37,456 nt of DNA from Myxococcota bacterium (GTDB lineage: Bacteria > Myxococcota > XYA12-FULL-58-9 > JALHOP01). The DNA is taken from contig JBGGMJ010000209.1 of assembly GCA_041288095.1 (NCBI GenBank), forward strand, positions 1 to 37,456, read 5' to 3'. A program made the position numbers and the translations under genes. Below are positions 1-37,456 of this stretch, piece by piece. Within the stretch, counting starts at the first letter, position 1. The number at the start of each line of letters is the position of its first letter. Under the pieces are notes generated by a model that did not search any database, was not told where the DNA came from, and saw nothing but the letters and a program-made list of their open reading frames with translations.

Positions 1-1
1 C

Positions 2-640
2 AACGGGCTCGGGACACACGCCGCGTCACCGCACTTCGCGGAGACCTTGAAAACGCTGCGGACGCCCCATCCGTACGACAGTCACCCGCTACTCGAGGAG
101 CGCCTCCGGAGCGTCAACGCGCGCGTGCGACTCGACCAAGCGGCCGAGCTCATGGGCGCCGCGCGGTCGGGCTCGTGGGCGGACGACATTGGTACCGCCG
201 ACGCCATCGAGCAACGCTTGTGGGCCGATTATGAGACACGCTTTCGCGCACACCACGACACGAGCTTGGCGTATCGCTATCGACCCGCGAACGCGGCCGA
301 GAAGGCGCTGGTCGAGCGATTTTTCCCCGACTGTTCGTTCAAGGAGAAAGACTACGAGCTGCGACTGACTCACGAGGGATTGGTGGTGCCGTCGTTCGAG
401 CCACCGCTCCTGCGGTTCGAGCAGATCGTCAAGGCCGAGGTGAATCAGACGAGCTTCCGGCACGAGCTGAAGCTCGAATGCGGCGTGCCGGGCGCGACCA
501 AGCGCACCAAGGTGAATCTGCGCAAGCTAGGCAAGCAGGCCGATGGCTTGAAGGCCGCCTTCAACCTGTACTGGGCCCGCGACCAAGCGGCCCGACAATA
601 CGAGCAACTTCGCCGGGACGCTGCCGATATCAACGGATGA
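2..640 (+). CDS. C-terminal part of an M48 (Ste24/HtpX-like) family zinc metallopeptidase; 5' end truncated by the window edge
   Basis: The frame is open from position 2 (NGLGTHAASPHFAETLKTLR...). It contains PHPYDSHPLLEERL, matching the C-terminal [ST]HP-x3-ER[IL] motif of M48 peptidases. The HExxH motif would lie upstream, outside the window. Confidence 0.65.
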   Translation, partial: NGLGTHAASPHFAETLKTLRTPHPYDSHPLLEERLRSVNARVRLDQAAELMGAARSGSWADDIGTADAIEQRLWADYETRFRAHHDTSLAYRYRPANAAEKALVERFFPDCSFKEKDYELRLTHEGLVVPSFEPPLLRFEQIVKAEVNQTSFRHELKLECGVPGATKRTKVNLRKLGKQADGLKAAFNLYWARDQAARQYEQLRRDAADING

Positions 641-666
641 GCCGATAATCCGGAGATTGTTGCAGC

Positions 667-1110
667 ATGTTGGAGATTCCGGTCAGCATTTATGCCGAGG
701 CCCCCGCGACCGCCGAGCAACGAACGGCGGCCATCGATGCGCATCGCAAGGCCGCCAAGCAGGCGCTCGCGACCGGCGTTGGCGAGCTTCCCACGACGAC
801 GGCCGAGTGGATCCGGCACATCGACACCTTCACCCTCGCTTGCAAGAGCAACAACGAAATCGCGATCGCTGATCGCAGCCTCGTGGGTCCGCTCGAGCAA
901 CAGCTCGGCGAGCACTGGGCCTTCGGCTTCGAGCTCATCCGCGCCGGCGTCGAAGCCGCGATGGAGCACCAACAAGCGAAAGTCCAGTCGAGCAACGGCG
1001 CCAAGAGCGAGCGCGTCGCGTATCAACACCTGCTGACGAGCTACCAAGTCGCGTTCACGACGTTCACCGCTTTCGGCAATCCGGTGGCGCGCTGGCCGAG
1101 CATCCACTGA
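667..1110 (+). CDS. hypothetical protein (147 aa)
   Basis: ATG with GGAG upstream, GC-rich third codon positions and protein-like composition. The stop overlaps the next start (TGATG at 1108-1112). No motif recognised. Confidence 0.6.
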   Translation: MLEIPVSIYAEAPATAEQRTAAIDAHRKAAKQALATGVGELPTTTAEWIRHIDTFTLACKSNNEIAIADRSLVGPLEQQLGEHWAFGFELIRAGVEAAMEHQQAKVQSSNGAKSERVAYQHLLTSYQVAFTTFTAFGNPVARWPSIH

Positions 1111-1517
1111 TGCGGGCGGCCGCGGCCAGATGGACGCCGGCTCAACGCCGTGTCATCGACGCGACCAAGGCCACGCTCGGCGTCGGCAAGCCCAACCCAA
1201 AGCTTCCGCGCACCATCGAGGGCTTCCTCGACCGCCTCCAACAAGCGGTTACCGATCCGCACGTGCGACTCGCCTTGGTCTCGTCCCTGGCCGGACCAGC
1301 GAAGGCCGGCGTCACCTCGATCTCCGGTCGACTCTCGGTCTTCGACGCCGGCATGTTCGCCGCGGTCGAACACATGGATCTCGCCATCGTGAATGCGCAG
1401 CATCAGGCTCGCAGCGATCCCGACGGCAGAGAGCTCGTCGAGCATCGCCAAAGCTTGAAACACGACCTCGACGAAGCCGCTAAAGCGGTGCGCGACAAGA
1501 TCGCCAAAGGCGAATAG
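1110..1517 (+). CDS. hypothetical protein (135 aa), helical C-terminus
   Basis: Coupled to 667..1110 via TGATG. The stop directly abuts the stop of the convergent kinase gene (1517/1518). Confidence 0.6.
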   Translation: MRAAAARWTPAQRRVIDATKATLGVGKPNPKLPRTIEGFLDRLQQAVTDPHVRLALVSSLAGPAKAGVTSISGRLSVFDAGMFAAVEHMDLAIVNAQHQARSDPDGRELVEHRQSLKHDLDEAAKAVRDKIAKGE

Positions 1518-3260
1518 TCAGGCGCTTGCGAGCTTGCCGGCGAGGCTTGCCACCACCGTGACCAGCTCGGCGGCCTCGACGGGCTTGGGCACGTGTGATT
1601 GGTAACCGGCGGTCAGAGCGCGCCGGCGGTCGTCGGATCGCGCAAAGGCGGTGAGCGCCATGGCCGGCGTTTGCGCACCCTTCTCGGCGGGCAAGGCGCG
1701 CATGTCACGGATGAAGTCGTAGCCGTCACGGCCGGGCATGCCGATGTCGCTGACGACCACGGTGAAGCGATGCTTCTGCAGGGCGCTCAAGGCCTCATCG
1801 GCGGACGAAGCGAGCGTGACCATGGCACCGGCGTTCTCGAGCACCAGCTTGACGACGGCGCCCGCGTCCGGTTCGTCGTCGACCACGAGCACCTCGGCCC
1901 CGGCAAGGATGTTCGGTTGGGTGGCGATTGGTAAATCGGCGCCATCGCCGACCGTATCGTCCGTCATTGCGGCAGCACCCGCGGCGTCGACCACCGCGAT
2001 GGGTAGCCGCACGGTAAACGTCGTCCCTTTGCCGAGACCGGGGCTGCTGACTTCGATGGTGCCACCGTGCAGCTCGACGAGCTCCTTGGCGATCGACAAG
2101 CCGAGGCCGAGGCCCCCGTAGCTGCGCGTCGATGACGAGTCTGCTTGGCGGAAGCGCTCGAAAACGTACGGCAGGAAGTCATGCGCGATACCCACGCCGG
2201 TGTCGGCAAAGCGGACCTCGAGGTGGCTGCCAACGCGGTCGACCACGACGCGTACCACTCCGTCGCGCGGCGTGAACTTGATCGCGTTGTTGAGCAGGTT
2301 CCAGAACACCTGCTGCAGGCGCGCCGGGTCGCCACGCGAGAGGGCCGACCCATTCGCCGTGTGCTCGATAGCGACTCCTCTCGCTGCCGCGGCCGGCCTC
2401 ACCGTATCGATGGCGGCCTGCAGCGAGCGCGAGAGATTGATCTGCCGTGGCTCGATCCGCAGCTTGCCGGCGACGATGCGATTCATGTCGAGGAGATCCT
2501 CGACCAGTTGCGCCTGTACCCTGGCGTTGCGTTCGACGACCGCGAGGGCGGACTCGACCGCGGGTGGTATGGCACCTTGCAGCTTGATGAGCTGGGTCCA
2601 GCCGAGAATGGCATTGAGAGGAGTGCGGAGCTCGTGGCTCAGAGTCGCCAGGAACTCGTCTTTCATCCGGCCGAGACGCTCGGCTTCTTCCCGACGTGAC
2701 CGTTCGTAGGCCAGGCGCTCTTGGGCGAGCGTGCGCTCGATGCGGGTGCGCTCGATCGACTCCCAGCAGCGGTTCGCCACCGCCAGCAGAAGCTCGACTT
2801 CGTCTTCCGTCCATGTCCGCGGTGTCGCCATGTGCACCGCCATAGCGGCCACGAAGCGTCCGGACTTGTGAAGCGGCACACAGATGACCGAGCGGATCTT
2901 GGTGAGCCGGTACGACGCGACGACATCGGCGCAGCGAGGGTCGCTCTCGCTGTCCGTGACGATGTACGGCTCGTCCGCGCGCATGAGCCGCAGGCACTCC
3001 GCGCCGAATTGCGCGAAGGTGTAGCGGCCGACGATCGAATCGACGCCGTCGTTGTAGTCGCCGCTGAGATTGAACGTGTCTTGGTCGGCCTCGACGTCGG
3101 CGTAGGCGCAGCGGTTCACGCCGAGGAACTGGCCGACGATGGTGGCCGCCGTATTGGTGATGACGCGCGCGTCATTGAGCGGTCGCAGCGCGTCATCGAT
3201 GGACAGGAGCACGCCGTAACGTTGCTCACGCCGAGTCAACCGCTCGAGTTGTTCATCCAT
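1518..3260 (-). CDS. hybrid sensor histidine kinase/response regulator (GAF-HisKA-HATPase_c-REC)
   Basis: N-terminal GAF (LGVNRCAY...IRSVICVPL...RTWTEDEVELL), H-box FLATLSHELRTPLNAI, N-box NLLNNAIKFT, G1 DTGVGI, F-box VFERFRQ, G2 GGLGLGL. Receiver motifs LVVDDE, SDIGMP, LTAF, PKP. No TM helices. Start is ATG 3260 or GTG 3272. Confidence 0.95.
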   Translation of the reverse strand: MDEQLERLTRREQRYGVLLSIDDALRPLNDARVITNTAATIVGQFLGVNRCAYADVEADQDTFNLSGDYNDGVDSIVGRYTFAQFGAECLRLMRADEPYIVTDSESDPRCADVVASYRLTKIRSVICVPLHKSGRFVAAMAVHMATPRTWTEDEVELLLAVANRCWESIERTRIERTLAQERLAYERSRREEAERLGRMKDEFLATLSHELRTPLNAILGWTQLIKLQGAIPPAVESALAVVERNARVQAQLVEDLLDMNRIVAGKLRIEPRQINLSRSLQAAIDTVRPAAAARGVAIEHTANGSALSRGDPARLQQVFWNLLNNAIKFTPRDGVVRVVVDRVGSHLEVRFADTGVGIAHDFLPYVFERFRQADSSSTRSYGGLGLGLSIAKELVELHGGTIEVSSPGLGKGTTFTVRLPIAVVDAAGAAAMTDDTVGDGADLPIATQPNILAGAEVLVVDDEPDAGAVVKLVLENAGAMVTLASSADEALSALQKHRFTVVVSDIGMPGRDGYDFIRDMRALPAEKGAQTPAMALTAFARSDDRRRALTAGYQSHVPKPVEAAELVTVVASLAGKLASA

Positions 3261-3281
3261 CGATGGCGACACTAGCGCTGT

Positions 3282-3908
3282 TCAATTCTCCGTGCGAGGC
3301 ATCAAGCTCAAGTCACGAGCGGCGCTCGCCGCGGGCAATCGCGTGCATGGCAACGTCGTCATGCCATCGGCCGGCATGACCGCGATGGCGTTCGCCGTAT
3401 CGCAGAGCGCCAGCTTGATCTGGAACGCCTGCTTGGCAACCGGCCGCTGCGGGTCGAGCGCGTCGACTTGCCGCGCCAGGTCGGCAACGAGCGCGCGCTG
3501 CACGCTGTAGCGCGGGTCAACCGCGGCCTTGTTGAGCGCGGCGACCGCTGCCTTGAGCGCCTCACGCACGCTCTCCGTGCGCTGCATCGTGTTTGGTCCC
3601 ATGGTGCGCAACACTTCCGCGACGCGATGCACCTCGGTCGCCTCGGCGCTGATGTCGGCGTACGGCACGCCATGCAGCGCGGAGGCAACGGCATCGAGCG
3701 TTACCGCGAGCGTCGCGTGATCGAGATGTGTGCTCTCGTCCGTGAACGCACGCATCGTGTAGCGCAGCTGCTCGAGGTTCGGATTCACCGCGGCCTGCGG
3801 CTGCTCGTAGATGCCGAACTGGTCGTCTACGACTTCGGTATCGTTCTTCTTCGTGCATGCGGCGGTGAGACAAACCGCGATGACGGTCAGAATGGCTCGT
3901 GATCCCAT
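3282..3908 (-). CDS. hypothetical lipoprotein (208 aa), mostly helical
   Basis: ATG at 3908 preceded by AGGGGAGGGG (SD-like). Signal peptide MGSRAILTVIAVCLTAA-C with lipobox. Directly upstream of the kinase on the same strand. Confidence 0.75.
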   Translation of the reverse strand: MGSRAILTVIAVCLTAACTKKNDTEVVDDQFGIYEQPQAAVNPNLEQLRYTMRAFTDESTHLDHATLAVTLDAVASALHGVPYADISAEATEVHRVAEVLRTMGPNTMQRTESVREALKAAVAALNKAAVDPRYSVQRALVADLARQVDALDPQRPVAKQAFQIKLALCDTANAIAVMPADGMTTLPCTRLPAASAARDLSLMPRTEN

Positions 3909-3948
3909 GGCCCCTCCCCTGCTTGCCGGAGGCAAACGCCTACACATG

Positions 3949-3964
3949 TGCAAGATCGGCACCA
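3949..3964 (-). promoter_or_regulatory. putative sigma54 (-24/-12) promoter for the lipoprotein-kinase unit
   Basis: The minus strand reads TGGTGCCGATCTTGCA versus consensus TGGCACGNNNNTTGCW, with exact GG-N10-GC spacing, 40 nt upstream of the 3908 start. Confidence 0.55.
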
Positions 3965-4089
3965 GCGCGCGATGCGGCGCAACGTGACAATAGAGCGCTT
4001 CCGCGGTGGGCCGACTCCGGTGGGAGGGCGATTCGCCACATATGTGGGGCGGGAACGCGGGTCCGATTTCTAGCGTCCGCCCGAGCGCA

Positions 4090-4098
4090 TGTTACGCT
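4090..4098 (+). promoter_or_regulatory. putative extended -10 element (leaderless transcript)
   Basis: TGTTACGCT fits TGnTAnnnT and ends 7 nt before ATG 4106. No SD is visible. Confidence 0.4.
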
Positions 4099-4105
4099 TG
4101 CCGCC

Positions 4106-5767
4106 ATGCTCAGAGCGCTTTGGGCGTCCGCTTTCGCCGTGGCCATTCTCCACGTGACCCCGGTGTTCGCGCAGTGCGGCGTCAGCACGGTGTGCGAGAC
4201 CTGCACCGGCGGCGACGAGGCCACGTGCACGGATTGCTTCGACGGCTACTACGTCGACGGCGGCGGGCCCGATATCTGCCAGCCGTGCTCGCCCATTCCG
4301 CATTGCACGTCAGTGGTGACTTGCAGCAGCGCTTTCGACTCGATGTGCTCCGCCTGCGAGCTCGGCTATTACGTCGACGTCGGGGTTTGTTCACTCTGCC
4401 CGTCGATTGCGAACTGCGCCGACGCGGTGATCGACTGCAACAACAACCCCACCGCATCGGAATGCAACCAGTGCCAGACGGGGTATTACCGGCAGGCGGG
4501 GCCCCCCGATCAGTGCAGCACCTGCACGCCGGTGGATCACTGCGTGTCCACGCTCACCTGCACGACCGCGACTGATTCCGTTTGCTCGCAGTGCGAGGAT
4601 GGCTACTACCCCGCGAGCGATGGCAGCTGCACGCCCTGCACGGCCATCAATCATTGCACGAGCGCCCTCACTTGTGGCGCCGCAACGACCTCGCAGTGCA
4701 CCAGCTGCGAGGTTGGTTACTATCTCAATCAATCCGGCATAGCGGACACGTGCACCCTGTGTTCCGCCGTCGCCAACTGCGACGCCAACACCGTGGTCTG
4801 CACCAGCTCGAGCGACTCGACGTGTGGCAGCTGCCAGGCTGGATATTGGCTCGACGGCGGGCAGTGCAGCGCGTGCACCGCGATCACCGGCTGCGACGTC
4901 GTGACCTGCACCAGCGACACCGATCAAACCTGTAGCGATTGCGCCGACGGGTATTTCCTCGCCGGCGGACAGTGCACGGCGTGCCTGCAATGCCCCGCCG
5001 GCACCTCGGTCGCGACCGCATGCACCGCGACGGCGGACACGACCTGCGCCAACTGCAACCCGGGCACGTTCTCGAGCACCATCAACGCCGTGAGTTGCAC
5101 CCAGTGCGCCGCGGGCACCTTCGCTGCCAACGCGAGCTCGACGGTGTGCGCGCCTTGCGCCCCCGGCACCAGCTCGCCCGCCGGTGCCATCGGCTGCTCG
5201 GACTGCACCGCCGGCAGCGCCTCGAACGGCGGCAGCGACTGCTCGCCATGCGCCGCCGGCACCTACGCGCCGGATGGATCGGCCTCCTGCATCCAGTGCC
5301 CAACCGGCACGGCGGCGGGCCCGGGCGCCGGAACCTGCACCGCCTGCTTGGCCGGCACGTTCGCCGACGCGCCGCGATCGGCCACCTGCGAGGAATGCCC
5401 CGCGGGCTACTTCGCCAAGGATGACGGCAGCACGGGCTGCAGCCCCTGCGTCGAGGGTACGTTCGCCGATGCGCCGGCCTCCGCGTCTTGCACGGCCTGC
5501 GACGCGGGCACCTACGCCCTGACGGCGGCAACCGCATGCTCGCCGTGCGGTGACTGCGATGACACCGACGAATGCACGATCGACGCTTGCGACGTCACGC
5601 TCGGTTGCACGCACACGACCACGTGCACGCCCGATCCCGATGCGCAGGACCCGGGAGAGTCGGGCGACGTCATCGTCGGCGGCGGCTGCAACGGCGGCGG
5701 TGCCAGCGCCATGTCACTGCTCGCCATGGTGAGCTTGCTGGCGCTGCGTCGCCGGCGCGTCTCCTAA
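4106..5767 (+). CDS. secreted Cys-rich repeat surface protein with MYXO-CTERM-like sorting signal (553 aa)
   Basis: Signal peptide MLRALWASAFAVAILHVTPVFA. It is followed by 7 furin/VSP-like CxxCxxGY[YWF] repeats, a TNFR-like unit (CTACLQCPAGTSVATACTATADTTC), about 10 short CxxCxxG[TSY] repeats and one CDDTDECTIDACDVTLGCTHT unit. C-terminus is GGGC...hydrophobic helix...RRRR. Confidence 0.85.
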   Translation: MLRALWASAFAVAILHVTPVFAQCGVSTVCETCTGGDEATCTDCFDGYYVDGGGPDICQPCSPIPHCTSVVTCSSAFDSMCSACELGYYVDVGVCSLCPSIANCADAVIDCNNNPTASECNQCQTGYYRQAGPPDQCSTCTPVDHCVSTLTCTTATDSVCSQCEDGYYPASDGSCTPCTAINHCTSALTCGAATTSQCTSCEVGYYLNQSGIADTCTLCSAVANCDANTVVCTSSSDSTCGSCQAGYWLDGGQCSACTAITGCDVVTCTSDTDQTCSDCADGYFLAGGQCTACLQCPAGTSVATACTATADTTCANCNPGTFSSTINAVSCTQCAAGTFAANASSTVCAPCAPGTSSPAGAIGCSDCTAGSASNGGSDCSPCAAGTYAPDGSASCIQCPTGTAAGPGAGTCTACLAGTFADAPRSATCEECPAGYFAKDDGSTGCSPCVEGTFADAPASASCTACDAGTYALTAATACSPCGDCDDTDECTIDACDVTLGCTHTTTCTPDPDAQDPGESGDVIVGGGCNGGGASAMSLLAMVSLLALRRRRVS

Positions 5768-6162
5768 TCGCAGAGACTCGAGCTCGAGCTGTCCAGCGGC
5801 AGGTTGGCCTCGATGGTGCGGGCTACGTCCATCGTGATCTGAATCGTGCAGGCGCTGGCATTGGCGCCACCGAGGTCGCCTTCCCAGCCGAGGAACGGCC
5901 AGGCGGGGGCGTCGACCGCGGTGAGCGTCACGACGGTACCGCTGTCGTACGAGATCGTCTGGCTGTTCTGATGATAGGTCGTGCCCGGCGGCGTCGCCGT
6001 CACCCCCCAGCTACCGGGTGTGTCGTCCTGATCGAGGACGAGCGTGAGCACACGCTGCCCCGCGGTGTCGTCGCCGTCGTCATCCGCGCCACCGTCGTCG
6101 CCGCAGGCAGGAGCGAGGCCGGCGATCGCAATCGAAACAAGAGCCAGGTACAGGTTGCGCAT
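5764..6162 (-). CDS. lipoprotein with a divergent InlB B-repeat (Flg_new_2-like) domain (132 aa)
   Basis: Lipoprotein signal MRNLYLALVSIAIAGLAPA-C, an acidic linker, then the GTVVTLTA...FLGWEGDL...ITMD..RTIEAN pattern typical of bacterial InlB-B-like repeats. Confidence 0.7.
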   Translation of the reverse strand: MRNLYLALVSIAIAGLAPACGDDGGADDDGDDTAGQRVLTLVLDQDDTPGSWGVTATPPGTTYHQNSQTISYDSGTVVTLTAVDAPAWPFLGWEGDLGGANASACTIQITMDVARTIEANLPLDSSSSSLCD

Positions 6163-6177
6163 GGGAGTGGTTACGCC

Positions 6178-7335
6178 ATGAACCCGGTCTTCGCCAACAC
6201 CCCGACGACTATCTTCGAAGAGATGTCCACGCTGGCGCGCGCTCACGACGCCGTCAATCTCGGCCAAGGCTTCCCCGACGGTGACGAGCCGCGACTCATA
6301 CTCGATGCCGCGGCGGATGCCCTGACGCGGCATCCCAATCAGTATCCGCCCATGCGCGGGCTCCTCGAGCTGCGACACGCGGTCGCCGAGCACGACAAAC
6401 GGTTCCATGGGCTCGACATCGATCCCGAGCGCGAGGTGCTCGTCACCAGCGGCGCCACTGAAGCCCTTGCCGCCTGTTTTCTCGGGCTGCTTGAAGCGGG
6501 CGACGAGGTCATCGTCTTCGACCCCGCCTACGACAGCTACGTGCCGATGATACGGCGCGCCGGCGGAGTGGCGCGGGTCGTTGCCATGCGTCCGCCATCG
6601 TGGACGTTCGACGTCGACGAGCTACGCCGCGCTTTCACCGAGAAGACCAAGCTCGTCGTCGTCAACACACCGATGAATCCGACTGGACGTGTGCTGACGC
6701 GCGACGAGCTGACCGCAATCGCGAACCTTGCCCTCGAACACCGGGCCTATGTCGTGAGTGACGAGGTCTACGAGCACATCGTCTTCGCGCCGCATCGACA
6801 CGTCAGCATGCTGGGCATGCCGGGCATGCGCGACCGGGCCATCAAGATTGGCTCGGCCGGCAAGACCTTCTCGGTTACCGGCTTCAAGGTCGGCTACATC
6901 ACCGCGGCGCCCGAGCTCACCCGGGTCATCGCCGCGGCGCACCAATACCTCACGTTCACGACGCCACCGAATCTGCAGCGCGCCGTCGCCGTGGGCCTCG
7001 CGCAACCCGACGCGGCCTATGCCCAGCTCGCGGCGGAGCTCGCGGTCAAGCGGGACCTTTTCGCGAAGGGCCTCGCCCAGCTCGGCATGCCCACGACTCC
7101 CTGCGAAGGAACGTACTTCCTCCTCGCCCAAGTCGGCGCCGACGACGACCGTGCTTATTGCCTCGAGCTCACGCGCCGAGCCCGGGTCACCGCCATCCCA
7201 GTCAGTGCCCTATGCAGCGAGCACAAGGTGAGCGGATTCGTTCGCTTCTGTTTCGCCAAGCGTCACAGCCTGTTGGACGAGGCGCTGGCCCGGCTGGCCA
7301 CCGCCGCGATGTCACCGCAACCCACGCCTGGTTAG
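6178..7335 (+). CDS. PLP-dependent aminotransferase class I/II (YbdL/DapC-like)
   Basis: Motifs AVNLGQGFPD, VTSGATEAL, NTPMNPTG, SDEVYEH, PLP-lysine motif GSAGKTFSVTGFKVG and VRFCFAK. ATG at 6178. Confidence 0.93.
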   Translation: MNPVFANTPTTIFEEMSTLARAHDAVNLGQGFPDGDEPRLILDAAADALTRHPNQYPPMRGLLELRHAVAEHDKRFHGLDIDPEREVLVTSGATEALAACFLGLLEAGDEVIVFDPAYDSYVPMIRRAGGVARVVAMRPPSWTFDVDELRRAFTEKTKLVVVNTPMNPTGRVLTRDELTAIANLALEHRAYVVSDEVYEHIVFAPHRHVSMLGMPGMRDRAIKIGSAGKTFSVTGFKVGYITAAPELTRVIAAAHQYLTFTTPPNLQRAVAVGLAQPDAAYAQLAAELAVKRDLFAKGLAQLGMPTTPCEGTYFLLAQVGADDDRAYCLELTRRARVTAIPVSALCSEHKVSGFVRFCFAKRHSLLDEALARLATAAMSPQPTPG

Positions 7336-7372
7336 AGCCGATAAGCTGCGCGTAACTGGGAGACGTGCGTCC

Positions 7373-8242
7373 ATGGTTCATGAAGCCGGCCAAGTCGAGC
7401 GCGCCAACATTCGCATAGCCCCGTTGCAGGTCGGTTCACAGGTTCCCGCGGTGATTCCCCCGGCCCGGTCGGCCATCGAGATCGCCAAAGCCGCGGTCCA
7501 GCGTGCGACCGATGCCTTCGAGGTGGTCGCGGCCGGCAAGCCCCTTCACGCCGAGCATCCCGTCGCCAGCTGGGCGTCGCGTCACTCGGTGGCCATCGAC
7601 GTCCTGGGTTTTGCTGGAATCGGCCTCGCCCTGCTGAGCGCCGGCGCCGCTCTTTGGCACTTCGAAGGCCAGTACCTCTGGGGCCTCGCCCCGGCGCTGG
7701 TGAGCCTGGGCGCCTGTATGGGCCTCGAGGGCGAGCGCGAGGCCCTCAAGAAGAAGATCGCCGCGCGCGTTCTCAACAGCGACGACGTCGAGCCCATCGT
7801 CACGGCCTTGAAAGACTCGAGCGACGAAGAGCGCGCGCTCGTCCGGCTTTTCGTCGAGCAGCAGACCAGCGAGCTCGAAAACGCGAAGCGGCTGACCCCC
7901 GCGGCTGCTCTGGCGCTCCGTCAATCGATCAAGGGCTCGGTCCGCAGTCACGACGAGCTCGAGCGCGTGGGTCGCGTCGCCACCTTCGTCGCCAAGCACA
8001 AGACCGTGGGTGTGACCGACGACGACCTCTACGCCCTCAACGCCGTGCTGCACGCGGCGAACCCCGACGAGCGCGTCGCCGCGGCGGACTACATCGATAC
8101 GACGCTTTTCCCGAAGGAACAGCCGCTCCCGCACCTGGGTGTCGAGCAGGCGCGCAAGCTCTACACCGCGATAGCGTATTTCCGTGGCGAAGATGTGCCC
8201 GCTCCGCCGGTCGCCGCGGCGCCGCCCGCGCCCGCCGCCTAG
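7373..8242 (+). CDS. hypothetical membrane protein (289 aa, about 2 TM segments)
   Basis: Coding-like codon bias. Hydrophobic segments VLGFAGIGLALLSAGAALWHF and YLWGLAPALVSLGACMGL, followed by a helical region and a Pro/Ala tail. Confidence 0.75.
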   Translation: MVHEAGQVERANIRIAPLQVGSQVPAVIPPARSAIEIAKAAVQRATDAFEVVAAGKPLHAEHPVASWASRHSVAIDVLGFAGIGLALLSAGAALWHFEGQYLWGLAPALVSLGACMGLEGEREALKKKIAARVLNSDDVEPIVTALKDSSDEERALVRLFVEQQTSELENAKRLTPAAALALRQSIKGSVRSHDELERVGRVATFVAKHKTVGVTDDDLYALNAVLHAANPDERVAAADYIDTTLFPKEQPLPHLGVEQARKLYTAIAYFRGEDVPAPPVAAAPPAPAA

Positions 8243-8275
8243 CGCTCCCACAACGAAACGTCGGTTTTCGCGATC

Positions 8276-8324
8276 GTGTTCCGAACCGGAACACTCAACG
8301 TTACCGGCCAACTGCGAGTAACGT
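8276..8324. promoter_or_regulatory. two inverted repeats (candidate regulator-binding sites) upstream of a sigma54 promoter
   Basis: GTGTTCCG-aac-CGGAACAC (8276-8294) and ACGTTAC-N13-GTAACGT (8298-8324), both with perfectly complementary arms. Confidence 0.45.
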
Positions 8325-8343
8325 GCTTTCGCGGGGATGCGCG

Positions 8344-8359
8344 CGGCACGAATAATGCT
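8344..8359 (+). promoter_or_regulatory. putative sigma54 (-24/-12) promoter
   Basis: CGGCACGAATAATGCT versus consensus TGGCACGNNNNTTGCW. GG at 8345-8346 and GC at 8357-8358 give exact spacing. Confidence 0.6.
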
Positions 8360-8407
8360 CAATTTATGCGCCGCAGGTGACGTCTTACCTGCTGAGCGAG
8401 AATCCCC

Positions 8408-8632
8408 ATGCTTATCAAGAACGAAACGACAGCCGAGCCGGGGCGATCCATCGCCGACGTCAAAGCGCATGTCGTTCGCTATAACGATGTCGAGCTGATC
8501 CTTTGGATCGACCGCGTCGGCGCGCAAGTGCAGGGAATCTTGGTGAGCCAAGATTCCATCGATGAGACCCTCCGCGCTTTGACACGGTGGAGCATGTACA
8601 TGGAGCCCCAGTGGCGGTCGAAGGCTGACTGA
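8408..8632 (+). CDS. small hypothetical protein (74 aa)
   Basis: ATG ORF with non-shadow composition, lying just downstream of the sigma54-like promoter. No motif recognised. Confidence 0.55.
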   Translation: MLIKNETTAEPGRSIADVKAHVVRYNDVELILWIDRVGAQVQGILVSQDSIDETLRALTRWSMYMEPQWRSKAD

Positions 8633-8665
8633 CCACCCGGTTCGGTGATAGCAGCTTGCCTGAAA

Positions 8666-9094
8666 ATGGCTCGCAACATCGCTCTCTTGGTCGTCTGTCT
8701 GGTCCTCGGCGTCACCGCGTACGCGCTGGTCGCGTCGTGCTTCGTTGACGTCGACTGCGGCGACCCGGTCCTTTCGAGCCTGAGCCCGGAAGGAACGGAC
8801 TCGCTCGCGGTGTGCCGCAGGCCCATGTTGATTGCCATGCCCGGTCAAGGCAGTGATGCGAGCGGTTGGGTCGTCTTGCGCGACGCACGAGCCTTCATCA
8901 CCGGCATCACCGACGTCTCGATGGTGCAGAACGCGGCGGACCCGGAGTGGTTCGCGGAGCGCGTCGACATGAAGCTCACCGCCTCGTTCCCGCGCAAGCC
9001 GCCGTCCCCCACGGTTCAGGCTTGGCTGACCGATCGTTGCTGGCGCATGCGCGCGGTTCTCGGTCTTACGCCGTCCGACGCGAGCTATCGATGA
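8666..9094 (+). CDS. hypothetical exported or membrane-anchored protein (142 aa)
   Basis: N-terminal hydrophobic helix MARNIALLVVCLVLGVTAYALVAS. The stop overlaps the next start (ATGA 9091-9094). Confidence 0.65.
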   Translation: MARNIALLVVCLVLGVTAYALVASCFVDVDCGDPVLSSLSPEGTDSLAVCRRPMLIAMPGQGSDASGWVVLRDARAFITGITDVSMVQNAADPEWFAERVDMKLTASFPRKPPSPTVQAWLTDRCWRMRAVLGLTPSDASYR

Positions 9095-9753
9095 TCAGCG
9101 CAGACGAGATCCGCGACATCGCGGCGGTGTTCGAGCTGGCCGGCTCGGCGCGTAGTGAAGACGAGCTCGAGCAGCTGACGACCGAGGCCCCAGCCGACAC
9201 GCGCGCCGGGATGTTCTTCGCGTTGCTCAAGAAGCTCGACGGCAGAGACGTGCCCTCCGAGTGCCGCGACATCGGCTTCTTCCGCTTCTTCGTGGTGAAC
9301 GGCCTCTTGCAGGCCCAACGGTTGCGTTTCGATTTGCGCATGTACGCGTTGCGCGCGATCGGCGTGGGCTTGCACGAGTTTGCCGACTACTTCGCGCACC
9401 TCGAGAATCGTTCGAGCGACTCGCTTTACTCCGCCATTGCGCGCGACGAAAAGCGCTACTTCGCCTTCTGTATTGCTCAGCTCATCGAGCTCGGGTTCGA
9501 GATGGACGGGCTGCTCATGACCATGAAAGGTGACGCCTACGACCAAGGCGACGCCCTCGAGCTGCGGCGCCTGCGCGAGGATGGACCGGACGCTTTCGCG
9601 GAGTCATTCCTGTTCGACGCACGGGAGAAGACCCTCTTTGGGGCCGTCTTCAGGCAGGATGAGGCCGGTGCCATCGACGCCTTGCAACGCTACTTCGTGG
9701 ACACGTATGAGGTGCCCTTTCTGCCCGCCCCGGAGATCGCCGCCGATGCGTAA
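9091..9753 (+). CDS. hypothetical protein (220 aa), acidic and helical
   Basis: ATGA coupling with the upstream gene and an 8-nt overlap with the downstream gene. Composition is protein-like from MISADEIRD onward, while the upstream ORF extension is Arg-rich shadow. Confidence 0.75.
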   Translation: MISADEIRDIAAVFELAGSARSEDELEQLTTEAPADTRAGMFFALLKKLDGRDVPSECRDIGFFRFFVVNGLLQAQRLRFDLRMYALRAIGVGLHEFADYFAHLENRSSDSLYSAIARDEKRYFAFCIAQLIELGFEMDGLLMTMKGDAYDQGDALELRRLREDGPDAFAESFLFDAREKTLFGAVFRQDEAGAIDALQRYFVDTYEVPFLPAPEIAADA

Positions 9754-10489
9754 ATTGTACTGGCTCGCCGTTCCCGTCCTCATCCCTGTCGCGGCCGCCA
9801 TCGCCTGCGGCACCGTTAGTGAGCCGCGTCCAGTCGGTCAGGTCGGCAAGAACGCCGACGACCTCGCGCACGCCATGATGCAACGCGTGGACGTCGACGC
9901 CTGGGAGCGCACCAAGGCGGTGACCTGGAACTTCGGCGGCCGGCGCACGCACCTCTGGGATCGTGAGCGCAACTACGACCTCTACAAGCAGGGCGAGCGC
10001 GAGGTGCTCCTGCGCATCTGGGACAAGAGCGGCATTGCTCGCGATAACGGACAAGAGCTGACGGGCGAAGAGGCTCAAAAGGCGTTACAGGAAGCTTGGG
10101 AGAGCTGGGTCAACGACAGCTTCTGGCTGAACGCACCCTCGAAGTGCTTCGACGAGGGTACCGAGCGCTCCATCGTCCGCGCCGACGACGGTGTCGAGCA
10201 TTTGCTCGTCGCCTACAGCAGTGGCGGCGTCACGCCGGGCGATGCGTATCTGTGGAACATGGGCGAAGGGTTGCCCACGTCCTGGAAGATGTGGACGCAT
10301 GTCATCCCCATCGGCGGCGTGAAGACGAGCTGGGACCGCTGGCAGCAGCTAGCGACCGGCGCGTGGATCTCCACCCTGCACGAGTTTCCCACCCGCACCC
10401 TCGAGCTCACCGATGTGCGGGGGTCGACGACGCTAGCCGAGCTGGTTCCGGGGGCCGACCCTTTCGCGGCCCTCGAAGCCACGAACTAG
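9746..10489 (+). CDS. conserved hypothetical lipoprotein (247 aa), Trp-rich
   Basis: Signal MRKLYWLAVPVLIPVAAAIA-C. The blocks WVNDSFWLNAP..CFDEGT, YSSGGVTPGDAYLW and WKMW..VIPIGG resemble a conserved uncharacterised family (recalled, not searched). Confidence 0.75.
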   Translation: MRKLYWLAVPVLIPVAAAIACGTVSEPRPVGQVGKNADDLAHAMMQRVDVDAWERTKAVTWNFGGRRTHLWDRERNYDLYKQGEREVLLRIWDKSGIARDNGQELTGEEAQKALQEAWESWVNDSFWLNAPSKCFDEGTERSIVRADDGVEHLLVAYSSGGVTPGDAYLWNMGEGLPTSWKMWTHVIPIGGVKTSWDRWQQLATGAWISTLHEFPTRTLELTDVRGSTTLAELVPGADPFAALEATN

Positions 10490-10490
10490 G

Positions 10491-11234
10491 CTACTTCTCG
10501 ATCGTCGCGGTGGCCCGCACCGTCTCCATCAACCACGTGTGCTTGTCGGGATACTTGGCGTCGTGACGCGCCTTGAGGCGAACGATCTCCATGGCATCGG
10601 GACGCGCGTTGATCTTCGGAGTCTCGCCCACCTTCGCGTCCGCCGGTACCCAAGCGAACAGAGTCGCGGCGTAGTTTTCGTTGTCGGCGACGTGCCAATA
10701 TTCGCCGTTGAGCTTCATGTCCGCGAAAATAGACTCGAAGGTTTTCGCTGAATCGGCCGCCGCGGCCTTCCTGAACGCTTCAGCGGACGCGCGAGCCTTC
10801 TTCTTCTCGGGCTTCTTGGCGATCTTGTCGAGGAACAAATAGGCGTGGTCGACGGTGATGTAAGGCTCGTCACCGGGCGGCGGCGGCGGCGCCTTGTCGA
10901 AGATACGCGCCTCGAGTTGCGTGCCCTCGTCCATCAGACCCGCCGACTCCGTGGGGGCCGTGATGTCGTGCTTCTTGGCATAGTCGCGCAGCAAGTAGAG
11001 ATCGACGGCGGCGTCGACGGCGTCGGGCGAGTCAGCGGCGACCTGCTTTTCGCCGGCGATGGCGACGATGTCGACTTCGGCAAGCTCGGTGCCGTTCACC
11101 TTGATCACCGGCTTGACCCCAGCGGCGCCGGCGGCATTCGCCGCGGCCTCGCCCGAGCCCGGCGGCGGTTGGACTTTGTTCTTGGCGCAAGCGGCGAGCA
11201 ATACGAGGGCGAATGGAGCAAGGCGTTTGAGCAT
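10491..11234 (-). CDS. lipoprotein, probable degenerate PrsA/SurA-like (parvulin-type) foldase (247 aa)
   Basis: Lipobox VLLAA-C. The elements IKVNGTEL, AVDLYLLRDYAKKHDI, ITVDHAYL, KARASAEAF, TFESIFADM and KVGE...MEIVRL occur in the order expected for PrsA/PpiC proteins. Confidence 0.55.
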   Translation of the reverse strand: MLKRLAPFALVLLAACAKNKVQPPPGSGEAAANAAGAAGVKPVIKVNGTELAEVDIVAIAGEKQVAADSPDAVDAAVDLYLLRDYAKKHDITAPTESAGLMDEGTQLEARIFDKAPPPPPGDEPYITVDHAYLFLDKIAKKPEKKKARASAEAFRKAAAADSAKTFESIFADMKLNGEYWHVADNENYAATLFAWVPADAKVGETPKINARPDAMEIVRLKARHDAKYPDKHTWLMETVRATATIEK

Positions 11235-11323
11235 GGCCCTATTCTTTCGCACGACCGCTGAAGCGACATCAAATGTCACGCCGAGGTTTGTGAACACGCC
11301 GGCCCTGAGCTAAGGCACGCGTC

Positions 11324-12844
11324 GTGATGAACGCCCTCTTCTTGACCGCCTCGTTGCTCGCTGTGGACCCAAGCGTCGCCGACATCCGCGATCGCATCCG
11401 CACGTGGCGCGGCGCCAACGAGGCCGCGATCGTGCGGGAGCTCGCCGAGCTGACCGCCATCCCGAACGTCGCCACTGACACCCCGAACATCCGCAAGAAC
11501 GCCGAGCACCTGCAGCGCATGCTCGAGAAGCGTGGCTTCAAGCCCAAGCTCCTCGAGTCACCCGGCTCGCCCCCGGCCGTGTTCGCCGAGAAACGTTTCC
11601 CGGGCGCCACCAAGACACTGGGTTTGTACGCGCACTATGACGGACAGCCGGTGGTGCTCGCGGACTGGAAGACGGACCCGTGGAAGCCGACCCTGCGCAC
11701 GGGCAAGCTCGACGCCGGCGCCAAGGACGTCCCCATCCCGGAGCGCGGCCCCATCGACCCCAACTGGCGGCTCTACGCGCGCTCGGCGAGCGACGACAAG
11801 GCTCCCATCGTCACCTTGCTCGCGGCTCTCGACGCCCTCGCCGCCAATCAGCGCACGCCCGTGGTCAACCTGGTGCTCTTCCTCGACGGCGAAGAGGAAG
11901 TCGGCTCGCCGCACATGCGCGACATCTTCGAGAAGAACCGCGACATCCTGCGCGCCGATCTGTGGCTGGTGCTCGACGGTCCCGACCACGCCAGCGGCCG
12001 CAAGCAAGTAGCCTTCGGCGCCCGCGGCATGACCGGCGCCGAGCTGACCATCTATGGACCGTCACGAGCGCTCCATAGCGGACACTACGGCAACTGGGCG
12101 CCGAATCCCGGCATGCGCATGGCCTCGCTTCTCGCCAGCATGCGCGATGACGACGGCCGCATCCTCATCGATGGGTTCTCGAAGAGCGTGCGCCCCCTCA
12201 CCAAGAGCGAGCGCGCCGCTATCGCGGACGTGCCGAATCTGGACGACGAGCTGCGCAAGGAGCTCTCGCTGGGCTCCACCGAGGCCGGCAACGCCAAGCT
12301 CATCGAGCGCATTCATCTCCCGGCGCTGAACATCCGCGGCATCTCCTCCGGCCCGAGCTCGAACGCCGCAAACGCCATCGTCACGCAGGCCTGGGCATCG
12401 CTGGACTTCCGCCTGGTGCCGAACCAGACCCCGGACGAGGTGCACCGCCTCGTCGAGAAGCACCTCGAGAAGCGCGGCTACTTCATCGTCCGTGGCGTCC
12501 CCGACGCGGCGACACTGCTCGCCCATCCCAAGGTCATTCGCGTTGCCTGGATCCAAGAAGGCTATCCGTCGCAGCGGACATCGCTCGACGCGCCGTCGTC
12601 CAAGGCGATCATCGCGGTGGTGCGCGCGGCGTCCGATGCGCCGATCGTCGTCATACCGACCCAGGGGGGCAGCTTGCCCGCTCACCTCTTCCCGGAAGTG
12701 CTGAAGACCGACGTCATCTCCGTCCCGACCGTGAACTACGACAACAGCCAGCACGCGGCGAACGAGAACGTGCGCATCGGACATCTCTGGGACGCCATCG
12801 AGATCTTCGGAGTCATGCTCGTTGGGTTGCGTACCGATTGGTAG
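11324..12844 (+). CDS. M20/M25/M40 family metallo-hydrolase (dipeptidase/deacylase-like), probably exported
   Basis: Motifs LYAHYDGQP, ARSASDDKAP, DGEEEVGS, LHSGHYG and QHAANEN. Short hydrophobic N-terminus. Start is GTG 11324 or ATG 11327. Confidence 0.92.
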   Translation: MMNALFLTASLLAVDPSVADIRDRIRTWRGANEAAIVRELAELTAIPNVATDTPNIRKNAEHLQRMLEKRGFKPKLLESPGSPPAVFAEKRFPGATKTLGLYAHYDGQPVVLADWKTDPWKPTLRTGKLDAGAKDVPIPERGPIDPNWRLYARSASDDKAPIVTLLAALDALAANQRTPVVNLVLFLDGEEEVGSPHMRDIFEKNRDILRADLWLVLDGPDHASGRKQVAFGARGMTGAELTIYGPSRALHSGHYGNWAPNPGMRMASLLASMRDDDGRILIDGFSKSVRPLTKSERAAIADVPNLDDELRKELSLGSTEAGNAKLIERIHLPALNIRGISSGPSSNAANAIVTQAWASLDFRLVPNQTPDEVHRLVEKHLEKRGYFIVRGVPDAATLLAHPKVIRVAWIQEGYPSQRTSLDAPSSKAIIAVVRAASDAPIVVIPTQGGSLPAHLFPEVLKTDVISVPTVNYDNSQHAANENVRIGHLWDAIEIFGVMLVGLRTDW

Positions 12845-12853
12845 GACCACGGC

Positions 12854-14011
12854 GTGAGTCGTAGCATCGTCGTCTTGTTGGCCGCCGCGATCGGCTTGCT
12901 CGTGGCGAATCTGTATTACGCACAACCGCTCATCGCCGTCATCGCGCCGTCGCTGGGCATCGCCCCCGAGGCGGCGGGGCTCGTCGTCACGTTGACTCAA
13001 GTCGGCTACGGCAGCGGCTTGTTGCTCGCTGTGCCGCTATCCGACCTCGTCGAGAACAAGCGTCTGGTCGCGGCGATGATCGGCATAGCGGTCGCGGGCC
13101 TGCTAGGGCTCGCCTTCGTCCAGTCGGCGACCACGTACTTCGTCGCGGCCTACATGACGGGCTTTGGCGCCTCGGCCGTGCAGATCATCGTGCCCTACGC
13201 GGCGCATTTCGTACCTGAAGAGCGGCGCGGCCAAGTGGTCGGGCAGCTCATGAGCGGGCTCATGCTCGGCATCATGTTGTCGCGGCCCATCGCCAGCTTT
13301 CTCACCGATCTGCTTTCGTGGCACGCGGTCTTCGTCGCGTCCGCCGGAGCGTTGGTGCTCCTCGCGATCAGCCTCGCGCTCCTCATGAAGGAGCGAAGAC
13401 CCGCGGCGTCGGCCGTGAGCTATGTCGGCCTCTTACGCTCGATGGGGCGCCTTTTCGCGACGACGGCGATCTTGCGGCAGCGCGCCTTCATTCAAGCGCT
13501 GATCTTTGGCGCCTTCTGCTTGTTTTGGACGGCCGCGCCCCTCTTGCTCGCGGGGCCGTCGTTCGGTCTGTCACAGAGCGGCATCGCCGTCTTCGCGTTG
13601 GTGGGCGTTGCCGGTGCCGTTTCCGCTCCACTGGCGGGCATCGCCGCCGACCGCGGGCGCGCGCATCTCGCGACGACCGTGGGGCTTTTGTGCGGCTCCG
13701 TCGCGTTTGCCATTGCGTACATCACCCCAGGAGCGTCCTCGCTGGGCATCGTCCTGCTGGCGATAGGCGCGATCCTCATCGACGCGGGCGTTTCGGCCAA
13801 CCTCGTGCTCGGGCAACGCGCCATCTTCGCGCTCTCCCCCGAACATCGCGGCCGCCTCAACTCGCTCTACATAGCGACGGCCTTCATCGGCGGCGCCAGC
13901 GGCTCGGCGATCGGTGCGTGGTCGTATGCGACCGGCGGCTGGACGCTCACGGCCGCGATCGGCTTCGCGATGCCGGCGGTAGCGCTGGTATTTCACCGCG
14001 GCCGCGCTTAA
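12854..14011 (+). CDS. MFS transporter (YnfM-like subgroup)
   Basis: About 12 hydrophobic segments. Motifs ANLYYAQPL, TQVGYGSGLL..VPLSD, GLMLGIMLSRP and RGRLNSLY. Confidence 0.92.
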   Translation: MSRSIVVLLAAAIGLLVANLYYAQPLIAVIAPSLGIAPEAAGLVVTLTQVGYGSGLLLAVPLSDLVENKRLVAAMIGIAVAGLLGLAFVQSATTYFVAAYMTGFGASAVQIIVPYAAHFVPEERRGQVVGQLMSGLMLGIMLSRPIASFLTDLLSWHAVFVASAGALVLLAISLALLMKERRPAASAVSYVGLLRSMGRLFATTAILRQRAFIQALIFGAFCLFWTAAPLLLAGPSFGLSQSGIAVFALVGVAGAVSAPLAGIAADRGRAHLATTVGLLCGSVAFAIAYITPGASSLGIVLLAIGAILIDAGVSANLVLGQRAIFALSPEHRGRLNSLYIATAFIGGASGSAIGAWSYATGGWTLTAAIGFAMPAVALVFHRGRA

Positions 14012-14021
14012 TTGTTGGCGC

Positions 14022-15023
14022 ATGCGCGTCTGGCCCGTCGTGCTGCGGTGCGTAGCTACTCTGGTCGTCGTCGCGAGCTTCGCCTGGGTCGCGATGGCGC
14101 TCGCCTACCAGCTGCCTGGGGGCACGCTCGGCAAGAGCCTCGGCATCGTCGTCTGGTCGGCGATCGGTGTCTTCGCCCTCGTGCTCATGTGGCGAGGGCG
14201 CGCGGGCAGGTCGGCGGTGGTGGCGCTCGCCGCCCTCGCGCTCTTCGGGCTGTGGTGGCGCGGCATCGCCCCTTCCGACACGCGTGATTGGGCCGATGAC
14301 GTGGCCAAACACGTCGAAAGCAAGGTCGATGGCGACATCGTCACGCTGACCAACGTCCGCAACTTCGCCTGGACACACGACCACCACTACGACGCGCGCT
14401 GGGAAACACGGCGCTACGACCTTCGCTTGCTGCGGTCGGTCGACGTCATCTGCTCGTATTGGATGGGACCCGCTATCGCGCACACCCTGGTTTCTTTTGG
14501 CTTCGACGATGGGCAGTTCGTCACCTTCTCGATCGAGATCCGCAAGGAGCGGGACGAGACCTTCTCGGCCATTGGTGGCTTCTTCAAGATGTTCGAGACG
14601 ACACTCATCGCGGCCGATGAGCGCGACATACTTTGGGTGCGCACCAACGCGCGCGAGGAGCAGGTCTACGTCTACCGCATCGCCAACATCGGGCGGGATG
14701 AGATGCGCGCCTTGTTCATGGGTTATCTCGACGAAGGGCGCGAGCTGGTCGAAGCGCCGCGCTGGTACCACACCGTTACCGGCAACTGCACGACGATGGT
14801 TTACGACATCGCGCGCGTGGTCGTGAGGGCGCTCCCGCTCGACTACCGCCTGCTCGTTTCGGGCTACCTGCCCGAGTACCTCTACGACTATGGCGCGTTG
14901 ACACCCGGCGTCGATCTCGAGACCTTACGCGCTCGAGGTCGCATCAACGAGCGAGCCCTCGCCGCCGATCAGGATCCGGCGTTCTCGGCTCGCATCCGCG
15001 AAGGCATACCAGGGGCTCCATGA
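14022..15023 (+). CDS. DUF4105 (Lnb N-terminal-like) domain membrane protein
   Basis: Three N-terminal TM helices, then NVRNF, IAHTLVSFGF, SIEIRKE, ADERD and YHTVTGNCTT (His/Cys dyad pattern). Confidence 0.88.
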   Translation: MRVWPVVLRCVATLVVVASFAWVAMALAYQLPGGTLGKSLGIVVWSAIGVFALVLMWRGRAGRSAVVALAALALFGLWWRGIAPSDTRDWADDVAKHVESKVDGDIVTLTNVRNFAWTHDHHYDARWETRRYDLRLLRSVDVICSYWMGPAIAHTLVSFGFDDGQFVTFSIEIRKERDETFSAIGGFFKMFETTLIAADERDILWVRTNAREEQVYVYRIANIGRDEMRALFMGYLDEGRELVEAPRWYHTVTGNCTTMVYDIARVVVRALPLDYRLLVSGYLPEYLYDYGALTPGVDLETLRARGRINERALAADQDPAFSARIREGIPGAP

Positions 15024-15367
15024 TCTTTCTCCACTACTCTACCTGCGGCACCTGCAAGAAGGCGCGCGCCTGGTTGCGCAACAACGCGATCGCGGTCACC
15101 GAGCGCCCTATCGTAGACGCGCCGCCCAACCAGGCCGAGCTCGCCAGGTGGATTCCCGCGAGCGGTCTGCCCGTTCGCAAGTGGCTCAACACGTCGGGCC
15201 AGTCTTATCGCGCGATGGGCAAGGCGAAGGTCGCCAAGATGAGCGACGCGGAGCTCATCGACGCCTTGTCGCGCGACGGGAAGCTCGTGAAGCGCCCGGT
15301 ACTGGTCGACGGCGGGCGGGTCTTCGTCGGCTTCGACCCTGAAAAGTACGAGAAGCTGAAGAACTGA
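15020..15367 (+). CDS. ArsC/Spx (YffB/YusI-like) family protein
   Basis: Y-x2-CGTCKKA, LNTSGQSYR, LVKRPVL and FVGF. ATGA overlap with the upstream gene. Confidence 0.92.
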   Translation: MIFLHYSTCGTCKKARAWLRNNAIAVTERPIVDAPPNQAELARWIPASGLPVRKWLNTSGQSYRAMGKAKVAKMSDAELIDALSRDGKLVKRPVLVDGGRVFVGFDPEKYEKLKN

Positions 15368-15398
15368 ACGGCGTCGACCGCGGATCGATCGACGCCGT
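15368..15398. terminator. GC-rich hairpin between convergent genes (candidate bidirectional terminator)
   Basis: ACGGCGTCGA (15368-15377) and TCGACGCCGT (15389-15398) form a perfect 10-bp stem with an 11-nt loop. There is no strong U-tract. Confidence 0.5.
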
Positions 15399-15409
15399 CC
15401 GTTTCGAAC

Positions 15410-16414
15410 CTACTGAACCGAGTAAACTTCGACGCTGTTGTTCATGAAGCGCGGCACCAAGATGCGGTTGCGCTTGCTGTCGAAGCCGATGTCCGCCGAA
15501 GCGGCGATCTGCTCGAGGACCGGGGTGAACTCACCACCGAGCGTGCCCTTCATGACGCCGCCGAGCTCCCAGCTCGAGATCATGATCCCGTTGGGGGTGG
15601 AGACGATGCCGTCGAGACCGCCCTTGGGCAGCTTCTGCGTGTCGCCCCTGGCGCCGGGCTTGGCCGCGTCGAGGGAGTAGAGCTCGCCCGACAACATACT
15701 GACGACCCAGAGCTTGTTGTCGACGACCACGAGGCCGTTCGGACCACCGAGGTCGGTCGACTTCGAGAGCGGGATCACCTTCTTGGCCTTGTTGATCAAG
15801 TAGACCGCGTCGGTCCCGGTGGGCGTGGCCTTGCCGTCCGCGAACGTGATCGCGATATCGGACACGAAGACGCGACCGTCGGGCGAGGTGGTGATGTCAC
15901 CGAGGAAGGTCGAGCCCTTCACCTTGATCTCACCCTTGGCGGCGCCGGTCTTGCGGTTGAACATGCGCACGGTGTCGATGTCGGCGACGTAAAGCGTGTC
16001 GGCGACGATGCCCATGCCTTTCGGAGCGTCGAGCTTGAGCTTGCCCTTGCCACCCTCGATCCACTTCATCGCGATGACGGCGCCGTCCGGACCGAGCTTC
16101 GAAATGAAGCCGTTGTTGTCCTTCGCGCCCGGCTCACCGTTGATGTTGCTCACGAGGTAGCAGTCTTCCTTCTCGTCGTAGAGCACCGACTCCGGCACGG
16201 ACATGTCCTTGTAAGCCACGACGGGCTCGGGCGCCGGCGGAGGAGGAGGAGGGGTCGGCTCGGCGGCGACAGCGGCAGCGCCTGCTTCACCCGCGGCGGC
16301 GGTGGTGCCCTCGGACGCGGCCTCGGAGGCGGAAGCGACAGGAGGCTGATTCTTGTTCTTGGCGCAAGCGGCGAGGCCAATGGCCAGGAGCGCGGTGGCT
16401 ACTAGACGATTCAT
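15410..16414 (-). CDS. SMP-30/gluconolactonase/LRE-like beta-propeller lipoprotein (334 aa)
   Basis: Lipobox IGLAA-C and an Ala/Pro tether. Motifs PESVLYD, VSNING...DNNGFISKL, APKGMGI, LYVADID, GPNGL, GLDGI and ADIGFD. Confidence 0.85.
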   Translation of the reverse strand: MNRLVATALLAIGLAACAKNKNQPPVASASEAASEGTTAAAGEAGAAAVAAEPTPPPPPPAPEPVVAYKDMSVPESVLYDEKEDCYLVSNINGEPGAKDNNGFISKLGPDGAVIAMKWIEGGKGKLKLDAPKGMGIVADTLYVADIDTVRMFNRKTGAAKGEIKVKGSTFLGDITTSPDGRVFVSDIAITFADGKATPTGTDAVYLINKAKKVIPLSKSTDLGGPNGLVVVDNKLWVVSMLSGELYSLDAAKPGARGDTQKLPKGGLDGIVSTPNGIMISSWELGGVMKGTLGGEFTPVLEQIAASADIGFDSKRNRILVPRFMNNSVEVYSVQ

Positions 16415-16521
16415 GGTTATCCCTTGGTAGAGGTTCGGCGGAAGCATTACCGGAGCAGGGCAGGTGGACGCTACCATTACGGCTTGCCGCGCTCGGGCAT
16501 TGACGGATAGAGGGCTTTGCC

Positions 16522-17928
16522 ATGGGCGCGCTCGCTATCGCAGTCACCCCGTTCTTCTTCTGGGGCTTCGTCGCCGCTTCGAACGGCATTTTCATTCCCT
16601 TCTGCAAGAGTCACTTCGAGCTCTCGCAGTTCGAATCACAGCTCGTCGGCTCCGCGTTTTACGGCGCCTATTTCGTGAGCTCGCTGATCCTCTACTCCAT
16701 CGCCAGCGCGACGGGCCGCGACCTCTTTGGCCGCTTCGGTTACAAGCGCATGATCGTCTACGGCTTGGGCATCTCGGCCGTGGGCGCCTTGCTCATCGTC
16801 GCCGCCGCGAACAGCGCCAGCTTCCCGTTCATCTTGCTGGCGTATTTCGTGGTGGCGCTCGGCTTCGGCGTCCAGCAAACGGGCGCGCAACCATTCATGG
16901 TCGGCCTAGGGCCCATCGAGAGCGGCGCCCATCGCTTGAGCTTCGCGGGCGGCGTCAACTCGTTCGGCACCGTCGTCGGCCCCATCGTCCTGTCGTTCGT
17001 CCTCTTCGGCACGCCGAAAGGCACGCCCGATGTCGCGAGCATCGGTAGCATCCGCATGCTCTACTGCGTCGTCGCCGGGATCTTCCTGCTCGTCGCCGCG
17101 TTCCTCTTCTTCTCGTCGCTCCCCGAGCAAAAAGACGACACGCCAATCGAGCGTGGTTGGGGCGCGCTCCAGAAGCCGCAAGTGCTGCTCGCTGCGCTCG
17201 GCATCTTCTTCTACGTCGGCGTCGAAGTCACCGTCGACAACAACCTCGGTGCGCTATTGAAGACCCCCGGCTACCTCACGCCGGAGGGCCTCGCCGAGCA
17301 TCAGATCTCGAAGTACATCTCGCTCTACTGGGGCAGCTTGATGATCGGCCGCTGGGCAGGGGCGGTCGCGGTGTTCAACCTGACCGGCGTGAAGCGCACT
17401 CTGGCCACCATCGTCGCGCCCTTCATCGCTTTCGCGCTCGTGCTCGGCGTGAATCGCTTCTACGGCAACGACGTCTCCGACCTCATCGCCTACGCGGGTT
17501 GCGTCGCGGTGCTCGTGGCCGCGTTCATGTTCGGTCAGGAGCGGCCCATCAAGACGCTGCTCGCCGTGAGCACTCTCGCGACCATCTCCGCCAGCATCGG
17601 CGTCGCCACCACCGGCATCGTGTCCATCTACGCGTTCATGGCGACAGGCCTGTTCTGCTCGGTCATGTGGCCGTGCATCTTCGCGCTCGGCGTCACCGGC
17701 GTTGGTCCGCTCAAGGGGCAGGCATCGTCGGCGCTCGTCATGATGATCCTCGGTGGCGCGGTCATTCCGCCCATCCAGGGAGCCGTCGGTGATGCGCTCG
17801 GTGACATGCGCCTGTCGTATTTGGTGGCGGTGGCGTGCTTCGCGACCCTCATCGGGCTGACGCTGCTCATCCGCCGCTCGCTCAAGGCGCAGAACATCGA
17901 TCTCGACCAGGCGATCGAAGCGCACTGA
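16522..17928 (+). CDS. sugar MFS transporter, FucP/GluP (fucose/glucose-galactose) family
   Basis: Motifs FFFWGF, AFYGAYF, GYK..IVYGL, NSFGT..GP, IFFYVGVEV, SLYWGSLMIGRW, SVMWPCIF.L and MMILGGAVIPPIQG. Confidence 0.92.
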   Translation: MGALAIAVTPFFFWGFVAASNGIFIPFCKSHFELSQFESQLVGSAFYGAYFVSSLILYSIASATGRDLFGRFGYKRMIVYGLGISAVGALLIVAAANSASFPFILLAYFVVALGFGVQQTGAQPFMVGLGPIESGAHRLSFAGGVNSFGTVVGPIVLSFVLFGTPKGTPDVASIGSIRMLYCVVAGIFLLVAAFLFFSSLPEQKDDTPIERGWGALQKPQVLLAALGIFFYVGVEVTVDNNLGALLKTPGYLTPEGLAEHQISKYISLYWGSLMIGRWAGAVAVFNLTGVKRTLATIVAPFIAFALVLGVNRFYGNDVSDLIAYAGCVAVLVAAFMFGQERPIKTLLAVSTLATISASIGVATTGIVSIYAFMATGLFCSVMWPCIFALGVTGVGPLKGQASSALVMMILGGAVIPPIQGAVGDALGDMRLSYLVAVACFATLIGLTLLIRRSLKAQNIDLDQAIEAH

Positions 17929-18004
17929 ACCTCCGAGGGCCGCGAGGAAGTTCTAGGATCGTGCAACCACGGTGACCCCCGCGAGCACGCGGTCAGTCCG
18001 CGGT

Positions 18005-18093
18005 TTCGAGAAGTTCGACCGTCGTTGAACATTCGAACGTCGCCGCCCCGCGTTCGCCGAAATTTTTTGGATTTCGAAAGCAGGGTTTATCGT
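18005..18093 (+). promoter_or_regulatory. candidate ArsR operator half-sites plus -10 box
   Basis: TTCGA occurs at 18005, 18014, 18032 and 18073. GTTCGA-N6-TTGAAC is an imperfect palindrome (18013-18030). TATCGT (18088-18093) lies 6 nt before ATG 18100. Confidence 0.4.
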
Positions 18094-18099
18094 GCGGCC

Positions 18100-18480
18100 A
18101 TGGCGATCAAGCATCCGACGGCGGAGCAGCTCGAGCTCCCCAGCATCTTGTCGGCTCTCGGCGACAGCACCCGGCTAGCGATGATCGGCAGGCTCGCCGA
18201 CGTCGCGGAGCTCAGCTGTGGTCAGTTCAGCGAGCTCGGCTCGAAGACCGTGCTCAGCTACCACATGGCGAAGCTGCGCGAGGCGGGCCTCATCCAGGTG
18301 CGGGCTCAGAGTACGCGGCGCTTCGTGTCCTTGCGGCGCGCCGAGCTCGACGAACGATTTCCAGGCCTCTTGGCGACCATCGTGCCGGCCGCGAAGGCCG
18401 TTGAAACGCCACGCAAAGTCAGCGAGGCGCCGATCACGCCGCTTGCCCGTACCGACAGCTACGATTGGATCGTCGACTGA
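18100..18480 (+). CDS. ArsR/SmtB family transcriptional regulator (126 aa)
   Basis: HP...LPSILSALGDSTRL, ELSCGQF, KTVLSYHMAKLREAGLI and LRRAELDERFPGLL. Confidence 0.92.
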   Translation: MAIKHPTAEQLELPSILSALGDSTRLAMIGRLADVAELSCGQFSELGSKTVLSYHMAKLREAGLIQVRAQSTRRFVSLRRAELDERFPGLLATIVPAAKAVETPRKVSEAPITPLARTDSYDWIVD

Positions 18481-18500
18481 CGGTCTAGTAGACGTCGGCC

Positions 18501-18962
18501 ATGGAATATTGGGTCGCAGCGCTGTTGTTGGGATTCGTGTCGGGCTTGCGGGCGATGATGTCACCGTGCGCCGTGGCGTGGGCCGTCCGCCAAGGCGTAC
18601 TCTCGGTCGCGGGGGTGCCTGTCGCCTTCATGGGCTACGCCTATACGGCCGTGGTCTTCACCGTCGTGGCGGTTGCCGAGGTGGTGAACGACAAGCTGCC
18701 TTGGACGCCGAGCCGCAAGGTGCCGCCGCAATTCATCGCGCGCATCTTGAGTGGCGCCTTGGTCGGCGCGTGCGTCGCCGCGTCGAGCGGTGCGTTGGTC
18801 ATCGGCGCTGCCGTCGGCGTCGTGGGCGCGGTGGCCGGTACGTTCGGCGGTGCTTTCGCGCGCGGTAAGCTGGCCGCGGCTTTCGGCAAAGATCTGCCCG
18901 CCGCCATCGTCGAGGACCTGGTCGCCGTGGGCCTGTCGGTCGCCGCGATCATGAGCCTGTGA
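18501..18962 (+). CDS. DUF4126-like small membrane protein
   Basis: GLRAM, AEVVNDKLP.TPSR..PPQF.ARI.SGA and GKDLPAAIVED. Coupled to the next gene by TGATG. Confidence 0.8.
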   Translation: MEYWVAALLLGFVSGLRAMMSPCAVAWAVRQGVLSVAGVPVAFMGYAYTAVVFTVVAVAEVVNDKLPWTPSRKVPPQFIARILSGALVGACVAASSGALVIGAAVGVVGAVAGTFGGAFARGKLAAAFGKDLPAAIVEDLVAVGLSVAAIMSL

Positions 18963-20344
18963 TGGAGCGCTCCTTCGACGCGGCGGTCATTGGCGCCGGT
19001 CAGGCAGGTCCGTTTCTCGCCGCGCGGCTCGTCGCCGCCGGCAAGAAGGTCGCGTTGATCGAGCGCAAGCTCATCGGTGGGACGTGCGTCAACGCCGGTT
19101 GCACGCCGACGAAGACGATGGTCGCGAGCGCCAAGGTGGCTTTCACCGCCGCCAATGCCAGCGCTCACGGTGTCCATATCAGCGGCCCAGCACGCATCGA
19201 CCTTGCCGCCATCAAGGGGCGCAAGAACGCCATCGTCGCCGCCTCGCATGACGGCCTCGAGAGCTGGCTCGGCGGTCTCGAAGGGCTCACGATCTTCCGG
19301 GGAAGCGGACGCTTCGAATCACCGACACGCGTCCGGGTCGGCGAGGACGTGGTGACGGCCAAGCAATTCTTCGTGAACGTCGGCGGCCGCCCACGCCATC
19401 CTGATTTCCCCGGCGTCAGCGAGGTCCCGTACCTCACGAGCACGACGATTCTCGACCTCGACGAGGTTCCGAAGCACCTGCTCGTCGTCGGCGGCTCGTA
19501 CATCGGTCTCGAGTTCGCGCAGATGTTCCGGCGCTTCGGTGCGAAGGTCACGGTCATCGAGCGCGGCGCGCAGCTCTTGCCGCACGAAGATCTCGACGTC
19601 AGCGCCGCAATCAAGGAGACGCTCGAGGCGGAAGGCATCCGCTTCCGTTTGAACGCGGAGTGCATCAGCTTGCACGAGCGTGGCGCCGAGGTCGGCGTCG
19701 GCGTCTCCTGCCAGGCGGGAGCTCCCGAGGAGAGCGGCTCGCACATCTTGTTGGCGGTGGGACGCGATCCCAATACCCACGACCTCGGGCTCGACGCCGC
19801 GGGGGTGAAGATGGACGCGCGCGGTTACATCGAGGTCGATGACCAACTCCGCACCAACGTGCCCGGCATCTGGGCGCTCGGTGACTGCAACGGCCGCGGC
19901 GCCTTCACGCACACTTCGTACAACGACTTCGAGATCGTCGCGGCGAATCTGCTCGACAACGGCTCGCGCCGCGTCACCGATCGCGTGCCGGCGTATGCGC
20001 TCTACATCGACCCGCCCGTGGCGCACATCGGCATGAGCGAAGCGCAGGTCCGCAAGAGCGGACGTAGAGCTTTGATGGCCGTGCGTCCGATGACCAAGGT
20101 CGCGCGCGCCGTCGAAAAAGGTGAAACGCGCGGCTTCATGAAGGTGCTCGTCGACGCGGACACGCGGGAGATTTTGGGGGCGACCATCTTCGGCGTCGGC
20201 GGCGACGAAGCCATCCATGCGGTGCTCGCCGCCATGACCGCGCGCCAGAAAGCCGATGTCATCGCCAACGCGGTGTTCATCCATCCCACGGTCGCCGAGC
20301 TCTTACCCACGGTCTTTCAGAGCTTGAAGCCGCTGGAGGGATGA
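18962..20344 (+). CDS. FAD-dependent pyridine nucleotide-disulfide oxidoreductase (mercuric-reductase-like, lacking the MerA C-terminal Cys pair)
   Basis: IGAGQAG, redox disulfide GGTCVNAGCTPTK, VGGSYIGLE, TNVPGIWALGD and IHPTVAE. No NmerA domain and no terminal CC. Confidence 0.93.
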   Translation: MERSFDAAVIGAGQAGPFLAARLVAAGKKVALIERKLIGGTCVNAGCTPTKTMVASAKVAFTAANASAHGVHISGPARIDLAAIKGRKNAIVAASHDGLESWLGGLEGLTIFRGSGRFESPTRVRVGEDVVTAKQFFVNVGGRPRHPDFPGVSEVPYLTSTTILDLDEVPKHLLVVGGSYIGLEFAQMFRRFGAKVTVIERGAQLLPHEDLDVSAAIKETLEAEGIRFRLNAECISLHERGAEVGVGVSCQAGAPEESGSHILLAVGRDPNTHDLGLDAAGVKMDARGYIEVDDQLRTNVPGIWALGDCNGRGAFTHTSYNDFEIVAANLLDNGSRRVTDRVPAYALYIDPPVAHIGMSEAQVRKSGRRALMAVRPMTKVARAVEKGETRGFMKVLVDADTREILGATIFGVGGDEAIHAVLAAMTARQKADVIANAVFIHPTVAELLPTVFQSLKPLEG

Positions 20345-20799
20345 ACATGCGTCTCGCAACTCTCGCCGCCATCGTCATCATGTACGCCGCGCGCTTGGCG
20401 CATGCTTGCTCCTGTGTGCCGCCGCGGCCAGCCAAGGTCGAGCTCGAGCGCGCCGACGCGGTTTTTCATGGAACCGTGGTGAGTATCGAGCCTGTCGAGT
20501 CCGCTGGCGCGGCGTCGACGAGTCCCGAGGGCCGCTTGGCCGTCACCTTCGAAGTCGCTCGCGTCTGGAAGGGTGACATCACCAAAAAGCTCGTCGTGAG
20601 CTCCATCTCGCCCCACGTTGGCATGTGCGAGATCGACTTCGCCGTCGGTGAAGAGTGGGTGATCTACGGCACCGACAAGGACGGGAAGCTCCATACCGGG
20701 CTGTGCACGCGCAGCCATCGCACCGACAAGAAGAAGCCGAGCGCCGACCTGAAAGTACTCGGTGCCGGAAAGCCGCCCAAGGTGCCCGCGGCGCCGTGA
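20341..20799 (+). CDS. secreted TIMP/NTR-like domain protein
   Basis: Signal peptide ending AHA then CSC, followed by ADAVFHGTV, VTFEVARVWKG, MCEIDFAVGEEWVIYG and TGLCTRS, the N-TIMP-like pattern. Confidence 0.78.
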   Translation: MNMRLATLAAIVIMYAARLAHACSCVPPRPAKVELERADAVFHGTVVSIEPVESAGAASTSPEGRLAVTFEVARVWKGDITKKLVVSSISPHVGMCEIDFAVGEEWVIYGTDKDGKLHTGLCTRSHRTDKKKPSADLKVLGAGKPPKVPAAP

Positions 20800-21701
20800 T
20801 CACGACCCTCGTCGCCACGGCGTTGCTCGCCGCGCCTCTCGCGCCGAGCGAGGGCCTCGAGCTGCTGACGCTCGGCGCCAACCAGCCGTCGCTCGAGCGA
20901 CTCGACGCCAAGTGCAAAAAGGGCGTCGACCTCATCTTGCGCGCGCCGCTCGCCGAGGTTCGCAAGGCCGCGGCCACATTGTCGGTGAGCTGCGCCAAGC
21001 CGCGTTTTCCCAAGCTCGCGGCCATCCTCGATAGGCAGGCGCCGGGGTGCCGCGCGAGTGACGACGCCTGCGCCGCTTGGCTCCTCCACGCACGCGCCGC
21101 GCTCGTCGACGTCATGGGTCCCGACGGCACGCCCGCGGACTTAGCCCAGGTCCTGACGGCGCTCGCGGCAGTGGGTGTCGGCGACTCCGTCGACGCGACC
21201 GCGGCGAATCGCGCGGTCGACGCGGCGAGCCGCATCTCGGACGCTAAAGCGGACAACGCCGCCGTGCAACGCGTCGCCTTGTCCGCCTGGCTCGCCCTCC
21301 CCGCGACCACCAGGGCCGGCGCGGAGAACGCCTTCGCAAAGCTGATTCCGCGCGTCCTCGGCACCAATGGCGACGACCCCGAGGTCTGGGGCGCCTTCGT
21401 CTACATGGCCCAACGCGCCAACGCGGTCGACGCCACCAAGCAGTTCCTCGACGCGCTCGCCGAGACCACTAGGAACGCGTCGCACCGCGCCAAGGCCCAC
21501 TACCTGCGCGGGTGCCTCGCCATGCAAGAGAAGGACGACGAGAGCGCCCGCGCCGCCTTCGGTTCCGCCGCCAAAGCGGACCCATTCGATGCGACCTACC
21601 GCAAGGCGGTGAACGACGTCGCGGCCGGCACCAAGTTTCAGTGCAAGATCGTGATGACGCCGTTCGATACCGCCTTGAAAGAGGCGCTCCAGCCTCAGTG
21701 A
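20796..21701 (+). CDS. exported Ala-rich helical protein with a C-terminal TPR-like repeat (301 aa)
   Basis: GTGA overlap with the upstream gene. Signal-like MITTLVATALLAAP. AKAHYLRGCLAMQEKDDESARAAFGSAAKADP fits a TPR consensus. Confidence 0.7.
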   Translation: MITTLVATALLAAPLAPSEGLELLTLGANQPSLERLDAKCKKGVDLILRAPLAEVRKAAATLSVSCAKPRFPKLAAILDRQAPGCRASDDACAAWLLHARAALVDVMGPDGTPADLAQVLTALAAVGVGDSVDATAANRAVDAASRISDAKADNAAVQRVALSAWLALPATTRAGAENAFAKLIPRVLGTNGDDPEVWGAFVYMAQRANAVDATKQFLDALAETTRNASHRAKAHYLRGCLAMQEKDDESARAAFGSAAKADPFDATYRKAVNDVAAGTKFQCKIVMTPFDTALKEALQPQ

Positions 21702-22486
21702 GGTCTGTGAGGCTCGGTCTGTTTGCGCTGCATGGCGGCCTTGGTGGCGTCGGGTAACACGCGCGCCGCGATCGCCTGCATCTTGTTCCTGAGCGCCCCG
21801 CAGACGATCGAGTCCTTGCCTTCGAGCAGGGCGTCGACACCTTGCTGCGCGACCAGCGCGGGATCGTCCTTCTGACCCTGGCCGACCTTGGTCTCGAGCA
21901 TGTTGGCGCGCTCGAAGAACTCGGTGTCCGTGGCGCCGGGCATCATCGCGGTGACCGTGACGCCGGTTCCTTCTAGCTCGTTGCGAAGGCCTTCGGCGAA
22001 CGACTGGATGAACGCCTTGGAGGCGGCATAGACCGCGAAGAACGGGCCGGGAAAATTCGCGGCCAACGATGACGTCAGCAAGATGCGACCCCGGCAACGC
22101 GCCACCATGTCGGGCACCACGCGCTTGGCGAGGTGAACAGTCGACATGACGTTGAGATTGATGATGTTGAGCTCGTCCTCGAGCTTGGTGTCGCCCGCGA
22201 ACGCGCCGCCGGTGCCGACGCCGGCGTTGATGGCCACGACGTCAATCGGACGCCCCATGCCTTTCATATGCGCGTAGAGACGCTCGACGCCTCGATAGCT
22301 CGCGAGGTCGACCTGCAGGGCATTGGCCCGCGGACCCAGCTCGCGCGCCGCTCGGCGCACGCCGTCGTCCTCGGCGACGATGAGCACGTCGAAGCCGCGC
22401 GCCAAGAGCTCACGCGCCAGCTCGAAACCAATCCCCGACGACCCGCCCGTCACCACCGCTACCTGCCCAACCACCGTCTCTTCCAT
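21695..22486 (-). CDS. short-chain dehydrogenase/reductase (SDR)
   Basis: VTGGSSGIG, INAGVG, catalytic YAASK and MPGATDTEFF. SD GGAGGG lies upstream of ATG 22486. Confidence 0.95.
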   Translation of the reverse strand: MEETVVGQVAVVTGGSSGIGFELARELLARGFDVLIVAEDDGVRRAARELGPRANALQVDLASYRGVERLYAHMKGMGRPIDVVAINAGVGTGGAFAGDTKLEDELNIINLNVMSTVHLAKRVVPDMVARCRGRILLTSSLAANFPGPFFAVYAASKAFIQSFAEGLRNELEGTGVTVTAMMPGATDTEFFERANMLETKVGQGQKDDPALVAQQGVDALLEGKDSIVCGALRNKMQAIAARVLPDATKAAMQRKQTEPHRPH

Positions 22487-22558
22487 GACATCGCCCTCCA
22501 ATTCGCACGTTGGGCAGCGTCACGGTTGCACGCAACATTGGCGGGGGGTTTTGGCGTA

Positions 22559-23881
22559 TTACGCGCTCGCTGCCGGGCGCTGGAGCCGCAGCACCGCGAA
22601 ACCAATGAGACCGGACACCAGCGAGCCGACGAGAATGCCGACCTTGGCGAGTGAGAGATGCTGCGGCACGTCCGCGAAGGCGAGATCGGCGATGAACAAG
22701 GCGACGGTGAACCCGATACCCGCTAAGACGGACACACCGTAGAGGCCCCACCAAGTGCCGCCCGTGGGCATCGGTGCGAGGCGCGCCTTTACCGCGATAA
22801 AGGTCGCGCCGAAGACCCCGACTTGCTTGCCGACGATCAGACCCAAGGCGACACCGAGCGGCACGGGTGTGGCGAGGTCCGCGAAGGACATGCCGCGAAT
22901 ATCGACACCGGCGTTCACGAACGCGAAGAACGGCATGATGAAGTAGACTTGCAGCGGATGCAGCGCCTCGACGAAACGCTCGAGCGGCGACTGCATGTCC
23001 TCGAGACGATCTTCGATGTGCGCGATCTCGCCGCCTTTTAGCTCCGCATCGGACTCGCACGGTAACGCTTTCAGGTACTCGCGCAGCTCGCGGAGGACGT
23101 CCGCCGCGCTGCGACGGGCGTTGGCGGGAACCGCGAGGCCGAGGACCACACCCGCGAGAGTCGCGTGCACGCCGCCGTGATGCAGGGCGAGCCACAGCCC
23201 TACGCCGCAAGCAGCGTAGGCAGCCCAGTGAACGACGCGCAGGCGGTTGAGCAGCACCAGCACGACGACGATGCCACCCGCCGCGACGAGCGCGGGGAAG
23301 TGCAGGCCGTTGCCGTAACGCAAAGCGATGACCAGGATGCCACCGATGTCATCGAAGATCGCCAGGGCCACGACGAACACGGCCAGGCCTTGGGGCACGC
23401 GCTTGCCCAATAGGGAAAGGCAGCCGATGACGAAGGCGATGTCGGTCGCGACTGGGACACCCCAACCAACAGCCGCCGGGGTGCCGGCATTGAGGAAGGC
23501 ATAGATGCCCGCCGGCACCGCCATGCCACCGGCAGCCGCGACAGCCGGGAGGAGAGCACGTTGCATCGTGCGCAGCTCGCCGGAGACGAGCTCGCGCTTC
23601 ACCTCCATGCCCACGACGAAGAAGAAGACGGTCATCAAGCCGTCGTTGACGAAGGTGGCAATGTCGAACCGGAGAGCGTTCGTGCCGACGCCTAGTGTGA
23701 TCGTCGCGTGGACGAGCTGAGCATAGAGAGCGCTGAGGTCGCTGTTGGCCGCGACCATCGCGAGCAGCGCGGTCATGAACAGGAGCGCGCCGCCCGCCGC
23801 CTCGTGCGCGAAGAAACGCTGCAACGGGCCGACCACGCGCCCGAACAGTGGTGCCGGATGGTCCCGAGTCACGCTGGCCAC
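22559..23881 (-). CDS. nhaA: Na+/H+ antiporter NhaA
   Basis: VNDGLMTVFFFVVGMEVKRE, GWGVPVATDIAF, LAIFDDIG, GVHATLAGV, FAFVNAGV, VGKQVG and LAGIGFTVALFI. Start uncertain (GTG 23881 chosen; ATG 23929 possible). Confidence 0.95.
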   Translation of the reverse strand: MASVTRDHPAPLFGRVVGPLQRFFAHEAAGGALLFMTALLAMVAANSDLSALYAQLVHATITLGVGTNALRFDIATFVNDGLMTVFFFVVGMEVKRELVSGELRTMQRALLPAVAAAGGMAVPAGIYAFLNAGTPAAVGWGVPVATDIAFVIGCLSLLGKRVPQGLAVFVVALAIFDDIGGILVIALRYGNGLHFPALVAAGGIVVVLVLLNRLRVVHWAAYAACGVGLWLALHHGGVHATLAGVVLGLAVPANARRSAADVLRELREYLKALPCESDAELKGGEIAHIEDRLEDMQSPLERFVEALHPLQVYFIMPFFAFVNAGVDIRGMSFADLATPVPLGVALGLIVGKQVGVFGATFIAVKARLAPMPTGGTWWGLYGVSVLAGIGFTVALFIADLAFADVPQHLSLAKVGILVGSLVSGLIGFAVLRLQRPAASA

Positions 23882-23927
23882 AGGGACGCCTAGCGTCAAT
23901 CGGAGTTCGCTGGCAAGGATTCCGCGC

Positions 23928-25388
23928 ATGAGGAGCAAGGCTTCGCCAGTGACCGACGTCGACGTCATCATCATCGGCGCCGGCCTGTCCGGCATCGGCG
24001 CGGCTTATCGCCTGCAAACCGGCATGCCGCGCCTGCGCTATGCGGTGCTCGAGGCGACCAACGCCATCGGCGGCACCTGGAGCCTGTTCCGCTATCCCGG
24101 AATTCGCTCGGACTCCGACGTCTACACCTTCGCGTTCCCGTTCAAGCCGTGGCGCGGCAAGAGCAGCATCGCCGCGGGCCAGGAGATCTTGGAGTACATC
24201 CGCGCCACCGCCGCCGAGCACGGCATCGATCGTCACGTGCGCTTCGGGCATCGCGTCATCTCGGCTGATTGGTCCTCCTCGGAGAACCGCTGGCGGGTCG
24301 TCGCCGAGGTAGGGAGCGAGCGACGCGAGCTTCGTTGCCGCTTTCTTTACGCTTGCAGCGGCTATTACAGCTACGACAAGGCGCACGCGCCGCTATTCGA
24401 TGGAGCCGACCGGTTTCGCGGACATATAGCGCACCCGCAATGGTGGCCGGCGGACCTCGATGTCACGGGCAAGCGCGTGCTGGTCGTCGGTAGCGGCGCC
24501 ACGGCAATCACATTGATCCCGGCGCTCGCCGAGAAGGCAGCGCACGTCACCATGCTGCAGCGCTCCCCCACATACGTGGCGACGCTACCATCGCGCGACG
24601 TGGTCGCCGACGTGTTGCGCGCGGTGCTGCCGCTCCAACTCGCGCACCATCTGGTGCGCATCAAGAACGTGCTCATCACGCTGGGCATCTACCTGTTCTG
24701 CCGCGCCTACCCCACGGCGGCTCGCCGCTGGCTCACCGACAATGTCCGCTCACATCTCGGCAAGAGCGTCGCGGTCGACCCCCACTTCGCGCCCCGTTAT
24801 GCGCCTTGGGATCAACGTCTGTGTCTAGCGCCGGACGCGGACATCTTCGTCGCGCTTCGCGAGGGCAAGGCGTCCGTCGTAACGGACACCATCGCCCGGT
24901 TCAGCGAGACAGGAGTGGTGCTCGCGAGCGGCGCCGAGCTCGAAGCCGACATCGTCGTCACCGCGACCGGTCTCGAGCTCTTGGCGGTCGGCGGTGTTCA
25001 GCTCCGCGTCGACGGGCAAACGACCGACATCCCGTCGACCCTCGTCTACAAGGGCTGCATGCTGAGCGGCGTGCCCAACTTCGCGTGGTGCGTCGGCTAC
25101 ATCAACGCCTCCTGGGGCCTGCGAGCGGATCTCGCCTCGCGCTACGTGGCGCGGCTGCTCGATTTCATGGAGCGGTATGGTTACGTGCGCGCTACACCGC
25201 GCCCCGGGGCGAGCGTCGAGACGCGGCCGGTGTTGGATCTCAGCGCCGGGTACATTCAACGCGGCGGCCATCGCTTGCCGAAGCAAGGCAACGAAGAGCC
25301 GTGGATGCTGCGGCAAAACTATCTCTTCGACTATGGAACGATGGTGTTCGGGCGCATCGATGACGGCGCGCTCGAGCTTGGAGTCTAG
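23928..25388 (+). CDS. flavin-containing Baeyer-Villiger-type monooxygenase (EthA-like)
   Basis: IIGAGLSGI, GGTWSLFRYPGIRSDSD, BVMO fingerprint FRGHIAHPQWWP, VVGSGATA, MLQRSPTY, WDQRLCL and GYINASW. Start is ATG 23928 or GTG 23949. Confidence 0.93.
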   Translation: MRSKASPVTDVDVIIIGAGLSGIGAAYRLQTGMPRLRYAVLEATNAIGGTWSLFRYPGIRSDSDVYTFAFPFKPWRGKSSIAAGQEILEYIRATAAEHGIDRHVRFGHRVISADWSSSENRWRVVAEVGSERRELRCRFLYACSGYYSYDKAHAPLFDGADRFRGHIAHPQWWPADLDVTGKRVLVVGSGATAITLIPALAEKAAHVTMLQRSPTYVATLPSRDVVADVLRAVLPLQLAHHLVRIKNVLITLGIYLFCRAYPTAARRWLTDNVRSHLGKSVAVDPHFAPRYAPWDQRLCLAPDADIFVALREGKASVVTDTIARFSETGVVLASGAELEADIVVTATGLELLAVGGVQLRVDGQTTDIPSTLVYKGCMLSGVPNFAWCVGYINASWGLRADLASRYVARLLDFMERYGYVRATPRPGASVETRPVLDLSAGYIQRGGHRLPKQGNEEPWMLRQNYLFDYGTMVFGRIDDGALELGV

Positions 25389-25391
25389 AGC

Positions 25392-25658
25392 ATGGGCGTC
25401 GTCTTCCTCCTGATGATTCTCGGTCACAGTGGCGGCGAGCACATCATGGGCACCGCGAGCGCCGTGAGTGAGCGGAGCATCACCATCGCGACGGCGCAGG
25501 GCAAAGACGTCGTGCTCGCCGTCGACGCCGCAACCAAGTTCGAGAAGGCAAAGAAGCCAGCCACCATCGCCGAAGTGAAGGTGGGCGTCCGCGTGGTGGC
25601 TCACGCCAAGCGCGATGGCGAGACGCTGCGGGCGACACTCATCAAGGTGGCGGACTGA
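25392..25658 (+). CDS. small exported beta-rich (DUF5666/OB-fold-like) protein
   Basis: Short hydrophobic leader, then HSGGEHIMGT..AVSERSITI...VDAATKF...IAEVKVGVRV. Confidence 0.6.
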   Translation: MGVVFLLMILGHSGGEHIMGTASAVSERSITIATAQGKDVVLAVDAATKFEKAKKPATIAEVKVGVRVVAHAKRDGETLRATLIKVAD

Positions 25659-25678
25659 AAAATGGTTGGTGTCCCCAT

Positions 25679-26257
25679 TTAGTCGCCGCGCAAGAACACG
25701 TCCTCCGCCTCCCTCTCCGCCCGCTCATGCGCGCTCACCGGCATGGCGCTCTCGATCGCTTCGACCTCGTCTTTGGTGAGTCCCGGCAATGACCGCACGA
25801 AGGCAACGAGCTCCCAGGTCTCGGGATCGTCGGCGTGCGCTTCGCCCCATGCCGGCATGCCGCTCAAGCGGATGCCATTCTGGATGATCCAGTAGATCTC
25901 CCCATCCGTGAGGTCCTGCGTGATCGCCGTGCGCATGTCGGGCGCGGGCGGATACATGCGCTCGCCCGAGACCCCGGTGCCGCTGCCGTCCGCCGCGTGG
26001 CACACGGCGCAGTGGTCTGCCCAATGGGCGCGGGCGTGGGCGCGCTTGGCATCGTCCATGACGATGGGGTTTTTCTGCTGGCGTGATGCCGCGGGGATGG
26101 CCGCCTTGCGTAAGGCGCGGGCCACCACCGTCTCTAGCTTACCGGGCGCCTCGCGGGTGCTCACACCTCGGCGCGTGATGTTCCAGACGGCGACACCGGC
26201 GACCACGACGACGACGGCGGCCAGGGCTCCGAGGGCGGCGAAAAGGCGGACGAGCAT
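25679..26257 (-). CDS. membrane-anchored monoheme c-type cytochrome
   Basis: N-terminal TM helix, heme motif CAVCH, MYPPAPDM, TDGEIYWIIQNGIRLSGMPAW (axial Met) and WELVAFVRSL. Confidence 0.92.
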   Translation of the reverse strand: MLVRLFAALGALAAVVVVVAGVAVWNITRRGVSTREAPGKLETVVARALRKAAIPAASRQQKNPIVMDDAKRAHARAHWADHCAVCHAADGSGTGVSGERMYPPAPDMRTAITQDLTDGEIYWIIQNGIRLSGMPAWGEAHADDPETWELVAFVRSLPGLTKDEVEAIESAMPVSAHERAEREAEDVFLRGD

Positions 26258-26329
26258 GCGGCAAGGTACCGCGAAGCCAAGCCGGGAAGAAACTTGGCTT
26301 GGATTGGCTCCCCAGGTACTTGGTCGGTC

Positions 26330-28030
26330 GTGCAGCGTTGGCTCTGGCGACTGACTCCCGTTGCGGTTTCCCTCGTCGCCTTCCTATGGCCGCTTTGGTA
26401 CTGGAACCGCACACCCGGCGGTGACTGGGGCTATTTCGACAGTCTTGCCCTGGTGGTCCGCTCGAGCGTCCATAGCTACGGCCGCTTTCCCATGCACGAC
26501 CCCTGGGTCATGGGTGGAGCGGACCTCTTGGCCAATCCGCAAACGCGGATCTTCTCGCCTGTGGGTCTCCTCGACCAGCTCTTCCGCCCGCATCTCGCCA
26601 ACGTGGTGTCGCTGGTCGTCCACGGCATCCTGGGCGCCTGGGGCATGACCAGCGTCCTCACGCGCCTCGGTCACAACCGAATCGTCGCCGGGCTCGGCGC
26701 CATGATGTTCATCGGTGGCTCCTGGTTCATGCTGCACTACTGCGAGGGACACGTCCCTTACGGCACGATGCAGCTGCTGCCGTGGGTCGTTTACTGGCTG
26801 ATGGAGCTCGACAAGCCGTCGGCCACTCTCAAGCTCGCCGCGTTGCTCGCGCTCTTCCTGGTGGATGGAGGCATGTATGCCTTCATCTTCAGCGGCTACG
26901 CCGTGATCGTCCTCGCGGCGCTCGGGATGGTGCCGCTTCGCGGATTCATCGCCACCGTCAAGGCGCACCGACTGCTCGTGCCGGGCGCCGCGGTGGCGTT
27001 TCTCGGCGTCGCGTCGAGCAAGCTCGTGCCGGTGCTGGAGTCGCTGGGCGCGCGCAAGCTCACCATCGAACGCGCCACCATGGGTTGGAAGCTCGCCCTC
27101 GCGGCCTTCTACGACACCGACCAATGGTTCTTGAAGGCAGCGCGGCCACTCGACTGGCGCTTCCACGAGGTCGGTTGCTATCTCGGCTTCGCTGCAACCG
27201 CGCTCATCGTCGTGGCTCTCGCAAGGCCCCAGTTCGCGCGCGCTCAGTGGCGCTGGCTCGTCTTTGGGCTGGTCTTCTTGTGGATCGGCACCAACGCGCT
27301 GGCGCCGTTCAATCCGTGGGAGATCATCTCACGAACGCCGCTATTGCGGAACGCTCACGTTCAGAGTCGCAACTTCATCTGGCTCTACTTCGCATGGGTC
27401 GTGCTCGTCTGCGCGGCGGTGCGCTCGTTCCGCTGGAAGGCGCGAGTCACGCACGGTCTACTCGTCATCGCCGTGCTCGAAATCGTCGTGGTGTCGCACC
27501 GGCAATGGTTCCGCGCCATGCACAACGACGGCGGCCAGCACCGCTATCAAGCAACGGCGCGTGACATCACCCAGCGTGCCTGGAACTACACCGTCATGTG
27601 GGCAACCAAGCCGGAGCACTATTTCGCCGGCGGCTACGGCGCGCTCGACACTTACGAGCCCGCGCAAGTCGAGCGCACCGTCCGCTATCGCGGTGGCCCA
27701 GGGTATGCCGGAGAAATTCGCGTGGTTGGCGGCAACGGCGTAGCCGAGCTCCGCGAGGTCTCACCCGGCTACATCGCGATGAGCTACGACGGCACCACCC
27801 CCGCGATGGTGCGCATCAACCAGAACCGCCTCGCGGGCTGGGAAGTCGTCTCGGGTGAAGCCGAGTGCGACGACGACGACTACTCTCTCGACGTGAAAAT
27901 CGCGAGCCCGGGAGAAATCATCCTGCGCTATCGCCCGTGGTATTGGCCCGACATCGCGATGGCTTACGCGCTCGGTCTCGTCGTCTTCGTTGGCATGGCC
28001 CTGCGTTTGCGGCAGAAAGCAGCGACGTGA
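26330..28030 (+). CDS. polytopic membrane protein, YfhO/GT-C glycosyltransferase-like
   Basis: First loop GDWGYF...GRFPMHDPW.MGG..LLANPQ, an EGH motif, many TM helices, HE..CYLG, a periplasmic beta-domain and a final TM helix. Start is GTG 26330 (TTG 26294 alternative). Confidence 0.7.
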   Translation: MQRWLWRLTPVAVSLVAFLWPLWYWNRTPGGDWGYFDSLALVVRSSVHSYGRFPMHDPWVMGGADLLANPQTRIFSPVGLLDQLFRPHLANVVSLVVHGILGAWGMTSVLTRLGHNRIVAGLGAMMFIGGSWFMLHYCEGHVPYGTMQLLPWVVYWLMELDKPSATLKLAALLALFLVDGGMYAFIFSGYAVIVLAALGMVPLRGFIATVKAHRLLVPGAAVAFLGVASSKLVPVLESLGARKLTIERATMGWKLALAAFYDTDQWFLKAARPLDWRFHEVGCYLGFAATALIVVALARPQFARAQWRWLVFGLVFLWIGTNALAPFNPWEIISRTPLLRNAHVQSRNFIWLYFAWVVLVCAAVRSFRWKARVTHGLLVIAVLEIVVVSHRQWFRAMHNDGGQHRYQATARDITQRAWNYTVMWATKPEHYFAGGYGALDTYEPAQVERTVRYRGGPGYAGEIRVVGGNGVAELREVSPGYIAMSYDGTTPAMVRINQNRLAGWEVVSGEAECDDDDYSLDVKIASPGEIILRYRPWYWPDIAMAYALGLVVFVGMALRLRQKAAT

Positions 28031-28797
28031 CCGAGTTCGACTACAGCGGCATTCCCGTCGGCTTCTACGATCAGGTGGCGCGCGGCCAAGGCAGCGCCAT
28101 CCGCAAAGCCTGGCACCTGCAGAAGTTCCAGCGCATCGTCGACTGCCTGCCACGGGGTCCTGGCCTGTCGATCCTCGACGTCGGTTGCTTCGCCGGCACC
28201 TTCTTGTCGCTCCTCGACCTGGAGCGCTTCACGCGCCAGCTCGGCGTCGACATCCTCCCCGAGCAAGTGGCGTACGCCAACGAGCACTACGGCAACGCGC
28301 AGCGTGAGTTCCGCGCCATCGGTGACGTGAGCGACATCCACAACCTCGGTGAGACCTTCGACTGCGTCACCTGCATCGAGGTCATCGAGCACCTGACGCC
28401 GGAGATCATCAAACGCCTCATCGACAACGTCGCGCAGGTGCTACGCCCGGGTGGCGCCTTCGTGCTCTCGACGCCCAACTACGCGAGCACGTGGCCGCTC
28501 GTCGAGCTGCTCTTGAACCGCTTCTCCGACGTTTCGTACGAGGAGCAACACATCACCAAGCTCAACGCCTTCAACCTCGAGAAGAAGCTCGCCGGCATCG
28601 CCCCGAGCCTGCGGACGTGCTTCCACCTCGAGATGAAGACGACGACGCACCTCCTGACGCCGTTCCTCGCGCCTCTCGGCTTCGACGCCATCATGCGCTT
28701 GTCGGGCGCCGTGCCGCACAAGAGCTGGCGCGTCCCTTTTGGCAACCTTTGTCTCGCTGTCTTTGTCCGCAATAGCGATCCGGCGCCGAGCGGCTAG
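28027..28797 (+). CDS. class I SAM-dependent methyltransferase
   Basis: ILDVGCFAG, LGVDI, FDCVTCIEVIEHL and LRPGGAFVLSTPN. GTGA overlap with the upstream gene. Confidence 0.92.
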   Translation: MTEFDYSGIPVGFYDQVARGQGSAIRKAWHLQKFQRIVDCLPRGPGLSILDVGCFAGTFLSLLDLERFTRQLGVDILPEQVAYANEHYGNAQREFRAIGDVSDIHNLGETFDCVTCIEVIEHLTPEIIKRLIDNVAQVLRPGGAFVLSTPNYASTWPLVELLLNRFSDVSYEEQHITKLNAFNLEKKLAGIAPSLRTCFHLEMKTTTHLLTPFLAPLGFDAIMRLSGAVPHKSWRVPFGNLCLAVFVRNSDPAPSG

Positions 28798-30335
28798 GCG
28801 CGGTTCGCTTTCGCGAAGATCGCGCGAATCGCCTCGATGGTGTCCGCTTCCGCGGCGGACTTGTCCTCGCGATAGCGTTTGACGCGCGCGAAACGCAACG
28901 CGAAGCCGCTCTCGTACACCGTCGAGGCTTGGACGGTATCGAAAGCAATCTCGGCGACGAGCTCGGGCTTGACGTGCACGACGTGGCCCTCGCGGCCCAT
29001 GGCGTGCTCGAGGAACCACTTGGTTTGCCAGGCGAGCATGACGTCGGTCATGCCCTTGAAAGTCTTGCCGAGCATCGCGAAGCCGCCGTGCTCGGGGTCG
29101 CGGGCGCCGAGGTGAATGTTGCTCAAGAGCCCCTCACGACGGCCGCTGCCCCACTCCGCCGCCAGGACGACGAGGTCGAGCGTGTGTGCCGGCTTCACCT
29201 TGAGCCAGCCGGAGCCGCGCCGACCGGCTTCGTACGGCGCGTCGAGGGTCTTCACCATGACGCCTTCGAAACCACGCGCCACGGCGTCGTCGTAGAAGCG
29301 CTCGGCTTCGTCCGCCGAAGCGGTCACTATGAAGGGGACGCGCTGAGTCGGCGTGAGCAGGTCGGCGAGAGCGCGCTGGCGCTCGGCGTAAGGAGAGTCG
29401 AGCAGGTCGGCGCCGTCGACGTGCACGACGTCGAAGAAGTAGGGCGTGAGCGCCATCGCCTCGCGTTGAGCGGCCACGTCGAGCTTGCGGCCGAAGCGAC
29501 GCATGGTCACCTGGAAGGGCTGAGGCGAGCCGTCTTCGCGCATCGCCAGGACCTCGCCGTCGAGGATCAGCGACCGCGCGGGGAATCCGAGAGCTTGCTC
29601 GACCACTTCCGGTAGCCGTGCCGTGACGTCGTTGCCATCACGCGAGAAGATGCGCACCTGGTCGCCGTCGCGGTGCACCTGAATGCGCGCGCCGTCGAGC
29701 TTGAGCTCGACCGACGCTTGGCCGTGCGCAGCGATCGCCTCACCGACGTCCGCCGCGGTTTGCGCCAGCATTGGCTGCACCGGCGCGAGCAAGCGTAAGC
29801 GATACCCCGACACGCCGGAGCCTCCCTCACGTATCGCCGTAGCCGCGACCTCGCCGACCGCGGAGGCCAACATCACCCCGCGTCGAACCAGCGCCTCGTC
29901 GACGCCGCTGGCTTTGGCGATGGCGGCGATCATCACTCCCTCTTGGGCGCCCTGGCGCAGCTCGCCAATGAGCAGGCGCTGCAAGAAGCTCTGCTCCGCG
30001 GCCGTGGCCTCGCCCATGAGCTTGGCCAGTGCTCGCGCCCGCTCCTTCGCGGACCCCGCGCCCGACACGCCTGCGATGTGCGTGAACGCGACGTCGACGT
30101 CGCGGACCTCGAGGCTCGACTCGCTCGCCGCCCCGACCTCGCGCGCGGCCGAGACAGCGGCATAGCCGACGCCGATGCGCCCCTGCGGCACGATGCCCGC
30201 GAGGTAGTCGACGACGAGCGCGACCTGGTCGGGTTCCGTCCGCGTCAACAGACCGCTGATGGCGTCGACCTTCTGTAGTCGCGAGCGCGTGCCGGCGACG
30301 CGCTCGGAGGTCTCGACGACCGCGGCGAGCTTCAT
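28794..30335 (-). CDS. ligB: ATP-dependent DNA ligase (LigB-type, with N-terminal DNA-binding domain)
   Basis: QPMLAQ, motif I ELKLDGAR, ILDGEV, YFFDVV, EGVMVK, YEAGRRGSGWLKVKP and LRFARVKRYREDK. SD AAGGAG. Confidence 0.95.
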   Translation of the reverse strand: MKLAAVVETSERVAGTRSRLQKVDAISGLLTRTEPDQVALVVDYLAGIVPQGRIGVGYAAVSAAREVGAASESSLEVRDVDVAFTHIAGVSGAGSAKERARALAKLMGEATAAEQSFLQRLLIGELRQGAQEGVMIAAIAKASGVDEALVRRGVMLASAVGEVAATAIREGGSGVSGYRLRLLAPVQPMLAQTAADVGEAIAAHGQASVELKLDGARIQVHRDGDQVRIFSRDGNDVTARLPEVVEQALGFPARSLILDGEVLAMREDGSPQPFQVTMRRFGRKLDVAAQREAMALTPYFFDVVHVDGADLLDSPYAERQRALADLLTPTQRVPFIVTASADEAERFYDDAVARGFEGVMVKTLDAPYEAGRRGSGWLKVKPAHTLDLVVLAAEWGSGRREGLLSNIHLGARDPEHGGFAMLGKTFKGMTDVMLAWQTKWFLEHAMGREGHVVHVKPELVAEIAFDTVQASTVYESGFALRFARVKRYREDKSAAEADTIEAIRAIFAKANRA

Positions 30336-30357
30336 GGCTCCTTCTACACGAGCGTTG

Positions 30358-31611
30358 CTAGCGCCGCTGCTCGGCTCGTTCCTTCATCGCTTTCTTTTCG
30401 GCCTCGACGGCGTCCTTGCTCGCCTTCTTCTTGTTCTTGTCTGCTGCCTCCGCGGCCTTCGCTTCTTCGGCGTCCTTCTTCATCTCGCCTTCCATCTTCG
30501 CGGACGGCTTGTCGGCGATCTCGGGCCGCACGGTGCCGCCGATGCTCGCGAGCGACACGCGATTCTCGACGCCGGGCAAGATGGCCTTCAGGAAGGCGTT
30601 ACCGAGCAGCGAAAATATGGCGCCGCCTACGCTGACGTTGGGTTGATCGAGACGACCCTGGAACGTCACGCGCGTCGCCACATCGTCGGTGCTGCCGTTC
30701 TCGAGGATCGACGTGACGCCGGCGACGAACGCCTCCCAAGCGACCTCGAGCACGTTGTCACCTTCATCGTTGCCCTTGAGGTCGAGAACTTTCTTGCCGG
30801 AGATGATCGGCTTCACGTAGCCGCTGATCGAGTCACGGGCGACCGCGAACTCCGAATACATGCTCATGGTGCCCGCCTCGAAATCGAAGCCGGCGTAGGC
30901 GCGCGTGAAATCGGTGAGCTCGGTGAGCGGCAACCTGCGGAGGGCAACCTCGCCGTCGACGTCGGGATGGTCCGGCGCGAACATGTTGGCGCGGAAGCCC
31001 GCCTTGAGGCGGCCGGTTTCCTGGACCGACGCGGTCACCTCCCCCGTGGTCGGGCGCTTGTCGGCGTTGTCGCCGGGCCGCGTGCGAATGTCGCGCACCG
31101 TGACGTCGAGGTTCGCCAGATGCAGGTCGACCTTCGGGTTCTCGCGCTCGTCGAGGTACGAGAGGCGTCCGTTGACCACCTCGAACTTGTTGATCTCGAG
31201 AGCCACGAGCTCGTTCAGAGTTTCCCCGATGGAAGCCGGAGGCTCGGTGGTGCTCTCCTTCTTGGTCTTGGCGGCGACGAAATTCACCCGCGGTGACATG
31301 AGCTTCACGCGCGACGTGATCTTGCCGTGCAAGAGCGCCTTCCAGTCGACCATGATGTCGGTCTCCGGAATGGCGAGCAGTGGCTCCGCCTCGCGCCCGG
31401 CGTTGCGCTTGACGATACGCAGCCCGTCGAACTGATAGGCGCCGCGCCAAAGCGAGAGGTCAACGTCGTCGATATGCCCGTAATATTCGGGCATCGCCGC
31501 GAGCTTGTCGTTGAGGACGCGCTTGATGACGTGGGGCGCGACGACCCGCGCGATCACCAGCAGCGCGATGAAGATTCCAAGCCCAATCAAGGCTTTACGC
31601 TTCCTGGTCAT
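30358..31611 (-). CDS. DUF748/AsmA-like domain protein (417 aa)
   Basis: N-terminal TM helix (ALIGLGIFIALLVIARVVAP), YYGHIDDVDLSLWRG.Y, VDWKALLHG, AYAGFDFEAGT, SGYVKP, VATRV and LLGNAF. Lys/Glu-rich tail. Confidence 0.85.
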   Translation of the reverse strand: MTRKRKALIGLGIFIALLVIARVVAPHVIKRVLNDKLAAMPEYYGHIDDVDLSLWRGAYQFDGLRIVKRNAGREAEPLLAIPETDIMVDWKALLHGKITSRVKLMSPRVNFVAAKTKKESTTEPPASIGETLNELVALEINKFEVVNGRLSYLDERENPKVDLHLANLDVTVRDIRTRPGDNADKRPTTGEVTASVQETGRLKAGFRANMFAPDHPDVDGEVALRRLPLTELTDFTRAYAGFDFEAGTMSMYSEFAVARDSISGYVKPIISGKKVLDLKGNDEGDNVLEVAWEAFVAGVTSILENGSTDDVATRVTFQGRLDQPNVSVGGAIFSLLGNAFLKAILPGVENRVSLASIGGTVRPEIADKPSAKMEGEMKKDAEEAKAAEAADKNKKKASKDAVEAEKKAMKERAEQRR

Positions 31612-31704
31612 GCCTATTCCCCCACCATTTAGCGTAAGGCGCGAGACGCCGGTGGCAACGTCGACCTGCGCAATTTCCGCGATTCTGCTATGGTCTTGCG
31701 CCCC

Positions 31705-32724
31705 ATGACCTCCCGCCACGACACGCAACGCCTCACCATCGCCGACCGCACCAAGGCCATGGTGGCCCGCCCGAATATCGTTCCCGCCGCCATCGCCGGC
31801 TTCTTGCTGTGCATGCTCATCGGCGGCCTCATCTTGTTGCGCTCGCATCGCATGCGCGCGACGCCGGCCGCCGCGGAAGAAGTCGAGACCAGCGTCGGCG
31901 TCGTGAAGGCCACATCGACGGTCTACGCCAACACCCGCCGCTATGTGGGCCGCCTCGAACCCTGGGCGCACGCGATCGTCGGCCCCAAGACCCTTTCCGC
32001 GTATGTCGCGGCGGTCATGGTGCGGCCTGGTGACGATGTCGTGAAGGGTGATGTGCTCGCGACACTCGATTGTCGCAACGCTTTAGCGGCCGGCTCACAA
32101 CATCAAGCCCCCGAAAGCGCGTCGACGGCTTCATCGCGCGGCAGCGCTGACTGCACCTTTCGCGCGCCCTTCGATGGCGAGGTGGCGACCCGTACCGCGG
32201 ACCCCGGCACCTTCGTCGCTCCCGGTCAGGCCATCCTCACCTTGGTCGATCGTTCGACCGTCCGCTTGGTCATCGACGTACCCGAATCCGACTTTACCCA
32301 CGTCACGCCCGGCACCGCGGTGACCATCCGCTCGCTCGCGACCGGCGGTTCGGTCACCAGCCGCATCTCGAGGCGCGCACCCGCGGCCGACATGAACAGT
32401 CACTCGGTGAGCGTCGAGATCGACCTCACCGACGACGAGAAGCTCTTGCCCCTCGGCACGATGGCCGAGATCACCACGCAGCTCGGGGAGCCGGCGAGCG
32501 CCAGCGAAATTCCGGCGAGCGCGGCCAAGATCCGTGGCGACATCGCCACGGTCATGGTCATCGACGGCGACACGGTCTCGCGCGTGCGCGTCAAGCTCCT
32601 CGGCGAGCGCGACGGCAAGGTCTACGTCGAGCCGAGCCTGAGCGCCGGCACCCAGGTGGTCGTCGACAGCAGCAAGCAACTACGCGACGGCGATCACGTG
32701 GTCGTGCGCCAAGACGAGCCGTAG
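31705..32724 (+). CDS. efflux RND-type periplasmic adaptor (membrane fusion protein) with a short alpha-hairpin
   Basis: TM anchor, lipoyl halves VMVRPGDDVVKGDVLATLD and FRAPFDGEV, beta-barrel DVPESD, and a membrane-proximal region ending LRDGDHV. Alternative starts at 31690 and 31759. Confidence 0.85.
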   Translation: MTSRHDTQRLTIADRTKAMVARPNIVPAAIAGFLLCMLIGGLILLRSHRMRATPAAAEEVETSVGVVKATSTVYANTRRYVGRLEPWAHAIVGPKTLSAYVAAVMVRPGDDVVKGDVLATLDCRNALAAGSQHQAPESASTASSRGSADCTFRAPFDGEVATRTADPGTFVAPGQAILTLVDRSTVRLVIDVPESDFTHVTPGTAVTIRSLATGGSVTSRISRRAPAADMNSHSVSVEIDLTDDEKLLPLGTMAEITTQLGEPASASEIPASAAKIRGDIATVMVIDGDTVSRVRVKLLGERDGKVYVEPSLSAGTQVVVDSSKQLRDGDHVVVRQDEP

Positions 32725-35700
32725 ACGCGGCCCGCGGGCTGCGCGACCTTTGGCTCGCGAATCGAGCTCCGCAACGCTACAGCGGACACCGGCTGTGACG
32801 GCGGCGTCCACGGCACGGAGACCCGCGGCGCCACGAAGTCCGACGGCTCGTTGAGAGACTTGCCGCCGAAGGTCTCGCGATACTCCTCGCGCAAGATCTC
32901 CTGATACTTGTCGTAGGTGCCGTCGTCTTTCATGCGGTCGCGCACTTCGTCGCAGAGGCCGCCCATGATGCCGAGCCAGTTCAGGAGCGAGCCATCGATG
33001 GTCTTCATCGGCGAGGACTTCGAGCCGTCGTTGTTCACCGACTCACCGGCCCCCATGGAAGTCACGGCGTTGCGGGCCCGCAGCGTGTTGAGCAACCACG
33101 CGAGGCCCTCACGGCGCTCGGGCGTGTTGGCCTGCTCGAGCAGCAGCGAGAAGACGCCGTAGATGGCGTAGAACGGATAGTCGGTGGTCGACGAGTAGGC
33201 GATGCTGGGAATGCCGTGATCGCCCGCGTAGGGCACGATCGCTCCCTCTTGCGGACCGCTGTCGGGCGCGTTGATCGAAGCGCCGAAGCCGGGCTTGCCG
33301 CGCTCGACCGCGTCCTGCGTGCGCAGCTTCTGGCGGATGCGGAAGAGCGTGGCCCAGTCCTCTTGATCACGTTTGGGCATGATCAAGAACTCCCACTCTT
33401 CGTGGGGTGAGCCCCAGTAACCTTGCCAGGTGGTGCCGTGCTTGTGCTCGACGGCCTCCAGCTTGGTCTCGCTCCACACGTGCTTCACCTGCTCCGCGGT
33501 GAGGCCGGGATTGGCATAGAGCGACATGTAGTGGAGGATCATCGCGCCTTCGTGGACGCCGTGCGGGCCGCGCATGAAGGCGTCGCCGTCGTGCGAGGCG
33601 TACTTGGCGTTGGGATCGCGGATGTCCGAGATCTTCGCCTGGACACGCACCGCTTGCTTGTCTTCATCCCAGAAGACGCGCTTGACGTTCTTCGCCAGCT
33701 TCTCGTTCCAGGCCTTGTAGCGATCCGCCAAAGCGGTCTCGCCTTGCTGACGCAAGACGTGCTCCACCGCGAGCAGCGTGAACATCCACTCGCCGTTGTC
33801 GAGCGAAGGAACGTTCTTCTCCCAGTGCTTGTCGGCCGGCCCCAAACTGCCGTCGGCGCCGATCTTGATCCACGGCATGAAGCCCGCGTAGCCCGGGAAC
33901 TCGCGATCGAAGCGCTCGTAGCTATCCATCTTGCGCTCGAGGATCGCGAGCGCCTCGGCGCGCGGGTCGACATCTTTCCCCATGAGGCGCGCGGCGAGCG
34001 CGTCGCCCGTGAGGATCTTGGCGATGACGGCGACGTCCGTGCACTCCTTCGAGGTCGCGGTCAGACGACGGCGGCCCGAAAGCTCGCCCGTCTTGGGATC
34101 GAGATCGACGCCGTCGAAGGCAAGACCCGTCTTGAGGTCGCGCGCGGCGTGGAAGAACGGCGCTTCGTGATCGAAGAAATCCTCCACGAACGCTAGCGCC
34201 GCTTCCGGCGAGCGCAGCACGTCGTCGATGGTGTGGTTGAACGGGAAGCGAGGCGCCGCCGTGGTGGCGGACTCGCGGGCCTTGGCGGCGCTCAAGAGAG
34301 CCGCGTTGCTCCAGGTGAGATCGGGGGCCGAGCGCGGCGTGCCGTCGACCTTGTCGAATTGCTCGGGCAGCGGCAACACGTAGCCGCCTTTGCCGTCGGG
34401 AGTGATCTTCGCGTGACGCGCCACGCGGTTCACGAAGGCGTCGCCCTTGGCGACCAGCGCCGCGGCGGTTCGCGAGGCCTCGAGCGATCCCGGCGCGAAG
34501 CTTACGCCAGGCTGCAGGAACTCGCCATGCGTCAAAGCGGACACCAGGAACTCACGGTTGTCGGCATCGACGTCGAGGCCGTTCGTGGTGATGCTCTCGG
34601 CGACCTTGTAGCAGAGCTCCGCGAAAGCGAGCGTCAACATGTAGAACGGATTGCCGCCGAAGTAGACGTCGCCGTCGTAGCGGCCGATGGCGGTGCCTAG
34701 GCGCTTGCTGACGTCACCGTTCAGCGGGAAGAGCTGCTGGTCGCGAAGCTCGACGACGCGCGCGGTGGCCAAGACGCGGCTATCGATGCGGCCGCTGTGA
34801 ACGGCCGCGAGGATGACATTGCTGTCGAGATCGGTGGTCTTGCCGGTGTGACCGTCGCGCGCTTTGACGTCGAGGCTCGCGGCTAGGTACTTGCCGTTCC
34901 AGAACTGACCGCGCTCGGCATCGATGTCACGCGCCGCTTTAGCGTACACGGCGGCGCGGTCCGCGAGCTCCGGCACCTTCGACGCCGCTTGCAGAGCCGC
35001 GGCTTGCACCTCACGCGTGTAGTAGTGCTTGCCCGCGAGGGTCTCTTCCCAGAGGTCGAACGACAGCTTCGGCCAGACGTCGGCCACGTAATCGAGGTCG
35101 GTGCGCAGGGTTGCGATCACCTGCTCGCGCAGCGCCGGCGCGATGGGCTCGCCGAGCACATCGATGAGGGTCAGCGCCCGCAGCGCCGGACCGTCGGTCT
35201 GAGGCCGGCCCCAGTGGAACGGGTCGAAGCCGCCGTTGGGAAGCTCGCGCGGCTCGCCCAGACCGTGGCTTGCGTCCTTGCGCAACCAGCGTTCGGCCCA
35301 CTCGAAGCCGGGCGCTGGCTTGAGCGTCTTCGGGTCGAAGACCTCGGTGGCGACTCGGGCTTGGCGGCCGCGACTGAAAGCGACGTAGTCGGCGAGCGCC
35401 TCGGGGGTGTGGGCGACGAGCGCGCGCATGACGATGGCGCCGTCGCGGTCCCAGATGAAGCGGTAGTCGGGGTTGTCGGTCGCCGCGGCGATGACGCCGC
35501 CCTTCAGCGTCTGGGTTTCTTGGCCCGTGAGAGGTGACTTCTGCCCGGTGGGTCGGCCAACGTTTTCCAGGACTTGGCGCAGCGCGATGGGCGTCGCAAC
35601 GTCGAGATAGACCTCGGCCGCCGGGCGGTAGCTGACGAGGGCCGTGGCCCTAGGGGTAACGCGGGTCGCGGTGTCGAGGTGACGAGCCCGCGAGCGAGAC

Positions 35701-35768
35701 GGCGCCATGGCGGAATCCGCCCGAAGAAAGCCACCCGCAAGCTGTTTTGAGCCTGGCGTTACGCGCAT
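32694..35768 (-). CDS. two-domain glycoside hydrolase: GH15 glucoamylase fused to a GH162-like endo-beta-1,2-glucanase (1024 aa)
   Basis: N-half: PDYRFIWDRDGA, GLGEP, WGRPQTDGPALR, FDLWEE, IGRY.GDVYFGGNPF, LPEQFDK and SAPDLTWS, all fungal-type glucoamylase motifs. C-half: TATSKE, FPGYAGFMPW, VPSLDNGE, GYWGSPHEEW, ASIN and GIPSIA, matching my recollection of fungal GH162 SGL. SD TAAGGA lies 6 nt before ATG 35768. Confidence 0.85.
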   Translation of the reverse strand: MRVTPGSKQLAGGFLRADSAMAPSRSRARHLDTATRVTPRATALVSYRPAAEVYLDVATPIALRQVLENVGRPTGQKSPLTGQETQTLKGGVIAAATDNPDYRFIWDRDGAIVMRALVAHTPEALADYVAFSRGRQARVATEVFDPKTLKPAPGFEWAERWLRKDASHGLGEPRELPNGGFDPFHWGRPQTDGPALRALTLIDVLGEPIAPALREQVIATLRTDLDYVADVWPKLSFDLWEETLAGKHYYTREVQAAALQAASKVPELADRAAVYAKAARDIDAERGQFWNGKYLAASLDVKARDGHTGKTTDLDSNVILAAVHSGRIDSRVLATARVVELRDQQLFPLNGDVSKRLGTAIGRYDGDVYFGGNPFYMLTLAFAELCYKVAESITTNGLDVDADNREFLVSALTHGEFLQPGVSFAPGSLEASRTAAALVAKGDAFVNRVARHAKITPDGKGGYVLPLPEQFDKVDGTPRSAPDLTWSNAALLSAAKARESATTAAPRFPFNHTIDDVLRSPEAALAFVEDFFDHEAPFFHAARDLKTGLAFDGVDLDPKTGELSGRRRLTATSKECTDVAVIAKILTGDALAARLMGKDVDPRAEALAILERKMDSYERFDREFPGYAGFMPWIKIGADGSLGPADKHWEKNVPSLDNGEWMFTLLAVEHVLRQQGETALADRYKAWNEKLAKNVKRVFWDEDKQAVRVQAKISDIRDPNAKYASHDGDAFMRGPHGVHEGAMILHYMSLYANPGLTAEQVKHVWSETKLEAVEHKHGTTWQGYWGSPHEEWEFLIMPKRDQEDWATLFRIRQKLRTQDAVERGKPGFGASINAPDSGPQEGAIVPYAGDHGIPSIAYSSTTDYPFYAIYGVFSLLLEQANTPERREGLAWLLNTLRARNAVTSMGAGESVNNDGSKSSPMKTIDGSLLNWLGIMGGLCDEVRDRMKDDGTYDKYQEILREEYRETFGGKSLNEPSDFVAPRVSVPWTPPSQPVSAVALRSSIREPKVAQPAGRVYGSSWRTTT

Positions 35769-35822
35769 CGCATGTCCTTATTGGAGGCCAACGTTTTCGG
35801 CGTTGTTGAATGCTTGTTGCCT

Positions 35823-35838
35823 TGCTTCGGCAGTGCCA
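35823..35838 (-). promoter_or_regulatory. possible sigma54 promoter for the GH15-GH162 gene
   Basis: The minus strand reads TGGCACTGCCGAAGCA: a perfect TGGCAC and correct GG-N10-GC spacing, but AA in place of TT before the -12 GC. Confidence 0.35.
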
Positions 35839-35877
35839 GGCTCGGTAAACAGCGGCCACGCAGTCGGGGGGATTGCT

Positions 35878-36975
35878 TTGGCAATACGTTGGGTTCGGTG
35901 CGTTGTCGCGACCAGCGCTTTCCTGTGCGTGACGATGGCGGCCAAGGCGCAGGAAGCAGCCGCTGAGCGTGAGAAGCCGCCCGCGGTAGCGACCGAGCCG
36001 GTAGCTGCCGACAGTGACACGCGACCAACGCGTGGCACCACCGAGCCGGCGGCCAGCGACCCAACGGGCGTAAAACCAGGCATTTCAGCGGGTGAATCGG
36101 AGTCACCGCTCGGCAAGACCGACCAGCGCGAGCCACAAACCGAAACCCACGCCGAGCCGGTGCCCTTCGAGCTGCCGGCGCTGAACTGGAAACCCGAGTG
36201 GGCTCGGGTCGGGACCGGCAACTACGTCTTCATCGGCGCGGCGGCGGCGGTCTCGGTCGGCGCTTCGATCATCAGACCGCTCGGCAATCACAACCTCGAA
36301 GGGCCCATTCTCTTCGATGCGTCCGTCCGCCGCGCCCTTCGCTTCGACTCACTCAACGCCCGCTACGCCTCCCTGGATCTGTCCGACATCTTCTTGTCGC
36401 TGGAGATCACCTGGCCGTTCGCGGTCGACGCCTTGGTGATGGCCGGCGGCGTACGCCGCAGCCCCGACGTCGCCTGGGAGATGGCCGTCATCGACGCCGA
36501 GGCGGTCGCGCTCACCACCGCCGTGCACCAGATCACCACGCTCCTGGTCAGCCGGCCGCGACCTTACCTGGAAAACTGCGGCGACGAGCTGTCGCCCGAC
36601 TTGAATCTCTGCGTGCGCAACGGCCGCTATCGCAGCTTCTTCAGCGGTCACGCGGCCATGTCGTTCACGGGTGCGAGCCTCATCTGCGCGCACCGATTCC
36701 GTCACGAGATCTTCGGTGCCAAGGCCGACATCCTCACCTGCGCGACCGCTTACGTCGCGGCGGCGGCGACGGCGAGCATGCGTGTCATCGGCGACGTGCA
36801 CAACGCGAGCGACGTCATCACGGGCGCTGTCATCGGCACGGCGATTGGCCTCGCCGTCCCGGCGCTGCACTACCGCAGCTGGGACAGGACGAAACGCGGG
36901 GCTAAAGTAGGCCGGGATTACGAGATCTCCGTTTACCCGACGCAAAACGGTATCGGCCTCGCGGTGGTGCACTGA
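35878..36975 (+). CDS. PAP2 family phosphatase with N-terminal signal and low-complexity extension
   Basis: C1 SRPRP, C2 SFFSGH and C3 MRVIGDVHNASDV, plus several TM helices. The TTG start at 35878 follows GGGGGA and gives a signal-like N-terminus. Confidence 0.85.
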   Translation: MAIRWVRCVVATSAFLCVTMAAKAQEAAAEREKPPAVATEPVAADSDTRPTRGTTEPAASDPTGVKPGISAGESESPLGKTDQREPQTETHAEPVPFELPALNWKPEWARVGTGNYVFIGAAAAVSVGASIIRPLGNHNLEGPILFDASVRRALRFDSLNARYASLDLSDIFLSLEITWPFAVDALVMAGGVRRSPDVAWEMAVIDAEAVALTTAVHQITTLLVSRPRPYLENCGDELSPDLNLCVRNGRYRSFFSGHAAMSFTGASLICAHRFRHEIFGAKADILTCATAYVAAAATASMRVIGDVHNASDVITGAVIGTAIGLAVPALHYRSWDRTKRGAKVGRDYEISVYPTQNGIGLAVVH

Positions 36976-37420
36976 TGTGGCTCATCACCGTCGTCTCCCT
37001 CATGACCGCGCAAGCGAACGTCGCGGGGCCAACCAACGTCGTCGAGACCACGACCGGCGAGATCGTGCCCGCCGAGGACAGCGTCAACGTCGAAGAAGAC
37101 GTCAAGCCCACCATCGATCGCTTCGCGTGGAAGACCGGAAGGCGCCGGCTCTTCGCGGCCACGACCACCGACCTCGGGTACATCTATCTGCGACCGCGAT
37201 TGGCGTTGGGCTATGGCGCGCCGCACTACCGATGGATGGGCGTCGAGATCAACCCCATCTTTAGCCGACAAGGCGTGGGTGGGTGGGGCGGCGTGCGCTT
37301 CGCCTTGCCGTATATCGACATTCGCGCGGGCGCTCGCGCGTTCTACGCCTTCGAGCGCTCTTTCTTGCCGGGCGATCAGGAATCCTTCGATCGCGCGGCG
37401 CTCGAGACCTCGGGCGGCGA
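36975..37420 (+). CDS. hypothetical exported protein, possibly an outer-membrane beta-barrel; 3' truncated
   Basis: TGATG coupling to the PAP2 gene. The frame MWLITVVSLMTAQA...DLGYIYLRPRLALGYG...WMGVEINP...GGVRFALPYIDIRAGARAFY stays open up to the poly-T/adapter junction and shows alternating beta-strand patterns. It is absent from the ORF track because it has no stop. Confidence 0.7.
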
Positions 37421-37456
37421 TTTTTTTTTTAATGATACGGCGACCACCGAGATCTA
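37421..37456 (+). other. technical artefact: T10 plus Illumina P5 adapter
   Basis: 37431-37456 reads AATGATACGGCGACCACCGAGATCTA, identical to the start of the Illumina P5 oligo, and is preceded by 10 T. Confidence 0.98.

Follow-up and report, generated by a model that had tools for sequence, protein, structure and literature searches.

The analysed window, a stretch of 37,456 nucleotides from a Myxococcota bacterium, encodes a protein in which a GH15 domain of the glucoamylase type is fused to a GH162 endo-beta-1,2-glucanase-like domain. Judged from sequence comparisons, the open reading frame (ORF; 32694..35768, reverse strand) encodes a real two-enzyme protein that is kept by selection. It is best explained, with a probability of about 0.6, as a bifunctional glucan hydrolase that stays inside the cell or is exported by an unconventional route and would serve as a turnover or salvage enzyme, its activities, substrates and location being predicted ones.

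In the open-reading-frame list and its translation, the ORF is a single stop-free frame of 1024 amino acids plus stop. The uninterrupted layout with two enzyme-sized halves, described in a previous sequence-only reading of this DNA, was thus found as claimed and the motifs quoted there lie at their places: by codon arithmetic, DLWEE spans residues 238-242 (35043-35057), LPEQFD residues 467-472 (34353-34370) and LDNGE residues 656-660 (33789-33803). Only three open codons precede the start of the ORF, and the N-terminal residues M1, R2 and V3 are invariant across the aligned fusions. The N-terminal tail (residues 1-48, 35625..35768) is disordered, poorly conserved and devoid of a hydrophobic signal-peptide core; residues 1-46 have a pLDDT below 50 in the AlphaFold model and the dN/dS of the tail is 0.6-0.9. 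The tail is followed by the GH15 catalytic domain (residues ~49-500, 34269..35624), the junction ESATTAA (residues 499-505, 34254..34274), the GH162-like domain (residues ~501-992, 32793..34268) and a C-terminal tail (residues 993-1024, 32697..32792), all on the reverse strand. The C-terminal tail is disordered and partly conserved (ALRSS...GRVYGSS.RTTT), and a genome-wide look found its motif in no other protein. The junction had been described as a short linker; its position was correct, but it is not a loose tether, as the model shows a single continuous helix (residues 481-503, block pLDDT 89-95) that extends from the GH15 domain to where the GH162 domain begins.

Separate profile or sequence matches and model superpositions of both halves agree, confirming the proposed GH15 and GH162 assignment. 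With E-values of 1.3e-45 for Pfam GH15 and 4e-47 for the TfSGL chain 6imu_A, the two-halves structure is, at the sequence level, far beyond chance. The Pfam match (PF00723) covers residues 82-495 and profile positions 16-426 of 427, and scores 156.6 bits (cut-off 22). In phmmer searches against PDB chains, residues 54-499 match the fungal glucoamylase 2vn4 (E 7.9e-40), fungal glucoamylases having E-values of about 1e-39. When the model of the GH15 half (pLDDT 86.4) was compared by Foldseek, 1dog_A was matched with an E-value of 2.8e-21 and a TM of 0.74, indicating the (alpha/alpha)6 glucoamylase fold; glucodextranase 1ug9 and the 'Glycosidase' 5z3a series were also among the fold matches. GH15 enzymes remove alpha-linked glucose at non-reducing ends with inversion, and the activities of the family include glucoamylase (alpha-1,4 exo-hydrolysis), trehalase, glucodextranase and isomaltose glucohydrolase.

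The predicted general acid of this half, E241 (35046..35048, reverse strand), is the first glutamate of DLWEE and aligns to Aspergillus E179 (1agm_A chain index 178, mature E179). The same one-residue offset also fits Aspergillus glucoamylase E400, to which the predicted general base E469 in LPEQFD (34362..34364, reverse strand) is aligned. E179 and E400 are the general acid and base of the Aspergillus enzyme (PMC4837477, in part). Both residues of the fusion are invariant in 53 GH15 sequences, and 57 of the 60 family-conserved columns are kept; the three altered positions are A262, F375 and L465 (W to F at 375 and G to L at 465 relative to the consensus). In the GH15 tree, the N-half of the fusion lies outside the fungal rows on a long stem of 1.15 changes per site, and the nearest standalone GH15 protein among those found (P0185) is 38% identical over the matched stretch. 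The long stem and the identity of at most 38% suggest that alpha-1,4 glucans may no longer be what the GH15 half is specific for.

For the second half, residues 505-988 match positions 14-496 of 505 of 6imu_A (phmmer against PDB chains). Its model, with a pLDDT mostly above 90, has the same chain as top structure match (Foldseek E 3.7e-28, target TM 0.88, rmsd 2.2 A), and the families that follow in the ranking have E-values of at least 3.9e-11. E740 (33549..33551, reverse strand) corresponds to E262, the general acid of TfSGL, and occupies the alignment column that has E in the wild-type structure 6imu and Q in 6imw, the E262Q mutant. H789 (33402..33404, reverse strand) aligns to H316, and D925 in KTIDG (32994..32996, reverse strand) to chain index 434, which with an offset of 12 is the general base D446. 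All three are invariant in 44 GH162-like sequences. In TfSGL, E262 acts as general acid and D446 as general base in a substrate-assisted, inverting route; H316 is a GH162-specific His that is Phe in other SGL-clan families, and a general base at the D446 position sets GH162 apart from GH144 and GH189 (PMC12102758, in part). Of the acids that had been named as catalytically important, those in HE and TID could be equated with E262 and D446, whereas for the one in LD (D657) only invariance in the GH162-like family alignment was observed.

The statement that GH162 is mainly eukaryotic matches the literature, where the family is almost exclusively so (PMC12102758, in part), but sequence databases hold numerous bacterial GH162-like homologs. 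These are common in uncultured bacteria and range over Myxococcota, Eremiobacterota, Elusimicrobia, Auribacterota, Omnitrophota and Colwellia, and this bacterial wing of GH162 widens where beta-1,2-glucan degradation may be sought. Among the best 150 of 424 GH162-like clusters, GH15 is present in one clade only, that of the fusion, consistent with the proposed rarity of the combination. The standalone GH162-like proteins P0008 and P0163 retain a relic of fusion residues ~386-445 only, in which the base segment with EQFD is missing; this suggests that their ancestor was fused and that the GH15 part was lost secondarily.

A search for the same architecture elsewhere and for reads across the linker had been proposed; the architecture recurs, and assembled contigs cross the linker. 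Six other full-length proteins from other assemblies, with 75-86% identity, have the same uninterrupted architecture, and the fusion is present in all four genomes of the genus (g1); the relatives are MAGs whose label reads Myxococcota or Bdellovibrionales. Contigs of the soil runs X1 (33616-34317) and X2 (34071-34387) bridge the junction with 0-1 mismatches, which argues that the fusion is not a chimera, though the runs may be source samples. In three pairwise comparisons, dN/dS was 0.10-0.17 for the GH15 half and 0.08-0.09 for the GH162 half, and none of the seven fusions has an altered acid or base residue in either half. Going by these substitution patterns, both halves are under purifying selection.

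By hydropathy, and with the few open codons upstream of its start, the fusion has no N-terminal Sec, Tat or lipoprotein signal of the kind expected for a secreted CAZyme. Hydropathy likewise revealed no Sec or Tat signal in any of the seven fusions or in five sister standalone proteins. The maximum Kyte-Doolittle 12-mer within the first 60 amino acids was 0.60-1.37 in the seven fusions (0.67 in the window protein) versus 2.06-3.36 in homologs with obvious Sec leaders, which many bacterial GH162-like homologs possess. The lack of a signal makes the fusion likeliest cytoplasmic or exported by an unconventional route. Its divergent neighbour (35707..36975, forward strand) is a PAP2-domain protein (PF01569) in conserved synteny in L001-L003; the alignment of this neighbour to L002 begins at residue 25, and its true start is probably near 35779. 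The convergent neighbour (31690..32724, forward strand) is a membrane fusion protein, 87-89% identical in L001 and L002. As it is an RND efflux adaptor (TIGR01730, 149.4 bits), it was ruled out as a type I secretion partner. At the locus, where the neighbours are the PAP2 protein and the RND adaptor, no linked secretion or uptake gene and no linked sugar transporter, beta-glucosidase or phosphorylase gene was found.

The genome carries four copies of MdoG (OpgG/D, GH186) together with MdoH/OpgH (NF003958, 857.8 bits versus a cut-off of 419); neither GH94 nor GH144 was found in this 90% complete genome. The presence of OpgH and four OpgG/D genes indicates that beta-1,2-glucan is the organism's own, endogenous polymer. 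In the phylum sample, 7 of 61 genomes have MdoG; all four genomes of the genus are among them, with 3-4 copies each. One genome (G004) has a GH162-like gene without MdoG and three other MdoG genomes are without GH162; the co-occurrence of OpgG/D and the fusion goes back to one event in one lineage and does not amount to a correlation.

In the preferred reading, the GH15 (alpha/alpha)6 domain would use E241 as acid and E469 as base for the inverting release of alpha-linked glucose from non-reducing ends, and the GH162 (alpha/alpha)6 domain would make internal cuts in beta-1,2-glucan with E740, D925 and His789, by a substrate-assisted inverting route as in TfSGL. The two barrels are linked by the continuous helix of the model. 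The protein would most likely act in the cytoplasm, or leave the cell by an unconventional route. The GH162 half would target beta-1,2-glucans of the OPG type, whether made by the cell or imported, and the GH15 half alpha-linked glucose of glycogen-type chains or glucan fragments. A role in glucan turnover or salvage is suggested by the gene content of the lineage, which has OpgH along with 3-4 OpgG/D copies and so makes beta-1,2-glucan itself. However, OPGs are periplasmic, and this counts against turnover by a cytoplasmic-looking protein. Also unfavourable are the locus, where no sugar transporter, beta-glucosidase or phosphorylase gene was found, the 90% complete genome, in which GH94 and GH144 were not found, the single-lineage nature of the co-occurrence with OpgG/D, and the divergence of the GH15 half. 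An endo-beta-1,2-glucanase without signal peptide in an OPG-making bacterium makes one ask whether beta-1,2-glucan is metabolised in the cytoplasm.

Possible, but rather unlikely, is a coupled depolymerase for alpha-1,6-cyclised beta-1,2-glucans (CbGa), in which the GH162 half opens and shortens the beta-1,2 ring while the alpha-1,6 bond falls to the GH15 half, diverged from glucoamylases; a single substrate that calls for both activities would then account for the fusion. BtBGL and CpSGL are reported to degrade CbGa to glucose and a 'non-degradable glucopentaose' (bioRxiv 10.1101/2025.04.21.649730, in part). A beta-1,2-glucanase and a beta-glucosidase together leave the single alpha-1,6 bond uncut. 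This resistant product implies a missing alpha-cleaving step; that the GH15 half is the missing alpha-1,6-cutting enzyme for alpha-1,6-cyclised beta-1,2-glucans, and not a glycogen/starch glucoamylase, is a tentative proposal and itself improbable. Alpha-1,6-active enzymes exist in GH15, with 1ug9 and the 5z3a series among the fold matches, and the long-branched GH15 half has yet kept its catalytic residues. The genus has 3-4 GH186 paralogs, and GH186 is the family that contains CbGa synthases (PMC11228985), but in three of the four paralogs, aligned to XccOpgD (8x18), the full W76/D343/R477 signature is absent, these positions being G/E/T, Y/T/E and Y/L/Q. Moreover, GH15 enzymes are exo-acting while the alpha-linked glucose in such fragments bears a beta-1,2 substituent, and a fusion without signal peptide does not fit a periplasmic or extracellular substrate.

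The sequence-only reading had suggested a predatory or scavenging enzyme, with glycogen and the periplasmic glucans from other cells as its targets. An exported enzyme of this kind, directed with its GH15 half against glycogen and with its GH162 half against periplasmic or cyclic beta-1,2-glucans, the two chief glucose polymers of Gram-negative prey, would be consistent with the Myxococcota or Bdellovibrionales labels of the relatives, with the apparently active state of both halves and with the Sec leaders of many bacterial homologs. This proposal is weakened and now appears doubtful, as 0/7 fusions and 0/5 sister standalone proteins have a Sec or Tat signal, linked secretion or uptake genes are lacking, the adjoining adaptor is of the RND-efflux type, and the organism, with its own OpgH and OpgG/D, is predicted to make beta-1,2-glucan itself. 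The disordered N- and C-terminal tails could hold an unconventional export signal, but they are common to no other protein of the genome.

It is very unlikely that only one half is catalytic and the other now serves for binding or regulation: the long stem of the GH15 half shows its divergence, and A262, F375 and L465 depart from family-conserved residues, but all seven fusions keep the acid and base of each half, 57/60 GH15-conserved columns are kept and dN/dS is 0.08-0.17 across both halves. An assembly or gene-calling artefact that joined two separate genes, conceivable in a window from a 212-contig metagenome-type assembly, is refuted by the uninterrupted architecture in six proteins from other assemblies and in the three other genomes of the genus, by the two-run contigs across the junction, even if these runs may be source samples, and by the structured helix that spans it in the model.

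Gene fusions often mark enzymes of the same pathway, and the protein is therefore a candidate for the last step of alpha-cyclised beta-1,2-glucan breakdown. In Xanthomonas and other bacteria, alpha-cyclised beta-1,2-glucans serve in virulence and osmoprotection, and if the CbGa explanation were true, the fusion would be a self-contained depolymerase for cyclic glucans. Alternatively, it would be a case in which turnover of the cell's own alpha-glucans is tied to that of its beta-glucans. The physical tie of a GH15 domain to a beta-1,2-glucanase hints at joint action on bacterial glucans.

Among known systems, the GH162 half is most readily compared with TfSGL of Talaromyces funiculosus, the founder of GH162 (PDB 6IMU, 6IMV, 6IMW), which it resembles in full-length homology, fold and the acid, base and His residues, but with only 27% identity (Foldseek). 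TfSGL is secreted, whereas the fusion is bacterial, without signal peptide and joined to GH15, and it lies in a bacterial clade apart from the two rows labelled eukaryotic. GH144 beta-1,2-glucanases (CpSGL, 5GZH) and other clan GH-S families share the clan fold and the conserved acid position, but are more distant (Foldseek E 1e-7 to 1e-11, identity 13-14%) and have the general base elsewhere (PMC12102758, in part). Standalone bacterial GH162-like proteins (for example the own-genome paralog on contig C136, P0015, P0164, P0008, P0163 and P0178) are 39-61% identical to the fusion domain; they have no GH15 domain, and the nearest ones, as the fusion, are without signal peptide. The GH15 half resembles the fungal glucoamylases of Aspergillus awamori/niger (1AGM, 1DOG, 3EQA) and Hypocrea jecorina (2VN4) in being a bare catalytic domain, and shares with them the motifs WGRPQxDGPALRA, DLWEE, GRYxxDxY and EQFD at 26-28% identity (Foldseek alignments). 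Pfam detected no starch-binding module or other CBM in the fusion, and the fungal enzymes are secreted, whereas the fusion has no recognisable signal peptide. Bacterial and archaeal GH15 proteins carry an N-terminal beta-sandwich, which is absent from the GH15 half of the fusion, giving this bacterial protein a fungal-type layout.

The minus strand of window positions 32694-35768 holds a single open frame of 1024 codons, and upstream of the start just three more codons are open. Codon arithmetic on the translated ORF confirmed the motifs quoted in a sequence-only reading, together with their positions. In Pfam, PF00723 (Glyco_hydro_15) matched residues 82-495 with an E-value of 1.3e-45 and 156.6 bits (cut-off 22); the match was confined to the N-terminal half, and the Pfam copy used contained no model for the C-terminal half. 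Neither an N-terminal beta-sandwich nor a starch-binding module could be identified in the GH15 half with Pfam. When all PDB chains were searched with phmmer, residues 54-499 aligned with fungal glucoamylases (2vn4, E 7.9e-40; 1agm, E 3.8e-38) and residues 505-988 with positions 14-496 of the 505-residue chain 6imu_A, the endo-beta-1,2-glucanase TfSGL of Talaromyces funiculosus that founded GH162 (E 4e-47). The PF00723 and 6imu_A matches thus bear out that a GH15 and a GH162 half lie in one ORF. Homologues carry the precomputed Pfam label PF26157 on their GH162 half; PF26157 is absent from the Pfam copy used and no mention of it was found in the literature searched.

The fusion is real and conserved. 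Six other full-length proteins from other assemblies are 75-86% identical and have the same architecture throughout, beginning with an invariant MRV and extending into the tail. It was present in all four genomes of the window's genus, one copy being cut by a contig end. The fusion, flanked by the same genes, was also seen at three loci of MAGs that bear the label Myxococcota or Bdellovibrionales. The linker is also spanned in metagenome data: contigs of two soil-metagenome runs bridged the junction at 33616-34317 (one mismatch) and 34071-34387 (no mismatches), although the assembly itself may come from the samples of these runs, which would then not be independent of it. Nei-Gojobori dN/dS, estimated in three pairwise comparisons, lay at 0.10-0.17 in the GH15 half and 0.08-0.09 in the GH162 half, against 0.6-0.9 in the N-terminal tail. 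The short ESATTAA linker described earlier is present in sequence, but it is not a floppy tether, as AlphaFold places the junction within a confidently predicted helix (residues 481-503).

According to PMC4837477, E179 and E400 are the catalytic acid and base of Aspergillus awamori glucoamylase. In the alignment with 1agm_A, E179 corresponds to E241, the first glutamate of DLWEE, and E400 to E469 in LPEQFD; this mapping supposes that chain index and mature numbering differ by one residue, a shift that both glutamates fit. Trp120 fits it too. Among 80 standalone GH15 relatives, 60 columns reach a conservation of 85% or more; the fusion matches 57 of these and departs from them at A262 (G in the relatives), F375 (W) and L465 (G). 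The GH15 half was poorly predicted in the full-length AlphaFold model, with blocks at pLDDT 40-60, because just seven rows of the alignment covered it. Refolded alone with 53 GH15 sequences, it reached a pLDDT of 86.4 and its best structural matches were fungal glucoamylases (1dog_A, E 2.8e-21, TM 0.74). The other GH15 protein of the same genome (contig C50) differs from this half and is of the usual bacterial trehalase-like type, with TREH_N followed by GH15.

For TfSGL, PMC12102758 names E262 as general acid, D446 as general base and H316 as a GH162-specific histidine that is replaced by phenylalanine in the other families of the SGL clan. A single aligned column distinguishes wild-type 6imu from its E262Q mutant 6imw, which sets the chain-to-native offset at 12 and places E262 at E740 (VHEG); with this offset H316 corresponds to H789 (SPHEEW) and D446 to D925 (KTIDG). 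The general acid, the general base and the GH162-specific histidine of TfSGL are thus kept. When 44 GH162-like sequences were aligned, among them one from EukProt and one from MMETSP, E740, H789 and D925 did not vary, nor did D657, E575, K574, W633, E790, E909 and T923. AlphaFold, run on this alignment, gave pLDDT values mostly above 90 for this half. Comparison of the predicted structure with known ones returned 6imu_A as the top match (Foldseek E 3.7e-28, TM 0.88 on the target, rmsd 2.2 Å), while the other beta-1,2-glucanase families were far weaker (8xuj, E 3.9e-11; 5gzh, E 8.6e-8). Both halves are predicted to be active, and probably are. A complex prediction of the two halves scored 0.00, which has no bearing either way on domain packing.

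When 1.84 billion representatives were searched exhaustively with phmmer for relatives of residues 500-1024, 424 clusters were obtained at E ≤ 1e-3, 112 of them at E ≤ 1e-30. Among the best 150 of these 424, a GH15 domain was also present in just one cluster (P0005), which belongs to this same clade. A JGI metagenome scan yielded no further fusions; its four loci were all standalone GH162-like genes of 40-43% identity. Across 60 relatives from the phylum, only the window's genus had the fusion, and one genome of another family carried a standalone GH162-like gene. The occurrence of the fusion is restricted to a single genus-level lineage of uncultured Myxococcota from soil. A standalone GH162-like paralog (59-60% identity) also occurs in the window's genome and in one congener (G003). 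The copy of the window's genome (543 aa; C136:2093-3721, minus strand, loci L005/L015) is 60% identical to the C-terminal half and has no signal peptide; it adjoins a hybrid histidine kinase and a T2SSE-type ATPase.

To place the two halves, FastTree phylogenies were used. The tree of 136 GH162-like domains is unrooted and has a handful of taxon-labelled rows. In it the seven fusions group as a single clade (support 99), nested with five standalone proteins in a clade of 12 rows (support 100) that sits among standalone metagenome proteins of 39-44% identity, with one labelled row, P0178 (Eremiobacterota). At their N-termini, two of the sister standalone proteins, the metagenomic P0008 and P0163, carry a segment that corresponds to fusion residues ~386-445. 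This segment belongs to the last part of the GH15 barrel and contains SFAPGS; the EQFD base segment is missing from both proteins. Most simply read, this suggests that P0008 and P0163 descend from a fusion protein that lost most of its GH15 domain. In the likewise unrooted GH15 tree, the GH15 halves make up a clade of their own, apart from the fungal rows and set on a very long stem (1.15 changes per site), and the nearest GH15 sequences found were 35-38% identical over the matched stretch. A eukaryote-to-bacterium transfer of either half is unsupported by these positions, the C-terminal half lying among standalone metagenome sequences and the N-terminal half outside the fungal rows. No donor can be named, because neither tree is rooted and few rows are named.

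By hydropathy and inspection, a hydrophobic N-terminal core was absent from all seven fusions and from the five sister standalone proteins, unlike several homologues of 39-44% identity, which have plain Sec leaders. Residues 1-46 and 993-1024 are predicted by AlphaFold to be disordered. Short RV motifs recur in these tails (35625-35768 and 32697-32792) as MRVTPGS, TRVTP and GRVYGSS, and the GH162-like paralog of the genome has VGRVTRS. The tails are unlikely to be a common sorting signal, as MRVTPG and GRVYGSS..RTTT were found in no other protein of the genome. The two flanking genes, one divergent with a PAP2 domain and the other convergent and encoding an RND-type efflux adaptor, are conserved in position and have no evident link to glucans; being an RND adaptor, the HlyD-like neighbour is ruled out as a type I secretion partner. 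As listed, the PAP2 ORF and the fusion gene share positions 35707-35768, which hold the first 20 codons of the latter. Its conservation in locus L002 begins at residue 25, and its true start therefore probably lies near 35779, leaving a very short divergent intergenic region. Nearby genes encode an ATP-dependent DNA ligase (28794-30335, minus strand), a DUF748 protein (30358-31971, minus strand) and a 578-aa protein (26294-28030, plus strand) that has no Pfam match and is 85% conserved in L002.

The genome of the organism (5.85 Mb, 90% complete) encodes four OpgG/D (GH186, MdoG) paralogs (C150:32592-34007, C170:10412-11815, C166:7570-8988 and C105:49565-50962), one of which lies close to OpgH on the same contig (L010:8683-10746, minus strand; NF003958, 857.8 bits). 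The genome also gave a match resembling glycogen synthase and a weak one to phosphorylase, and GH94 and GH144 were not found in this 90% complete genome. The MdoG and OpgH genes show that beta-1,2-glucan is a polymer that the organism makes itself. MdoG occurred in seven of 61 genomes sampled in the phylum, including all four of the window's genus, where alone three to four copies per genome were seen; the three other genomes have one copy and no GH162. The co-occurrence of MdoG and GH162 represents one lineage and hence no statistical association. Since no N-terminal signal was seen, no neighbour is evidently linked to glucans and the organism has its own MdoG and OpgH genes, a role in turnover or salvage is favoured. 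The earlier proposal of prey digestion is disfavoured by the lack of an N-terminal signal and by the same MdoG and OpgH genes. Turnover or salvage is, however, at odds with the location of OPGs, which are periplasmic, whereas the enzyme looks cytoplasmic.

A more specific, though unlikely, reading is that the fusion is a complete depolymerase of alpha-1,6-cyclised beta-1,2-glucans (CbGa). According to a preprint (10.1101/2025.04.21.649730), the degradation of CbGa by beta-glucosidase and beta-1,2-glucanase stops at glucose and a 'non-degradable glucopentaose'. Some members of GH15, a family of alpha-glucoside hydrolases, are active on alpha-1,6 bonds, and the fusion could therefore complete this degradation. 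As for synthesis, three of the four GH186 paralogs were aligned to XccOpgD (PDB 8x18), in which N379 matches the D379N mutant of PMC11228985 and D342, D343 and E376 have the numbers given there. At the marker positions W76/D343/R477 they carry G/E/T, Y/T/E and Y/L/Q; the CbG16a-synthase signature is thus absent from all three, which has no bearing on other chain lengths. Two of the three possess the tyrosine that PMC11228985 ties to retained transglycosylation. The finding would gain much if the GH15 half acted on alpha linkages derived from beta-1,2-glucan.

The view that GH162 is mainly eukaryotic agrees with print, PMC12102758 calling the family 'almost exclusively' eukaryotic, but not with the sequence databases. 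Besides protists, cluster labels place GH162-like domains in Eremiobacterota, Auribacterota, Elusimicrobia, Omnitrophota and Colwellia (bacterial examples are P0024, P0268, P0034, P0280 and P0178), and the printed description therefore understates a bacterial wing. P0034, an Omnitrophota protein of 1788 aa, has P0026 as its tree neighbour. In the cluster of P0026, P0275 and P0276, which has no taxon label, the domain lies inside giant proteins of 5253-6836 aa. Other architectures were seen in metagenome proteins: P0010 (1630 aa) combines a GH2 domain with a GH162-like domain that has a Sec leader, and P0011 (1254 aa) has precomputed GH42 and GH35 Pfam labels followed by a fungal-type GH15 domain at 845-1240. 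No description of the GH15-GH162 architecture was found, the literature naming both families being, by titles and abstracts, CAZyme inventories or unrelated, and the passages of PMC13200403 on these families do not mention a fusion. Both families are already known; the combination, the bacterial context of GH162 and the missing export signal are new.
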